Source of the DNA: Calditrichia bacterium
GTDB lineage: Bacteria > Calditrichota > Calditrichia > RBG-13-44-9 > J075
Direction: 5' to 3'
Length of the DNA stretch: 64,000 bases
Assembly (NCBI GenBank): GCA_050633245.1
Contig: JBOEGD010000024.1
Span: 128,001 to 192,000, forward strand
Position 1 is the first letter of the stretch. Each line of letters starts with the position of its first letter. The translations under genes were made by a program, and so were the position numbers. Below the pieces are notes generated by a model that was given only the letters and a program-made list of their open reading frames with translations, was not told the DNA's origin and did no database searches. Shown piece after piece: positions 1 to 64,000 of this stretch.

Positions 1-2082
1 AGCCGGTGGGTGACAATCGAGCCGCGGACGGCTGAGTCGGTTACCGAAGAGGAACTTCGAAATGAGATCCTTATTCTAATAGGTACACCGGCTGTAAATC
101 CGCTTCTTGCGGCCTTTTTAGAACATTTGCCGGTTCGCTTCATCCCTTCAGCGTTTTTTTTCCAGGAAGAAGAGTTTACCGGTGAGAGCGATGTGCTCAC
201 TATGATTTACCCCAACCCCTACCAATCGTCATTGCCCCTGCAAATAATTACCGGTAATTCAGATACAGCAATTTCCAGCGCATTGAAAGCCAGCAGAAAT
301 CTGTTTCGTCCAAGTGGTGACTATAATGTGTCTCGCGATGGCAAATTGGCGATGATGGGTTTTTTTGAAGTGACTGCCGATGGTTGGGTGCCGGATAAAG
401 CACGTCAGCGCGATTTTCGTCAGGGAGCAGCAGCGTCTGTACGAAATGGTGATATTACGCTGCATCAGCACGGCATGGCCTTGACGGTAGATTCGCTGCA
501 AGTTTTGGGAAAGCACTGCGAGGCAGTGTTACGGCAAGTTGCCGCATTTACCGGAAAGCCGACCGGCGAAATTAACCTTCATCTTTATGCGACCGCCGAG
601 CGTAAGGGATTAATGACTCATAATACGCAACTCTTTCACATTGATCGCTCTTCCGAAAAAGCGGCTCATCTGGTTCATCAGCGTGGGTTGACTGCAGCAG
701 ATGGTGTGGCAGAGGCCACACTTGCTCTACGGACTGCAATGGGCAAGCCGCGCTTTAGCGCGTTACTTGACGGACTGGCATTAAGTTTTAGCAAAGGGTG
801 GGGTAATGGAAGGGGAGTGGCTTTTTGGGCACAGCGCCTGCACGATGCCGGAATGATGCCGGAGCTAAGTGAGTTGGTCAATGGAGCGTTTTATCAAAAG
901 AGTTCGCCATTGGTAATGCCCGTTGCGGCTTTCAGCTTCGTAGCTTTTCTGCGTGCTGAAAAGGGTGATAGCTGGTTGAAAAAAAACTTTGCCGACTGGT
1001 TGCCCGCGGCAGATGAGCTGCTGGTGCTGCAAAGGCAGTGGAAGAGCTATTTGAATTCGCAGTCATCTCATAATAAAAAGACCATTTCGCCAACCAAAGC
1101 CGCCGGAGCCGATCTCAACAGTTTTCATCGTGGATTCTGCTTCGCACATGAAGGCTACTCGATTTATAATGGCTATGGTTCTCAGCTTGCCGATGATGCT
1201 CTTGCCGCAATGGCATCGCTACAAAGCAATGCAACTTCCATAACCCCATTTAGCTATATGAGAAATCCTCAAAAGCCCAGTTTCCTTGATTATTCTGATC
1301 GTGCGGGATCTGAAACGGATGAAAGTGTCATTCATTCGGCGCTTGAAGCACAGCGCCTTGGGATGTCTGTTATGTTGAAGCCGCATATTTGGCTGGGGCG
1401 AGGTAGCTGGCCCGGCGCCATTGAAATGCAAAATGAGGAAGACTGGCAGCGATTTTTTCAGTATTACCGCCGCTGGATGCGTCATTTCGCATTGATGGCC
1501 GAAATGTATGAGATGGAAATGCTATGCGTTGGGGTCGAACTGGGTAAAACGACGCTACAGCGTCCACAAGACTGGCAGCGCTTAATTGCTGAGCTACGTT
1601 TATTGTATCGCGGGAAAATAGTGTACGCCGCAAATTGGGGCGAGGAATTTGAGCAGCTAACCTTTTGGAGCGATCTGGACTACATTGGTCTGAACAGCTA
1701 TTATCCACTAAGTGAAGATCCTGCGGCAAGTGATGAGGTATTGGAAGCAGGAATGAAGAGCATTCTGGAAAAGATAGAGCGTATAGGCAAGCAATACAAC
1801 CGCCCAATTTTGCTCACGGAGATTGGGTTCACGGCAACGCGTTCCAGCTGGCTGCAGCCTCATGAGGTTGCAGGAGGCAAAGAACTTGCACCGGAAGACC
1901 AGCGTCGTGCTTATGCGGCAGTGTTTAATGCGCTGGGTGATAATCCGGCAATTGCCGGTATGTATTGGTGGAAGTGGCCAACCTATTTATCGTATGGAGG
2001 GGTGCGGGATAATGACTTTACCCCAAACGCAAAACCGGCTGAACAGGAAGTCCGGAGCTATTATCGCAAATTTGCGCGTTAG
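1..2082 (+). CDS. 5'-truncated protein with C-terminal glycoside hydrolase family 113-like TIM barrel
   Basis: Frame open from the window start. C-terminal motifs VMLKPHIW, CVGVEL, GKIVYAANW, DYIGLNSYYPL and TEIGF are typical of GH113. Confidence 0.75.
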   Translation, partial: SRWVTIEPRTAESVTEEELRNEILILIGTPAVNPLLAAFLEHLPVRFIPSAFFFQEEEFTGESDVLTMIYPNPYQSSLPLQIITGNSDTAISSALKASRNLFRPSGDYNVSRDGKLAMMGFFEVTADGWVPDKARQRDFRQGAAASVRNGDITLHQHGMALTVDSLQVLGKHCEAVLRQVAAFTGKPTGEINLHLYATAERKGLMTHNTQLFHIDRSSEKAAHLVHQRGLTAADGVAEATLALRTAMGKPRFSALLDGLALSFSKGWGNGRGVAFWAQRLHDAGMMPELSELVNGAFYQKSSPLVMPVAAFSFVAFLRAEKGDSWLKKNFADWLPAADELLVLQRQWKSYLNSQSSHNKKTISPTKAAGADLNSFHRGFCFAHEGYSIYNGYGSQLADDALAAMASLQSNATSITPFSYMRNPQKPSFLDYSDRAGSETDESVIHSALEAQRLGMSVMLKPHIWLGRGSWPGAIEMQNEEDWQRFFQYYRRWMRHFALMAEMYEMEMLCVGVELGKTTLQRPQDWQRLIAELRLLYRGKIVYAANWGEEFEQLTFWSDLDYIGLNSYYPLSEDPAASDEVLEAGMKSILEKIERIGKQYNRPILLTEIGFTATRSSWLQPHEVAGGKELAPEDQRRAYAAVFNALGDNPAIAGMYWWKWPTYLSYGGVRDNDFTPNAKPAEQEVRSYYRKFAR

Positions 2083-2802
2083 TGCGCTATTTTACAATCT
2101 GTTCGTGTTGAACTGAATTTTGAGTGAATCATTCGTTTCTGCACTGCCAAATAGACATGACTTTGGTCACTCGGTATCCCTTCCAACAACCGTTTTACAG
2201 CCTTAAATCCGGCAAAATTTTCTTGCATATTTGTTGTTTTCCAAGTATACTATGCGGTGTCTTATGGCAGAAAAACAAAGCTAACTACTTAAAAAACAAC
2301 ATCAAAAGCGTTTTTTGCCTGAAGCTATACTGCGTCAAAAGGAAATAATTTTCCTACTTTCATAGGAAATTTTGATCTGAAACACATTGGCATGGCAGTA
2401 TTGTTGCGCTGGATAAGTTTATAATAAACAAGGGTTAAAGGTGTTTTTGCCTTGTTTTTAGCACGGTTTTTGTATATCAGTAGGATTATCTAACTAACTT
2501 GCGGAGAGCAATTATCGACCTGATGGATACTGTTTACTACGCATTAACAACGCAAAAAGTTGCGTTGCAATCTACCCAATCATCTTTTTTGATTCCCAAA
2601 CAGTGTGCATTGCATTCTTAAGCTGGATGCGAGTTACTAATCAATTGTTATTATTTAGAATTGATTGAAATTCATTCATGTATAAATAGAGAGACAAATT
2701 AAACAAAAACGTAAACCAGTTGAGGAGGAATCGAATGAGATAACCCCTGGCTGACGTTTGAGCCATCTAATTCACTCTAAGTATAACGGTATGGAGAAAA
2801 AA

Positions 2803-5800
2803 ATGAGTAGAAAACTACTGTTACTATTCATCGTTTTGTCTTTTGCACCGATGGTGCTTTTCGGTCAGTCGACCGGTAAGATTATTGGTGTAATCAAGGA
2901 CAAGGCAAGCGGTGACCCGCTTCCCGGCGTAAACATTGGTCTTGAAGGTACGACCATGGGTGCTGCCTCAGATGCGGACGGGTATTTTGTAATTCTTAAC
3001 GTGCCCGTAGGCGTTTATAACGTTTCCGCTAGTTTTATCGGATACAAAGAAGTAACCCAAACGGGTCTTCGTGTATCTGCATCGATCACGACAGATGTTA
3101 ACTTCACTATGGAAGAAGCAGCTGTTGAAGGTGAAGAAGTTATTATTGTCGGTTCTCGACCGTTGGTAGAGAAAAACGTGACGTCTGGCGTTTCTCTGGT
3201 AACATCGGAAGAGCTGGAGAACATTCCGGTTCGTGGCTTTAATGACATCGTTGCTACGCAGAAGTCCGTTGTTGTTCAGGACAACTTGGTCTATATCCGC
3301 GGTGGTCGTGCTGATGAAGTTGGTTACTATATTGATGGTGCCTCTTCTGTCAACCCGCTGACAAACACACAGTCTATTTATGTAATTCGCGAAGCTGTTG
3401 AAGAATTCCAGGTTCTTGCAGGTGGTTTTACTGCTGAATTTGGTGGTGCTAACGCTGGTATTATTCGTACAGAATTAAAAACCGGTGGAAGCAACTATAG
3501 TTTTTCTGCAGACTTCCAAACAGATAAGTTTGCTGATGAAGGTGAAACGTTCCTTGGAACGAATTCCTTCCGTCATCACAACTTGATTCTCTCCGCCAGT
3601 GGTCCGCTGCTGTCGAATAAAGTGCGCTTTTTTGCCGCTTTTGAGAATGCCTATCAAGGCGACCGTGCCGTTCGTTTTGGCGAAGGTTTTACGTTTACAA
3701 ATCTGACCGACCAAAATCCGAGTGCAGTTGGCACGCCCGAAACGATTGACGAGTATACTTATCCTGATGGTTTTACTCCGCAACGCGAAGAAGAGCAGCT
3801 TGCTTTTCAGAGCACATTGCTTTTTGATCTGTCACCGCTGCAGGTTCGCCTGAGTGGATCCTGGAGTGATCGTTCACGTCAGTTTAACTCTGTATTCTTT
3901 CAGAACCAGGGTGGTTCAAGCCCGGATACTCCGGTGCTGAATCAGTTGAACGATCGTACGTATGACGATACATTCCAGAATCTCTTGCTTTCTGGTAAGC
4001 TTACTTATGTTCTGTCCCCGACCTCGTTGCTCGAAGCGAATTTCAACTACTTCGACTCTAAGCTTGATCGCGAAGACAGCTACTTTGGTAACGACTGGCG
4101 CAAGTGGAATGATAGTACTGCCGTTGCTCAACACACCGGTGGAGAAGTAACGTATGCTTCTCGCTACCGTGCGCAGCCTAACTACCTGTTCAATGGTATT
4201 TATTTTGCACGTAACGGTGCACCTACTTCAGCTTACCGTGTTCAGGATCAGCAGTATATTGGTGGAGCGATTAACTTCCTTACACAGGCTGGCCGTCACC
4301 ACGAGCTGAAAATTGGTGGAGACGTTCGAATGTATAAGCTGCGTCGTTTTGCCGTTGCTACCCGAGCTATCAGTCAGCTTGATGTAGATCAAACTGCCGG
4401 TACTATTGAAAATCTGGACCCGAATGCTTGGGTTAATGCTTCTGCTGTTAATAACTACGGTTATGACATCTTTGGCAACGAGTCTGACTCTGATGAATTC
4501 ACAGCAAGTGGTTTTCAGACTTCTCAGGCACCGAATGAGCCGGTATTTGGCGCATTCTTTATTCAGGACAAGATTGAGTACAATGACCTGATTATTAATG
4601 CTGGTCTGCGTCTCGATTATTTTGACAGCAAAAGCCGCACACTAGTAGACGAGTTAGACCCTGCATTCGATCCGGTACAGCGTATCTTTGATGAAGATGC
4701 TGCCTGGCAGGATAAAGACGCCGCCGTTCAGGTTAGTCCGCGTCTTGGTTTCTCTTTCCCGGTTAGCGAGCGCACGGTATTCTATGCCAACTATGGCAAG
4801 TTCCTTCAGATGCCGGAACTCGAAACTATGTATGCTGGTGTTCATATTTTCAACGATGCTATTTTGGTCGGTGGAACTTCAAATCAGAACCCGGTTGGTT
4901 ATGGTTTGGACCCAATTAAGACGACCTCTTATGAAATCGGTTTCCGTCAGCAGCTTGGTAATGTAGCTGCGTTGGATATCGGTGGTTTTTATCGCAATGT
5001 TAAAGGACAAATTCAGGTTGATAAGATTTTCCCGACCAACTCTGCATTGGGTCCATTTAACGTCCTTACAAATGGCGACTTTGCCACGACAAAGGGTGTT
5101 GAGCTGGGAATTACATTGCGTCGCGTCAACCGTCTGCAAGGGCAGTTCAACTATACGCTCAGTTCCGCACAGGGTACTAACTCTACACGTAACTCTGACG
5201 TAGCTGTTCTTGAGCTGAACTCAACGAACCGTCCGTCTACGATTAGCCCGCTGGACTTTAATCAGGTTCACCGTGGGTCGATTATTATGGATTACCGTTG
5301 GGGCCGTGATGAAGGTGGTCCGCTACTGTCTAACCTTGGTGTTAATGGTTTGTTTACTTTCAATAGTGGACACGCTTATACATATACCGAGTCTAAAGTT
5401 GGTCAGGCCAGCGCCTATGATTCCGGTGTTGACTACATGAACGATACACGTTCACGTCGTGCTCTCGAGCCGATTGGTGCTTCAACCACGCCTTTTAACT
5501 TCAACTTCGATCTTCAGTTGGATAAAGCGATCAACGTTATCTCCAGCGTAGAGACGAAGCTGTATATGCGTGTAAACAACCTGTTTAATACGAAAAACGT
5601 AATTAACGTATTTAACAACACAGGTTCTGCTACAGATGATGGTTTTATTCAGCCAATTGATCAAGCAGCTTCTGAATCTCGTCAAGCTTATGTAAATGCT
5701 TTTGGTGAAGAGTATATCAACACCTACAATGCTGTTAATATTGACAATGGTCAGGCATACTGGGACGTTTTGGGTCTTCAGCTTTTTGATAGCCCGCGTC

Positions 5801-5832
5801 AGATTTTCTTCGGTATAAAGCTTAGCTACTAA
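2803..5832 (+). CDS. TonB-dependent receptor with N-terminal carboxypeptidase-regulatory-like domain
   Basis: GGAG 2793-2796 before ATG 2803; signal peptide; GKIIGVIKD...PLPGVNI; plug motif IRGGRADEVGYYIDG, GGFTAEFG; SPRLGFSFP; C-terminal PRQIFFGIKLSY. Confidence 0.9.
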   Translation: MSRKLLLLFIVLSFAPMVLFGQSTGKIIGVIKDKASGDPLPGVNIGLEGTTMGAASDADGYFVILNVPVGVYNVSASFIGYKEVTQTGLRVSASITTDVNFTMEEAAVEGEEVIIVGSRPLVEKNVTSGVSLVTSEELENIPVRGFNDIVATQKSVVVQDNLVYIRGGRADEVGYYIDGASSVNPLTNTQSIYVIREAVEEFQVLAGGFTAEFGGANAGIIRTELKTGGSNYSFSADFQTDKFADEGETFLGTNSFRHHNLILSASGPLLSNKVRFFAAFENAYQGDRAVRFGEGFTFTNLTDQNPSAVGTPETIDEYTYPDGFTPQREEEQLAFQSTLLFDLSPLQVRLSGSWSDRSRQFNSVFFQNQGGSSPDTPVLNQLNDRTYDDTFQNLLLSGKLTYVLSPTSLLEANFNYFDSKLDREDSYFGNDWRKWNDSTAVAQHTGGEVTYASRYRAQPNYLFNGIYFARNGAPTSAYRVQDQQYIGGAINFLTQAGRHHELKIGGDVRMYKLRRFAVATRAISQLDVDQTAGTIENLDPNAWVNASAVNNYGYDIFGNESDSDEFTASGFQTSQAPNEPVFGAFFIQDKIEYNDLIINAGLRLDYFDSKSRTLVDELDPAFDPVQRIFDEDAAWQDKDAAVQVSPRLGFSFPVSERTVFYANYGKFLQMPELETMYAGVHIFNDAILVGGTSNQNPVGYGLDPIKTTSYEIGFRQQLGNVAALDIGGFYRNVKGQIQVDKIFPTNSALGPFNVLTNGDFATTKGVELGITLRRVNRLQGQFNYTLSSAQGTNSTRNSDVAVLELNSTNRPSTISPLDFNQVHRGSIIMDYRWGRDEGGPLLSNLGVNGLFTFNSGHAYTYTESKVGQASAYDSGVDYMNDTRSRRALEPIGASTTPFNFNFDLQLDKAINVISSVETKLYMRVNNLFNTKNVINVFNNTGSATDDGFIQPIDQAASESRQAYVNAFGEEYINTYNAVNIDNGQAYWDVLGLQLFDSPRQIFFGIKLSY

Positions 5833-5871
5833 AAGCATTGGTGATTTAGAACTTAATGCAAGGAGTAATAA

Positions 5872-8800
5872 ATGTTAAACAAATATGCTGCAATTATCGC
5901 CGGGATCATGCTGATTCTGTCCGGTATGCTGTTTGCCAAGGGACCGGAAGGTTCTAAAAGCCAGCAATACAACAAGGGACAGGACGTTCGTGCCAGAACG
6001 CTGATCACGGTTAACAACTGGGAATACTGGCTGCGTAATGACGGTCAGTCCGCCCACACGCCTGATGGAAACTCAGGTGGTATTTATCCTGGTGGAACGG
6101 CTTCTACAATCTATCAGGACGGTATTGTCTGGGGTGCTCGTGTAAATGATAACGATCCTTCCAAGCCGGAAATCCGCGTTGGTGGACAAACCTACAACGT
6201 TGGAACAACTGCCGGGTATGTTGTATCACCCGGACCGAATCCTACACCATCTGAGACTCAGCCTATCTGGCGTATTCGCAGCGATTGGCGTACATTTTTT
6301 GATGGTGCTGACGGAACCGGGGCTCCTGTAATGGGCATTCCTTCAGTTATTTCCGAAGCTTCCGCTCGTTTTCAGGTATCTCCTACAGCTGTATCGGAAG
6401 ACCAGCAGACCGAGATTATCGAGCAGTATAGAACTGACTGGCAAACCTGGCCTACTACATTAGGTGCCCCGTTTTATGATGTGAACGGAAATGGTGCTTA
6501 TGACGAAGGTCTTCAGGAAGATCTGAACGGTAACGGAATTTTTGATCTTGGTGAAACTGAAGAACCTGGTATTGCCAATGCCGATCAGATTATCTGGTAT
6601 GTAAACCATGACCTTGACGAAGGAACTACGGTTTCTCTTTATGGTTCACCTCCGATTGGTCTTGAAATTCGTAATACCATCTGGGCTTATAATCAGCCGG
6701 GTGCCACGCTTGGACAGCTTCTGTTTAAGCAGTATACCCTTATCAACAAGTCTGGATTTCTATTAGACTCTATGTATCTGGCTCAATGGTCCGATCCGGA
6801 CGTTGGTACATTTGGTGATGACCTTGTTGGTTCAGACAGTGTTCGTAGTCTTGGTTTTGCATATTCAGGCTTCTTAACAGATAGTGATTTTGACGCCTTC
6901 GGTCTGCCGCCAGCAGCTGGTGGGTATGACTTCTTCCAGGGACCTCTGGTTGATGGTGTTGCCGGTGAAGACCGCAACCGCAATGGTGTTGACGATGCTG
7001 ATGATTTTGGTATCTTCGACCTTCAGCGTGTAGGCCCGGGTAAAATTAACCTGCCGCAGCTTTCATTTGGTTACTTTGCTGCCGGTAGTGCAATTAGTGA
7101 TCCTGGTCCGTTCGGTGACTATGAAGCGACTGAAGAGTGGTATAATCTTCTGAACGGTTTCTTGCCGAATGACTTCTCTACTCCTTCTGCACCTTTCCTC
7201 GTTGGCTTCGGCCCGCGTCGTGGACAGGCTACAAGATTCCCTGCAGGTGGCGACCCGGTTTCACAAACGGGTGATATTGACGCATTTGGTGACAACCTTG
7301 CACCTGGTGACCGTCGTTTATCCATGTCTGCCGGTCCTTTCGAAATGCAGCCTGGTGATGTGCAGCAGATGACTGTTGCTCTTATCGGTGGTATTGTTAC
7401 CGAAGTTGGTGGAAACAACCGTAATGCCGTTGCTCAGCTTAAGCTGAATGACGACTTTGCTCAGTTTGTTTTCGACAACCTGTTCCAGGGAATTCCGTCA
7501 CCTCCGGCAGATCCGGTTGTAACGGCTGTTCCGTTTGAAAACAGTATTATGCTGGACTTTGGTTCGAATGCTGAGGCTGTAACTGCTACTGAAGCACCGG
7601 ATGCGTTGCTTGGTTTTGACTTCGAAGGCTATAATATTTATCAGCTTCCGACAGCTACATCTACTAAAAGCCAGGCTACCAAAGTTGCTACTATCGACGT
7701 AAACAATACAATTAGCAGCATCAATGCAGCTCAATTTGTGCCGAGTTTTGGTGACATTGTAACCGTTCCGGTTCAGGTTGGTACCAACACTGGTATTAAG
7801 CGCTTTTTCGTAATTGAGCGTGACTATATCAATGGTACACCGCTGTATGCCGGTAATGAGTATTACTTTGCTGTTACTGCTTATAATGCAAAAGATACTA
7901 ACAAAGATGGTCTTGTTGATACAGACGTTCCGGAGCCTTCTCTGGAAAGTGGTATTAACCTGATTACGGTTGTTCCTCAAGGCGATAAGCCGGGTGAGCG
8001 TCGTGCTGTTGCCGGTAGCTTTGCTGATATCGATGTTAGCAGTGTTGCATCGGATGGTGCTATTTCGGTTCAAATTATCGACCCGACCGCACTTACCGGT
8101 GACACCTATGCTATTAGTTTCTTTACTCAGACTGATACGACTTCACCGAATTCTGGTGCAGATGTATGGCAGATGACGAATGAGACGAAAGGTGAAGTTG
8201 TAATCACCGATCAACCTCAGCTTGCCTCTCTTGTTGGAAACGATGACCTGCCGTTCTATGACGGTTTTCAGTTGAAGGTCTCTGGTCCTCCGACTGGTAT
8301 CAACACTACTGCACCGGGCCCGTTTGGCGACATTCCTGCTGACAACAATGGCTGGAACTGGACGAACGGTGACCGCTGGATCTCCGGTACTAACTGGGGT
8401 GGCGTTGCACTATTTGGTGGAATGCACAATGGTACGGAATTCTTTGGAAGTACTATTACTGCTGGTGCAGACTTCGATGATGTTGAACTGCGCTGGGCTG
8501 GTGCTGACCAAGCTACTCAGCCTGATCGCTGGCAGGAAGCTTATGCATACGAGCGTAGCAATGGCTATGCCTTAACCGGAATTGGTTCTGTGCCGTTTAC
8601 TGCATGGAATACCGAGACGGGCGAGCAGCTTACTGTAGCCTTCGTAGAAGATGCAGGCGCTGGTAGCGTAAACAGTCAGTGGGACATGGGCTGGGACGGA
8701 TCTGCTTTCCCTGCACTTGGTGGACGTGAGTATATCTTTATTATGTCTGATCCTTATGGAACAGGCCCATCTGTAACAGATCCATTGTATTCACAGACTG

Positions 8801-9300
8801 GTATTCTGTTTGGTGGCGTTCCGTGCCTGTATGCCATCTGGCCGGCATCCCGTGGAAGCCGTCCGTATCTGCATGAGTCTTTTGACCTGCAGGTTATTGC
8901 TTCTAACGTGAATACAGATGCTGACGTATTCCGCTTCACTACATCAGCTATTACCTTTAGCGAAGAGACCGCTCGTAGAGATCTCGATCTGGTTAATGTA
9001 TTCCCGAATCCTTATTATGCTTACAATCCGGAAGAAACCTCACGTTTCAACCGTTTCGTAACCTTTACGCACTTGCCGCAAGAAGCTGTTGTTCGCATCT
9101 TTTCGATTGCAGGTACTCAGGTTCGTAAGCTGGATAAAAATGACGATTCACAGTTCCTCCAGTGGGATCTGCGTAATCAGGCTAACCTGCCAGTGGCAAG
9201 TGGCTTCTACGTAGCTCACATTGAACTGCCGAGTCTGAATGCTGAGAAAACAGTCAAGCTGTTTATCGTACAGGGTGACGAAATCCTGGATGCCTTCTAA
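5872..9300 (+). CDS. Large secreted acidic protein with FPNPY-type C-terminal sorting-like domain
   Basis: AAGGAG RBS; signal peptide; repeated DxNxNG/DxNxDG Ca-binding-like loops; FnIII-like FEGYNIY...YYFAVTAY; C-terminal VFPNPY...VRIFSIAG...WDLRN...VASGFY. Confidence 0.8.
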   Translation: MLNKYAAIIAGIMLILSGMLFAKGPEGSKSQQYNKGQDVRARTLITVNNWEYWLRNDGQSAHTPDGNSGGIYPGGTASTIYQDGIVWGARVNDNDPSKPEIRVGGQTYNVGTTAGYVVSPGPNPTPSETQPIWRIRSDWRTFFDGADGTGAPVMGIPSVISEASARFQVSPTAVSEDQQTEIIEQYRTDWQTWPTTLGAPFYDVNGNGAYDEGLQEDLNGNGIFDLGETEEPGIANADQIIWYVNHDLDEGTTVSLYGSPPIGLEIRNTIWAYNQPGATLGQLLFKQYTLINKSGFLLDSMYLAQWSDPDVGTFGDDLVGSDSVRSLGFAYSGFLTDSDFDAFGLPPAAGGYDFFQGPLVDGVAGEDRNRNGVDDADDFGIFDLQRVGPGKINLPQLSFGYFAAGSAISDPGPFGDYEATEEWYNLLNGFLPNDFSTPSAPFLVGFGPRRGQATRFPAGGDPVSQTGDIDAFGDNLAPGDRRLSMSAGPFEMQPGDVQQMTVALIGGIVTEVGGNNRNAVAQLKLNDDFAQFVFDNLFQGIPSPPADPVVTAVPFENSIMLDFGSNAEAVTATEAPDALLGFDFEGYNIYQLPTATSTKSQATKVATIDVNNTISSINAAQFVPSFGDIVTVPVQVGTNTGIKRFFVIERDYINGTPLYAGNEYYFAVTAYNAKDTNKDGLVDTDVPEPSLESGINLITVVPQGDKPGERRAVAGSFADIDVSSVASDGAISVQIIDPTALTGDTYAISFFTQTDTTSPNSGADVWQMTNETKGEVVITDQPQLASLVGNDDLPFYDGFQLKVSGPPTGINTTAPGPFGDIPADNNGWNWTNGDRWISGTNWGGVALFGGMHNGTEFFGSTITAGADFDDVELRWAGADQATQPDRWQEAYAYERSNGYALTGIGSVPFTAWNTETGEQLTVAFVEDAGAGSVNSQWDMGWDGSAFPALGGREYIFIMSDPYGTGPSVTDPLYSQTGILFGGVPCLYAIWPASRGSRPYLHESFDLQVIASNVNTDADVFRFTTSAITFSEETARRDLDLVNVFPNPYYAYNPEETSRFNRFVTFTHLPQEAVVRIFSIAGTQVRKLDKNDDSQFLQWDLRNQANLPVASGFYVAHIELPSLNAEKTVKLFIVQGDEILDAF

Positions 9301-9365
9301 GCATGGTTGATTTAAGATTTATCAATCTTTTGGAAGGAAACGTGAGACAAAATAAGGAGTATGTA

Positions 9366-10406
9366 ATGAAACATAAAAGATTAATTGGGACTTTGGCACT
9401 AATCGCCATCACTGTCCTGTTCGGCATAATGCCTGTTCAGGCCGGTGACCCAGCTCGTACAGGTACCGCTGCCGGTGAGCAGCTGCTTGTGCCGGTAGGT
9501 GCACGCGGTTTCGCCATGGGCGGTTCCGACGTTGCGTTTACCAACGGGATCGATGCTCTGTACTGGAACCCGGCTGGATTTGGTAAAATGCAGCGCGACG
9601 CTGTTGGTACCTTCTCCACCATGCAGGTTTTTAACGATATTAACGTTAATTACTTGGCTATTGGTATAAAGGCTGGCAATCTGGGTAATCTCGCTTTTAG
9701 CCTAAAGGCTTTTGATTTTGGCGATATCCCGGTAACCACCAATAATGACCTTGATGGAAGCTCTGGCGCTACATTCTCGCCTACTTACATCACTGGTGCA
9801 CTTACCTTTGCTCGTCAGCTTACCGATGGTATCTCCTTTGGTTTGACTGGTAAGGTGATCTCGGAAAGCGTGCCGCGTGCAAGCGCAAGCGCTGTTGCTT
9901 TCGATATCGGTGTTCAGTATGCTGGTCTTGGTGGCATCAATGGTCTTGCTCTTGGTGTGTCTGTGAAGAACATCGGAACCAATATGCAGTATTCTGGTTC
10001 CGCGTTTACCATTCGCGCAACGGACCAGGGTTCATCCTCTGCTGATTTCCGTAATCGTCCGACGGCAACTCATGAGCTGCCATCTACGATTCAGATCGGT
10101 CTTGGATATGCTTACAATGTAAACGAAGAGAATACCTTGATGCTGAACGGTAACTTCGAAAACCAAAACTTTGGTGACGATCAGTTCCTGCTAGGTGTTG
10201 AGTATTCTTATGACAGCCTGTTTATGCTACGTGGTGGCTATCGTCTGGTCGATAATGTCGATCCTGACAATCAGCTTTACACTTGGACAATGGGTGTTGG
10301 TCTGAACTATGACTTTGGTGGAACCAATCTCATGTTCGACTATGGATTCCGTGATTCTCAGTATTTCGACGGCAACAATCTGTTTCAGTTGACTGTTGGA
10401 TTCTAA
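9366..10406 (+). CDS. PorV/PorQ-family (UPF0164-like) outer membrane beta-barrel
   Basis: TAAGGAG RBS before ATG 9366; motifs LLVPVGARGFAMGG, ALYWNPAG, AFDIGVQY, VKNIG; C-terminal Phe. Confidence 0.85.
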   Translation: MKHKRLIGTLALIAITVLFGIMPVQAGDPARTGTAAGEQLLVPVGARGFAMGGSDVAFTNGIDALYWNPAGFGKMQRDAVGTFSTMQVFNDINVNYLAIGIKAGNLGNLAFSLKAFDFGDIPVTTNNDLDGSSGATFSPTYITGALTFARQLTDGISFGLTGKVISESVPRASASAVAFDIGVQYAGLGGINGLALGVSVKNIGTNMQYSGSAFTIRATDQGSSSADFRNRPTATHELPSTIQIGLGYAYNVNEENTLMLNGNFENQNFGDDQFLLGVEYSYDSLFMLRGGYRLVDNVDPDNQLYTWTMGVGLNYDFGGTNLMFDYGFRDSQYFDGNNLFQLTVGF

Positions 10407-10426
10407 GGAAGTCCACATATCTTTCC

Positions 10427-10468
10427 AGAAAGGCCGTTCCGATTTTTCGGGACGGCCTTTCTCTTTTT
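10427..10468 (+). terminator. Rho-independent terminator
   Basis: AGAAAGGCCGTTCCGA/TCGGGACGGCCTTTCT stem followed by a T-rich tract. Confidence 0.85.
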
Positions 10469-10651
10469 ATAGAGACGTTTGAAATTTTCCCCAATGTTCG
10501 TACATTCCATTGCGTGGTTACCATAAAAAACCAAAGCCTTCCCTAGTCATTGGGGAATAACCTGTTATATTGCACTTTTTATGAAACATTCTTTCATCTA
10601 AAGGATTAAAGATGCATTGGTATTACGGGTTCACATATTAAAGGAAAATCT

Positions 10652-11998
10652 ATGAGAAGGTTGTTACAAACTATTTGCCTTGTGCTGGTGCTTGTTCCCA
10701 TGATGCTTCAGGCTGCACCGCCCAACGAAAACATTAAAATGTTTTTAGATTATGCTCGCTTTCGCTATGACGAAAACGATACCTACCTGGAAATGTATTA
10801 TATGTTGTACTACCAGGATCGCGCCGCCGCAACCGAAATGGAAGATGTGTGGTTGGGATTCTACTTCACCGATACCGAAGCCGATACCTTACTGTCGAGT
10901 AAAATGATGAAAGTCAATATGGCGGGATCGCCTCTATCCGGAAAGGTAGGACTTATTAAAACGCATATCCCTCCTGGTAGCTATCGAATTAAGATGATGA
11001 AATTTGATGATACCGGAAAGGTTGCTGTCGATTCGGTACTATATGATTTTGCCGCTTCGCCCTTTAAGAGTGAGCGCGTAACGATGAGTGACCTCGAACT
11101 CTGCTCAAACGTGATTGCTAAATCGAAGAACAGTAAGAGCACGTTTTATAAAAACACGATGGAAGTTATACCGAACCCGAGCAAAATCTTTGGCATCAAC
11201 AACCCTTTTGTCAATTACTATATCGAGCTGTACAATATTACTCCTTCCGAATCTCAACCGGAGCTCGGAATTCAAGTTGCCGTGCAGGATAATGATGGAA
11301 AAATCTTTCAACAAAAAAGTTATAGTATGAGCCGTAAGTATGAATCCCGCGTAGAACAAGGTGCTTTTGATATTCGCGGTCTCGAAAGCGGATGGTACAA
11401 TATTTTATATGCTGTTGTTGATTCCGCTGCGGAATACTCGGTCTTTAAGTTTAACAAGTTTTATGTGCTCAGCGAAAACAAAAGCGATCTCCTTGGCCAA
11501 CCACTCGTCTCCTTCGAAAAGAGCCAATACTTTGGTATGCCTTTGGAAGAGGTTGAAGAAAAATTTGAGCAGGTACGATACATTGCGACCAAGGATGAAG
11601 TTGTTGTTTACAAAACGCTAAGTACTGTAGACGAGAAGCGTAAATACGTTTACGACTTTTGGAATCGTCGGGAAAAGTCTTCCCCTGGTTTACAGGCAGA
11701 ATACTATGGTCGAGTCAAGGAAGCCAATCAACAATTTAGTTTTAGCGGCCTTCGCGGCTGGAAAAGCGATATGGGACGTGTTCATATTGTATACGGACCA
11801 CCCAGTCAGCGTGAACGCATACCCAGTGATATGCGAACCAGACCCTACGAGATTTGGTATTACTATGAGATGGAAGGTGGAACCCAGTTTGTTTTTGTAG
11901 ATGTAAACGGATATGATGACTATCGTCTTGTGACTTCTACGGTCCGCGATGAAATTTATGACCCGAACTGGAAAGAAAACTATCTACTTGTAGACTAA
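10652..11998 (+). CDS. GWxTD domain-containing protein
   Basis: Signal peptide; C-terminal FWNRR...EYYGRVKEANQQF...GWKSDMGRVHIVYGPP...YEIWYY. Confidence 0.9.
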   Translation: MRRLLQTICLVLVLVPMMLQAAPPNENIKMFLDYARFRYDENDTYLEMYYMLYYQDRAAATEMEDVWLGFYFTDTEADTLLSSKMMKVNMAGSPLSGKVGLIKTHIPPGSYRIKMMKFDDTGKVAVDSVLYDFAASPFKSERVTMSDLELCSNVIAKSKNSKSTFYKNTMEVIPNPSKIFGINNPFVNYYIELYNITPSESQPELGIQVAVQDNDGKIFQQKSYSMSRKYESRVEQGAFDIRGLESGWYNILYAVVDSAAEYSVFKFNKFYVLSENKSDLLGQPLVSFEKSQYFGMPLEEVEEKFEQVRYIATKDEVVVYKTLSTVDEKRKYVYDFWNRREKSSPGLQAEYYGRVKEANQQFSFSGLRGWKSDMGRVHIVYGPPSQRERIPSDMRTRPYEIWYYYEMEGGTQFVFVDVNGYDDYRLVTSTVRDEIYDPNWKENYLLVD

Positions 11999-12008
11999 CG
12001 AATACTTT

Positions 12009-12041
12009 AGCCGCAGTGTATTTTGCTCTGCGGCTTTTTTT
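12009..12041 (+). terminator. Rho-independent terminator
   Basis: AGCCGCAG/CTGCGGCT stem plus T tract directly after the GWxTD gene. Confidence 0.8.
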
Positions 12042-12334
12042 AGATCTGGTGCCTCCATATCATAGAGACCTACAGCCTACCTTTAATCTCTACGATCTTC
12101 CTCAAATAGCTAATTCTAAACCTGCAAAATAGAACCCAAGTAGTGCCGTTGTCAGCTATTTTCGGCAATCTGCGTTCATTTTCCCGTCTATTCTTAAGTT
12201 TTTTAGAAAAAATCTGCAAAAATCCAACTGGATCGAAACCTTTTTTTTTTGTATCGTTAAAATAATATGAACTTAATGCCGTTGGTAGTAAGCATACCTG
12301 GCATAGCCACATTGGTTAAACATAGGAAGATAAA

Positions 12335-14356
12335 ATGACATACCGCCTTGTTTTGCTTTTAATCGGTATCTTTTTAATAAATATCGCGGTCGCAGATGAG
12401 ACCGAGATTCCGGATATTGCGTACTCAGATTTAGCCCCCGAGTTACACCACCGGAAGGTAAGCCGTGAGGTTACAAAACTTCTTACCCGTGCCCATTATA
12501 AAAAGCGTCGTCTTGACGACAAGATTTCTTCGGAAACATTCGATCGCTTTCTTGAAAAACTAGACTATTATCGCCTTTATTTTCACGAGTCCGACGTAGC
12601 AGCTTTTGAAGAGCAGCGTTATTCATTCGATAACTATCTCGGCTCCGGTCAGGTAGAACGCGCATATGAAATCTTTAACCTCTATCAAAAACGCTATGCC
12701 GAACGTTTAGACTATGTCTTTCGTCGCTTGGAGGTCGAGTTTGATTACAATATTGATGAGAGCCTTGAAGTAGATCGATCGGATGCGCCATGGGCAAAAA
12801 ATAGTGTTGAGTTAGATGATGTCTGGCGCAAGCGCTTAAAGCATGCTGCGCTAAATCTAAAGCTGGCGGGTAAAGAGTGGCCGGATATCCAAAAGACGCT
12901 GCGCACTCGCTATATTCGCGCTACGAAAAACCTGCAGCAATATCAAAGTGAAGATGTATTTCAGACGCTTATGAATGCATTCTCAGAGTCGTTTGATCCA
13001 CATACAAACTATTTTTCACCAAAAAACTTTGATGACTTTAAGATTCGTATGAGCCAATCTCTGGAAGGTATTGGTGCCAGATTGTTAAGTGAAAACGAAT
13101 ACACCAAGGTTGTTGAAATTGTTGCCGGTGGTCCTGCAGATAAGAGTGAAGATTTGCATCCAAATGATCGCATTATGGCAGTTGGACAGAATGTCGATGG
13201 CGAACTGGTAGATATTGTTGGCTGGAGAATAGACGATGTTGTACAGCTGATTCGTGGAAAAAAGACAACGATTGTAAGGCTGGTTGTTTTGCGAGCCGAC
13301 GACCCCGATGGCAGTGCACCCGATACAGTCTCGCTGGTTCGCGATCGTGTAAAGCTTGAGGATCAGTCGGTAACCAGTAAGGTGATTGAACTTGAGCATC
13401 TTGGAAAAGTTTTGAAGATTGGTGTGGTGGAAGTTCCGACATTTTATTCCGACTTCGATGCTATTCGTCGTCGTGAACCAGATTATAAGAGCACCACGCG
13501 TGACACCAAGCGCGCCATCGAGGCCTTTAAAAAGGAAAACATCGATGGTGTAGTCATCGACTTACGGCGCAATGGAGGTGGATTCCTGAACGAAGCCGTT
13601 GATCTTACCGGCCTTTTTATTGATCGCGGTCCGGTTGTTCAGGTGAAGAGTACTCAGGGAACGGTCGACGTTGAAAGCGATCGTGATCCCAGCGTTACCT
13701 GGGATGGCCCGCTAGCTGTCATGATCGATCGTCTTAGCGCTTCAGCATCTGAAATTTTTGCAGCAGCTATTCAAGATTACAATCGCGGTTTGATTGTTGG
13801 TAGCCAATCTTTTGGCAAAGGAACAGTTCAGCGCCCGGTAGACCTAAACCGTTTGATGCCAGATTCCGGGAACAAGCTCGGCCAGGTTAAGATGACTATC
13901 GCCAAGTTTTATCGAGTAAACGGTAACAGTACCCAACACATTGGCGTTATGCCCGACATTTCGTTGCCGACAAATCTGGATCCGCAGGAATTTGGTGAGA
14001 GTACTCGTGAGAACGCTCTACTTTACGATAAAATTGACGCGCTACAGTACGCTAAAAATGGTTCGATGGGTGCATTAATAAACCGTCTGGATGAGCAACA
14101 CAATCAGCGAATAGCCAACGATCAGGAATTCAATGAAATGATCGCAGACCTTCAGGAGTTTCGCGACAGTCGTAGTCGCAAGTTGTTGTCTTTGCAAGAG
14201 TCTGTTCGCAAGGCGGAACGACAGAAGGAAAAAGAGGAAGCTGAGGCCGAGAAATCGGAGGAAGATGATGATAAAGATCTTCTCCTAACAGAGACGGCGC
14301 ATATTATCGGAGATTTTATTCTTCTCGAAAAAGAAGGGCTTCAGTCACAAAAGTAG
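12335..14356 (+). CDS. prc: Carboxy-terminal processing (tail-specific) protease, S41 family, with PDZ domain
   Basis: DPHTNYFSP, SLEGIGA, DLRRNGGG, SASASEIFA (catalytic Ser), FGKGTVQ (catalytic Lys), STQHIGVMPD. Confidence 0.93.
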   Translation: MTYRLVLLLIGIFLINIAVADETEIPDIAYSDLAPELHHRKVSREVTKLLTRAHYKKRRLDDKISSETFDRFLEKLDYYRLYFHESDVAAFEEQRYSFDNYLGSGQVERAYEIFNLYQKRYAERLDYVFRRLEVEFDYNIDESLEVDRSDAPWAKNSVELDDVWRKRLKHAALNLKLAGKEWPDIQKTLRTRYIRATKNLQQYQSEDVFQTLMNAFSESFDPHTNYFSPKNFDDFKIRMSQSLEGIGARLLSENEYTKVVEIVAGGPADKSEDLHPNDRIMAVGQNVDGELVDIVGWRIDDVVQLIRGKKTTIVRLVVLRADDPDGSAPDTVSLVRDRVKLEDQSVTSKVIELEHLGKVLKIGVVEVPTFYSDFDAIRRREPDYKSTTRDTKRAIEAFKKENIDGVVIDLRRNGGGFLNEAVDLTGLFIDRGPVVQVKSTQGTVDVESDRDPSVTWDGPLAVMIDRLSASASEIFAAAIQDYNRGLIVGSQSFGKGTVQRPVDLNRLMPDSGNKLGQVKMTIAKFYRVNGNSTQHIGVMPDISLPTNLDPQEFGESTRENALLYDKIDALQYAKNGSMGALINRLDEQHNQRIANDQEFNEMIADLQEFRDSRSRKLLSLQESVRKAERQKEKEEAEAEKSEEDDDKDLLLTETAHIIGDFILLEKEGLQSQK

Positions 14357-14372
14357 TCTATAGGCTGTAAAT

Positions 14373-14430
14373 AAAATCTCCGCTGTATAAAGGTGCTTTT
14401 TTTGAAAACCCTTTATGCAGCGTAGATTTT
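14373..14430. terminator. Probable bidirectional terminator between convergent genes
   Basis: Imperfect long stem AAAATCTCCGCTGTATAAA / TTTATGCAGCGTAGATTTT. Confidence 0.6.
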
Positions 14431-14450
14431 AATTTATAGATGCCAGCCTT

Positions 14451-14882
14451 TTAGCGGTTGGAAAATTGCTTCAGTTTTTGAACCAGTCTTGTTATAAGTT
14501 GCTTAAACAGCCCTTTAGATACATTCTTCTCTTCTGTTAAAGCCCATTCGGGTGCATTTCCCTGAAATGATTGCTTAATAGCGCGTTCAGTAAGAGCCTC
14601 TGCGGACGTTGTTTTAAGTTTATCCAACTGGTATTGTTGTTCTGCCGTGGCAGGCTTTATTAAGGCGGCTTCGAGATTTATGCCGTCGCTGACCAATTGT
14701 TGGATGCGCTGATCTTTTTTTATTAGATCTAAAACAATACTATCTTCTTCCGGGGTAGTTTCCCAGGATAAGTAGCGTGCAACAAGATTTATGGTGTTTG
14801 GTGAGAGGGGGGCTTGTGGAGGTTGAGGATTGGGCTCGGTTATGCGTCCTGGTTGATTGGAATCGGGATGCTTGTGCTGCAT
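14451..14882 (-). CDS. Hypothetical protein, possible anti-sigma-like partner
   Basis: GAGGAG RBS on the minus strand; lies downstream of an ECF sigma gene; LVARYLSWETTPEE resembles anti-sigma N-terminal helices but lacks HxxxCxxC. Confidence 0.5.
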   Translation of the reverse strand: MQHKHPDSNQPGRITEPNPQPPQAPLSPNTINLVARYLSWETTPEEDSIVLDLIKKDQRIQQLVSDGINLEAALIKPATAEQQYQLDKLKTTSAEALTERAIKQSFQGNAPEWALTEEKNVSKGLFKQLITRLVQKLKQFSNR

Positions 14883-15048
14883 ATATGCTCCTCTGAAAAT
14901 AATCGTATGTTTGCATTGTCATCTTTTTGTACCTCGCTTAAACCAATTTCCAAACTCAATTTATGGCAATTCTGCTTATTACAATTGACTGCTGTTAAGA
15001 TCTTTTTATGATCTCTTCTTATACAGAGACTTAAAAGAGGTGAGTTTC

Positions 15049-15729
15049 TTATTCGTTTGCTTCTTTTTCTTGATTTAAACAATCTTGAATGGCATTACTT
15101 GCATCGGTAATTATTCGATATATGCTCTGAAAACTTAGGTCTACATTCGGATGTTTTGCAATTTCTTCAGCATCCATGTCGTTAAAGAACTTCAGTTGAA
15201 GAATTAATGCGTTGCGCTGACGATTTTTCTGTAGCGTACGTAAGTACTGAACAATGCAATGTTTGATGTCCATCTTCAGCATAACGGATTCGATGCTGAT
15301 TAATGCTTCCCGATTCTCGATGACTTCATGCAAATTCAGCATCTCACCGCCGCTGCGCTTTGGCTGATCCATTAACGTGACTTTGTTTTTTGGAATTCGC
15401 TTCTGAGCATCACCATAGCGTAAGCTGCTACTTAATACGCTAAGGGCAATAGTCTTTAGATAAGGCAAAAAGGAATTCTCGTACTGTCCCCGGTAGTCGC
15501 GTAAATATTTCGCATCACGCTCAAGCAGTTTGGTAAATGTCGTTTGCACGAAGTCTGGAATTTGCGGGTAGTCTTCCTGATTGCAGCGCTTAACAAACAG
15601 GTTTTCGACCATTCGCTTATGACGTCGAATGAGTTCTGTAAAGAACAGGTTAAATTGGCGTTCCTGATTGCCATAGCAGGTCAGGAGGCGTGTGATTAAC
15701 TCATTTGTTGACAGTTCTGTTGGGTTCAT
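15049..15729 (-). CDS. Divergent ECF sigma-70 factor
   Basis: Region 2-like FTELIRRH...DFVQTTFTKL...SFLPYLKTIA; region 4-like ILQLKFFNDMDAEEIA...SIYRII. Confidence 0.75.
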   Translation of the reverse strand: MNPTELSTNELITRLLTCYGNQERQFNLFFTELIRRHKRMVENLFVKRCNQEDYPQIPDFVQTTFTKLLERDAKYLRDYRGQYENSFLPYLKTIALSVLSSSLRYGDAQKRIPKNKVTLMDQPKRSGGEMLNLHEVIENREALISIESVMLKMDIKHCIVQYLRTLQKNRQRNALILQLKFFNDMDAEEIAKHPNVDLSFQSIYRIITDASNAIQDCLNQEKEANE

Positions 15730-16022
15730 TCTGAGGGCCTGCGATCAGGCAAACGTAATAGGTGCGTGAACCGACCGTGTAACATCTTGAATATGGTTTA
15801 AGAGAATACGGTCGATAGTTTTTAGTAATATCAAACGACGGCATTGATGATATATAGAACAAAATGTAAGGCGTTTTCCGAGAATAAGCAAGGTTACAGA
15901 ACTTCTTCATACTTAGTTACTTAACTTTGAGAAGTGAATTCTGTGTAACATTATCAGCTGGAGATCGTAATTTATACAAAGGCGTCCGTGAGACAGGCGC
16001 TCAAATTCTATATGTGAGGATA

Positions 16023-17825
16023 ATGATGAGACAAACGTTTCTTACACTGCTATGCTGTGTTTTACTGCTTCCCGCCACACTATCTGCAAAATCCTATGAA
16101 ATAACCAATGTGCAAATTGACGCACAACTGACCCGTAAGGGAAATATGAAGGTACAGGAGCATCGCACCTTTAACTTTAACGGCCAGTTTAGCTATAGCT
16201 TTCGTAGCTTTCCGAAGGATAGAGTGAACTATACCGAGATTCGCGTAAGCGAGAACGGAGTTGACTTTGTTGAATCGAGCGGTGGTTCACCAAATACCTA
16301 TGAGCTTATCGATCGTGGTCGCCGAATGGAAGTGCGGTGGTACTATGATGCTAATGATGAAGAACGCACCTTTACTATTTCCTACAACGTTCGAAAGCTC
16401 GTGGAAAGAGGAAAGGATGCAGCAGTTCTCTATTACAAGTTCATTGGAAATGATTGGACTGAGCCGCAACAGCATGTCGTTATTTCACTGTCACCACCGG
16501 GGGATCTTGCTAAAGAAGACATCAACGCCTGGCTTCATGGCCCGCTCTGGGGTGAATACCGCATTGAAAAAAATGGTGTTATTAGCGCATGGTGCGATAA
16601 CTATCCGGCCAGGACATTCTTTGAAATTCGTGCTCTTTATCCGCTTGAGAGCTTTCCGAATGCCAGGGAAAATCCACGTTTGGTGCGTAGTCAGATCATG
16701 AATGATGAAGGCGTTTGGGTCGAGCAGGCCAATCAACGTCGTTTAGCAGCAATAGAATCTGAGGAAAATAAAAAGGCGCGGTGGAGATATGGTCTTCCCG
16801 TTGCTCTGATTATCAGTTTTCTCGGAATGGGAGGGCTTTACGGCCTCTATAATCGCTATGGTCGTCGTCCGGTTTTGCCGGAAAGGAAGCCTGAATTTCT
16901 CAGCTCGGCACCTTCCAGTGAACCACCAGCGCTCATCGCGTATCTTCTCGGTAATGAAATGATTTCCGGTACTGCGCTGGTATCAACACTCTTTGATCTT
17001 GCAAATCAAGGCTATCTTGAGATGCATGAGGGTATGAAAACAAAACCAAAGTTTTGGGGTGGAACGAAAGAAGTAAAGACCTATTCCTGGAAGCTGGACC
17101 GTTCCAAGTATCGAGAAGAGCCACCCAAATACGAGTTTGAACGCAGCGCGATTGACTTTCTATTCAGCGATATCTCCGGCGGTAGCGATGAACTGGAAGT
17201 CGATGATCTGAAATCGAAACGCAGTGAGATGATCAAGTTTTTTTCCAAATGGAAAGAGGAGGTTATGAATGAGGGACGTAGACTCGAATGGGTGAACCAG
17301 GAGAGCAAGAAGGGACTGTATTACGGACTTGCATTAGTTGGCCTTTTATCTATTCCCGTAATCGTGGGGATCATCTTCCTGGGACCGTGGGTGATACTTG
17401 CTGCCGGAGTTCTTGTCGTGCTTTTAATATTAGCTTTGTTTATTCCGCATAATACGATTGATGGAATGGTTTTGAAGAATCGTTGGAAAGCGTTTAGCAA
17501 GTATTTGAAAAAAGGACGTTTTAAAGGTGCCGGAGAACCGCGATCTGAGCTTGGCAAATACTTCGTATATGGCTCGGTGCTTGGGTTGACAGAAGACAAT
17601 TTCAAGGAAATTGTGCAGCATTTCTCTGCTGATCACGTGCAGCGGCATGTGCTGTGGTATCACTATTATGATGATGTCGGCTTTTCAGGCGAAGCTTTTA
17701 GCGCTGGCTTTTCTACGATGGTAGCTACGGCATCTTCTTCAATGAGCACGGCAACCGGAAGCGGTGGTGGTGCTTCCGGAGGAGGTGGTGGTGGCGCCGG
17801 TGGTGGCGGTGGTGGTGCCGGCTAG
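16023..17825 (+). CDS. DUF2207-family membrane protein
   Basis: KSYEITNVQIDAQL, LYYKFIG, AWLHGP, TLFDLANQGYL, RWKAFSKYL, and Gly-rich C-terminus GSGGGASGGGGGGAGGGGGGAG. Start chosen from a GAGG RBS. Confidence 0.88.
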   Translation: MMRQTFLTLLCCVLLLPATLSAKSYEITNVQIDAQLTRKGNMKVQEHRTFNFNGQFSYSFRSFPKDRVNYTEIRVSENGVDFVESSGGSPNTYELIDRGRRMEVRWYYDANDEERTFTISYNVRKLVERGKDAAVLYYKFIGNDWTEPQQHVVISLSPPGDLAKEDINAWLHGPLWGEYRIEKNGVISAWCDNYPARTFFEIRALYPLESFPNARENPRLVRSQIMNDEGVWVEQANQRRLAAIESEENKKARWRYGLPVALIISFLGMGGLYGLYNRYGRRPVLPERKPEFLSSAPSSEPPALIAYLLGNEMISGTALVSTLFDLANQGYLEMHEGMKTKPKFWGGTKEVKTYSWKLDRSKYREEPPKYEFERSAIDFLFSDISGGSDELEVDDLKSKRSEMIKFFSKWKEEVMNEGRRLEWVNQESKKGLYYGLALVGLLSIPVIVGIIFLGPWVILAAGVLVVLLILALFIPHNTIDGMVLKNRWKAFSKYLKKGRFKGAGEPRSELGKYFVYGSVLGLTEDNFKEIVQHFSADHVQRHVLWYHYYDDVGFSGEAFSAGFSTMVATASSSMSTATGSGGGASGGGGGGAGGGGGGAG

Positions 17826-18751
17826 AGCCCGGGATTATTAAAAATGAACAGCAAAGGGCGTTTATCGTTTTTGTCTACCAGTCGGCTGGTATTGTTGTTA
17901 TCTAAAATGATATAGATATAATCCTTATCAATAGCAAGGCCTTCAGCGTGGCCGTATTTCATGTTGGAGTAGTGATATCGCTCGTTTAATGCTACGTGAC
18001 GATAAGACCATGCATCTCCTTCATTGTAACCTGAATTCGTCGGCTCCATTTCGGAAATAAGGTAGGCATTGCGCTGAAGTGCGAATAGTCTGTTGTTATA
18101 ATAATACAGGCCGGCAAAGTCTACTGCGCCGGCTTTGTTAGATTTAAACTTGCTATAATCCATCTTTACAATTCGGCTGGAGGGTTCATCAAAGCTTAGA
18201 TTAACATCCAACAAACCTCGTGGCTGTCTCTCCATTGCCATTACAAATGTCGACTCTCCGGTTTTGGTAATACCTTCAAAATAGGCATTGTTTACACCGA
18301 AAAAGCCCTCCTCTTTACACATACCATAGTAGCTTGTGCTTGCCCAGCTGGCTTCCGATGTCTTTGCATTGACCTTTAAGATTTGGAATTGGTCTTCGCA
18401 CATCAAATAAAAATTGTCTGCATCATGAGTAATGCCTTCCAAATCGAGATCGTTTTCATGAGCCGGTGGGGTAAAGGTGAGATGCGGAACGACCGCTGCA
18501 TCCTTCTCACCCAGCTCAATTTTATAAAGAACGGTATCGCGTTTGTCTGAAACCGTATAAAGCACGCCGTTTTTTATCGTTAGACCAGACAGCTGTGCGT
18601 CTTCCAGGCCGTTTACGGACAATACTTTATGAAGAGTAAGCGTATCTACTTTAACAGCAGACATTGTTGGTTTCATTGAAATTGCCTTTTTATCCTTTTG
18701 GCAGGAAAATACTGTAATCAATAACAGAAAGAGGAGTGAAAGTGGTTTCAT
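17822..18751 (-). CDS. Lipoprotein, SdiA-regulated / phytase-like beta-propeller
   Basis: Lipobox VFSC; repeated LSGL, DLEGIT, FEGIT and AEGLA blade motifs. Confidence 0.7.
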   Translation of the reverse strand: MKPLSLLFLLLITVFSCQKDKKAISMKPTMSAVKVDTLTLHKVLSVNGLEDAQLSGLTIKNGVLYTVSDKRDTVLYKIELGEKDAAVVPHLTFTPPAHENDLDLEGITHDADNFYLMCEDQFQILKVNAKTSEASWASTSYYGMCKEEGFFGVNNAYFEGITKTGESTFVMAMERQPRGLLDVNLSFDEPSSRIVKMDYSKFKSNKAGAVDFAGLYYYNNRLFALQRNAYLISEMEPTNSGYNEGDAWSYRHVALNERYHYSNMKYGHAEGLAIDKDYIYIILDNNNTSRLVDKNDKRPLLFIFNNPGL

Positions 18752-18832
18752 TTGAAAAATGCCTTCGTATATCGTGAATCGAAATTATTAAGATCTGCCC
18801 GCTTATGTCTTAATATATCTTAAATTTCTAAA

Positions 18833-19588
18833 TTATTCAAAATCTTCTGAGCCGAGATAGTTCCGGAGGCTGTCTCCAAGACTATTCACCGTTTTTAAAA
18901 CCTCTGTCAGCTTCGGTTTGCAAAATGGATTGTAACGAAATACATCCAGTAGAATATGATAGTCGTTTCGCGTTGTTTCTTTTACGTCAAGCAGCTCGTC
19001 GAACGATCGCGTATTCATCTCGCTTGATGTAATATCCAATCGCTCCAGGAGAGCTCCAACGAGCAGGCTGAGAAACTGCGAATCGGCCAGGGTTTTATCA
19101 TGGTCTTCGGGAGATTTGCGGACGATGTTCATGCCAGTTGCTTTTAATGCGTCTTCAATTGCAACGAAGCGCTCGTCCGTAATTCGCAGTGGCCAGATAA
19201 CCAGGTTTAAGCCGGTCAGATTCCAGTTTGCCATGCGTAGCGATTCGGGCCCGAACAAAGGATGACTTGCTATCAGATCGACCGATTTTGGTAACAGGCG
19301 TTCCATTACGGTGGCGGGATAATACTTTGTTGTGCAGACATCAATAACGATGCTTCCCGGTTGTACCACTTCGGAAATTTGCTGCGTTACGTTTTCGAAC
19401 TTGGATAGCGGTACCGCGGGGATAACAACCTTGCACGTTTTGATAACATCCAGATCTCCAATCAGCTCAGAATCCGGTAGCTTATCCAGCATGATAATGT
19501 CAAACTGAGGTGCATAGCTATTGAGCAGCTGTTGCAGGCCACGGCCAAAATTCCCCTTTCCAACAATTGCTATTTTCTCTTTGGACAA
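18833..19588 (-). CDS. tyrA: Prephenate/arogenate dehydrogenase family protein
   Basis: Rossmann IAIVGKGNFG; DVCTTK; HPLFGP; PEDHD. Confidence 0.8.
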   Translation of the reverse strand: MSKEKIAIVGKGNFGRGLQQLLNSYAPQFDIIMLDKLPDSELIGDLDVIKTCKVVIPAVPLSKFENVTQQISEVVQPGSIVIDVCTTKYYPATVMERLLPKSVDLIASHPLFGPESLRMANWNLTGLNLVIWPLRITDERFVAIEDALKATGMNIVRKSPEDHDKTLADSQFLSLLVGALLERLDITSSEMNTRSFDELLDVKETTRNDYHILLDVFRYNPFCKPKLTEVLKTVNSLGDSLRNYLGSEDFE

Positions 19589-19774
19589 GCTGTTTCTCCC
19601 TGCGAGTTTAAATAAGCGTTAAACATAATCACACTTTCTGGTAAAGCAAAGTTCCGCTTCATAAACTGACGGGTTTTCTAAAAGAAAAAAAACGCGAAAC
19701 GTGATTATATCCGTCATTATATCTACATTTACGCTGTAGAATTTAGCATTAGCCACCATTCTTATTGAGGCATA

Positions 19775-22762
19775 ATGGATTCAACCCGTTGGAATCAGAT
19801 TCAGGAAGTATTTGGCAAAGCTCTGGACCTTACCGAGCAAGAACGCGAGGCTTTTTTAAAAGAGGCCTGTGCAGACGATGCCGATTTGTTCTCAGAAGTG
19901 CAGTCATTATTGTCTGCTGACTCATCTGGCCACAGTATGCTTGATGGCGTCGCAATGGATACAGTGGGATCACCGGATTTGGTGATGCTGGTGGGGCGCG
20001 AAATCGGACCCTATCGTTTAACCGCTCCTATCGGCGAAGGTGGAATGGGAGCAGTTTATCTTGCAGAACGCGATGACGGGCAATTTGAACAACGCGTCGC
20101 GCTGAAGCTGATTCGCCCGGGAGTTCATTCCAAGGCTGTTCTACGACGTTTTCAGGAAGAGCGTCAAATTCTGGCGCAGCTCCAACACCCCAATATTGCC
20201 AGACTGCTCGATGGCGGGATGACCAGTGACGGTCAACCTTACCTTGTTATGGAATACATTGACGGCATGCCGCTTTTGCAGTATTGCGATAGCCAAAAGC
20301 TTGGTATTAAAGAACGACTGGCTATTTTTCGTGATGTGTGTTCAGCGCTTCAATACGCCCATAAGCGGCTTGTTATTCACCGCGACTTGAAGCCGGGGAA
20401 TATTCTGATAACTCGCGAAGGTGAGGCAAAGCTGCTGGACTTTGGCATTGCCAGAGTAATTGGAGAAGATCTTGATGGAATGGCACTTACCCAAACGGGT
20501 ATGCGATTGATGACTCCGGAGTACGCCAGCCCTGAACAGGTGCGTGGTGAGGTTGTCGGCACTTCTACCGACATTTATTCGATGGGTGTGCTTCTGTACG
20601 AAATGCTCACCGGGGTTCGCCCGCTGATTTTTAATTCACGTTCGCCCCTCGATATCGAAAAAGTCGTAACCGGCGAAATGCCGACTCGGCCCAGCCTTGC
20701 TGTTCAACAAACAACACAGCTTGTTGCGCCGACAGATTTCCTGGCGATGAGAAAGACCAATTTAAGGCAGCTGAAAAACACGTTGAAAGGTGACCTCGAT
20801 ACAATTTGCTTAATGGCTTTGCGTAAAGAGCCAGAACGTCGCTACAGCTCAATTGAGCAATTCTCGGAAGACATTCGTCGTTACCTTGCCGGACTGCCGG
20901 TTATTGCACAAAGTGACACTTTTGGCTATCGCGTCGGAAAATTTCTCAAACGAAATTCCTATGCCATGGTGGCTCTTACGGCTACGATTTGCCTAATCGG
21001 TTTATTGATTACATTTTATACGATTCGATTAACTGAAGAGCGCGATCGCGCTCGTACCGAAGCAAACAAGGCCGAACAGATTTCCGTTTTCCTAAGCAGC
21101 CTGTTTGAAGTTGCTGATCCGCAAAATTCACGTGGTGAAACCATTACTGCGCGTGAACTGCTGGAAGAAGGCGCTCAGCGAATTGAAGGAGAGCTGGCCG
21201 ATCAACCGGAAGTTCAGTCACGTATGATGACGATAATTGGTGAGGTGTATACCGGATTAGGGCTTTATGACAAGGCCGATACCTTACTAGAGCGTTCGCT
21301 GCGCAAGCAACGCAGTTTTCCAAACTCTTCTCGCCTCGAGATGATGAATACGCTGGTTACAGCGGGCATGTCTCGTCGTGCTTCCGGCATAACAGCGAAT
21401 GCCGATACCCTGTTCAAAGAAGCGCTTGCCATTGCTGAAAGAGAAGTTGGCAAAAGCGATCCACAGTATGCCGAAATTCAGCTGAAATACGGCGGACTGC
21501 TTTTGGACAAGGGGGAGATTGCTAAAGCGGAGCCGTTGATGCTCGAAGGCATTAAAGTGCTCAGGAAACATGCTGTCGAGCAGCCGAATGAACTTGCCGA
21601 AGGATTGCATCAGCTTGGAAAGCTTTACCATGATCTGGCGAACTATGATAAATCTGAAGAGATATATCGCGAGTCATTAAAAATTCGCGAGGAAATATTT
21701 GGGAAAACACATTTAAGCTATACGCGTTCGCTGACAGAGCTGGCCTTTCTAATGCAGGATGTCGGTCGTTTCGATGAAGCCGAAACCATGTTTCGCAGCG
21801 CCATCGAGTTGGATAGCACAATCTATAACGGCAAACATCCCAATCTCACCAGCGATTATTTTTATCTCGGTGCACTGTTGCACAATCGTGGAAAGCACAA
21901 AGAGGCAGAACCTATTTATCGCAAGGTCATTGCGCTCGACCACGAACAGTATGGTGACGAGCATCCTTATTTGGCACTAAGTATGAATGACCTCGCCGGT
22001 GTTTTGGTCGATCTCGACAATTATGCTGAAGCAGAATCGTTGTACTCAAAGTCTCTGGCGATGCAAATTAAGCTTCAGGGCCCGGATCATCCAGAAGTCG
22101 CGACAACTAAAAGTAACTTCGGCAACCTGATGAGCAGAACCTATCGCTATGCGGAGGCAGAACGTTTTTATAAGGATGCGCTTAGAATTCGAAAAAAACT
22201 ATATGGCGATTCCCATCCGGTTGTAGCGGTTAGTGTTTTTTCATATGGTAATATTCTCAGAACACTGGGGCAGCTTGAAGATAGCGAAAAATTTCTGCGT
22301 GACGCTCTGGAGATGCGCCGCGAGTTTCGCAAAGAGCCCCACCGTGATATTGCTCTGAACCTCGGTGCAATTGCCGGAACGCTTATCGAAATGGACAGGC
22401 TGGAGGAAGCGGAAGAGCTGACGCTTAAAGCACATGCGATGAATAAGGAAGTTTTGGGTGAACACGACTTGCGTATTGGCAATACCGGGAAGCAGTTGGC
22501 TCGAATAATGTGGCGTCAAAAACGCTACAAAGAAGCGGAAAAACTTTATGGTGAGGCACTCACCCTCTTTCGACGGGAACTGGCCTCAGATCATAAGCTG
22601 ATCGCTTCTACGACTATGCAGCTTGGGGAGATGCTTGTTGAATTGGGACGTGCTGCAGAAGCGAAGCCATTGTTGCAGGAAGCAAAGGCAATTTATGATG
22701 CTGATACATCGCCTTATAATAAGAACAAAGCTCGTATTCGTGAAATTCTGGCCAGAATTTAA
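19775..22762 (+). CDS. Membrane Ser/Thr protein kinase with C-terminal TPR repeats
   Basis: IGEGGMGAVY, VALK, HPNIARL, HRDLKPGN, DFG, TPEYASPE; one TM helix; many TPR (HPxxA) repeats. Confidence 0.95.
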   Translation: MDSTRWNQIQEVFGKALDLTEQEREAFLKEACADDADLFSEVQSLLSADSSGHSMLDGVAMDTVGSPDLVMLVGREIGPYRLTAPIGEGGMGAVYLAERDDGQFEQRVALKLIRPGVHSKAVLRRFQEERQILAQLQHPNIARLLDGGMTSDGQPYLVMEYIDGMPLLQYCDSQKLGIKERLAIFRDVCSALQYAHKRLVIHRDLKPGNILITREGEAKLLDFGIARVIGEDLDGMALTQTGMRLMTPEYASPEQVRGEVVGTSTDIYSMGVLLYEMLTGVRPLIFNSRSPLDIEKVVTGEMPTRPSLAVQQTTQLVAPTDFLAMRKTNLRQLKNTLKGDLDTICLMALRKEPERRYSSIEQFSEDIRRYLAGLPVIAQSDTFGYRVGKFLKRNSYAMVALTATICLIGLLITFYTIRLTEERDRARTEANKAEQISVFLSSLFEVADPQNSRGETITARELLEEGAQRIEGELADQPEVQSRMMTIIGEVYTGLGLYDKADTLLERSLRKQRSFPNSSRLEMMNTLVTAGMSRRASGITANADTLFKEALAIAEREVGKSDPQYAEIQLKYGGLLLDKGEIAKAEPLMLEGIKVLRKHAVEQPNELAEGLHQLGKLYHDLANYDKSEEIYRESLKIREEIFGKTHLSYTRSLTELAFLMQDVGRFDEAETMFRSAIELDSTIYNGKHPNLTSDYFYLGALLHNRGKHKEAEPIYRKVIALDHEQYGDEHPYLALSMNDLAGVLVDLDNYAEAESLYSKSLAMQIKLQGPDHPEVATTKSNFGNLMSRTYRYAEAERFYKDALRIRKKLYGDSHPVVAVSVFSYGNILRTLGQLEDSEKFLRDALEMRREFRKEPHRDIALNLGAIAGTLIEMDRLEEAEELTLKAHAMNKEVLGEHDLRIGNTGKQLARIMWRQKRYKEAEKLYGEALTLFRRELASDHKLIASTTMQLGEMLVELGRAAEAKPLLQEAKAIYDADTSPYNKNKARIREILARI

Positions 22763-22765
22763 GCG

Positions 22766-23260
22766 CTACGGTTTATCTGCAATCAGCACGTAGCGCCGTG
22801 CCTCGGAATAAAGCTCCTCACCCTCATCATTTAATATGCTTACCTGATAAAAATAAATACTGTTCGGAAGCGGATTATTCTGATCATCTTTACCATCCCA
22901 CTGAAGCTTATATACTCCGATTGCCTGCTTTTCGTCTACGAGTACCCGCAGTGGGTTGCCAAGAAAATTGAAAATTGTAAGCCGGACATGTGAAGGAAGC
23001 CGCAATTCGTAAACAATTGTCTGATTGGGCTCAGGGGATTCAGAGGTTTCAGGAAGAACTACCGGCGTAAATTGCAACTTTTTGGTTAACTGCTGTAGCT
23101 CTTTGTTGGCAGAATGTTTTTCGGACGCTGCAACGGTTATTGTGGAAGAGGTATCTTCTGCAACAGGTGATAGTCGCTTGCCGCTACTGCAATGACTCAA
23201 CAGTAGTGTGGCAAACACCAACATTGCTAATTTGCTGGTTATAGTAAGCAGTCGATTCAT
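22766..23260 (-). CDS. Lipoprotein with FlgD Ig-like domain
   Basis: Lipobox-like LSHC; VRLTIFNFLG...LRVLVD...WDGKD...IYFY. Confidence 0.75.
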   Translation of the reverse strand: MNRLLTITSKLAMLVFATLLLSHCSSGKRLSPVAEDTSSTITVAASEKHSANKELQQLTKKLQFTPVVLPETSESPEPNQTIVYELRLPSHVRLTIFNFLGNPLRVLVDEKQAIGVYKLQWDGKDDQNNPLPNSIYFYQVSILNDEGEELYSEARRYVLIADKP

Positions 23261-23360
23261 AAATCTCCGTAAGATGGCGTGTATATTGGAAAACGTTATT
23301 CAGCGAAAGATGTTTCCACAAAGCTGATATTAAGTACTATTACAGGATCACTTCACATTT

Positions 23361-23489
23361 TGAGTTTGTCACCTCGAGCCCTTCGACTTCGCTCAGGACA
23401 GGCTCCGCCGAGAGGCTAAGAAGCTCTCAATAGGGCTTCGACGGGGTTTATCCTGAGCAGCGTCGAAGGACTCAGCCTGACCAAATTCA
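23361..23489. repeat. Nested REP-like palindromic element
   Basis: CCTTCGACTTCGCTCAGGA (23380-23398) is an imperfect inverted repeat of TCCTGAGCAGCGTCGAAGG (23451-23469); weaker outer arms; related copy at 63042-63120. Confidence 0.7.
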
Positions 23490-23533
23490 ATTATGAAGTA
23501 TATTTCAAATACTTATGTTAGACTACTTATTCG

Positions 23534-24052
23534 CTAAAGATAACGTTCTCGCATAATTCTAAAGTGATGCGCCACATGACCAGCAGTAACGTATATAAGT
23601 GCGCGTACGCTCATGGCATTATCGCTGGCAATTCCCTGTAGCTCTTCTTGCTCTTTATTCAAATTCGCAAACAGCATCAGATTGCTATTGCGCAATAACT
23701 TGAATTCCTCAACCAGGTTGGTCAAGGACCGTGAGTCGGCGTGGGCGGCTGTAATATAGGAATTTTCCTCAAAACCGGGGAGAGGTGTTTGGTCATTTCG
23801 GGAAAACCGCAATACGCGATAGCCAAAAACACGCTCCGCATCAGACATGTGACAAATTAATTCCTTAATGCTCCACTTTCCTTCCGCATAACGAAACAGT
23901 CCTTTTTCTTCATCTACTCCGGCCAAAACGGCGTCCAGGTCTTCAAGCTGTTGTTCCAATAGTGTCAGGACATTTGCTGATTCCGGTACTGCTGCAACAT
24001 AACCTGCATAAAAAGGTGCGTATTCAGTAGAATCGGGACGTGAAATGGACAT
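23534..24052 (-). CDS. DinB family protein
   Basis: YAPFYAGYV, YAEGKWSIKELICHMSDAERVF, AGHVAHH. Confidence 0.9.
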   Translation of the reverse strand: MSISRPDSTEYAPFYAGYVAAVPESANVLTLLEQQLEDLDAVLAGVDEEKGLFRYAEGKWSIKELICHMSDAERVFGYRVLRFSRNDQTPLPGFEENSYITAAHADSRSLTNLVEEFKLLRNSNLMLFANLNKEQEELQGIASDNAMSVRALIYVTAGHVAHHFRIMRERYL

Positions 24053-24064
24053 TGCACTGCCTCC

Positions 24065-24766
24065 TCAGAGTAATCTATAATCGTTGAATATACTGATGAT
24101 TTTTTCGGTGTCGTTTAAGTCGGGCAGAATTACATCTGCCCCCTGTAGTGCTTTTTCATCATAGATGCCGGTTGCCACTGCAAGGCAGCGCATACCATTT
24201 ACTTTAGCGCATTCTACATCATGCGGCGTATCGCCGATAACCCAGCTGCGCTGTCTCTCAAAGCGCTTGCTAAAATGCTTCTCTGCGCGTTCTGCTGCGA
24301 TAGGAGGTAGCAGGTTTCGATTCTCAGCATCACTGCCGAATGCGCCAATGGGAAAAAATGTATTGAACTTCGGTGGTCTCAGTTTCAAACGGGCTCCGCG
24401 CTCAACATTGCCAGTGACCAACCCCATAGCGAAACCGAGATCTTCAGTCTCCTGAAGCAGGTTGGTAACACCGGGCAGAAGAGTGACGACCTCTTCGTTT
24501 GCCAAGGTTGTTTCCAGTCGCGATAAATACGCGTCCAGCAGTTTATCGATGGTTGCTTCAATATCAGAAACCTGAAGGTTGTTTTTTGTTATCAACGTGC
24601 GAAGAATTTTTCGATCGGTAGAACCGGCAAAATCTTTGGGGGACCAATCGATATCGCTATCGAAGGCTTCAGCGACAACACTTTGCACAATTTTTAGCGG
24701 AATGCGATTGGTACGCATCAGCGTGCCATCGATATCAAATAGCAGGAGAGTAGAGGAGGTTTTCAT
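24065..24766 (-). CDS. HAD-superfamily hydrolase
   Basis: LFDIDGTL, LVTGN, GAFGSD, IGDTPHD. Confidence 0.92.
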   Translation of the reverse strand: MKTSSTLLLFDIDGTLMRTNRIPLKIVQSVVAEAFDSDIDWSPKDFAGSTDRKILRTLITKNNLQVSDIEATIDKLLDAYLSRLETTLANEEVVTLLPGVTNLLQETEDLGFAMGLVTGNVERGARLKLRPPKFNTFFPIGAFGSDAENRNLLPPIAAERAEKHFSKRFERQRSWVIGDTPHDVECAKVNGMRCLAVATGIYDEKALQGADVILPDLNDTEKIISIFNDYRLL

Positions 24767-24767
24767 C

Positions 24768-25673
24768 TTAATAACCCAGCTTGCGCAGCTGGCTTTCCTT
24801 CTTACGCCAGTCTGCTGCTACTTTAACGTATAACTTTAGAAATACATTGGTGTCGAGGAACTCCTCAATATCACGTCGGGCATTTTGCCCCACTCGCTTA
24901 ATCGCTTCGCCACCCTTGCCAATAATAATTCCCTTTTGAGAGTCTTTTTCAACGAGAACCACTGCTTCGATGTAAACCTGACCGGTCTTACGAACCTTAT
25001 ACTGTTCGATTTCAACGTGAGAAGAGTACGGAATTTCATCGCTGTAAAGTTCAAAGATCTTTTCGCGAATAAGCTCTGCAACGAAAAACCGCTCTTGCTG
25101 ATTGCTAATCTCATCGGTAGGATAATAGGGCGGGCTGAAGGGCAAACAGCTTGCGAGTTCTTTGGTTAATTCCTCGATGCCGTTGCGTTTTAAGGCGGAC
25201 AGCGGAACGATTGCTTTAAACGGGTAGAGCTTTTGTAGCGACTCTATCATTGGAAGCAGATAGTTGGTGTCGAGCAAGTCGATTTTATTAAGCGCGAGAA
25301 CGACCGGCTTTTTTACATTCTTTAGCTGCTCTTTCAGCACTTCCCAGGAATCGCGGCTCTTTACGGCATCGAGAAGATAGAGAAGCACATCCGCATCCTT
25401 TACCGCACTTTCCACGTAGCGCATCATTGCTTTTTGTAGATGATATTGTGGGTCGAGAATTCCCGGTGTGTCGATAAAGATCATCTGAAGCTCCGGTTCA
25501 TTCAGGATGCCTAACACGCTGCGGCGGGTTGTTTGCGGCTTACGTGTGACAATGGACAGCTTTTGATCCAGAAACTGATTCATCAGCGTAGATTTACCCA
25601 CATTCGGCATACCGATTACGGCAACATAGCCGGCGCGGAAGTTCTTGGGAAGTGGTTTAAGGAGATCTGTCAT
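24768..25673 (-). CDS. era: GTPase Era
   Basis: GMPNVGKST, KPQTTR, DTPG, NKID, SAL, and KH domain QKGIIIGKGG. Start re-assigned to MTDLL to remove overlap with the upstream gene. Confidence 0.97.
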   Translation of the reverse strand: MTDLLKPLPKNFRAGYVAVIGMPNVGKSTLMNQFLDQKLSIVTRKPQTTRRSVLGILNEPELQMIFIDTPGILDPQYHLQKAMMRYVESAVKDADVLLYLLDAVKSRDSWEVLKEQLKNVKKPVVLALNKIDLLDTNYLLPMIESLQKLYPFKAIVPLSALKRNGIEELTKELASCLPFSPPYYPTDEISNQQERFFVAELIREKIFELYSDEIPYSSHVEIEQYKVRKTGQVYIEAVVLVEKDSQKGIIIGKGGEAIKRVGQNARRDIEEFLDTNVFLKLYVKVAADWRKKESQLRKLGY

Positions 25674-25692
25674 ACCATCTCTTTCATTAAGG

Positions 25693-26280
25693 CTATTCGA
25701 CCAGCTTACCAAGACGCAGCATAGTTTCGAGCAGCTCACGCATTTCTTTTGGTCGGGTATCGTGTTTTAAGTTTTTGGAACTGCGCTCCAGAATCATTCC
25801 GGTTTGTGATGCCAGAATATAAACAAACGGATCAAGATCGGGGAGCAGCTTCTCGAGCTTGGGAATTTGTAGATGATGTAGTTTCGCCGGGTTCGTCGGG
25901 CGCAGGAGATAGCTTCCATCCAATAAATCGATCATTTGAGGAGCGCCATCTTCTACGTTCTCCTTATCCACCCACTGGCTGGATAACAAAGAGAAATTCG
26001 CTTTCGACTCGGCATGCATGGTTACATTAATGTAGTAACTGCGTTCTTCACCCGGCTTTTTCTCGGAGCTGATTGAGATAGTTGCATTGCGCTCTTTGTA
26101 AATTGTCTTAAAGCTTGGGCGATTGGCGAAGCCGGCGCGATTTACTTTGCCGCCGATTTCATCTTCCAGCTCCATAAAGTTGTCGTGCACTGCATCGAAA
26201 CGCAGCTTACGCATATAGATCATACCGTAGTAAACCAGTAGAACCAGGGCCATCAGGCCGGAAACTATCCAGAGAGACAT
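25693..26280 (-). CDS. Hypothetical membrane-anchored protein
   Basis: 195-aa ORF with an N-terminal TM helix, co-oriented within the era operon. Confidence 0.7.
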   Translation of the reverse strand: MSLWIVSGLMALVLLVYYGMIYMRKLRFDAVHDNFMELEDEIGGKVNRAGFANRPSFKTIYKERNATISISSEKKPGEERSYYINVTMHAESKANFSLLSSQWVDKENVEDGAPQMIDLLDGSYLLRPTNPAKLHHLQIPKLEKLLPDLDPFVYILASQTGMILERSSKNLKHDTRPKEMRELLETMLRLGKLVE

Positions 26281-26296
26281 TTCTTTTCCCTTCGCG

Positions 26297-27241
26297 TTAG
26301 ATCATAAACGGAATTGGAATAAAGCACAGTATAAAAATTAAGATGCATAACCACCCGAGAAACTTTCGGGTCTTGTCCAGATGCACGCTGTTATCGCCTG
26401 TCGGTGGATGCACCAGACCAATCAACAGTAAAATAATAATCCACGGTCCCCAAATCAGGCCGTTTAATCCTCGGGAATAAAATAGCCAGCCGGTAAGCAG
26501 AAGAATTCCTACAAAGGCCGCGTAATTAACATATCGTGCTTGCGATCCGATAAGCGAATAAACGACATGCCCACCATCCAGCTGACCGATGGGGATGAGA
26601 TTCAGCGCGGTAATAAAAAAACCTATCCATCCGCAATAGATAAACGGGAAGTGATAAATTTCCGACATCGGAATAAGCCCACCGCCCAGAACCATATTAA
26701 AGGCGTAAAAGAGGGCCGAGTTACCCAGTGTTAATCCAGCTGCATCAGGATCCCACGGGTGAATGCGTTCGACAAATGCAATAACGCCATTCGCATCCGG
26801 CAGAGTTGCGTAACCGTAAAACAAAAAGCCCAGACTAATTACAAATCCGGCTATTGGGCCGGAGACGGCCACATCCATAAGCACTTTACGATCTGGAATT
26901 AGAGCGCGAATACGAATAAAGGCTCCCATCGTTCCAAAGTGAAAAAAGTAGGGAATTGGAACCGGAATATAAAAAGGAAGAGAGACATTTAACCCATGAT
27001 AGCGTGCCGCCAGATAATGTCCCATTTCATGTGCCGTTAAGATCGTTAAAATCGCAAAGGCATATCGCCAACCTGCCGTAAGAAGCAGCATTGGGTTTTC
27101 CAGCATTTGCTCTGGAGCGATGCCGTGATTTTGAGCCCCCATGAGCATTGTTGTTAGTATGGAAGAGAAGAAAAGCAGCGCATGTAGCCACAGTTTTTCG
27201 CGAGGAGGAGACGTTACTGGTGTACTGTAGGGTTCGTTCAA
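26297..27241 (-). CDS. Site-2 protease (M50) family protein
   Basis: HEMGH zinc motif, GTMGAFI, SGPIAG, LNLIPIGQLDGGH; multiple TM helices. Confidence 0.93.
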   Translation of the reverse strand: MNEPYSTPVTSPPREKLWLHALLFFSSILTTMLMGAQNHGIAPEQMLENPMLLLTAGWRYAFAILTILTAHEMGHYLAARYHGLNVSLPFYIPVPIPYFFHFGTMGAFIRIRALIPDRKVLMDVAVSGPIAGFVISLGFLFYGYATLPDANGVIAFVERIHPWDPDAAGLTLGNSALFYAFNMVLGGGLIPMSEIYHFPFIYCGWIGFFITALNLIPIGQLDGGHVVYSLIGSQARYVNYAAFVGILLLTGWLFYSRGLNGLIWGPWIIILLLIGLVHPPTGDNSVHLDKTRKFLGWLCILIFILCFIPIPFMI

Positions 27242-27417
27242 GTAGATGCCTGATTCACAGATGAATATTTAGCGTAATGTCTGCTATGCAGATTGGTTCA
27301 ATTACTGAACGCTAAACATACAAAAAATATCCTTCCTTCTCAACCATATTCAATTCCCATAGCCTATAACCCGGATATCGCATGATCCGTGTATTTCTCT
27401 TCATCTGCCTCAAAAAT

Positions 27418-27464
27418 ATCACACGTTCAGGGGATAGTCATTTTCGGCCTCCGGCAATACGTTT
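27418..27464 (+). promoter_or_regulatory. Shared upstream box plus TAnnTTT element (copy 1)
   Basis: ATCACACGTTCAGGGGATAG, with TACGTTT starting 39 bp after the T of TCACA; same geometry at 49424 and 53183. Confidence 0.6.
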
Positions 27465-27577
27465 CACTATACACAATTTAATAGAATGATGAACTTGCCG
27501 GTCGGCCCGTGGTTGGAAGCCCGCAAGGTTGAGACGTCATCATTCTGAAATTTTTTTCACAAGAGGAGGTAAGCAGA

Positions 27578-28783
27578 ATGAGGTATTCTTTACGCGTTGT
27601 ATTCGTAGCCTTAGGTGTTTTAAGCTTTTCATTATTGGCGCAGGTGCAGGTTGAAACCGTTACGCCAAACGCTTTTAACGGAAGTGGCGGGGTGGTGGTG
27701 AATGCGGCCGGTGAAGTTTTTGTTGGTGACTTTGGTCAGACACTTGGCGGTAACCCTTATGGTACTACGGTAAAACAGGTTGATCTGACTGATGGTTCTG
27801 TTTCTGTATTTGCCACTGGCTTGAACGGTGCCTCAGGCAATGCGTTCGACAGTCAGGGTAATCTATATCAGTCCAATATCGGCGGGAGTTTTATTAGCAA
27901 AATCGACCCGGCTGGTAATGTAACCACCTTTACCAGCACCGGAATTGCCGGGCCGGTTGGTATTGCTGTGGGGGCCAACGATACGGTTTATGTGGCAAAT
28001 TGTGGCAACAGCACAATTCGCAAAATTGCTCCGGACGGGTCCTCAATGGCCTTTGCATCAGGAGGTCTGTTTAACTGCCCAAATGGCCTGACCATCGATG
28101 AAAACGGCATCTTATATACGGCCAACTTCAGCAATGGAAACGTAATTAAAATTGAACCCGACGGAACGGCAAGTATACTTGCAACTATCCCGGGGAATAA
28201 TAACGGGCATTTGACCTATGCAAATGGTCGCCTGTATGTTGTTGGGCGCTGTACAAATCGCATCTATGAAGTAAGTCTTAGTGGTGATGTCACCTGGCTT
28301 GCCGGTAGTGGGCAACGCGGTAACGCGGATGGCCCTGCAGCTTCGGCGAGCTTCTCGATTCCCAACGGCATTGCCGCCAGCCCGGATGGCAGCGCATTGT
28401 ATATTAATGATGCGGTTCCGACTTCCGGCGGATGCTTTAATGGTCTGTTGAACCAGGTGGTACTGCGTAAGATTACGCTAACTACGACCGGTGTCGAGCC
28501 GATAGCCGGTAGCGTTGCTACAGATTTTCAGCTTGACCAAAATTATCCAAACCCGTTTAATCCATCCACGTCGATCCGCTTTGAACTACCGCACGCCACG
28601 GATGTACGCCTGACCGTGTTCGACGTATCGGGTAGGGAAGTGGCAACGCTGGTAGATGAACCGAAAAATGCTGGAGTCTACCTTGCCACATTTGAAGGTC
28701 ACCAATTGCCGTCCGGCGTTTATTTCTATCGTCTGCAAACAAGCGAACGTACACTGGTGCGCAAAATGACCTTGAATAAATAA
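27578..28783 (+). CDS. Secreted NHL/SMP-30-like beta-propeller protein with YPNPFNP C-terminal domain
   Basis: GAGGAGG RBS; signal peptide; GPVGIAV, PNGLTID, PNGIAAS repeats; QNYPNPFNPSTSIRF...SGVYFYRL. Confidence 0.88.
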   Translation: MRYSLRVVFVALGVLSFSLLAQVQVETVTPNAFNGSGGVVVNAAGEVFVGDFGQTLGGNPYGTTVKQVDLTDGSVSVFATGLNGASGNAFDSQGNLYQSNIGGSFISKIDPAGNVTTFTSTGIAGPVGIAVGANDTVYVANCGNSTIRKIAPDGSSMAFASGGLFNCPNGLTIDENGILYTANFSNGNVIKIEPDGTASILATIPGNNNGHLTYANGRLYVVGRCTNRIYEVSLSGDVTWLAGSGQRGNADGPAASASFSIPNGIAASPDGSALYINDAVPTSGGCFNGLLNQVVLRKITLTTTGVEPIAGSVATDFQLDQNYPNPFNPSTSIRFELPHATDVRLTVFDVSGREVATLVDEPKNAGVYLATFEGHQLPSGVYFYRLQTSERTLVRKMTLNK

Positions 28784-28788
28784 GGCTG

Positions 28789-28920
28789 GACTGGAGCAGT
28801 TTTCAAAAGACTGGAGCAGTTTTCAAAAGACTGGAGCAGTTTTCAAAAGACTGGAGCAGTTTTTAAAAGACTGGAGCAGTTTTCAAAAGACTGGAGCAGT
28901 TTTTAAAACTGCTCCAGTCT
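28789..28920. repeat. Six tandem 20-bp units ending in a 33-bp palindrome
   Basis: GACTGGAGCAGTTTT(C/T)AAAA x6; the last unit forms AGACTGGAGCAGTTTT-T-AAAACTGCTCCAGTCT. Confidence 0.95.
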
Positions 28921-28968
28921 AATTCCCTCACCTATTTTGATATTTTCCGCTAAAGCGGTATCTTTTTT

Positions 28969-29003
28969 TTGACCATGCGTTAGAATTTCAAACGCTTGTC
29001 GAA
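28969..29003. promoter_or_regulatory. Two candidate TetR operators upstream of tetR
   Basis: TTGACCATGCGTTAGA and TCAAACGCTTGTCGAA are partial matches to the palindrome TCTAACG-N2-CGTTAGA. Confidence 0.45.
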
Positions 29004-29018
29004 AAAAAGAGGCGGATA

Positions 29019-29651
29019 ATGTCCAAGCCAACCACAGGAACAGGCAGAGTCGCGCGAAAGCGACAACAGCGCATTTTGAAGATCTATGATGAGGCTGCAA
29101 AGCTCTTTGCGAATAAGGGCTATCATGCAACCAGTATGGAAGACATTGCCGCAGCAATGGATCTTCAAAAAGGCAGCCTTTATTATTACTTTTCCTCAAA
29201 AGAAGCTCTTCTCTGCGAACTGGTTGAGAGGCAGATCGATGCAGCGGTAGATATTTTACACGACATCCATGCAGCGGCCGAGCAGCCAACTGAAAAGTTT
29301 CGTCGGGCAGTTCAGGCTCACCTCGAATTATTTAATCGACACGCAGACATTCATTCCATCTTCCTATTTGAAAATCTCGGAACCATTAATCGTGAGCTTG
29401 CTACGTCCGTCGAGGACCTGGCAAAGCGCTATCGCGACGCCTGGCGACATTTATTTGAAAGCGGCGTCGCTGCCGGTGAGTTTCGTCAGGATTTGGATGT
29501 TTCCCTTACGATAATGGCTTTTGAAGGCATGATGAACTTTACAGTAATGTGGTTTCGACGCGATGGGAGGCTGACAATTGAACAGGCTACAGACAGCTTT
29601 ATTAAGCTTATGCTCAATGGAGTTTTAAGTAGTCCAATACATGATAAATAA
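29019..29651 (+). CDS. TetR/AcrR family regulator (KstR2-like C-terminus)
   Basis: AAKLFANKGYHATSMEDIA...KGSLYYYFSSKEALL; GEFR; WFRRDG. Confidence 0.93.
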   Translation: MSKPTTGTGRVARKRQQRILKIYDEAAKLFANKGYHATSMEDIAAAMDLQKGSLYYYFSSKEALLCELVERQIDAAVDILHDIHAAAEQPTEKFRRAVQAHLELFNRHADIHSIFLFENLGTINRELATSVEDLAKRYRDAWRHLFESGVAAGEFRQDLDVSLTIMAFEGMMNFTVMWFRRDGRLTIEQATDSFIKLMLNGVLSSPIHDK

Positions 29652-29654
29652 AAA

Positions 29655-29670
29655 TCTAACGACGGTTTGA
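29655..29670. promoter_or_regulatory. Candidate TetR operator upstream of the TonB receptor
   Basis: TCTAACGACGGTTTGA matches 12/14 positions of TCTAACG-N2-CGTTAGA. Confidence 0.45.
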
Positions 29671-29916
29671 ATTTTGACTGAAAATTTGATGTTAAGTTCA
29701 CATTCGCTATATTCTTTAGAGATTTTTAACATAAATGACGTTTAATTTTAATACTAATAAATATGTTCTTATCTGCGTAACGCTAAATGAAGTGTCGCTG
29801 ATTATTCTGGAATCAGCAATTGCCAAACAGATATGAGCACTATGTGAAGGTTTATTCTAACCCAATAAGCCTTTTCGCATGATTCCCAAATCCTATCTAT
29901 CACTTATGGAGGTGTT

Positions 29917-32334
29917 ATGATACGAACACTACAATTAAGCCTATTGCTTCTGTGCTTTCTGGGAGCACAAGCTTTAGCTACCGGAGTTCTCAAAGGAAAA
30001 GTAACAAGCCTTACCGGTGAGGAAATCGTTGGAGCAAATGTTGTTGTTGAGGGCTCTGAAATGGGTGCGGCAACGAATGCCACCGGCGAATACATGATCG
30101 ACAATGTTCCCGCAGGCACGTATGTTGTCAGCGTTAGCTATATCGGTTACAAAGATGATCAGCGCAATGTAACAATTGCCGACGGACAAACGGCGATGAT
30201 TGATTTTCGACTTGCAGAAGAGTCTGTCGCAATCGGTGGTGTGCTGGTTTATGGTGCTTCCCGTAAGCTTGAGCGTATTACCGACGCTCCTGCAGCGGTA
30301 AGCGTTATTCCTGAAATCGAGCTAAAGCGTTATTCTGCAACCGGACAAGCTCCGCTTCTATTCGATAGTGAGCCCGGTGTTGATCTGGTTCAAAACGGAA
30401 TGTCTGACTTCAACCTGAACACGCGTGGATTTAACAGTTCGCTGAATCGCCGCGTTTTGGTACTGGTTGACAACCGTCAGCCTGCTACTGCCTTTCTGGG
30501 AAATCAGGAGTGGAACGGTCTTAGTAAGCCGCTTGATGATCTTGGCAGTATTGAAATGATTCGTGGTCCCGGCTCTGCTCTATATGGTGCAAATGCCTAT
30601 ACCGGTGTTGTGAATATTACAACGCCTTCTCCGCGTGATATAGTAGGAACCCGGGTTTCATTTAGCGCAGGTGAGAAAAACTCTTTTGGTAATGACTTCC
30701 GCACCGCCGAAGTCCTTGGCAACTGGAGCTATAAGTTTAACATTGGTTACAAGCAAAGCGGAACCTGGTCTCAGTCGCGTAATCTTTCTTCAAGCACAAT
30801 TGCCGCAAATGAAGTAGAGGAATATTCTACGCTAAGTCCGGAAGCTGTTCCGCTCGATGAAAGCAAGCTTCGTAACTACTACGGCTCAGCTCGTTTGGAT
30901 TACGATTTCCAAAACAGCAGCTATCTGTCGTTTGAAACGGGTATGGCTCAAGGCGAAAATGAAGTTGCTGTTACCGGTCTTGGCCGCGTTCAAATTACCG
31001 AATCTTTCCGCCCATTCTGGCGCACTGCATATACCGCTGAGAATCTGTTTTTTCAGGTAGATTATACCGGTCGCACAACCGGTGGACCAACGCATCAGCG
31101 TTCACTCTCTTCCGGCGCCAGCTTTGAAGAAGATTCCGATACCTATAATCTGCAGGCTCAGACAAACTTTGATGTAATGGACGAGAAAGTTCGCTTCGTT
31201 GCCGGAGTTTCTCAGCGTTTTCAGAGTGTCGATACCCGCGAAACTCTTACGCCAGACGATTACTTTGACAATCAGACCGGTATTTATGGCCAGGTCGATA
31301 TCAAACTCGGCGAAATGATTAGTCTTGTTGGTGCTGCTCGTGTAGATCGCAGTACGCTGCACGATACTGAGTTCTCTCCGAAAGCAGCTATTGTATTCTC
31401 TCCATCCAAATCGCATTCATTCCGTGGAACGTTTAATAAGGCTTTCCAGACACCGAACTATTCCGAGCTTTATCTGCGCGCTCCTGCCGGTCTGCCGGTA
31501 AACCTGGCACCGCTTGAAGCAGGAATTGAAGCGGGAATCGAAAATGCATTAGGACTTCCTCCGGGATCAATCGACCTGCCGTTGAACTTTGGTGTAACAC
31601 CTGTTTTAGCACTGGGTAATGAGGATCTTGAAGTTGAGAAAGTAACGGGTTTTGAGTTTGGTTATAAGGGTATCATCAGTAATAAGTTCTTCCTGACAGC
31701 TGATGTGTATTTCAATCAACTGGATAACTTTGTTACTGACCTTCTGCCGGGTGTAAATCCAACGTATCCGACTTATACTGTTCCTGCAGGAATTAATCCT
31801 GCATTTATCCCTTCAATTGAAGCCGGTATTGCCGCTGCACTCGGTCCTAATGCACCGTTGTTCTCTACACTTCCTGATGGATCACAGGCATTAGTTGTTT
31901 CCTATGCTAATGAAGGTGAAGTGGAAGAGCGTGGTGTAGAGATTGGCGCAAATTTTTATGTCACTGACGAATTATTACTTAGCGGGAACATGACGTATTT
32001 TGATTTTGAAGTACTTAGTCAGGCCGCCGGTGACGATTTGCTGCCGAATACGCCGGAAACCAAGTTTAACGTCGGTGCTTCTTATACTACCCCCAATTGG
32101 GACGCTTCGGTACGCGCTAAATATGTATCCGAGTTCGATTGGGCTGCAGGCGTGTTCTCCGGAACAATTCCGTCTTATGCCACGGTCAATGTTACAGGTG
32201 GGTACAATCTAACAGACAATACGCGTATTGGTTTGGTTGTTACGAATCTACTCAACAATGAGCATATTCAGCTATTTGGTGGTTCCGTTATCGGGCGGCG
32301 TGCGCTTGCAAATATTTCCTTCAATATTGATTAA
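29917..32334 (+). CDS. TonB-dependent receptor
   Basis: GGAGG RBS; signal peptide; ASRKLERITDAPAAVSVI; RGFN; IEMIRGPGSALYGANAYTGVVNI; FSPK; NLLN. Confidence 0.93.
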   Translation: MIRTLQLSLLLLCFLGAQALATGVLKGKVTSLTGEEIVGANVVVEGSEMGAATNATGEYMIDNVPAGTYVVSVSYIGYKDDQRNVTIADGQTAMIDFRLAEESVAIGGVLVYGASRKLERITDAPAAVSVIPEIELKRYSATGQAPLLFDSEPGVDLVQNGMSDFNLNTRGFNSSLNRRVLVLVDNRQPATAFLGNQEWNGLSKPLDDLGSIEMIRGPGSALYGANAYTGVVNITTPSPRDIVGTRVSFSAGEKNSFGNDFRTAEVLGNWSYKFNIGYKQSGTWSQSRNLSSSTIAANEVEEYSTLSPEAVPLDESKLRNYYGSARLDYDFQNSSYLSFETGMAQGENEVAVTGLGRVQITESFRPFWRTAYTAENLFFQVDYTGRTTGGPTHQRSLSSGASFEEDSDTYNLQAQTNFDVMDEKVRFVAGVSQRFQSVDTRETLTPDDYFDNQTGIYGQVDIKLGEMISLVGAARVDRSTLHDTEFSPKAAIVFSPSKSHSFRGTFNKAFQTPNYSELYLRAPAGLPVNLAPLEAGIEAGIENALGLPPGSIDLPLNFGVTPVLALGNEDLEVEKVTGFEFGYKGIISNKFFLTADVYFNQLDNFVTDLLPGVNPTYPTYTVPAGINPAFIPSIEAGIAAALGPNAPLFSTLPDGSQALVVSYANEGEVEERGVEIGANFYVTDELLLSGNMTYFDFEVLSQAAGDDLLPNTPETKFNVGASYTTPNWDASVRAKYVSEFDWAAGVFSGTIPSYATVNVTGGYNLTDNTRIGLVVTNLLNNEHIQLFGGSVIGRRALANISFNID

Positions 32335-32359
32335 TTAGCACATTGAATCTTATCAGTTC

Positions 32360-32400
32360 AATTGCCGTTGTTTGCATATCAAACAGCGGCAATTTTTTTT
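32360..32400 (+). terminator. Rho-independent terminator
   Basis: AATTGCCGTTGTTTG/CAAACAGCGGCAATT stem plus poly-T. Confidence 0.85.
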
Positions 32401-32465
32401 CTGCTTTTCTGAACAAACTTTCGGTTGTTACGTGCAATAGTATATGCCCAGCCCGGAGGTTGTTT

Positions 32466-35400
32466 GTGAATTATCGTATTCTTGTTTTTTCGACGATATT
32501 TTTTATGTCGATGCAGAGCTTTGCGCAAAACAGCGTACGCTTCGACCATCTCAGTATTGAGCAGGGACTCTCTCACACCTCCGTTAAAGATATTGCACAG
32601 GACGATGCCGGATTTCTCTGGTTTGCCACTCCTGATGGATTAAACCGTTACGATGGATATGAATTTACCCGCTTTCGCCACGACCCCGAAGATGAACACT
32701 CCCTTCCTGCAAACTCGATAAACAAGCTCTATGTCGATGCCGAGGGAGTACTTTGGATTGCCACCTTTAGCGGGCTCTGTCGCTTCGATCCGGTTCATGA
32801 ACACTTCGTTCGCTATATCACCACGGATGACTCGCTACAGACACAGGGCGATTATATATCCACAATAGCTGAAGATCGGAAAGGAAATCTTTGGATTGGT
32901 CGCATGAATGGTTTGACGCGTGTTAACAAGCGAACCGGCGAGTCTGATCATATGGCTGGTTTCATAGATGGCCCTTTTTCTCTTCCTACAAACAATTCTA
33001 TACATGACATTGTTCCGGATCCATTTTCGAATCACCTCTGGCTTGCCACGTCCGCCGGGCTAAATCGCTTCGACCCTGAATCAGGGCTCGTGCATCATAT
33101 TGCTTCCGGTGGCCGTTATATGGTCTCCCGAAGTCAGTTCCACCTGGAAACGCAGCAGCTGCTTATGCAATTAATGCGGGTTACACCAGCTGTGGGAGCG
33201 TTGACGTCTATTGCCGACCTTGCCGACTCCTCTCATTCTTTTCGGCTTCACAAACCCGAGCGCGTGTTATTGACAATGCAGGGCGAAGGTGCAGGTGGTG
33301 CGCTTTATGACTATGGTTGGCTGGAAGACAGCCGCGGGCGAGTGATTTGGAAAGCGGACTATCTTTCTACGCGTGCCGCCGGAGGAAGCCCTAAGAACCG
33401 CCTGGGTATTGCGGTGCGTACCTTACCGGCGGGGGAATACCGACTTCGCTATGTCTCGGATGATTCTCATTCCTTCGGTAAATGGAATGCTGATCCTCCG
33501 AAATTAGCTGAGCTCTGGGGAATAAGTCTGTTTCGGCTTACAGGAGAGATGGAAGCAGAACTGGAAAAGCATCGTCAGGACTATTTTGAACCTCCACTAA
33601 TTCCTTCCCGGTGGACATTCTCTTTATTCGCTGACACGCTGAGGAATGAAGCCGGTGAGCAGCAACTTTGGGTTGGTACCGGGAATGGCGTCTCGCTCAT
33701 TACTCTACCGCAGGCTTCCGATAAGATCAGTCGTTTTTATCAAACTGAAGTAGCTACCCGTTATTTCGAAAGCGAACAGTTAAAGCTGACAAACATTGAA
33801 CTGCCGGTCTCGAATTCTTTCGAGAGGCGCAACTTTGAAGCGTATGATTTATTAGTCACACGTACCAAGAAGAAACGGAAGCTTTGGGTTGCAACAGCTA
33901 ACGCCGGATTGCTCACGATGCCGCTTTCGATGAATGCTGCGAGTTCAATTCAGCGTTACCATCACGATATGGCCGATGAACACAGCCTGTCTGCAAATGA
34001 GGTGCGGACCGTTGAGCTCGATCATTCCGGTAATCTTTGGGCAGGAACCGTAAACGGACTCAACAAACTGAATCCGCGCAAGCTACAGTTTACCCATCAT
34101 AAACGATTTCACTCCGGAAAAGTGCCCGGCGAAAACTTTACCAGAGTTTTGGCGATTTTTGAACAGCCGGAAAAAGAGCACCTGTGGGTTGCCACCGAAG
34201 GAGGGGGTATAAGTCGCATTGCCTCTGATGATCAACCGCCACTTTATTTCTCTCTTAAATCGACTGATTATCCCAATCAGCCTAACATCGTGCATTCTAT
34301 TAGTCGTTTTGGGCAGTCTGAAATACTTTGGCTCGCTACGGCTACTCAGGGACTTGGTAGATTTGATACGCGAACTGGCAATGTCTCGTTTATTCGCCGT
34401 CCACATGTATTCACAGAACCGGATGGATTTAAGAACAAATTGTTGTCCAATAGGCTAATTGTTGTTTTGGCTGATTCTCAAAACACCCTGTGGGTTGGAA
34501 CAGAACGCGCCTCACTGGCTCGCATAACACTTGATGTGAATGAACGTCTTAAGACGGTCAGGCATTATGGAATTCCCATGGAGAGAGGTAAGGTAATACC
34601 AGACTCCATGCGTTTGCTTACCAATCAGATTTGGACACTGATAAAAGATCCTCATGCCGAGCGTCCGACCCTTTGGCTTGGAATGGTTGGTGGGCATCTA
34701 AGTTCATTAGATATTGAAACCGGTATTTTTACACATTATCGAAGCCAATCGCCACCGACTTCAGCCGGACCGAATAGCAAAACAATAACAGCACTTCACG
34801 TTGATAATCGCGGTGATTTATGGGTGGGAACCTATAGCGGTGGCGTAAATCGGATGGATAGAAAAACCAAAACGTTTCGCCATTATACGGTGCGTAAAGG
34901 GCTTAGCAACAATATGGTGGAGGGGATTCTTGAGGATGATCGCGGTAGAATCTGGATTAGTACGAATGATGGACTATCGATGTTGGACCCGGAAACAGAA
35001 GCAATTCAAACCTATGATGTAAATGATGGTCTTCAGAGCAATCAATTTACGCGTGGAGCCTCGGCCCGAACGGCCGATGGAAAGCTGCTGTTTGGAGGCG
35101 TGAACGGATTAAGCTGCTTTTATCCGGATAGCCTGAAGGAGAGTACCAGCAATCCTGCAGTCGTCTTGACAGACTTTAAGGTATTTGGCCGATCGGTTAT
35201 TCGCGGAGACAGTATTGCCAAAACCGAGACGCGTTTCGATTTTAAGAAGACGCTGTCAGAAGTAGATGAAATCCGTTTATCGTATGCTGAGAACTTTTTT
35301 TCCTTCAACTTTGTAGCGTTGGATTATACCAATTCATTGAAGAACGAATATGCTTATCGGCTGGATGGTTTCGACAGAGGATGGATTTATTGCGATGATC

Positions 35401-36314
35401 GTCGATTTGCAAGCTATACCAATCTTGATCCCGGAAGCTACACGTTTCGTGTGAAAGCTGCCAATAGCGATGGTGTCTGGAACGAAGAGGGCGTTGCGGT
35501 GCAGATATCAATCATGCCCCCGTTTTGGAAGACGTGGTGGTTTTACCTCTTTAGCGCCTGTCTGCTCGCCGGAATAGCTTATGGTTATCATAATTATCGA
35601 TTGCGACAAAAAGTTCGTGAGATGGTTGCCATAGAGCGCGTGCGCAAAAAGGCTGCTGCCGACTTTCATGACGAGCTTGGGCATAAGCTCACTAAAATTT
35701 CGCTGTTTAGTGAAATTGTTAAGCGTCGGCTCAGCGAAGCACCGGGAGAGACCGTTGATTATGTGCAGCGAATTAACGATATTTCCGGCGGGTTATACAA
35801 TGGCATGCGCGATTTTTTATGGACGCTGGATCCGGGAAAAGATTCACTTTATGAAGCGCTCATTCGTTTGAAAGATTTTGGCGATGAATTCTTTGATAAA
35901 TCTGGTATTTCCTTTGAGGTTGAGGGAATAGATGATTCTATGCGACGTATAGAACTTACAATGGATTGGAAGCGACATTTAGTACTTCTCTTCAAGGAGG
36001 CCATGACTAATGTACTAAAGCACTCCCGCGGTGATAATGTGCTTCTTCGCGCATCGCTGCATGACAGACGATTTATGCTTGAATTACTGGATAATGGTCG
36101 AGGCTATACGTTTTCCTCGCCTTCACAAAACGGGATTAATGGTGTAAATGGATCGAATGGAAGTCATAAGACCACGTACTCCAAATCGGTTAACCCCAAA
36201 GGTCTGGGCTTGAAAAATATGCGATTCCGTGCTGAACAACTTTCGGGAGAATTTAAGATAATGAACTCTCCGGATGGACCAGGAACTGTTGTTCGTTTCA
36301 TTGCGACCGTTTAG
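32466..36314 (+). CDS. Sensor histidine kinase (two-component regulator propeller, Y_Y_Y, HisKA_3-like)
   Basis: GGAGGT RBS then GTG 32466; GLSH...GFLWFAT.DGLNRYDG repeats; YTNLDPGSYTFRVKAANSDGVW; PPFWKTWWF TM; DFHDELG; KEAMTNVLKH, DNGRG, GLGLKNM. Confidence 0.92.
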   Translation: MNYRILVFSTIFFMSMQSFAQNSVRFDHLSIEQGLSHTSVKDIAQDDAGFLWFATPDGLNRYDGYEFTRFRHDPEDEHSLPANSINKLYVDAEGVLWIATFSGLCRFDPVHEHFVRYITTDDSLQTQGDYISTIAEDRKGNLWIGRMNGLTRVNKRTGESDHMAGFIDGPFSLPTNNSIHDIVPDPFSNHLWLATSAGLNRFDPESGLVHHIASGGRYMVSRSQFHLETQQLLMQLMRVTPAVGALTSIADLADSSHSFRLHKPERVLLTMQGEGAGGALYDYGWLEDSRGRVIWKADYLSTRAAGGSPKNRLGIAVRTLPAGEYRLRYVSDDSHSFGKWNADPPKLAELWGISLFRLTGEMEAELEKHRQDYFEPPLIPSRWTFSLFADTLRNEAGEQQLWVGTGNGVSLITLPQASDKISRFYQTEVATRYFESEQLKLTNIELPVSNSFERRNFEAYDLLVTRTKKKRKLWVATANAGLLTMPLSMNAASSIQRYHHDMADEHSLSANEVRTVELDHSGNLWAGTVNGLNKLNPRKLQFTHHKRFHSGKVPGENFTRVLAIFEQPEKEHLWVATEGGGISRIASDDQPPLYFSLKSTDYPNQPNIVHSISRFGQSEILWLATATQGLGRFDTRTGNVSFIRRPHVFTEPDGFKNKLLSNRLIVVLADSQNTLWVGTERASLARITLDVNERLKTVRHYGIPMERGKVIPDSMRLLTNQIWTLIKDPHAERPTLWLGMVGGHLSSLDIETGIFTHYRSQSPPTSAGPNSKTITALHVDNRGDLWVGTYSGGVNRMDRKTKTFRHYTVRKGLSNNMVEGILEDDRGRIWISTNDGLSMLDPETEAIQTYDVNDGLQSNQFTRGASARTADGKLLFGGVNGLSCFYPDSLKESTSNPAVVLTDFKVFGRSVIRGDSIAKTETRFDFKKTLSEVDEIRLSYAENFFSFNFVALDYTNSLKNEYAYRLDGFDRGWIYCDDRRFASYTNLDPGSYTFRVKAANSDGVWNEEGVAVQISIMPPFWKTWWFYLFSACLLAGIAYGYHNYRLRQKVREMVAIERVRKKAAADFHDELGHKLTKISLFSEIVKRRLSEAPGETVDYVQRINDISGGLYNGMRDFLWTLDPGKDSLYEALIRLKDFGDEFFDKSGISFEVEGIDDSMRRIELTMDWKRHLVLLFKEAMTNVLKHSRGDNVLLRASLHDRRFMLELLDNGRGYTFSSPSQNGINGVNGSNGSHKTTYSKSVNPKGLGLKNMRFRAEQLSGEFKIMNSPDGPGTVVRFIATV

Positions 36315-36376
36315 ACGATTTTTCAGTTAATATCGAGGTGATGCGAATAGCTTATAAAGAAATGTACGGTTTTATC

Positions 36377-37324
36377 ATGCGGCGAATATTTATATTACTC
36401 CTTTCCCTCAGTCATATGGCTTTTTCTCAACCTCAGCCCACTCCATTACCATTAGCTTCTCTTCAACGCGTCTCCATTGAGCTCGCGGGAAACTATTTTT
36501 TCAACCCTTGGGATAACTACAATAATGTTCTCGCGCTAAACAGCAGAGAAATTGGTCAAAACCCACGCTTTGAATCTACGGTGGGATCTTATGATAAAGT
36601 CGTTGGCGATGCCGGTTTAGGGCTGGGAATAAGCTATGTACTCTCTCATGGGTTATACCTTAAGGTGAATTTGACACGAGGAGCTGTTGATAGCCATTTT
36701 GCATTTCACCCTGTTCCTGAACCATCTTCCGGAACCACCCGACTCTCAACGGCATTCTCTCAATCTATTCAGTTTACACACCACCTGGCCGAGATCGGGT
36801 TAAAATATCAGTATAAATTGTCTCGTAGATTTGATGTCCATCTGGCAACTATGGTTAGCTTTGGCTTTGCAAATGTTGACTACGAATTAATGTCCGGTCG
36901 ATTTGCAACGGGACCGGTTGCGACCGGCGACCCGTTGGTTGTAAACGCCACTCTTAAAGATCAGAGCGTTGGGTGGAGCATGGACGCAGGAGTTCGACTT
37001 CATATTCGCGGGCCTTTTTCGATTTCCCTGAACGGAAATTTACGCCGCTTACAGTTCGAACATTTGCATGGCGGTGTCACTCACGATGCCCAGGGGATTG
37101 ATTTTGAGTTTGCTGCTTATCTGGCCGAGACAGAGAATTTTTTCTCTGTGGTGCCTTCTTTTCCCGATCGGACCTTTACTCCGTTAACATTTTCTCCACG
37201 TGCAAATAGTTTACCCGTAATGGATTTTGCTTCAGGATTTATTTCAAGTGATACGCCGCTGCCGGAAGCCGTAATTGATTTAGTGGCGCTCGGCATGTCT
37301 ATTGGACTGGAAATTAGTTTTTAA
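36377..37324 (+). CDS. Putative outer membrane beta-barrel protein
   Basis: Signal peptide, alternating beta-strands, C-terminal IGLEISF; start codon uncertain (36338-36377). Confidence 0.65.
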   Translation: MRRIFILLLSLSHMAFSQPQPTPLPLASLQRVSIELAGNYFFNPWDNYNNVLALNSREIGQNPRFESTVGSYDKVVGDAGLGLGISYVLSHGLYLKVNLTRGAVDSHFAFHPVPEPSSGTTRLSTAFSQSIQFTHHLAEIGLKYQYKLSRRFDVHLATMVSFGFANVDYELMSGRFATGPVATGDPLVVNATLKDQSVGWSMDAGVRLHIRGPFSISLNGNLRRLQFEHLHGGVTHDAQGIDFEFAAYLAETENFFSVVPSFPDRTFTPLTFSPRANSLPVMDFASGFISSDTPLPEAVIDLVALGMSIGLEISF

Positions 37325-37334
37325 TGAGGAATAC

Positions 37335-38459
37335 ATGATGTACCGTTTCACATATCTTTTCCTTTGCATGCTTATCCTTTTGGGAGCTTGCACAAAGGAT
37401 GTTACTTTTGGCCCTGAAGTTAGCAACTCGCGCGATTGGGCTCCTCAAATAGAACTCGAAGTTGTAGGTTATCAGAGGTTCCATATTTCAATTTCTGCAC
37501 CACAGTCAAGTCTTGTGAGTGCAATTCGATCTTATATTATTCGTGCGACCGGAGTAAATGGAACCAACCTGGAATTTATTGACGAAGTTGATCGAATTTC
37601 GGGCCTGATATCCGGATATATATCTCGGGATGCGATTCTTGAGGAGGGAGGCGAATATGAAATAACGGTCACTGTTCGATATATTGATGATGTTCGAAAT
37701 GAGAGCAACACTTTGACTGTCCAAAGTTCGGAAACTCCCGGCGATATTTTGGATGAAATCAGAATTCCCTCTCGTTGGAACGATGTTACATTACGAAATA
37801 TTGTGATATGGGATGGCGCCATCTATCGACTGTTCGGTGATCAAATTCTAAAGCTGGATATCTCCACAGAGGACGTTTCTTTCATCCCTGGAGTGTTTAT
37901 TCAGGATCTGAATAATCCGGGAATCGTTCGGCTGGTTGGCGGTCGGAATGGTAAAGTCTTGTTTGCACAGCAAACCTCTTTCGATCAGATCACATATCGT
38001 TTTGCAGAGACGGATCTTTTATCCGGAGCCTCTCGCGCTCCGTTTTCCCTCAGTGCTGATTTCAATGCGTGGTTTTTTGAACCGATGGCCTACAATGGTT
38101 CGCAGGTATTAATGCTTGTTAAAAGAAGTGGACTTGCCGACACTGAACTTGAGTTTCAACTCTACAATGTAGAAAGCGGTGCGCTGGAATCAACATTCCC
38201 TCCTTTTCGCAGCGAGCAGCTGGATAATTTTGCGTATTATGAGCTTGTTGGAGATACTATCTGGCGCACGGAGAACCGCTCTTTCGACAATCGTCTTCAA
38301 AAAATTGATCCACAAACCGGACAAATTCTTCAAGAGTTTCACATCCCGGTATTCGCATCGGAATATCTTCACTATAATGATGGCTTTTGGGTTACTCGAA
38401 GAGTTACGTTTGATGACTATTCTACTGAAGCACTTAAGATCGATCCTGCAGAATTCTAA
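37335..38459 (+). CDS. Hypothetical lipoprotein (FnIII-like plus beta-propeller-like)
   Basis: GAGG RBS; lipobox LGAC. Confidence 0.7.
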   Translation: MMYRFTYLFLCMLILLGACTKDVTFGPEVSNSRDWAPQIELEVVGYQRFHISISAPQSSLVSAIRSYIIRATGVNGTNLEFIDEVDRISGLISGYISRDAILEEGGEYEITVTVRYIDDVRNESNTLTVQSSETPGDILDEIRIPSRWNDVTLRNIVIWDGAIYRLFGDQILKLDISTEDVSFIPGVFIQDLNNPGIVRLVGGRNGKVLFAQQTSFDQITYRFAETDLLSGASRAPFSLSADFNAWFFEPMAYNGSQVLMLVKRSGLADTELEFQLYNVESGALESTFPPFRSEQLDNFAYYELVGDTIWRTENRSFDNRLQKIDPQTGQILQEFHIPVFASEYLHYNDGFWVTRRVTFDDYSTEALKIDPAEF

Positions 38460-38580
38460 ACTACTTCCCAATCGCTTTTTTCTATCAAAAACTCCATTTG
38501 ATTGCAATATATTGATTGCATGGCCTGTCTAACAAATACAGTCTGATTAGACGACTTGCAAAATAGTCATAGAGGATAGA

Positions 38581-39147
38581 GTGCCGGCGAGTTCAGTGGA
38601 AGACAAAGCATCTCCAACAGATGCACAGCTTATTACGAAAGCATTGAGTGGAAATCAAATGGCTTATCGCCAACTGGTATTGCGCTATGAGTCGCGGGTT
38701 GCTGCAACGGTGATTGGAATGCTCGGGTATTGCCCGGAAGCTGAAGATGTTGGGCAGGAAACCTTTATCCGTTTCTTTAAGAGCATGGAGCGATTTCGCG
38801 GCGACTCCAGCGTGGGCACATACATTACCCGAATTGCAATTAACCTATCGCTAAATGAATTGAAGAAGCGAAAACGCCGCAATTTATTCTTACAGGATAA
38901 ACCGATTGAAGACATACAAGTGTCAGATGAGTCCGGTGCATTCGTAAAAATGGAGAACCGCGACTATATTAACAAGGCGCTTATGTTGCTGAATGAAAAA
39001 GATCGTGCCGTGATTCTTTTGCGCTTATCTGAAGGCTGCTCGACGGAAGAAACAGCAACAATTTTAGACATGCCGATTGGAAGCGTTTTGTCGCGGTTGT
39101 CGAGAGCTCAGAAAAAATTAAAAGAGCTGGTTAAGGTTTACCTTTAG
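38581..39147 (+). CDS. ECF sigma-70 factor (RpoE/SigW-like)
   Basis: AYRQLVLRY, AEDVGQETF, FRGDSSVGTYITRIAIN, PIGSVLSRLSRA. Confidence 0.93.
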   Translation: MPASSVEDKASPTDAQLITKALSGNQMAYRQLVLRYESRVAATVIGMLGYCPEAEDVGQETFIRFFKSMERFRGDSSVGTYITRIAINLSLNELKKRKRRNLFLQDKPIEDIQVSDESGAFVKMENRDYINKALMLLNEKDRAVILLRLSEGCSTEETATILDMPIGSVLSRLSRAQKKLKELVKVYL

Positions 39148-39178
39148 CCTGTATATAGACTTGTGTAGGAGACTAGTG

Positions 39179-39583
39179 ATGAAAGACAAGAGACGAGAAT
39201 TACTTTACCGTTCCTTCAATGAAGACTTAACTCAGCGGGATGCCGACGAGTTAAACGAAGCTCTTGAACAATCCGAAGAGTTGCGCAACGAACAGCGGGA
39301 CTTCCTTGAAACTCGTGAGCAGCTTCAAAATGCACTTCCCTCTACTTTTGCTCCAGGCTTTGCGAATCGCGTGGTTCAGCGTTTGCAGAATGAACGGAGT
39401 GCGGAGGATGAGCTGTTTAGTGGTTTACTTACTTCATTCAGACGGGCTGCACTAATTGCAGGACTCACAATGATCGGTTTACTTTCATATACGGCGCTCG
39501 ACGGCGAGTTGTCTCTCTATAGCTTGTTGGGATTGCAGGACGCGTCTTATGAGCAACTGATTTCTGCGAACTTTACTGAGTAG
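39179..39583 (+). CDS. Putative anti-sigma factor
   Basis: Follows the ECF sigma; AGGAG RBS; helical N-terminus, PGFANRVV motif, single TM. Confidence 0.7.
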   Translation: MKDKRRELLYRSFNEDLTQRDADELNEALEQSEELRNEQRDFLETREQLQNALPSTFAPGFANRVVQRLQNERSAEDELFSGLLTSFRRAALIAGLTMIGLLSYTALDGELSLYSLLGLQDASYEQLISANFTE

Positions 39584-39599
39584 ATAAAAGGAAATTTAG

Positions 39600-40076
39600 A
39601 TGGAAATTAAAACGAAATCTACGCTTATAGTAATTGCAACCTTTTTGGCAGGAATGATTTTAGGTGCCGTTCTCCTGGGTACGGCAATGACGTATCGAAC
39701 AAAAGGCATAACGGCACAGAAAGTGTCGCGTAGTATTTTAAATACGATTAGACCTACTCCTGAGCAGGAGGAGCCTGTTCGTGAAGCATTGAAAGCTCAT
39801 AAGAAGAGAATGAGTGGCTTAATGCAAGATATGCGCAGTGATATGGGTATTGCACATGACTCTTTGATGCAGGATCTGGATTCTGTATTATCTGTGGAAC
39901 AGAAGGAGCGGTTGCAGCGTTTTGAAAAGCGTATGCAGCGCTTTGGGCCGAGAGGAGAGTCTTTCCGGCGGAAAAAGCGCGGTTTACGTCGCGGGAGATA
40001 CGAGAACGAAAAACGGCGAAGCATGTCGGAGCCTGATTCAGTGCGAAAGCAGCATAACGATTTTCCAAAAGATTAA
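39600..40076 (+). CDS. CpxP/ZraP-like periplasmic helical protein
   Basis: N-terminal TM; PTPEQ and LSVEQ (LTxxQ-like) motifs; Met/His-rich helix. Confidence 0.6.
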   Translation: MEIKTKSTLIVIATFLAGMILGAVLLGTAMTYRTKGITAQKVSRSILNTIRPTPEQEEPVREALKAHKKRMSGLMQDMRSDMGIAHDSLMQDLDSVLSVEQKERLQRFEKRMQRFGPRGESFRRKKRGLRRGRYENEKRRSMSEPDSVRKQHNDFPKD

Positions 40077-40085
40077 AAGGATAAC

Positions 40086-40946
40086 ATGAAACACCAAAAT
40101 TCTGCCTTACTCATATCCCTTGTTCTTCTTCTCTCTATTTCACTCTTTGGGCAGCGTGGCGGTATTACCCGCAATCCTCTCGAAGTAGGTCTGGACTATA
40201 GCTACTTTGACTCTCAGGAAGATCAGCAGATTCTTGCTACTCTCGCGTTTAAGCGTGCCACCGGATTTATTCCCAAATTTTCTCCATATATCACCTCAGA
40301 ATTCCTGTCTCTTTCCGGCGGAATCAGAACGTATAGCGTTCAAGACTCAACTGAACTACGCTGGCGGGCCGTGCTGTATAATGGTGAGTTTGTTTTTCGA
40401 TCCTTTACTGTTGGTTTTACACTTGCCGATCTTGATGAGCGCGGTTTATTTCAGGAAGATTATCGCTGGGCGGCCATTCGGTTAGGCTTTGGCAAAGTGT
40501 TTGGCAATGGTTTTCTCAATATCTATCCGCAAATCAGCGGCTCGTTTGCCGGAGGTCAGTGGGTACTTGGTGAAATTGATCATCCCGAGCTCGGTGCTGC
40601 TGCCAATAATGAATTGTCTGGTCAGGAGGCGGGGTATCAGGGTTTGTTGGGAATTCGCCTTGCCAATAGATTTTTGGTAACGGCTCTCTATAATGAGCGT
40701 ATCTTAATCGATGGCCCGGAACCTAAGATTAAAACACTTAGTTTTGAACTGCGTTATCGCATTCCCCTGAGCAGTCGCCGCAATCAGCTTCAGCTCTTTG
40801 CCGGCTGGTCGCGCGAGGAAACGAGCTATTCTGCCAATGAACTTGAGCAGGAAATCAGCACGATTAAGGCTGGGCTGAGATTTGCTTTCCGTCGCGGTGC
40901 GCGTAAGCCGGGCAGCGGCTTTGGCGGCGATCCATTATTTGACTGA
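40086..40946 (+). CDS. Hypothetical exported, probable beta-barrel protein
   Basis: AAGGA RBS; signal peptide; alternating aromatic beta-strands. Confidence 0.6.
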   Translation: MKHQNSALLISLVLLLSISLFGQRGGITRNPLEVGLDYSYFDSQEDQQILATLAFKRATGFIPKFSPYITSEFLSLSGGIRTYSVQDSTELRWRAVLYNGEFVFRSFTVGFTLADLDERGLFQEDYRWAAIRLGFGKVFGNGFLNIYPQISGSFAGGQWVLGEIDHPELGAAANNELSGQEAGYQGLLGIRLANRFLVTALYNERILIDGPEPKIKTLSFELRYRIPLSSRRNQLQLFAGWSREETSYSANELEQEISTIKAGLRFAFRRGARKPGSGFGGDPLFD

Positions 40947-40955
40947 TCTATTAAA

Positions 40956-41012
40956 AGACCGGAGCAGTCTTCAATAAAAAGACTGGAGCAGTTTTGAAAA
41001 CTGCTCCAGTCT
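40956..41012. repeat. Second copy of the GGAGCAGTTTT palindrome with one degenerate upstream unit
   Basis: AGACCGGAGCAGTCTTCAATAAAA then AGACTGGAGCAGTTTT-G-AAAACTGCTCCAGTCT (40980-41012). Confidence 0.9.
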
Positions 41013-41130
41013 AGCGCTAAATCACCTCACGATAATTCCCCTGCCGAAATAATAGATTTGTAAAAAGAATCACAATCCTTTATTATGTAGGGTTATGAAT
41101 CGATTATTTTTATAAAAAGGATATCCTTCC

Positions 41131-43581
41131 ATGAGCTTACGTTACTGTCTGCCAGCTTTATGTATACTTTTTGCAGTCTCGGGCTTTCTTTTTGCCCAGG
41201 GGTCCGGATCGGCGAATGTGCCACTTCTCGCCAATGTAGATCAATATTCTTCTGTCGGATATAATGATGTTTGGGGCTACACCGCACCTGATGGCCGCGA
41301 ATATGCGCTATTGGGTGTTCAAAATGGCACCAGCGTTATCGATATTACCGATACCAATATCCCGAATGAGATTGGCTTTATTCCAAGTGCCACGAGCCTT
41401 TGGAAAGATATCAAGACGTATCAGCATTATGCCTATGTGGTTAATGAAAGCAATGGTGGAATGCAAATTTTGGATTTGTCTGACCTGCCGAACTCGGTTT
41501 CGCTTGCTGCAACCTATACCGGATTCAGTACTTCTCACAATATTTTTATCGACGTTCCCAACGGTATTCTCTACGCTGAAGGAAGCGGGGGAGTTGTTGT
41601 GCGCATTTTGGATCTGGTCGATCCGCTAAGTCCGGTAGAAATTGCAAGTCTTGGAATTGAGTGTCATGATATTATGGTTTGGGATGATCTTCTGGTCGTT
41701 TCCGAGGGTGGTTCCGGATCCTTTGGTTTTTGGGATGTAGCCAATCCGGCAAGCCCGGCCTTTATTACGCGGGTGAATGTGCCTGCTGCTGGTTATTGCC
41801 ATAATGCCTGGATTTCCGAAGATGGCAACTACATGATGACCACTGAAGAAACCACGGGTAAAACTGTGAAAACCTGGGATATTTCCGATCTTGGTAATAT
41901 CACACTCACCGACGAGAATCTTGGCTCATCCGGTTTGGCGCATAATGCGCATATCAAAGGCAAATTCTCATACGTCTCGCATTATGCCGACGGCATGGAA
42001 ATTTATGACTTTACTGATCCAACCAATGTGGTTCGCGCCGGTTTTTATGATACCTTTCCCGGCGGTGGCGGTGGATTTAGCGGAAGCTGGGGCGCCTATC
42101 CTTTCTTTCAATCAGGTAAAGTGCTGATCTCCGACCAGTCCACTGGTCTTTATGTTGTTTATTTTGCTGGAGCGGCCGATCTAAAGCCTGCTGACCCAAC
42201 CGGGTTTACTGCCTACAGCGACTACAATACCCCAAATGGAATGACGCTTGAATGGGAAAACCCAACAAAGCTCATTACCGGAGATACCCTGACAGAAGAA
42301 TCTTTTTCTACTATTATATTGCGTAATGATGTCGAAATTGGCAGCGTGGTCGGAACGGCAAATAGCTATACTGATACTGGATTGAATGATGGACAAAAAT
42401 ATAATTATCAGATTTTGGCTCGCGTCGATTCTACCGGCTTTGAGAGTGAAATGGTCTTCACCAGTTGGACGGCCGGCGGTGCCAAAGAGCCGCAGCCTGC
42501 CACCCAGTTTAGCATTGCGGGCAACCAAACGGAAATAACCGTTTCCTGGACCAGTCCGTCTGCAAATATCGATGGCACGCCGATGGATGATTATGCCGGT
42601 ATTAATCTCTATCAAAATGACAACCTGGTTGCCACCTTTGCCCGTACCTCTGGGGATACAGCATCATCCGATCAGGAAACCTATTCTATCCCGACACCAG
42701 GATATTATGGTTGGAAGATAACGGTGATTGACGATGAGTCGCCACAGAATGAAAGTGTCGCTACGGAACTGGTTACTACACCGCTGGGACTGCCAATTGC
42801 TGATGATTTCGCCGTTGCAGGGCCGGTAAACTCGGGTCTTTGGTTGCCTACTACAGCCGACATCAATGTACGCGCAGCAAACCCTCCCAGCGGTATAACG
42901 GCGCTTAATCTGAACGGTGCACCGCATGGTGGCGAGACAGTAGAGCTTCGCGGAATTGATCTCTCAGGATCAATAGATCCGGTTTTCTCTTATTACTATC
43001 AACCACAGGGAACCGGTAATGCTCCGGAAGAAGGCGATAGTCTGATGGTTTATTTTAAAAACAGCGTGGATGATTGGGTTAAGGTGCGCGCTTATCCCGG
43101 CACAACCTCCCAACCGTTTCAATATGAGCAGATTGCCATTGCTTCTGAGCCCAGTGGTAATGGCACCTTCTTGCATGGACAGTTTCAGGTGCGCTTCCGC
43201 AACATTGCAGGAGCATCTGCAGTGCCGAACGATGACTGGTTTATCGATAACGTGATTATATCAGAAGCCGCTCTTGGAATTGATGATGATTTAAGCGAAA
43301 TCACCAGCTTTAAACTGATTGGAAACTATCCGAATCCGTTTAACCCGTCCACAACGATTCGTTATTCGCTGGCGCAGCAAGGTAATGTAACTTTGACAGT
43401 GTTTAATACGCTGGGACAACAAGTTCGCACGCTAGTGAGCACCTCGCAAAATGTCGGTAGCCATGAAACGGTTTGGAATGGTCTTGATGATGCCGGCCAG
43501 CAGGTTGGCAGCGGTGTCTATTTCTATCGTCTTGAAGCTGATAACTTTGTGCAAAGCCGTAAAATGATGCTGTTGAAATAG
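41131..43581 (+). CDS. Choice-of-anchor B-like (LVIVD repeat) secreted protein with FnIII and YPNPFNP/FlgD domain, paralog 1
   Basis: YNDVWGYTAPDGREYALLG, WKDIK, SHNIFID, YCHNAW, AHN, WGAYPF; C-terminal NYPNPFNPSTTI...SGVYFYRL. Confidence 0.88.
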   Translation: MSLRYCLPALCILFAVSGFLFAQGSGSANVPLLANVDQYSSVGYNDVWGYTAPDGREYALLGVQNGTSVIDITDTNIPNEIGFIPSATSLWKDIKTYQHYAYVVNESNGGMQILDLSDLPNSVSLAATYTGFSTSHNIFIDVPNGILYAEGSGGVVVRILDLVDPLSPVEIASLGIECHDIMVWDDLLVVSEGGSGSFGFWDVANPASPAFITRVNVPAAGYCHNAWISEDGNYMMTTEETTGKTVKTWDISDLGNITLTDENLGSSGLAHNAHIKGKFSYVSHYADGMEIYDFTDPTNVVRAGFYDTFPGGGGGFSGSWGAYPFFQSGKVLISDQSTGLYVVYFAGAADLKPADPTGFTAYSDYNTPNGMTLEWENPTKLITGDTLTEESFSTIILRNDVEIGSVVGTANSYTDTGLNDGQKYNYQILARVDSTGFESEMVFTSWTAGGAKEPQPATQFSIAGNQTEITVSWTSPSANIDGTPMDDYAGINLYQNDNLVATFARTSGDTASSDQETYSIPTPGYYGWKITVIDDESPQNESVATELVTTPLGLPIADDFAVAGPVNSGLWLPTTADINVRAANPPSGITALNLNGAPHGGETVELRGIDLSGSIDPVFSYYYQPQGTGNAPEEGDSLMVYFKNSVDDWVKVRAYPGTTSQPFQYEQIAIASEPSGNGTFLHGQFQVRFRNIAGASAVPNDDWFIDNVIISEAALGIDDDLSEITSFKLIGNYPNPFNPSTTIRYSLAQQGNVTLTVFNTLGQQVRTLVSTSQNVGSHETVWNGLDDAGQQVGSGVYFYRLEADNFVQSRKMMLLK

Positions 43582-43585
43582 GGAA

Positions 43586-43614
43586 AAAGGAGCAGTTTTC
43601 AAAACTGCTCCTTT
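43586..43614. repeat. Third, shorter copy of the GGAGCAGTTTT palindrome, probably acting as terminator
   Basis: AAAGGAGCAGTTTT-C-AAAACTGCTCCTTT followed by a T tract. Confidence 0.85.
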
Positions 43615-43670
43615 CTTTTTATCCGTACCGCCCCTTATCTTTTTCTGAACACACACTCGGAGATTGCAGA

Positions 43671-46121
43671 ATGAAAACGACACGCACGTTGTTTTTTATC
43701 GCATTACTGATACTTGGTATTACACCCTTATTCTCGCAGGGATCCCCAAACGTTACATTGCTACAGCAGTTCAATCTGTATCCAAACAGCGGATATAGCG
43801 ACGTCTGGGGCTACACCGCGCCGGATGGCCGCGAATATGCCTTGCATGGTGTACGAACCGGAACCAGCATTATTGATATTTCCGATGATCAGGCCATGTA
43901 TGAAGTGACATTTATTCCAAACGCCACAAGCGATTGGAAAGATATTAAGGTTTATCAAGAGTATGCGTATGTGGTGAACGAGGAGACCGGTGGGATGGAG
44001 ATTATTGATCTGTCCAATTTGCCCAACTCTGCATCGGTCGTTGCAACCTACAATGGATTCAGCACATCGCATAACATTTTTATCGATGAGTCAAATGGAA
44101 TCCTCTATGCCGAAGGTGGAGGGGGAGGAGCGGTAAAGGTTCTCAGTTTGGCCAACCCGGAAAATCCGGTACAGATTGAAAGCTTTGCACCGGCCTGCCA
44201 CGATATCTTTGTTCAGGATAATATGATGGTCCTTTCAGAAGGAAATACCAATACCTTCAGCTTTTGGGATATGGCGAATCCGCTCGACCCGCAAGAGCTG
44301 CAGTCGTTAGTAGTTCCCAGCTCCGGGTATTGCCACAATGCCTGGTTGGATAAGTCTGGTGATTATCTGGTAACAACGGAAGAGACAACCGGGAACACCA
44401 TAAAGATTTGGGACGTCTCTGATTTAGGTAATATCACGCTGCTTGATGAGGTGCTCGGGCCAAATAATCTGGCTCACAATGCTTTTATTAAGGGTAGTTA
44501 TATTTATCTTTCTCACTATTCTGCCGGTCTGCGTATCTACGACATGACCGATCCATCAAACGTAACCGAGATCGGCTTTTATGATACCTATCCGAATAAT
44601 GGTGGTGGATTTAAAGGTGCCTGGGGGGCCTTCCCATTCTTCGCTTCGGGCAAGATTTTAATTAGCGATACTGAGAATGGCCTTTTTGTTGTTTACTTCG
44701 AGGGCGCAGTCGAAGGTGACCTACTGGATCCCGCTGCACCGCTAAACCTGTCCGCCTACAGCGATTACATAACTCCCGGAAGCGTGATGTTAGACTGGAA
44801 CGATCCCACCAGCCTGAATAATGGTAACCCGATAGACCCGACAGATTTCACAATCGACGTGCTACGCGATGGTAATTTTGTAAGCTCGGTTAACGGTGGT
44901 GTTGAAAACTACACCGACACTGGTGTCGCCGATGGCCAGAGCTACGTGTATTCAATTCTTGCGCGGGTCACTGCATCCGATAGCACCAGTCGAACGATAG
45001 CCACTACTGTTTACGCAGGTGGCGCGCCTGAACCCGCCGCCGCGAGCGTTATCGAACTGCAAGCCGGCTTCTTTCCCGGCGAGTTGGAGATGAGCTGGCA
45101 AAATTCTGCTGTGAATATTGATGGCACACCGATGGATGATTTTGCGGCAATAAATGTCTACGAAGACGGCACATTGCTGACCACCTTTAGCCGTTCAAGT
45201 GCCGATACCGGTGCAACAGACTCGGCCAGTTTCGCCGTCTCACCCGGAACACATAGCTACTACATTACGGTGCTGGATAATGAGACGCCACAAAATGAAA
45301 GTGTCGCCAGTAATCTTGTCACCTCGCCACTTGCCCTTCCATTCAATGATACTTTTGAGGGAGGTTTAAATACCAGCTTTTATGACAATCAGGGTGCAGA
45401 AGTAAATAACCTTGCATTAAACCCGCCTTCCGGAACGCTGGCGTTGAACTTAAACGGCACTGGTGGTGGTGATGTTATTGCCCTTCGTCCAGTAGATCTG
45501 AGTGGCGCTGAAGGCCAGGGATATTTAATTGAATTCTGGTATCAGCCGCAGGGAACGGGCGACGATCCTGAGTGGGATGAATATCTGCTGTTGGAATGCC
45601 GGAACGATGCCGGAAACTGGATTCCTGTTTATCAACGAACTGGGGAAGAGGTGAAACCGTTTGAGAAGGTTACTTTACAGATTGATAATTTACCCAACTC
45701 CGGCGGCACTCTATTTTATACCGATTTTCAAGTGCGTTTTCGTTCATTTAGTCTGAATCCGGGTGAAGTTGACGACTGGTTTATAGATGATTTTTATGTT
45801 GGTCCGAGCTTGACAGTAGGTGTTGAGCCAGATCTTCAACCACTAAAGTTTGAGCTTCTGGCAAACTACCCGAACCCGTTTAATCCGACTACGTCTATTC
45901 CTTATCGCGTGGCGGAAGCTGGTAAAGTAACGCTGATCATTTACAACTCGTTGGGACAGCACGTTCGGACGCTGGTGAATGCTACTCAGCAAAGCGGTTC
46001 ATATTCTGCCGTCTGGGATGGCCGTGATGACAGCGGTGAAGAAGTGGTAAGTGGAATCTATCTCTATCGCCTGCAGGAAAACTCCCAATCCCGCACTCGC
46101 AAGATGGTACTGCTGAAATAG
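43671..46121 (+). CDS. Choice-of-anchor B-like secreted protein, paralog 2
   Basis: Same motif order as 41131-43581 (YSDVWGYTAPDGREYA, SHNIFID, YCHNAW, NIDGTPMDD, YQPQGTG, DDWFID, NYPNPFNP). Confidence 0.88.
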   Translation: MKTTRTLFFIALLILGITPLFSQGSPNVTLLQQFNLYPNSGYSDVWGYTAPDGREYALHGVRTGTSIIDISDDQAMYEVTFIPNATSDWKDIKVYQEYAYVVNEETGGMEIIDLSNLPNSASVVATYNGFSTSHNIFIDESNGILYAEGGGGGAVKVLSLANPENPVQIESFAPACHDIFVQDNMMVLSEGNTNTFSFWDMANPLDPQELQSLVVPSSGYCHNAWLDKSGDYLVTTEETTGNTIKIWDVSDLGNITLLDEVLGPNNLAHNAFIKGSYIYLSHYSAGLRIYDMTDPSNVTEIGFYDTYPNNGGGFKGAWGAFPFFASGKILISDTENGLFVVYFEGAVEGDLLDPAAPLNLSAYSDYITPGSVMLDWNDPTSLNNGNPIDPTDFTIDVLRDGNFVSSVNGGVENYTDTGVADGQSYVYSILARVTASDSTSRTIATTVYAGGAPEPAAASVIELQAGFFPGELEMSWQNSAVNIDGTPMDDFAAINVYEDGTLLTTFSRSSADTGATDSASFAVSPGTHSYYITVLDNETPQNESVASNLVTSPLALPFNDTFEGGLNTSFYDNQGAEVNNLALNPPSGTLALNLNGTGGGDVIALRPVDLSGAEGQGYLIEFWYQPQGTGDDPEWDEYLLLECRNDAGNWIPVYQRTGEEVKPFEKVTLQIDNLPNSGGTLFYTDFQVRFRSFSLNPGEVDDWFIDDFYVGPSLTVGVEPDLQPLKFELLANYPNPFNPTTSIPYRVAEAGKVTLIIYNSLGQHVRTLVNATQQSGSYSAVWDGRDDSGEEVVSGIYLYRLQENSQSRTRKMVLLK

Positions 46122-46122
46122 T

Positions 46123-47001
46123 ATGAAGTGTATTCTTTTGTTCTCAGACAAGTCTTCCGGCTCCAGCGCTTTGCAAAGAGCGCTGGTTAAACATCCCGAC
46201 TTAAACACCGTTAAAAAAACGCGTCATTTTTACTCCGAAACCTTGTATTGGAATAAAGCTGTAGCTGTTCTTGGACTCGACCAGGCCGAGATGGAATATA
46301 GTGAACTTCCGATGGCGCGAAAAAAAGCAAGAGAAGATATTGTTGCACTTTTAAATGACAACCTACCTGTTTACGAAACACCTTCAGACGATCAGGTATT
46401 AATTCTTGACGGTTGGCAAAAGCTATGTGAACAGTTTGCGCCCATATTTTTTGAGAAATCACCACACCATCTGCACTATCGGTCGGGGCTCGACCTCATT
46501 CTGAAGTTCGACCAGCAGCATCCCGACATAGAGTTTCGCTATATTGGATTGGTACGCAATCCTATTGATGCACTATACTCAATGTGGCAGCGCTGGTCTG
46601 CAGTCCCGGAGCGCCGGCAATTTGAATGGTTACGCGCGCATCAAAATTTGCAGTATTTAGGCGAAAGAGCAGGAGAGAAGCTGTTAACCATTCGCTATGA
46701 AGATATTACTGCCGGGCCTGAAAGTATGAAGCAAATTTGTAAGTTTATAGGTGTCGAGTGGTCCCCGGAAATAGGTTCTGACCTTCATCGCAAATCTGTG
46801 CAAAAATGGCGAAGTGATAAGACTTTCGGCTTCCAACCGGATGATGACGTACTGGCAATGGCAAGGTCTCTTGGCTATCGCGAGGCTGAAATGAAAACGA
46901 CCCATTCATTTATATGGCCAATTATTCGTAACTTAAACGAGTTGAATTTTCGTTTTGCCAGCGGGTTTAAGCAAATCAAGCAGCAGATTCGCGGTCGTTG
47001 A
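46123..47001 (+). CDS. Sulfotransferase family protein
   Basis: PAPS-loop-like KSSGSSAL, EKSPHH, LVRNPID, IRYEDI, SVQKWR. Confidence 0.8.
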   Translation: MKCILLFSDKSSGSSALQRALVKHPDLNTVKKTRHFYSETLYWNKAVAVLGLDQAEMEYSELPMARKKAREDIVALLNDNLPVYETPSDDQVLILDGWQKLCEQFAPIFFEKSPHHLHYRSGLDLILKFDQQHPDIEFRYIGLVRNPIDALYSMWQRWSAVPERRQFEWLRAHQNLQYLGERAGEKLLTIRYEDITAGPESMKQICKFIGVEWSPEIGSDLHRKSVQKWRSDKTFGFQPDDDVLAMARSLGYREAEMKTTHSFIWPIIRNLNELNFRFASGFKQIKQQIRGR

Positions 47002-47130
47002 GCAGCAAGAATAAAGGGACAAGCTACGCGTGAACAAGAATTGCTTGCAGCATTAGATAAAACACTAGACAATTTAAATAAGTCCAAATAGATTGAAACT
47101 TGGCTGCTGAATAAAGATACAGGTGTAACT

Positions 47131-48675
47131 ATGCGTGCTTTTAAAACATTTTTGATTGTCAAACTCCTGATAGTCTCTCTGGGGCTTTCAACAGCCCTCT
47201 ACTCGCAAGATGTCGAATTGGACTCTCTGGATGCCTATATCAGTCGCAGCATGCAGGAATGGCAGGTTCCCGGTGTTGCCGTAGCGATTATTCATAAGGA
47301 TACCCTGCGCTTTGCCAAAGGTTTTGGTATTAGAGCGATTGGCAAAAAGGGTGACGTGAATGATCATACGCTCTTTGCTGTGGCATCAAATAGCAAGGCA
47401 TTTACCGCCACGCTGCTGGGAATGCTCGTCGACCAGGGACGATTGCGCTGGGATGATCGAGTTGTGGATTATCTGCCAGACTTCCAGCTTTATGATTCCT
47501 ATGTTTCCCGGGAAATTCGCATTGCCGATCTGCTGTCCCATCGTGGCGGACTACCGGTATTTGGCGGAGATCATCTGTGGATAGGCGCTCCAAAGAATAC
47601 GCGTGAAGACATTGTTCGCCGTATGCGCTATCTCGAACCGACTGCTCCTTTTCGCATGCGTTATCAATACAACAATCTGATGTTCCTGGTTGCCGGACAA
47701 GTTTACACGGCGATCACCGGAGACAACTGGGAAGATGCTGTAGAAGCAAAGATTTTTGAGCCAATTGGTATGACGGAAAGCAAAACGAACGTCATGACTA
47801 TTCAGGATTATCCAAATATGGCTCGCCCGCATGAGAAAGTGCAGGATAAAGTTCAAATGGTCGCATTCGACGATGTCGATAATGTGGCACCTGCTGCTGC
47901 TGTGGTTTCCAATGTACTGGATATGGTTGAGTGGATGCGGTTTAACATGAACGGTGGCATGGTTGGGGAAACCCGTCTGGTCAGTGAAAAAGTGATGCGA
48001 CAAATGCATGCAATGCACACGCCGATTCCGGTATCTAAATCGCTGGAAGAATTGCTTGGAACACAGTTTCTGGGATATGGACTCGGCTGGGTTGTTGCCG
48101 ATTACAAGGGACGAAAAACCATGGGGCATAGCGGTGGCCTGTCTGGAATGATTTCTCTTCAAACAATGATTCCTTCTGAGCAGCTTGGTGTGATTGTTTT
48201 AACGAATTATGCACCGGGTAGACTTATTCGGGCAATAACCTACAGGATTCTCGATGCCTATCTTGGTGTGAAGGATGAAACGGACTGGAGTCGCGTTTAT
48301 CTCGAGCGTAAGCAAAAGTCCGAGGAGACTCGGATGGAACGGGAGAAGGATTTGCAGCGTAAGAGGATCAAGAAAACGAAGCCGTCTCTAAAGGCGAAAG
48401 ATTATTTTGGAGTGTATTCATCCTCACTGTCCGGTGATGCTTCGATTCGATCTATGGACGGCAAGCTATGGTTCTATTACAACGAGCGACATACCGGCTG
48501 GCTGGAACATTGGCATCATGACGTCTATCGTGTTCACTGGCAGAATCCAATCTTTGATATGCCAAATAAAAGTTTTCTGCAGTTTTTTCTGAATACTGAA
48601 GGACGTGTTAGTCATTTGGAAGTGACTTTTTATGATCCACAAACGTTTTACTATAAAACGGCTACAGAAGAATAG
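47131..48675 (+). CDS. Serine hydrolase (beta-lactamase/class C-like) with DUF3471-like C-terminus
   Basis: SNSK (SxxK), YNN (YxN), HSG; DLLSHRGG; signal peptide. Confidence 0.9.
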   Translation: MRAFKTFLIVKLLIVSLGLSTALYSQDVELDSLDAYISRSMQEWQVPGVAVAIIHKDTLRFAKGFGIRAIGKKGDVNDHTLFAVASNSKAFTATLLGMLVDQGRLRWDDRVVDYLPDFQLYDSYVSREIRIADLLSHRGGLPVFGGDHLWIGAPKNTREDIVRRMRYLEPTAPFRMRYQYNNLMFLVAGQVYTAITGDNWEDAVEAKIFEPIGMTESKTNVMTIQDYPNMARPHEKVQDKVQMVAFDDVDNVAPAAAVVSNVLDMVEWMRFNMNGGMVGETRLVSEKVMRQMHAMHTPIPVSKSLEELLGTQFLGYGLGWVVADYKGRKTMGHSGGLSGMISLQTMIPSEQLGVIVLTNYAPGRLIRAITYRILDAYLGVKDETDWSRVYLERKQKSEETRMEREKDLQRKRIKKTKPSLKAKDYFGVYSSSLSGDASIRSMDGKLWFYYNERHTGWLEHWHHDVYRVHWQNPIFDMPNKSFLQFFLNTEGRVSHLEVTFYDPQTFYYKTATEE

Positions 48676-48687
48676 AAAGTCAGGAGT

Positions 48688-48764
48688 CAATGTCCAATGT
48701 CCAATGTCCAATGTCCAATGGTCAATTGTCAATTGTCAATTCATTCATCAATCATCCATCATAA
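48688..48764. repeat. Drifting heptamer tandem repeat
   Basis: CAATGTC x4, CAATGGT, CAATTGT x2, CAATTCA, then (T/A)TCAT-- units in the same 7-bp phase. Confidence 0.85.
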
Positions 48765-48774
48765 ATAGAGTCCT

Positions 48775-49398
48775 ATGATCCACGTATCGATAATTGAAGA
48801 CGACGATGATATTCGTGACAGCCTGGCGATTATCATAAATGGCGCACCGGACTACTGCTGCTCGGGAAGCTATAGCAATGCGGAGTCTGCTCTGGAAAGT
48901 ATGGTTGAACTTCAACCGGATGTCGTACTGATGGATATTGAGCTGCCGGGAATGAATGGTATTGAGTGCGTAAAAATTTTGCGCGAACGAGCCCCGGATT
49001 CTGATATTCTGATGCTCACGGTTCACGAAGATGATGATGTAGTCTTTGAAAGTTTATGTGCCGGTGCCTGTGGTTATCTTACTAAAAATACACCGCCGGT
49101 AAAATTGCTGGAAGCCATTCGCGAAGTGTATGAAGGTGGCGCCCCGATGAGCACCAATATTGCCCGCATGGTTATCAGCTCGTTTAAAAAAGACGTTGGT
49201 CATGGTCTCAGTGAACGCGAACGCGAAGTGTTAGCACTTCTTTGTAAAGGTAAGAGCTATAAAATGATTGCTGATGATCTCTGCATTTCCTCCAATACCG
49301 TGCGCTCGCACATCAAGAGTATCTATAGAAAGCTGGAAGTTACGTCCAGTTCCCAAGCTGTTGCTCGGGCCATCCGAGACAATCTTATTCGTCCCTAA
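48775..49398 (+). CDS. NarL/LuxR-family response regulator
   Basis: IIEDD, PDVVLMDIELPG, GACGYLTK, LSEREREVL...GKSYKMIA...TVRSHIKSIYRKL. Confidence 0.95.
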   Translation: MIHVSIIEDDDDIRDSLAIIINGAPDYCCSGSYSNAESALESMVELQPDVVLMDIELPGMNGIECVKILRERAPDSDILMLTVHEDDDVVFESLCAGACGYLTKNTPPVKLLEAIREVYEGGAPMSTNIARMVISSFKKDVGHGLSEREREVLALLCKGKSYKMIADDLCISSNTVRSHIKSIYRKLEVTSSSQAVARAIRDNLIRP

Positions 49399-49423
49399 GC
49401 CGTCATTTACACTTCTTCCTTTT

Positions 49424-49470
49424 TTCACATGATTGGGTTATAGAAGTTCCCTCCAGCTTGAGCTAACTTT
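49424..49470 (+). promoter_or_regulatory. Shared upstream box plus TAnnTTT element (copy 2)
   Basis: TTCACATGATTGGGTTATAG; TAACTTT at 49464, 39 bp after T49425. Confidence 0.6.
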
Positions 49471-49500
49471 TCAATGTTCAAAGTTCAAAGTTCAAAGTTC
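49470..49500. repeat. Short heptamer tandem repeat
   Basis: TTCAATG TTCAAAG x3 TTC. Confidence 0.75.
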
Positions 49501-49527
49501 TGACTTCTTTAAACCGGAGGGATTTCC

Positions 49528-52158
49528 ATGAGACAGATTTTCGCAATACTCTTTATTTCGTTGGGGCTATTTGCGCAGGAAAACTTGCCGATCTTTTCAT
49601 CTGACTTTTCAGAAGATAAATCTGATGGTGAGATTGCCCAAGCGACAGTTGATTACTGGGAATCCTTCTATCAGGAAAATTATTTTGATAAGGGCTACAG
49701 TTTCGAAGATATGGGGGGAACGGGCTACTATCCATTTCGCCGTATGAAGCACTTTTATGATATGCGCAAAAATGAAAACGGTGAAATTCCATTTCTTTCA
49801 CGCTGGAATGCCTATGAGCAAAGCAAGCAGCAGTTGCTGGACAATAAATCTGCTATTCTGACGGCAAGCTGGGAATCTATGGGACCAAATACCATCGATA
49901 CCCTTGCCGGACGTATGCTTGCTCATGCCTTCGATCCGCTCGACAATAAGATTATCTGGGCAGGTTCTGGCTCCGGCGGGCTTTGGAAATCGCTAAACGC
50001 CGGGGAGTCATGGATACCGGTTACCGATCACCTGCCTTCACTTCGCATCTCGGCTATTGCCATCAATCCAAACGACCGTGACATGATTATTATTGGAACC
50101 GGCACTGGAATGGGCAATAGTTTTACGCTGCAGCCTGGAGTTGGAATCCTGAAATCTACTGATGGCGGACTAACCTGGCAGCAAACGTCTTTTACTTATA
50201 TGCAAAGTCAGGGGGTATCTACCTTTAAGATGATCTGGGATAAATCTAATCCGTCGCGTTTGTATGTGGCTGCCACCAATGGCACCTGGATTTCTGACGA
50301 TCAGGGCGATACCTGGCAGCGGACATTCGTGACACGAACAACAGATATTAAGGTAAATAAGCAGTCTCCCAATATTCTCTATATGGCCTCGCAGAACGCC
50401 GGTATTTATCGCAGCACCGATTTTGGCACAACCTGGGGACGTTTAAACTCTGGCTTACCGAATTCTACGCAAATTGGCTTTTCGCGCGTAGCAATATGTG
50501 ATAGCTTTCCAAATGTGCTTTATGCCGGAATTGCCGATGCTACAACCCAGGCGGTAAGAGGACTCTATCGCTCAGATGACGGTGGTGACAGCTGGATGCA
50601 GCTATCAAATGTGCCGAATGTCTACTGCCAGCCCGGCGCGACTACAAGTTGTCAGGGTTGGTTCTCGAATACGCTTGGCGTGTCTCCGGCAGACCCCGAT
50701 CTGATTTTCTTCGGTGGCGTGCAATTCTGGCGCTCAGATGACGGCGGGTCGACGTGGACATGGCATGATTATCTTTCCAATGGCACGGGAACCGGTAACA
50801 TGGGACTTGTTTACGTCGATCAGATGGACATAGGCTTCGACCCGGTCGATCCGCAAACGATCTACGTGTTTAACGATGGTGGAATCCAAAAATCAACAGA
50901 CAACGGGCTTTGGTGGGAACGCATCAACCAGGATCTGGTAACCGCGCAGCTCTATGGCATTGCCAGTTCACAGACCGTTCCAGAGCGAATGATTGGTGGA
51001 TTTCAGGATCATGGTTTGCAGAAGGTTGATGGCCGAGGTGGTAATCTTGCCTGGAAACGCTGGACGACTTTCGATGGCGCTGGTGGCAATATCGATCACC
51101 AAAACTCCGATATCATTTATGGCGTATGGAATCTGGGAACACACTTTAAATCGTTGGATTTTGGAAACAGCGCGTTTCCGATAATGAATGGCATTACTGA
51201 GGGTGGTGTTTGGCTTACACCACAAGTGATGCATCCGGAAGATCCGAAAATACTATATACGGCCAGCACACTAAAAATTTATAAAACGGTTAATGGCGCC
51301 AACTGGACGGCCGTCGCTGCGATACCCAATGTGAATACGATCGCCATAGATCAGGTTAACCCGGATATTATTTATGCACATTCCTATACCGGAACTTCCT
51401 GGACGATTTGGCGCTCCAATGATGCTGGTGCTAACTGGGCGGCTATTAACGATCCAACCATTCCTAGCTGGCGTGTGCGTGATTTAGAAGCCGACCCCTC
51501 GAATGAAGGTATTGTCTATGCAGTGCGTAATAGTGCATTTGCCAATCGCGATCACGTTAAAAAGTCTGTCGACTATGGTAATACCTGGCAGGATATCACG
51601 AATAATCTGCCTGATATTCCAACCAATGCGATTGCGATCAGTCCGTTCAATTCTGACCATCTTTATCTGGCAACCGATCTTGGAATTTATCTCTCGACAA
51701 ACGGTGGTGGCGAATGGCTGGAATACAACGACGGTTTGCCATTGGTATACGCGTCTGACATTCACTACCACCCGGTAGACAGCACACTGCGAATCGCAAC
51801 GCTGGGAAGAGGCGTATGGAAGTCACGCTCGGCGGATGTGACTGTTGGTGTAGCACCGAACCAGCAATCGTCTATTCCGAACCGCTTTAGCATCGAGCAA
51901 AATTACCCAAATCCATTCAACCCCGAGACGGTGGTGAACTACGAATTGTTTGCCTCCGCAGCAGTCCAGGTCGAGGTTTTCAACGAGCTTGGTCAGAGTG
52001 TTGCTTTTTTATATGAGGGAAATAAAGCTGCCGGGCGCCATCAACTTACCTGGGATGGTCGCAATGACATCGGAAATGTTGTTGCCACCGGAAACTATTT
52101 TCTAAGGATAACCGCCGATGGTATTGCCAAAACAATAAAAATGAATTTTGTTAAATAA
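49528..52158 (+). CDS. Secreted BNR/Asp-box (VPS10/sortilin-like) beta-propeller protein with YPNPFNP/FlgD domain
   Basis: Many SxDxGxTW Asp-boxes; GGLWKS; GGFQDHG; ATLGRGVW; QNYPNPFNPET. Confidence 0.9.
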   Translation: MRQIFAILFISLGLFAQENLPIFSSDFSEDKSDGEIAQATVDYWESFYQENYFDKGYSFEDMGGTGYYPFRRMKHFYDMRKNENGEIPFLSRWNAYEQSKQQLLDNKSAILTASWESMGPNTIDTLAGRMLAHAFDPLDNKIIWAGSGSGGLWKSLNAGESWIPVTDHLPSLRISAIAINPNDRDMIIIGTGTGMGNSFTLQPGVGILKSTDGGLTWQQTSFTYMQSQGVSTFKMIWDKSNPSRLYVAATNGTWISDDQGDTWQRTFVTRTTDIKVNKQSPNILYMASQNAGIYRSTDFGTTWGRLNSGLPNSTQIGFSRVAICDSFPNVLYAGIADATTQAVRGLYRSDDGGDSWMQLSNVPNVYCQPGATTSCQGWFSNTLGVSPADPDLIFFGGVQFWRSDDGGSTWTWHDYLSNGTGTGNMGLVYVDQMDIGFDPVDPQTIYVFNDGGIQKSTDNGLWWERINQDLVTAQLYGIASSQTVPERMIGGFQDHGLQKVDGRGGNLAWKRWTTFDGAGGNIDHQNSDIIYGVWNLGTHFKSLDFGNSAFPIMNGITEGGVWLTPQVMHPEDPKILYTASTLKIYKTVNGANWTAVAAIPNVNTIAIDQVNPDIIYAHSYTGTSWTIWRSNDAGANWAAINDPTIPSWRVRDLEADPSNEGIVYAVRNSAFANRDHVKKSVDYGNTWQDITNNLPDIPTNAIAISPFNSDHLYLATDLGIYLSTNGGGEWLEYNDGLPLVYASDIHYHPVDSTLRIATLGRGVWKSRSADVTVGVAPNQQSSIPNRFSIEQNYPNPFNPETVVNYELFASAAVQVEVFNELGQSVAFLYEGNKAAGRHQLTWDGRNDIGNVVATGNYFLRITADGIAKTIKMNFVK

Positions 52159-52160
52159 GG

Positions 52161-52195
52161 TTCAGTAGCACCACAATGTTTGTGGTGCTACTGAA
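52161..52195. terminator. Perfect 16-bp inverted repeat (terminator or REP-like)
   Basis: TTCAGTAGCACCACAA-TGT-TTGTGGTGCTACTGAA directly after the stop; no clear T tract. Confidence 0.65.
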
Positions 52196-52284
52196 GTCAT
52201 CATTGTTCCTCGCTGTATTTTTCCTTACATTTCTAGAATAGCATTCTATTTAGCTTATTGCCTTAACACGTAAGGAGATATTTT

Positions 52285-53073
52285 ATGAAACGCATAATGT
52301 TTTTTTTGCTGATATTAGGCTTCCTGGCTACAGCAAATGGACAAAATGTGGGAGAGCCTGCACCGGACTTCAGCTTTAACACGCTTGAGCACGGACAAAT
52401 CTCGCTTTCTCAATTTCAAGGTAAGGTGATTTATATGTTTATGTTTGGCTTTTCCTGAGGATTTTGCCGCCAGGTTGGTCCAACCACACAAGCATTAAAT
52501 CAGATGTATCAGAACGAAAACTTCCAAGCCATTGGCTTTGATTATTGGAATGGCAGTAGTGCACAGGTGCAGGGATTTAAATCTGCAACCGGCATTACCT
52601 ATCCGTTGGCGATGTTAGCAGGCAGTATGTCATCACTTTACGCAATTACCTACGATCGCAATCTTATCGTCGATCAGGCCGGGCTTATTTTTTATAAGGG
52701 CACCGGGGTAGCAAGCGGAGACATCAACGATGTTTTTGGCATGGTCGAGATGTTGCTAAGCCCTACTGGTATCGGTGACGACGAAGAAGTCGCAGAGTCT
52801 TATGTATTGCGCCAAAACTATCCGAATCCGTTTAACCCTACCACACAAATTTCATTTACGCTCCCGGCAGTTGAAAATGTGAGTATCCGCATTTATGATG
52901 TTTCCGGGAAGCTCGTTCGCACATTACTTTCAGGGCAGATGAATGCCGGAACGCATGAGCTCTACTGGAATGGCCGTTCCGATGCGGGTGAAGATGTAAG
53001 CTCGGGTGTTTATCTATATCGAATGGATACCGAGAGTTTCAGCGAGTCCCGCAAGATGATCCTGAATCGCTAA
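52285..53073 (+). CDS. Candidate selenoprotein: secreted TlpA/AhpC-TSA-like redoxin with UxxC motif and YPNPFNP/FlgD C-terminal domain (262 aa)
   Basis: TAAGGAG RBS; ATG 52285; MKRIMFFLLILGFLATANG signal; VGEPAPDFSFNTL...ISLSQFQGKVIYMFMFGFS-TGA(52456-52458)-GFC, in frame with the tracked ORF 52504-53073. Confidence 0.85.
52459..52497 (+). promoter_or_regulatory. Candidate bacterial SECIS element
   Basis: GGTTG-GTC-CAACC hairpin (52473-52485) with GU in the apical loop about 19 nt after the UGA; possible lower TGC/GCA pairing. Confidence 0.6.
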
Positions 53074-53096
53074 AGATAGAGCTGGTATTATTCGCA

Positions 53097-53122
53097 ACGC
53101 AGTGCTTTCTTAAGCACTGCGT
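53097..53122 (+). terminator. Stem-loop after the redoxin gene
   Basis: ACGCAGTGCTT/AAGCACTGCGT 11-bp stem; weak T tract. Confidence 0.6.
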
Positions 53123-53182
53123 CGTTCCTCAGATACCCAAAATCAATCATATCATTTAAATTTCGCCAATTTCTGCCCTAAA

Positions 53183-53229
53183 TTCACATCTTTGGGGTAT
53201 ATACTTCCCTATATCTACAGCCTAACTTT
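53183..53229 (+). promoter_or_regulatory. Shared upstream box plus TAnnTTT element (copy 3)
   Basis: TTCACATCTTTGGGGTATAT; TAACTTT at 53223, 39 bp after T53184. Confidence 0.6.
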
Positions 53230-53264
53230 TCCCTAGACATTAATACTTCAATCAGGAAAATACC

Positions 53265-55853
53265 ATGCGCCTCATTATCGCTGTGATTCTATCCATGCTG
53301 TTTCTTATGCTTTATCTTTTCACGGGGCAGGAAACTACGCCCTCAGAAGATAAAATTTCCGGAGCCTATCAGGCCTTGAATATGCTTGGTGCACAGCGAA
53401 CCTACCCGTTTCAACAGCTTCCTGAGAATGCACATTATGCTGCTTTTGAACAAGCAAAGGCGCTGCGTGCATCGAAAAATAAAACGCTGCATAACGATTC
53501 CGAATGGAACGACATCGGTCCTAAAAATCTTGGTGGTCGCACCCTCACCGTAGCGCTGAACCCGCAGAATCCGTCCACGGTTTATGCTGGTTCAGCGAGC
53601 GGCGGCCTCTGGCGAAGCTATTCAGAAGGAAGAGGCGTTGATGCCTGGGAATATGTATCTACCGGATTTCCTACCCTGGCCGTTAGCTCAATAACGTTTG
53701 CTCCCGGGGATTCTTCGACAATGTATCTCGGTACAGGTGAGGTCTACAATTATAGTGCTGCGGGAACCGGCGCTGCTTACCGCTCAACGCGCGGTAGTTA
53801 TGGTATCGGTATTTTGAAATCAACCGACGGCGGCGCAACCTGGGCCAAAAGCTTAGACTGGAGTTATAATCAGCAGCATGGTGTTTGGGCAATTAAGGTG
53901 AATCCACTTAATCCCAATACCGTTTGGGCTGCTACCACAGAAGGTGTCTATAAGTCGACCGATGCCGGTACTAACTGGAATCATGTTCTGGACGTTATAA
54001 TGGCGACCGATCTGCAAATTAGTCCGGTTGATACCAATATCGTGTTTGCGGGCTGCGGAAACTTCGCCTCTATCGGCCACGGTGTTTACCGCAGCACTGA
54101 TAGTGGAACCAATTGGGATAAATTATCTGAGGGCTTACCTGCCACATTCAATGGCAAGATTTTATTGGACATGACGAACCTGCCGCTTGGCAATACCCTG
54201 TATGCCAGTATTGGAAACGGCTTTTCATTCAGCGATGGCTTTAGCTGGCTGTGCAGCAGTGTTGATAATGGTGAGAACTGGACAATTGAAACGACACTCG
54301 ATTATTCCAAATGGCAGGGATGGTACTCGCATGATGTTGCGGTAAATCCCACCAATCCACAGGAAGTATTTACCGTTGGAATTGAGATTTATAAGTCCAC
54401 CAATGGCGGAAGTAATCTCGCTATAAAATCGACGAATGGAACATTCTCAGGCAGAGTTCCGCCGGAAGGTCCGGAAGGCCCGGCGACCTATTCGCATCCC
54501 GATCACCATGAGGTTGTGTATCATCCAACTGATTCGAATATTTTATATTTCGCCAATGATGGTGGTGTATTTCGCACTATTGATGGTGGCGAAACATTTG
54601 AAAGTTGCAACGGCGGCCTTCAAACCAGTCAGTTTTACGGTGGTTTTTCCAGCGCGGTAACCGATTCCCAGCGGGCGATTGGGGGCTTTCAGGATAACTC
54701 TACAGCAATCTACGATGGTCAGGATGCCTGGCTTGTCCGCTTAATAGGCGGTGACGGTGGTTGGGCAGCAATTGATCAGACTAATGCACAGGTTATGTAT
54801 GGTTCCTCTCAGTTCCTGAACGTCTCTAAATCGACCAATGGGGGGCAATTTTTCTTTAACGTCGGCGTACCTGGGAACAACAACCCAACCGTTTTTATTG
54901 CGCCATTTGTATTAGCGCCGCAAAATCCACAGATCATCTACGCTGCAAGAAACATCGTGTATCAGTCTGAAGATGGTGGCAGCAGCTGGAATTCGCTAAA
55001 CAACGGCCTTCCAATTGACGGCAATCCAGTTTTGGCAATGGATGTTTCCGCGTCGAACAGTGATGTGGTTTATGTGGCGACTGTGCCATTTAATCGAGCT
55101 CGTGGCGTGCATCGTACGCTGGATGGTGGAAATACCTGGACTGAGATTACCGGCAATCTACCGGATCGCTTTCCGGGAGATATTGCAATCGATCCGACAG
55201 ACCCCGCAACTGTTTACATTACGTTCTCTGGGTTTGGAACGGACCATGTATATAAGTCAAATGACTCTGGTAGCAGCTGGACCGCTATTGGGCAGGTTTT
55301 ACCCGATGTGCCCACGAGTGCAGTAATCGTTGACCCACTGTATCCTGAGCATGTTTATGTCGGTAATGACATCGGAGTGTTTGCATCAACCGATGGTGGT
55401 ATCACCTGGAGCGACTATAGCGATGCATTGCCGGATGCGGTGATGGTCTTCGACTTGGCAATCTCTCCTCTGAATCGCAAGCTGCGGATCGGCACTCATG
55501 GAAATGGTGCCTATGAGAGACCCTTGATCGACGGCTCTGTTGGAGTAGAGCCATCACCATCAAACGTGACCGAGGCATTTACTCTTTATCAGAATTACCC
55601 AAATCCGTTCAACCCGGAAACGACCATAGCATTCGAACTGAGCCAGCGAGAGGCAGTTACCCTGCGGATATTCAATAGTTTGGGACAAGAGGTTCGCACG
55701 CTGATAGAAAATAATGTTCGCAATGCCGGTCGACATGAGGTCAGTTGGAATGGCCGAAATAACTCCGGTGAGCGGGTCGCCAGTGGCGTGTATCTTTATC
55801 AGCTAAAGGCTGGTTCGGCGGCCACGTCCCGCCGAATGATCCTTTCGCAATAG
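53265..55853 (+). CDS. Secreted BNR/Asp-box beta-propeller protein with YPNPFNP/FlgD domain (paralog of 49528)
   Basis: GPKNLGGRT, GGLWRS, GILKSTDGGATW, HPDHH, NDGG, GGFQDN, GTHGNG; QNYPNPFNPET. Confidence 0.9.
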   Translation: MRLIIAVILSMLFLMLYLFTGQETTPSEDKISGAYQALNMLGAQRTYPFQQLPENAHYAAFEQAKALRASKNKTLHNDSEWNDIGPKNLGGRTLTVALNPQNPSTVYAGSASGGLWRSYSEGRGVDAWEYVSTGFPTLAVSSITFAPGDSSTMYLGTGEVYNYSAAGTGAAYRSTRGSYGIGILKSTDGGATWAKSLDWSYNQQHGVWAIKVNPLNPNTVWAATTEGVYKSTDAGTNWNHVLDVIMATDLQISPVDTNIVFAGCGNFASIGHGVYRSTDSGTNWDKLSEGLPATFNGKILLDMTNLPLGNTLYASIGNGFSFSDGFSWLCSSVDNGENWTIETTLDYSKWQGWYSHDVAVNPTNPQEVFTVGIEIYKSTNGGSNLAIKSTNGTFSGRVPPEGPEGPATYSHPDHHEVVYHPTDSNILYFANDGGVFRTIDGGETFESCNGGLQTSQFYGGFSSAVTDSQRAIGGFQDNSTAIYDGQDAWLVRLIGGDGGWAAIDQTNAQVMYGSSQFLNVSKSTNGGQFFFNVGVPGNNNPTVFIAPFVLAPQNPQIIYAARNIVYQSEDGGSSWNSLNNGLPIDGNPVLAMDVSASNSDVVYVATVPFNRARGVHRTLDGGNTWTEITGNLPDRFPGDIAIDPTDPATVYITFSGFGTDHVYKSNDSGSSWTAIGQVLPDVPTSAVIVDPLYPEHVYVGNDIGVFASTDGGITWSDYSDALPDAVMVFDLAISPLNRKLRIGTHGNGAYERPLIDGSVGVEPSPSNVTEAFTLYQNYPNPFNPETTIAFELSQREAVTLRIFNSLGQEVRTLIENNVRNAGRHEVSWNGRNNSGERVASGVYLYQLKAGSAATSRRMILSQ

Positions 55854-55974
55854 TATTTACCCCTATCACACCCACGCGATAGTGCGGGGGATGGGCAATT
55901 GCCTGTTCCCCGTGCTTTTTTTACCTCGAGACATCCATTACCGTTTTCACTTCTAAAGCAGCACCGATCGATAT

Positions 55975-57081
55975 CTACCCCGTACACTTTCTTATTATCC
56001 ATTCTAACGGACCCCGTTTAAACTGCTCCTGCCAATGGTAAGAAAATAAAACGACAAGTAAGCAAAATAAACTTGAAGCGATTACCGAGCTTAGAACAGA
56101 CGAGCTCTCCAGCAGACCAAAAGTTTCTAGCGCTCCCATCCCGATGATGACATGAGCAAAATAATTCGTTAGCGCCAGCTGCCCGGTTGAAATCAATGCC
56201 TTTACCCATCTGGTTTCGGTGATGTTCTCTGTAAGGATAATACTGAGTAGAATAAGGATAACGGCGGTTCCACCAGCAGACAATATGTAAAGAGGCATTG
56301 GCGGCATCGGTGCCGTTCCAAAAAGAGCCACAATTATCTCGTAGACTTGCTGGTCCGCATTAGCAGATAAGGACCTGATTAGCTGATGAGATGTGAATTC
56401 TGTTATTGCAACGACCGTCAGGCTGATGAGGAATAGGCGCCTTCGGAAAAGCTTGTTGCGGATGTCTTGCCTCCCCAGCCACATTCCGAAAATCATAAAA
56501 GACGTCCAGGGAATAACCGGGTGAAACCCATTAAAGAACATATGGCGAACCATTCCGGGAAGCGTCCAAAAGTTTTGATACTCAAGTGTCGCCCAATTCC
56601 AACCCGTTTCATAATCGAATAACAGCATCAATACCACAAAGCCAAGCGTGAACCCCGCTGCTATCCAGAGCAAGCGGCGATTGGAAACCGTAAGCAAGAA
56701 GGCACAAACAGCAATGTATAAACCGTAGAAGTGAAGAATGTCCGCTGGCCAGATTGGTGTGTAGAGCAGGCCAACGACAAATAGAAAAAGAGCTCTTTTT
56801 AACAGCAGGAAACGCGTATGCCTTAGTGCTGTGGTATCTGAGGCATTATAAGCCCTGCGAGAAATTAAGGATAGTCCGACTCCGGCAAGAATAACAAAGG
56901 TTGCTGCGGCCCTGCCTTCGAGCAAGCTGAGGCACCAAGCTATCCATCCTGAATGTGCTTCATAGCCAGTCATGACCAACTTGAAATTAACGAAGATCAT
57001 TCCAAATACTGCCAGTGCACGTGCAACATCGTAGCCGACTATGCGAGAGCTGCCTTTCTGTGAAAGGGATGGTTGAGACAT
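55975..57081 (-). CDS. DUF418 / HGSNAT-like membrane protein
   Basis: RIVGYDVARALAVFGM, EGRAAATF, DILHFYG, GQLALTNY, RGPLEW. Confidence 0.85.
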   Translation of the reverse strand: MSQPSLSQKGSSRIVGYDVARALAVFGMIFVNFKLVMTGYEAHSGWIAWCLSLLEGRAAATFVILAGVGLSLISRRAYNASDTTALRHTRFLLLKRALFLFVVGLLYTPIWPADILHFYGLYIAVCAFLLTVSNRRLLWIAAGFTLGFVVLMLLFDYETGWNWATLEYQNFWTLPGMVRHMFFNGFHPVIPWTSFMIFGMWLGRQDIRNKLFRRRLFLISLTVVAITEFTSHQLIRSLSANADQQVYEIIVALFGTAPMPPMPLYILSAGGTAVILILLSIILTENITETRWVKALISTGQLALTNYFAHVIIGMGALETFGLLESSSVLSSVIASSLFCLLVVLFSYHWQEQFKRGPLEWIIRKCTG

Positions 57082-57088
57082 TGTGTAT

Positions 57089-57853
57089 TTACCTCCCGCT
57101 TTCTACTGCGTCAAAAGAGAAGTAGTTACTTAAGGATATTTCGGTTGTTACTTTGCCGCGAAAGGTGAAGAACGGGAACAGCTTCGTTTTGATCTTCATC
57201 TTGTATAGAATTCGCTGTGCATACCAACTGGATGAGTCGCATTTGTAAAAGATTGTGCTTTCTATTTTGCTGATTTTGGTCTTGTCTTCGGTAAACGACT
57301 CGTTTGTGTGAAACTGGATTTTTACCGGAATACCGGAATTTTTAGCTAACCAGGCCGTACCATACCATTCGATACCTTCGGAGATCTGGCGATACTCGTA
57401 TACAACGCATTCGATGCCATCAATGGTCTGGTGTTCGGGTAAACGTACCGTGATGATATTCGCCTGTAGTGCTTGCCGAAATGGGATTTCCGGTTCATCA
57501 CTCTGCAAATATTGCTGTAGCACGGTGTCGTTGCCAGGGGGCTTTTGCGCTGCCTGAGTGACGTCCTCTTCGTTAGATCTACTCACCACTAGCTTGGCGT
57601 TCAGCATTCCGTTTTGCTGTAAGTAAAACTGAATTTGCCTTTCGTTATGTTCTTCAACTTTATCATTCATGTCTGTTACCAGCTCATTCTCAATTAGCAA
57701 GCCGGGCACCCACTGTAGATTTGCCGCATCGATTGCTACAGCTTTTTGCCATAGCGTGTCGGATTGCGATTGAGCGAGCAGCTGGTTTATGGGGGCCAAC
57801 AGCATAAAGATAGCGCAGGTTGCTGCTGGCAACTGTGTCCATTTTCTGTTCAT
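57089..57853 (-). CDS. Hypothetical exported protein
   Basis: Signal peptide; 254-aa ORF co-oriented with the AraC and DUF418 genes. Confidence 0.7.
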   Translation of the reverse strand: MNRKWTQLPAATCAIFMLLAPINQLLAQSQSDTLWQKAVAIDAANLQWVPGLLIENELVTDMNDKVEEHNERQIQFYLQQNGMLNAKLVVSRSNEEDVTQAAQKPPGNDTVLQQYLQSDEPEIPFRQALQANIITVRLPEHQTIDGIECVVYEYRQISEGIEWYGTAWLAKNSGIPVKIQFHTNESFTEDKTKISKIESTIFYKCDSSSWYAQRILYKMKIKTKLFPFFTFRGKVTTEISLSNYFSFDAVESGR

Positions 57854-57961
57854 CTTGAGGATCTCCTCTTCGGGTTATCTTGCACTGTTTAACACAATGA
57901 ACCACTTTTCGAGCTGGAGATCGCCCATGCCTATAGGATGGGAAGTGTTTTTGTAGAAAAA

Positions 57962-59128
57962 TCAGACGTTTTGTCGACGAAACTGGGAGGGAGTTAATCC
58001 GGTGGTTTCTTTGAAGACTTTATTGAAGGCAGATTTAGAGCTAAAACCGGCTTCAAAGGCGATTGCGAGCAGCGTTAGGTGCTGATGCTCAGTACTTATC
58101 AATAAGCGCTGAGCTTCCTTAACGCGATAGCCATTTACAAAATCGAAGAAGCTCATGTTTAGCTTTGAGTTTAAGATTTGCGAGAGGTGGTTTGTTGATA
58201 TGGATAAGCGTTGAGCGAGGTCCTGCAGCTTAAGCCCGTTTTCCAAATACAGCTTTTTTCCTTCCATTAAAACCTGGAGTTCTTCAGATAGTTGCTCTGC
58301 GGAATCATTGCTTAGGGATGACTTCGCATATTTGGACATTTCCTTCTTCTCAGGATCTGACGTGAGATTTATTTGTTGATCGTCTTCTCTAAAAACGGAG
58401 GATTGTCTGAGACCCATATAGCCGACTCCATAAAACAGCACAGCGATGAAGACATAGTGAAACACAAAAGAGGCCTCTATATCGGCATCAGACGCATCTG
58501 CGACAATAAAAAAAAGAATGAAAAGCTGAGCCGCAAATAAAAACAGCGTTGCGGTCAGCAGACCTTTTAACCAGTTAAGGTTAATTTGGGAGATATCGGA
58601 AAACTCGTCTTTAATCTTTTGCCCGTGTTTTTGGACGACCCGAACAGAAAGCACTACCAGCGCCAGATTGTAGATCATTTCCAGCAGCCAAATGAACAGA
58701 TATTCGATTGCTGCTTCATCACTGAGGTTTAGCTGTTGATACGCATTAATCTTTGATTCTGCAGACTGAATATAAAATGGTAGCCAGAGAATAAGCTCCA
58801 AAGCGAAGGGTAAGAAGGTGAGCAGTAGTAAGGGAGAAAAAGTATAATCCCGTGATGTTAAGGTTTTGGTATATAGGAATAGCAGTGGCCCATATAATAG
58901 ATAAAGAGGTTCGGCTAATGAAATAAGATGAGGAACCTGAAAAATATAGCCGCTCAGATAGAGAAAGCTAAGCAAAATATCCAGCGAAACGGCAAAGATT
59001 AAAGCGGCAAGAATTCTGTTTGCAAAGCTGTTGCCTGTTTTATGTAAAAAGAGGAAGGTCGTTAGTACAAATCCTTGAATTGCGCCGATCAGAACCAGCG
59101 TATGCCAGATTGTTAGAGATGTTTCCAT
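57962..59128 (-). CDS. Membrane-anchored AraC-family regulator
   Basis: Multiple N-terminal TM helices with YGPLLFLY; C-terminal LSQILN...FFDFVNGYRV...IAFEAGFSSKSAFNKVFK...TPSQF. Confidence 0.93.
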   Translation of the reverse strand: METSLTIWHTLVLIGAIQGFVLTTFLFLHKTGNSFANRILAALIFAVSLDILLSFLYLSGYIFQVPHLISLAEPLYLLYGPLLFLYTKTLTSRDYTFSPLLLLTFLPFALELILWLPFYIQSAESKINAYQQLNLSDEAAIEYLFIWLLEMIYNLALVVLSVRVVQKHGQKIKDEFSDISQINLNWLKGLLTATLFLFAAQLFILFFIVADASDADIEASFVFHYVFIAVLFYGVGYMGLRQSSVFREDDQQINLTSDPEKKEMSKYAKSSLSNDSAEQLSEELQVLMEGKKLYLENGLKLQDLAQRLSISTNHLSQILNSKLNMSFFDFVNGYRVKEAQRLLISTEHQHLTLLAIAFEAGFSSKSAFNKVFKETTGLTPSQFRRQNV

Positions 59129-59266
59129 ATGGTCTAAGACTTTGGGCTAATAATTCGTAAACAGCTTTCGCAGAAGCCGATGGTTTTTTAACTAATTAAT
59201 TCGTACACATTCGGATTTCAAAATCGTATAATTTAAATATGTCATCTAACCAGAAAGAGATTGGCT

Positions 59267-59635
59267 ATGCCTGAAATCAAAAATCTACAGTTCATCGTCC
59301 CTGTATTCCCTTCCGCAGACATTGCGCGAGATCTTGCCTGGTATGAAAAGCACACTGGCTTCGTAAAGGTGTTTGGCGATACTATGTATGCCGGTCTGAA
59401 GCGCGACGGCCTGGAGCTGCACTTGCAGTGGCATGCCGATACCGAAGACGACCCCTTGCTTGGTGGTTCGGTCATACGTATTTTTGTGCAAGACATTCAG
59501 CCGCTATTCGACGAATTCGTGCAGCGCGGAACGGTTAGTAAAAACAAGTTGCGCATGAACACCGATTGGGGCACTCATGAATTTGGCTTTTATGATTTGA
59601 ATAAGAACGGAATTTTTATTGTGCAGGATGTTTAG
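59267..59635 (+). CDS. VOC/glyoxalase/bleomycin-resistance family protein
   Basis: VPVFPSADI, WYEKHTGF, TDWGTHEFGFYDLNKNGI. Confidence 0.88.
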   Translation: MPEIKNLQFIVPVFPSADIARDLAWYEKHTGFVKVFGDTMYAGLKRDGLELHLQWHADTEDDPLLGGSVIRIFVQDIQPLFDEFVQRGTVSKNKLRMNTDWGTHEFGFYDLNKNGIFIVQDV

Positions 59636-59643
59636 AATTTTAC

Positions 59644-59698
59644 TGCTGCTCCTGGGGCTGGTTACACACTAAGCCCCAGCGCGGCGACATGTTTATAG
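59644..59698. repeat. REP-like hairpin
   Basis: TGCTGCTCCTGGGGCT ... AGCCCCAGCGCGGCG imperfect stem followed by ACATGTTTATAG. Confidence 0.5.
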
Positions 59699-59829
59699 CA
59701 ATTCAAATTACTCAATCCCTCAAACATGTTAATTTCGGATTGACGAAAACGAGAATTCAATATGATCGAAAATCAGGTGATCCTCAGGCAACCAATAATC
59801 TATGTTCTGAAAGGAGCAGATACAGTGCT

Positions 59830-60516
59830 ATGAGAAATTTGATTTTTATCTTATTCTTGAGCGTATTAAGTATGACCTCCGCATACGCTCAGCTTGATAC
59901 TTTGCAGCAGAAGTTTGCGGATGCCCTCCAAGCTGGTAAGGTTGACTCTCTTGAAAAGCTTATCGATGAAGGCATCGACGTAAATGCCCCGTTCGTGTTT
60001 TTTGCCAATAGTAAAAATCGGGTTGAAGTTCATCCACTTCTTTTTGCTAAAACCGAGGATGTAGTCACTTTGCTCATACAGCACGGCATTAACGTCAATG
60101 CCCGGGATAACTCTGGAACGACTGCACTTCATGCTGCAGCATGGAACGGACGTATTAAAATTGCTGCCCTGTTGCTGAAAAATGGAGCAAAGCTGAACTT
60201 ACCTGGAAGTCATGGAAGAACCCCGTTGCACGTTGCCACTGTGCAGGGAGATATAAACATGATCCGGTTACTGGTAGAATTCGGGGCGGACTTGAATTCA
60301 AAATCGGACAATGGGATGACCATTCTTCATAGCGCTGTGATTGATAACAAATTGGAAATTGTCGAATTTGCCTTAAAACAGGGAGTTGATCCGATGATAG
60401 AAGATAAATATGGACATACTGCTTTGCAATGGGCACTGCAGATTTCAAGATCATACGACGAAGCCTTCCTAAAAATTATTTCACTACTCAAGAAGTATGA
60501 GAAGAATTATGGGTGA
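59830..60516 (+). CDS. Secreted ankyrin-repeat protein
   Basis: AAGGAG RBS; signal peptide; GTTALHAAA, GRTPLHVA, GMTILHSA, GHTALQWA. Confidence 0.92.
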   Translation: MRNLIFILFLSVLSMTSAYAQLDTLQQKFADALQAGKVDSLEKLIDEGIDVNAPFVFFANSKNRVEVHPLLFAKTEDVVTLLIQHGINVNARDNSGTTALHAAAWNGRIKIAALLLKNGAKLNLPGSHGRTPLHVATVQGDINMIRLLVEFGADLNSKSDNGMTILHSAVIDNKLEIVEFALKQGVDPMIEDKYGHTALQWALQISRSYDEAFLKIISLLKKYEKNYG

Positions 60517-60534
60517 ATGTGGTCTTGGTTTAAT

Positions 60535-60663
60535 GTGAAACATCAGCATCCGCCAAACCAAACCCAACGACTGGCAGGCCGTAAAGCCCTGCGGCAAAAA
60601 GCATTAGAAGACGCACCTTATGCATTTGCCGAATCCCGAGAAGCCGAATCCAACCAGCAATGA
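60535..60663 (+). pseudogene. Frameshifted, truncated GNAT acetyltransferase N-terminal remnant
   Basis: NISIRQTKPNDWQAVK / frameshift at GTAAAGCC (about 60583) / ALRQKALEDAPYAFAESREAESNQQ*. Confidence 0.6.
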
Positions 60664-60814
60664 AATACTTTTACAGCTGATAATTCAATAACCACAAAGC
60701 GAACGTAAGCACATTCCTCCATCTTCAACAAGCCCGACGTTACCTCCCATTACACGATCCAAACTAAAAAGCTCGCAAGTCTTGCGTTTTGGCAAATTGT
60801 TTTGTATTGTAGAG

Positions 60815-60833
60815 TACTTTGCGTTGCAAAGTA
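60815..60833. promoter_or_regulatory. Palindromic operator candidate
   Basis: TACTTTGC-GTT-GCAAAGTA perfect 8-bp inverted repeat 37 bp upstream of the radical SAM gene. Confidence 0.6.
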
Positions 60834-60870
60834 AGCTGAATCTTTAGTCTCACAATACCAGAAAGCGAGA

Positions 60871-62244
60871 GTGGAAATGAAAATCGACATCATCGTTGCC
60901 TATGTTCAACGCTACACCTTTGGTCATGAGAAACACTTTGTTCCACCCATTACCGGTGTCCATCTAGCCGCGCTGACTCCCAAAGAACATCAGGTCAGAG
61001 TCATTCACCAGCAGGTGGAACAACCGCCGGATGAAACGAATGCCGATCTTGTGGCAATCAGTTTTTTTAGTGGATTCGCTCCCGAAGCGTACCGATTGGC
61101 AAACCGTTATCGCGCTCAGGGAAAGACGGTGATTGGAGGCGGGCCTCACGTGACGTTTGCAGTTGAAGAATCGCTTCAGTATTTCGATTCGGTACTCACA
61201 GGAGAGGCGGAATCCGAGTGGAAAAATATGCTTCGCGATTTTCAGGACGGGAACTTGCGAAGGCTTTATGAAGGTACTCCAACAGAGCTCGAAACAATAC
61301 CGACACCCAGATACGATTTGCTGAACGATAATTTTTTCGTCAAGCGTGTGGTTCAAGCCACCAGAGGATGTCCATTTACTTGTTCATTTTGCACGGTGCC
61401 AACCCTTAACCCTGGATTTCGAATGCGACCCATAGAGAACATTGTGGAGGATATTAATTACAATCAGTTTCGCTACTGGTGGCAACGCAAGATTGTTTGG
61501 TTTTGGGATGACAATCTCACAATTAATCGAAAGTTTGCAAAAAAGCTCTTACGCGCAATGATTCCACTAAAGAAATGGTGGCTTACCCAGGCAAGTATGG
61601 ACATTGCCAAAGATCCCGAATTGCTTAGTCTGATGAAAGACTCCGGCTGCATTGGCATATTTTTTGGAATAGAGTCCTTCGGAAAGCAATCGTTGAAGGA
61701 GGCCAAAAAGCAGCAGAACCGGGCAGATCAGTATGCAGAAAAAATCGATGCCCTGCATCAAAAGGGAATTTGCGTAATGGCCGGCTTTATTTCCGGCTTC
61801 GATGGAGATTCTGTGTTGACCATAAAAGATATGGCGCGACGATTATATGAGGTTGGTGTAGACGTGCCGTTTCTCAGCATACTTACTCCGTTTCGCGGTA
61901 CCGTTGACTACCGGAGGATGGTAGAGGAAGATCGAATTTTGACTGAGAGAGGATGGGAGTTTTACAATGGTTATAATGTAGCGTTCAAGCCAAAACAGAT
62001 GTCCCCTACAGAACTAATAGACGCACATAGGGCCTTGTGGATGGAGGCATTTTCATTAAAATACAGCTTTCTGCGAGTTCTACGTAGCGCCAGGTATCTC
62101 CGGCTGGGTGCCTTTTTCATGTGTCTCTTTATGAACGGCTTTTATTGTCTGAAGCGGCTGCGAGGGAATTTACCATTATGTTTTGATGACAAAAATTTTT
62201 ATCCTGAAATTACCGAGCAGGTAATGGATGAAATGCATGTGTAG
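60871..62244 (+). CDS. B12-binding radical SAM protein
   Basis: LAALTP, GGPHVT, GEAE; [11 protein letters not shown] (CxxxCxxC); DDNL, GIES, GFDGD, LTPFRGT. Confidence 0.93.
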
Positions 62245-62308
62245 CTGGCAAACTATCAAAATGAGTATTTACCCTACTTACCAAGACAGATCAAGTGTCG
62301 AGCTTTTC

Positions 62309-62339
62309 TGTTGCGCAATGCGCAACAACTTACTATCTT
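62309..62339 (+). promoter_or_regulatory. higBA promoter with overlapping operator palindrome
   Basis: TGTTGCGCA-A-TGCGCAACA (62309-62327) overlaps -35 TTGCGC; 17 bp to -10 TATCTT (62334-62339). Confidence 0.7.
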
Positions 62340-62346
62340 AACTTAC

Positions 62347-62625
62347 ATGATTAAGTCATTCAAGCATAAGGGACTGCAGAAGTTCTTCGAGACAGGGAAC
62401 GCTTCAGGAATTCAGGCTGGTCATAAAAAGAAGATTCGCATCAGACTTGCTGCGCTGGAAACTGCAACCGTGCTTCAGGATATTGATTTGCCGGGATTTC
62501 GTATGCACCTTTTAAAAGGGAATATGAAGGGGCTTTGGGCAATTGATGTCAGTAGAAATTGGCGCATCACGTTTGAATTTCGTGATGGAGATGTGTATAT
62601 CGTAAATTATGAGGACTACCATTAA
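62347..62625 (+). CDS. higB: HigB toxin (RelE/ParE family, plasmid maintenance killer type)
   Basis: MIKSFKHKGLQKFFETG...PGFRMHLLKG...WAIDVSRNWRITFEF...YEDYH. Confidence 0.93.
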   Translation: MIKSFKHKGLQKFFETGNASGIQAGHKKKIRIRLAALETATVLQDIDLPGFRMHLLKGNMKGLWAIDVSRNWRITFEFRDGDVYIVNYEDYH

Positions 62626-62918
62626 TGGGTATGTATAATCCACCCCATCCAGGTGAGTTTATTCGTGAAGTTTATCTTGAGCCGCTTGGAGTAAGCTACA
62701 GATCTGTTGCCAGAAAACTAAAAGTCGCACCATCGACCTTCAACCGGATTATCAAAGAACAGAGCAATATAAGTCCGGAAATGGCGCTACGGCTTTCCAA
62801 AACTTTGGGCAGAACGCCGGAAAGCTGGCTGCTGATGCAAAGTAACTACAATCTCTGGCACGCAAAACAGCACCTTAATCTCGATGCGGTTGAAAAGTTG
62901 GTCGTTGAGAGTGAATAA
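62625..62918 (+). CDS. higA: HigA antitoxin (XRE HTH)
   Basis: PPHPGEFIRE, ISPEMALRLSK, PESWLLMQ; TAATG overlap with the toxin gene. Confidence 0.93.
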   Translation: MGMYNPPHPGEFIREVYLEPLGVSYRSVARKLKVAPSTFNRIIKEQSNISPEMALRLSKTLGRTPESWLLMQSNYNLWHAKQHLNLDAVEKLVVESE

Positions 62919-63041
62919 TTATTCCTTCAAAGTCAGGTAATTGCACTCTCCTCTAATAAAGTATAGCGGAAACCGCACGTCTATATTATAGATGCGAATC
63001 ATATGTTAAGCATGTTTTCGATAATTATGCCTTGCGGCCTA

Positions 63042-63120
63042 CCCTTCGAAGAAGACTATCCTGAGCCTACCGAAGGGCTCAGGGAGCGGGCTTTTCCGTT
63101 CCCCGAGCGCAGCCGAGGGG
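63042..63120. repeat. REP-like element related to 23361-23489
   Basis: CCCTTCG...TATCCTGAGCCTACCGAAGGGCTCAG is similar to TATCCTGAGCAGCGTCGAAGGACTCAG at 23449-23475. Confidence 0.65.
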
Positions 63121-63240
63121 GAAGGTTACGAATCTTAGTTCCAAACCGAACCAGTTTTATTTAATTAGAACTAATTGAATAAACGATTTTGATAGAGAAG
63201 AATTTGTTTCCGTTTAATATCATGTTAGGGAGCATACGAT

Positions 63241-63570
63241 ATGAAGCCAGTATATGGTAAGGTTTTTAAAACAAGTAAAGGCGAAGAGTTTGGAGTAATT
63301 CGAGCGGTTTGTCGTCCATTTCCTGATGAGCTTTCAGATACAGAGATTATTGCTGAAGATGGGTGTGGCAATTACTTTTGTTTAATAAATGGAAAAGTTG
63401 TTTTTTGGGATCATGAAACTAGGGATGAGACTGTTCTTGCTAATTCCATTGAAGAATTTGTTGCAGGTTGCAGCAAGCCCGCAAATGTAGAGTTAAAGCC
63501 TGAGCAAATAATATCTTCATGGATTGATCCTGAATTTGCAAAGAAGTTGGATATTGATCCTAAGTCCTAG
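63241..63570 (+). CDS. SMI1/KNR4 (SUKH) family protein
   Basis: GGAG RBS; IAEDGCGNYFCL...VVFWDHET...LANSIEEF. Confidence 0.85.
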   Translation: MKPVYGKVFKTSKGEEFGVIRAVCRPFPDELSDTEIIAEDGCGNYFCLINGKVVFWDHETRDETVLANSIEEFVAGCSKPANVELKPEQIISSWIDPEFAKKLDIDPKS

Positions 63571-63751
63571 CCGCGGGAGTTTTCCAGGGCCCTCACTAAA
63601 CCTTTGTCGATACTGCGATAGGAATCTTCTCACAAAGACGCAAGGTTAATTTGCCGAGAGAAGCAGTGTTTGTCGCGTAAGACCGGTAGGAAAAGCCGGT
63701 CAACGATAGTTGCTGTGTTTCTACTAGTGTATATTTCAAAAAGTTTATCTC

Positions 63752-64000
63752 ATGCCGAAGGCTTTAGCTTTACTGTTTCCGTTATTGCTGTTAACTCAGC
63801 TGATATATGGACAGAAAACGCAAATAATTACAGCAAACGATTCCCTGCGTAATTTGAAAATACCCGCGCGGTCCTCAATCGCGCTTGAAGGTTCAGCCTT
63901 TGCAGCACAGGTGTGGGATTGGAATATTGAGGAAAGAGAAAAGGCGGTGGTGAAGGAAATTCTCTCTGGTAACGTGCCTTCTTTTTCACGAAAGCTAAAA
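63752..64000 (+). CDS. 3'-truncated exported protein (not in the ORF track)
   Basis: ATG 63752, open to the window end: MPKALALLFPLLLLTQLIYGQ...KIPARSSIALEGSAF...EREKAVVKEILSGNVPSFSRKLK. Confidence 0.75.
   Translation, partial: MPKALALLFPLLLLTQLIYGQKTQIITANDSLRNLKIPARSSIALEGSAFAAQVWDWNIEEREKAVVKEILSGNVPSFSRKLK

What the first reader, a model, noticed from the sequence alone, without database searches (positions are those of the whole stretch)
52285..53073. Hidden secreted selenoprotein: UxxC thioredoxin-fold redoxin fused to a T9SS-like C-terminal sorting domain
Seen: the tracked 189-aa ORF (52504) lacks a signal peptide and half of its fold. A strong RBS (TAAGGAG) and ATG at 52285 give signal peptide + VGEPAPDFSF...SLSQFQGKVI, then TGA at codon 58 followed by G-F-C, continuing in frame to the YPNPFNP/FlgD domain. 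The TGA sits exactly where the first Cys of CxxC lies in TlpA/AhpC-TSA redoxins. A GGTTG-GTC-CAACC hairpin follows, with a GU-containing loop about 19 nt downstream. Established: bacterial Sec is UGA-encoded with a SECIS immediately 3', and UxxC is a common selenoprotein motif. Inference: a 262-aa Sec redoxin exported via Sec and possibly displayed or released through a CTD pathway, between two Asp-box propeller genes. An extracellular, CTD-bearing selenoenzyme is an architecture I do not know to be characterised.
Basis: partly seen in the sequence, partly recalled or inferred. Interest (0 to 1): 0.92.

Follow-up and report, generated by a model that had tools for sequence, protein, structure and literature searches.

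The report
Hidden exported selenocysteine redoxin gene
A gene annotated only as a 189-residue fragment is really a 262-residue selenocysteine-containing thiol-disulfide enzyme that carries an export signal and a type IX secretion tail, which points to a selenium enzyme working at or beyond the bacterial outer membrane.

Summary
ATG 52285 to TAA 53073 is one gene with an in-frame TGA at codon 58 (52456-52458).

- **Sec/Cys pairing:** of 30 orthologous loci read in the phylum, 21 have TGA and 9 have a Cys codon in that same column. The partner Cys three residues on is invariant.
- **Sec machinery:** the genome has selA, selB, a TGA-containing selD and a tRNA-Sec(UCA). All 13 other TGA-form genomes tested have selA. 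Five of six Cys-form genomes do not.
- **SECIS-like hairpin:** a small hairpin with a G-first loop follows the TGA in 20 of 21 Sec forms and 0 of 9 Cys forms.
- **Selection:** both halves of the gene are under purifying selection.
- **Fold and export:** the fold is TlpA/ResA-like, not a canonical peroxiredoxin. The tail passes the T9SS type A model, and SprA, PorU and PorV are present. PorL/M were not found.
- **New context:** in 18 of 30 loci the gene follows a DUF6029 outer-membrane barrel gene.

UxxC redoxin selenoproteins are already catalogued. The T9SS tail and the DUF6029 link were not found in print. I rate it a new variant of a known kind, of moderate to high interest.

The parts
52271..52277 (+). 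Shine-Dalgarno-like TAAGGAG, 7 nt before the ATG
   Evidence: Read directly. Purine-rich sites also precede the start in the orthologs.
52285..53073 (+). Full selenoprotein gene: 262 codons plus TAA, with Sec at codon 58
   Evidence: Translation with TGA=U. Full-length orthologs were found in 32 of 86 genomes of the phylum.
52285..52341 (+). Predicted Sec-type signal peptide, residues 1-19. It has no Cys, so it is not a lipoprotein signal.
   Evidence: By inspection only. All 30 orthologs start the same way. The model shows a helix at residues 2-14. No signal-peptide predictor was available.
52348..52764 (+). TlpA/ResA-like thioredoxin-fold redoxin domain, residues 22-160
   Evidence: Pfam hits. 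AF2 pLDDT is above 90 here. Foldseek TM to target is 0.76-0.88 for 2ls5, 3gl3, 4nmu, 3kcm and ResA. Profile search against PDB sequences gives 3.7e-22 to 2ls5.
52456..52458 (+). UGA selenocysteine codon (U58), at the N-cap of helix 59-75
   Evidence: TGA in 21 and TGC/TGT in 9 of 30 orthologous loci at this column. Model.
52465..52467 (+). Codon of the resolving Cys61 of the UxxC motif
   Evidence: Invariant column in 25 aligned sequences.
52473..52485 (+). SECIS-like hairpin: 5-bp stem GGUUG/CAACC with loop GUC
   Evidence: A hairpin of at least 5 bp over the invariant GG occurs in 20 of 21 Sec forms and 0 of 9 Cys forms. None of 2000 synonymous-codon resamplings reached the observed mean.
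52504..53073 (+). The 189-aa fragment that a standard gene call gives. It is an artefact of stopping at the UGA.
   Evidence: P0002.
52768..52821 (+). Disordered linker, residues 162-179
   Evidence: pLDDT below 50.
52819..53070 (+). T9SS type A C-terminal sorting domain (beta-sandwich, YPNPFNP motif), residues 179-262
   Evidence: TIGR04183 scores 43 bits against a cut-off of 23. PF18962 scores 37.2 against 27. The model shows a beta-sandwich at residues 187-260.

Best explanation
This is a real, mis-annotated selenoprotein gene.

Shown:
- UGA at codon 58 aligns with Cys in relatives.
- The genome has the Sec-insertion genes.
- A conserved hairpin follows the UGA.

Inferred, decoding:
- SelB, loaded with Sec-tRNA(UCA), binds the hairpin at 52473-52485 and inserts selenocysteine.

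Inferred, export:
- The 262-residue precursor crosses the inner membrane by the Sec pathway and loses its signal peptide.
- The T9SS (SprA, PorV, PorU) then recognises its type A C-terminal domain and moves the protein across the outer membrane, to be released or fixed to the surface.

Inferred, chemistry:
- The mature enzyme is a TlpA/ResA-like thiol-disulfide oxidoreductase.
- The selenolate of U58 attacks a substrate disulfide or another oxidised sulfur or selenium species.
- The invariant C61 resolves the mixed intermediate into an internal Se-S bond.
- The electron donor that recycles the enzyme is unknown.
For: - **Sec/Cys pairing.** TGA sits in the same column in 21 of 30 orthologous loci and TGC/TGT in the other 9. 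The +3 Cys is invariant.
- **Sec machinery.** selA scores 561 bits and the adjacent selB 360 bits. selD scores 359 bits and reads C-G-U-A-A-K at its own TGA. The tRNA-SeC has anticodon tca.
- **Co-occurrence with selA.** All 13 other TGA-form genomes among the 61 relatives have selA, 12 over the cut-off and G047 in fragments. Of the 6 Cys-form genomes, 5 have no selA and 1 (G020) has it.
- **Hairpin.** It occurs in 14 of 14 Sec forms against 0 of 6 Cys forms in the first set. In a held-out set it occurs in 6 of 7 against 0 of 3, and the seventh has a 6-bp stem with a 6-nt loop at the same place.
- **TGA is otherwise a stop.** It ends 5 of 30 long open frames in the window and several of the orthologs themselves.
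- **Selection.** dN/dS is 0.01-0.21 upstream of the TGA and 0.12-0.20 downstream.
- **Fold.** TlpA/ResA-like, with U58 at the helix N-cap.
- **Export.** The tail passes the curated cut-offs. SprA scores 754.9 bits summed, PorU 789.5 and 539.1, and PorV 253.
Against: - RNAalifold finds no consensus structure. Plain folding energy does not separate Sec forms from Cys forms or from synonymous nulls.
- I defined the hairpin statistic after seeing the first 20 loci. The hairpin is short and lies in two registers.
- No Rfam family matches.
- GldL and GldM models find nothing and GldK stays under its cut-off, so a complete T9SS is not shown.
- One called protein, P0005, has Trp at the Sec column. This is probably a table-4 gene call, but I could not verify it.
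- No RNA run holds the gene, and the source reads were not seen.
- The genomes are kin, so the counts overstate independence.
Confidence: 0.88

Rival explanations
1. The gene is a nonsense pseudogene, or two separate genes, and only the 189-aa ORF from 52504 (or nothing) is made.
For: Standard gene calling gives only the 189-aa ORF. One ortholog, in G062, is broken by further stops.
Against: The TGA is kept at one column in 21 loci at 32-51% protein identity. dN/dS upstream of the TGA is 0.01-0.21. The redoxin fold spans the TGA. The 189-aa product would lack its signal peptide and active site.
Confidence: 0.03
2. The TGA is a sequencing or assembly error for TGC or TGT.
For: The source reads were not seen. 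No run holds more than 0.16 of the sampled words.
Against: 20 other assemblies carry TGA at the same column. A relative's contig in an independent metagenome run reads F-G-Y-S-TGA there.
Confidence: 0.01
3. It is a true selenoprotein, but it acts as a peroxidase (peroxiredoxin or GPx-like) that removes peroxides, not as a disulfide oxidoreductase.
For: Pfam AhpC-TSA scores over its cut-off (42.6 against 26). One Cys homolog is named peroxiredoxin by its source. Bcp and AhpE structures appear lower in the fold list. From general knowledge, selenols react fast with peroxides.
Against: By recalled definition, a peroxiredoxin has the motif P-x-x-x-T/S-x-x-C and a conserved Arg. Here position -3 is an invariant Gly, and the Arg position varies among R, D, N, W, H, Y and K. 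The best sequence and fold matches are ResA, DsbE and TlpA-like proteins. The +3 Cys is invariant, as in CxxC dithiol enzymes.
Confidence: 0.15
4. It is a true selenoprotein that stays in the periplasm. The C-terminal domain serves as a beta-sandwich module, for instance for binding, and not as a secretion signal.
For: PorL and PorM were not found and PorK is sub-threshold. The tail also matches FlgD_ig. TlpA-like enzymes normally receive electrons in the periplasm (general knowledge).
Against: The curated T9SS type A model is passed. My own CTD profile finds 251 frames with this tail in the genome, alongside SprA, two PorU and PorV.
Confidence: 0.2

Closest known systems
[quoted passage not shown]
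   Same: The same Pfam domains score over their cut-offs, the motif is UxxC, and the proteins are predicted redox enzymes (table passages of PMC9312934 and PMC13188914 seen).
   Different: The passages seen do not mention a signal peptide, a T9SS tail or a surface location. The words 'secret' and 'signal peptide' do not occur in PMC13188914. I could not fetch the representative sequences for comparison.
ResA / TlpA / CcmG (DsbE) periplasmic thiol-disulfide oxidoreductases
   Same: Same fold, with TM to target 0.84-0.88 and profile E-values from 2.6e-19 to 3.4e-15. The redox motif sits at the N-cap of the first helix.
   Different: Sec replaces the first Cys. The ResA subfamily model scores 41 bits against a cut-off of 170. 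The Pro of ResA's cis-Pro loop aligns with a non-Pro residue. The protein is exported by a C-terminal domain instead of being anchored in the inner membrane. No cytochrome c maturation genes lie nearby.
2LS5, a putative protein disulfide isomerase of Bacteroides thetaiotaomicron
   Same: It is the best hit by both sequence profile (3.7e-22) and fold (E 5.9e-11, 26% identity). It also lacks the Pro in the loop before the third strand.
   Different: It has a Cys-only active site and no C-terminal sorting domain in the solved chain. Its function is unknown.
Etrx1/Etrx2 surface-exposed thioredoxin-family lipoproteins of Streptococcus pneumoniae (4hqz, 4hqs, 2yp6)
   Same: They are TlpA-like redoxins that work outside the cytoplasmic membrane (profile E about 6e-14). 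They set a precedent for extracytoplasmic redoxins. Their role in oxidative-stress repair is recalled, not tested here.
   Different: They come from a Gram-positive organism, are anchored by lipid, use Cys only, and have known membrane electron donors.
T9SS type A cargo proteins of Bacteroidota
   Same: They share the layout of N-terminal signal peptide, functional domain and an approximately 80-residue C-terminal beta-sandwich that matches TIGR04183.
   Different: No selenoprotein cargo was found in print. The organism lies outside Bacteroidota, and its PorL/M were not detected.

Membership tests
Bacterial selenoprotein (UGA decoded as Sec) | The in-frame UGA aligns with Cys in homologs | tested here: met
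   21 TGA and 9 Cys codons in one column among 30 loci.
Bacterial selenoprotein (UGA decoded as Sec) | A SECIS stem-loop lies just 3' of the UGA with G in the apical loop | tested here: met
   20 of 21 Sec forms against 0 of 9 Cys forms have it, and the loop always holds the invariant G. The statistic was post hoc, RNAalifold and Rfam were silent, and bSECISearch was not available.
Bacterial selenoprotein (UGA decoded as Sec) | selA, selB, selD and tRNA-Sec are in the genome | tested here: met
Bacterial selenoprotein (UGA decoded as Sec) | Selenium is present in the protein | not testable with these tools
   Needs 75Se labelling or mass spectrometry.
TlpA/ResA-like thiol-disulfide oxidoreductase | Thioredoxin fold with a C/U-x-x-C motif at the N-cap of helix 1 | tested here: met
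   Model. TM to target is 0.76-0.88.
TlpA/ResA-like thiol-disulfide oxidoreductase | Conserved cis-Pro loop facing the active site | tested here: not met
   ResA's P-L-P-T aligns with Y-D-R-S-type residues, and no Pro is conserved there. The best hit, 2ls5, also lacks it.
ResA proper (NCBIfam NF002854) | Score over the curated cut-off | tested here: not met
   41.2 bits against 170.
Peroxiredoxin (AhpC/TSA, Bcp) | P-x-x-x-T/S-x-x-C motif and a conserved Arg (definition recalled) | tested here: not met
   Position -3 is an invariant Gly and the Arg column varies. The Pfam AhpC-TSA domain is nevertheless over its cut-off.
ResA-like WAxxUGC selenoprotein (NF041054) | Model score and WAxxUGC motif | tested here: not met
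   E 0.2, 10.9 bits against 300. The motif here is F-S-U-G-F-C.
Redoxin family protein selenoprotein (PF08534, UxxC) of the reviews | PF08534 domain with a UxxC motif | tested here: met
   37.1 bits against 26.6. Family table seen. I could not compare directly with its representative.
T9SS type A cargo | C-terminal domain over the TIGR04183 / PF18962 cut-offs | tested here: met
   43 bits against 23, and 37.2 against 27.
T9SS type A cargo | N-terminal Sec signal peptide | tested here: inconclusive
   Present by inspection in all 30 orthologs. No predictor was run.
T9SS type A cargo | Translocon, shuttle and sortase in the genome | tested here: met
   SprA, PorV and PorU all score over their cut-offs.
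T9SS type A cargo | PorK/L/M/N motor and ring | tested here: inconclusive
   GldL and GldM found nothing, and no control genome rang either. GldK scored 125.7 bits against 350. PF12081 was over its cut-off in 0 of 6 genomes.
T9SS type A cargo | Secretion and cleavage of the C-terminal domain | not testable with these tools
   Needs cell fractionation or proteomics.

The most novel reading that the evidence does not exclude
The surface-exported selenoredoxin is the outer member of a three-part module. A periplasmic CxxC TlpA-like redoxin and the DUF6029 outer-membrane barrel, which carries an invariant C-x-x-x-x-C pair, would form with it a relay that carries thiol-disulfide reducing power, or a sulfur, selenium or metal substrate, across the outer membrane. 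This would be a thiol-based counterpart of the MtrCAB arrangement.

Support:
- The DUF6029 gene lies directly upstream of the redoxin gene in 18 of 30 loci, across six families.
- A short periplasmic-type redoxin flanks DUF6029 in the own genome, and in G038 and G050.
- DUF6029 models as a large beta-barrel that matches only outer-membrane barrels.
- The complex prediction for the G038 pair gave weak support. The score was 0.57 against a best control of 0.00. That mark was reached by 58 of 80 solved complexes and 2 of 110 mismatched pairs. A score of 0.60 or under was given by only 7 of those 80 solved complexes and by both mismatches. The runs agree in at least 91% of contacts, and the partner's pLDDT is at least 83.
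Probability: 0.12. Interest if true: 0.85.

Novelty: new variant of a known kind. Interest (0 to 1): 0.62.

Why it matters
To my knowledge, characterised bacterial selenoproteins work in the cytoplasm or periplasm. A selenocysteine enzyme with a type IX secretion tail, conserved across a phylum, would put selenium redox chemistry on or beyond the cell surface. There is no obvious electron donor in that location, which raises a clear and testable question about how the enzyme is recycled and what it acts on.

The case also shows a systematic annotation gap. Of the copies in the protein database, 3 of the 4 best hits are truncated fragments and one appears as a Trp read-through. Exported selenoproteins of this type are therefore invisible to standard pipelines.

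The conserved pairing with the uncharacterised DUF6029 outer-membrane barrel gives that family its first functional lead.

Tried and rejected
**Folding and RNA families**
- Plain folding of 52450-52530 gave z = -0.33.
- The MFE of a 30-nt window did not separate Sec forms from Cys forms or from synonymous nulls (Mann-Whitney p = 0.31).
- RNAalifold on the 14 Sec forms found no consensus, because the hairpin lies in two registers one base apart.
- Rfam found nothing at gathering thresholds over the window. A permissive scan of 52400-52600 gave only a chance CRISPR-repeat hit at E 8.5.

**Wider searches**
- The search for related loci on named genomes chose a pattern from the tail (PNPFNPxTxI). 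It therefore returned only relatives of the tail, in many FCB-group phyla.
- No RNA holder was listed, and no run held more than 0.16 of the sampled words. Parts of the gene without cover in runs X1, X2 and X6 say nothing either way.
- GldL, GldM, GldK and Pfam GldM_1st did not show a motor. I read this as inconclusive.

**Other T9SS cargo in the genome**
- I screened all 251 frames of the genome that carry this tail for an upstream in-frame TGA with a signal peptide before it. Only the focal gene qualified (1 of 251).
- A looser screen, requiring a Cys within 3 residues of the TGA, gave two more contexts. Both lie about 800 residues upstream of their tail and have no redox motif, so I dropped them as ordinary upstream stops.

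**Rows not followed**
- In one search: G006 (31% identity, no stop), a second G007 copy (34%, no stop), and G043 (34%, one TGA in a 687-aa frame).
- In one search: the second G079 copy, G071 and G082 had no loci, so I did not read their codons.
- selA was not tested in genomes G061-G085.
- The tree left out the truncated L132 and the partial L039.

**Limits of what I could see**
- The phylum name is an inference. Named relatives of the tail and of DUF6029 include Calditrichaeota and Calditrichia MAGs.
- Supplementary tables of the selenoproteome papers, which may list forms with a sorting domain, are closed.
Full report
**Observation.** The window has TAAGGAG at 52271-52277 and an ATG at 52285. 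The reading frame is interrupted only by TGA at 52456-52458 (codon 58) and ends at TAA 53071-53073. Under table 11, the only ORF listed there is 52504..53073 (189 aa). That fragment is also what the protein database holds for this locus (P0002). The read-through protein has 262 residues. Pfam AhpC-TSA (residues 22-110, 6.7e-11) and Redoxin (22-144) span the TGA. Por_Secre_tail and FlgD_ig cover residues 179-259. NCBIfam TIGR04183, the T9SS type A sorting domain, is passed at 43 bits against a cut-off of 23.

**Homologs.**
- A six-frame search of 61 related genomes gave 20 full-length matches. Fourteen had exactly one in-frame TGA and six had none.
- Read through, every TGA falls in one column, in the motif G-[YWHF]-[SGN]-U-x-x-C. 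All six stop-free genes have TGC or TGT there.
- Widening to the whole phylum held (86 species genomes) gave matches at E <= 1e-40 in 32 genomes. That is 33 copies, 23 with TGA and 10 without.
- Of the 10 new loci, 7 have TGA and 3 have a Cys codon at the column. In total, 21 of the 30 loci read have TGA and 9 have Cys.
- Three copies had no locus and were not read. One copy (G062) is broken by further stops.
- The partner Cys at +3 is invariant in a 25-sequence alignment.
- One called protein, P0005, shows Trp at the Sec column. It is nearly identical to the G045 TGA form around the motif, so it is probably a table-4 gene call. I could not check the DNA.

**Decoding machinery.**
- The genome (6.35 Mb, 97% complete) has selA (561 bits) next to selB (360 bits).
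- Its selD (359 bits) has its own in-frame TGA and reads C-G-U-A-A-K.
- Its tRNA-SeC has anticodon tca, at 71 bits by Rfam and also called by ARAGORN.
- TGA is otherwise a stop. It ends 5 of the 30 open frames of at least 250 codons in the window, and several of the orthologs themselves.
- Across relatives, all 13 other TGA-form genomes have selA, 12 over the cut-off and G047 in fragments.
- Among the six Cys-form genomes, G038, G050 and G060 have no match, and G046 and G056 have only hits of 28 bits or less. Only G020 has selA.
- The five genomes without selA belong to one family, so this may be a single loss. The direction is nonetheless the one predicted.

**SECIS.**
- General measures failed, as set out under Tried and rejected: folding z-score, window MFE, RNAalifold and Rfam.
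- By eye, the hairpin exists in every Sec form with different stem sequences, in two registers one base apart. It is always centred on the invariant GG of a Gly codon.
- I then defined a position-specific statistic: the longest stem of a hairpin with a 3-5 nt loop covering that G.
- In the first set, 14 of 14 Sec forms reach at least 5 bp, against 0 of 6 Cys forms (best 0-3 bp). The mean of 5.57 bp was reached by 0 of 2000 synonymous-codon resamplings, whose mean was 2.91.
- Because the statistic was post hoc, I applied it unchanged to the ten new loci. Six of 7 Sec forms pass and 0 of 3 Cys forms do.
- The one failing Sec form (L131) has a 6-bp stem with a 6-nt loop at the same place.
- The stem starts 12-14 nt after the UGA, and a G opens the loop. 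From memory, this fits the minimal bacterial SECIS, but no dedicated SECIS tool was available.

**Not a pseudogene or an error.**
- Between close ortholog pairs, dN/dS for codon 20 up to the Sec codon is 0.10, 0.014 and 0.21 where dS could be computed. Downstream it is 0.12-0.20. Two pairs were saturated at synonymous sites.
- In public runs, one contig (X3) spans the whole gene at about 88% identity.
- A relative's contig in X2 reads F-G-Y-S-TGA at the site.

**Fold and chemistry.**
- AlphaFold2 with the ortholog alignment gives a mean pLDDT of 85.6. The redoxin domain is above 90, residues 162-179 form a disordered linker, and a beta-sandwich tail follows. Residue 58 sits at the N-cap of helix 59-75.
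- The best fold matches are 2ls5 (Bacteroides putative disulfide isomerase), 3gl3 (DsbE), 4nmu, 3kcm and ResA, at TM to target 0.76-0.88.
- The sequence profile agrees, at 3.7e-22 to 2ls5 and with ResA at about 1e-15.
- Peroxiredoxin hallmarks, as I recall them, are absent. Position -3 is an invariant Gly, and the Arg column varies.
- The cis-Pro of ResA is also not conserved.
- I therefore read the protein as a TlpA-like selenol/thiol oxidoreductase and not as ResA itself or a Prx.

**Export.**
- All 30 orthologs begin with a basic, then hydrophobic, N-terminus without Cys.
- The genome has SprA (754.9 bits summed), two PorU-type sortases (789.5 and 539.1 bits) and PorV (253 bits).
- By my own profile of the tail, 251 frames in the genome carry it.
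- GldL and GldM models found nothing and GldK is sub-threshold. No control genome rang for GldL or GldM, so the motor question stays open.
- Among the 251 tail-bearing frames, only this gene hides an upstream TGA with a signal peptide before it.

**Context.**
- The two flanking propeller genes (Sortilin-Vps10 with the same tail) are not conserved neighbours.
- In 18 of 30 loci the gene directly follows a DUF6029 gene. In 18 of 30 it is followed by a small SRPBCC-fold gene. In 10 of 30 a convergent gene resembling CoA-disulfide reductase lies beyond.
- None of these neighbours is present in the three loci of the window's own family.
- The own genome keeps a single DUF6029 gene on another contig. 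It is directly preceded by a 166-residue periplasmic-type redoxin with the motif F-W-A-T-W-C-V-P-C.
- G038 and G050 have a similar short redoxin on the far side of DUF6029.
- DUF6029 has an invariant C-x-x-x-x-C pair and a terminal Phe. It models as a large all-beta barrel (pLDDT 67) and matches only outer-membrane barrels, at low TM.
- One paper reports HHpred similarity of Wzi-like barrels to DUF6029 (PMC9603273, passages seen).
- A complex prediction of the G038 DUF6029 with its Cys-form redoxin gave weak support only. The score was 0.57 with a best control of 0.00. The mark was reached by 58 of 80 solved complexes and 2 of 110 mismatches. A score of 0.60 or under was given by only 7 of the 80 and by both mismatches. 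Runs agree in at least 91% of contacts, and the partner's pLDDT is at least 83.

**Evolution.** On a tree of 28 orthologs, the Sec/Cys label needs two changes. Cys forms fall into two clades, and Sec forms lie on both sides of the midpoint root. This fits Sec being ancestral with two replacements by Cys. The tree has no outgroup, so the direction is not shown.

**Comparison with what is known.**
- Two reviews list UxxC redoxin selenoproteins. [quoted passage not shown] The enzyme kind is therefore known.
- Full-text searches gave the following:
  - selenoprotein with 'type IX secretion': 1 incidental paper.
  - selenocysteine with T9SS: 2 incidental papers.
  - selenoprotein with 'C-terminal sorting domain': 0 papers.
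  - Calditrichaeota with selenocysteine: 0 papers.
- For the three incidental papers I saw only the search listing.
- Within the searched library I found no description of a selenoprotein with a T9SS tail, nor of the DUF6029 link. Supplements and subscription papers were not visible.

**Verdict.** This is a real, mis-annotated selenoprotein gene (confidence about 0.9). It is a TlpA-like UxxC redoxin that is very probably exported. Surface delivery by T9SS is likely but not shown, and the substrate and electron donor are unknown. It is a new variant of a known kind.

Noticed in passing
G000 contig C9:25248-28205 (loci L136/L137), outside the window: The own genome's only DUF6029 outer-membrane barrel gene sits directly after a 166-aa periplasmic-type CxxC redoxin (P0122) and a PEGA/Omp28 gene. 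This is the same DUF6029-redoxin pairing that flanks the selenoprotein gene in other families.
   Followed up: partly
G000 contig C14:56308-57231 (locus L009:1396-2457, minus strand): selD is itself a selenoprotein here. It has one in-frame TGA and reads C-G-U-A-A-K.
   Followed up: yes
window 49528-52158 and 53265-55853: Two paralogous genes of about 870 aa encode Sortilin-Vps10 (Asp-box) propellers with the same T9SS tail and flank the selenoprotein gene. A LuxR-type response regulator lies at 48775-49398, and a beta-lactamase-family gene with DUF3471 at 47131-48675.
   Followed up: partly
protein P0005 (database protein, 281 aa, from a 1085-nt contig): This full-length homolog, called 'peroxiredoxin' by its source, has Trp exactly at the Sec column. 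The TGA was probably translated under table 4.
   Followed up: no
G062:C296:18099-18854 (L132) and G079 (two copies: C69 and C387): One ortholog is cut short by extra stops (2 TGA and 2 TAA in the match). One genome carries two TGA-form copies.
   Followed up: no
loci L026, L029-L032, L038, L126, L127, L131, L132: A convergent gene resembling CoA-disulfide reductase lies just beyond the SRPBCC gene in 10 of 30 ortholog loci (329 bits to TIGR03385 on a partial sequence).
   Followed up: partly
G000 whole genome: GldL and GldM (PorL/M) models find nothing, even though SprA, PorU, PorV and about 250 tail-bearing frames are present. Either the motor is very divergent in this phylum or export is powered differently.
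   Followed up: partly
window 9444-10001 (G000:C24:137444-138001): A sub-threshold PorV-like match (56.9 bits) lies inside the window. Several similar PorV-like paralogs occur elsewhere in the genome.
   Followed up: no
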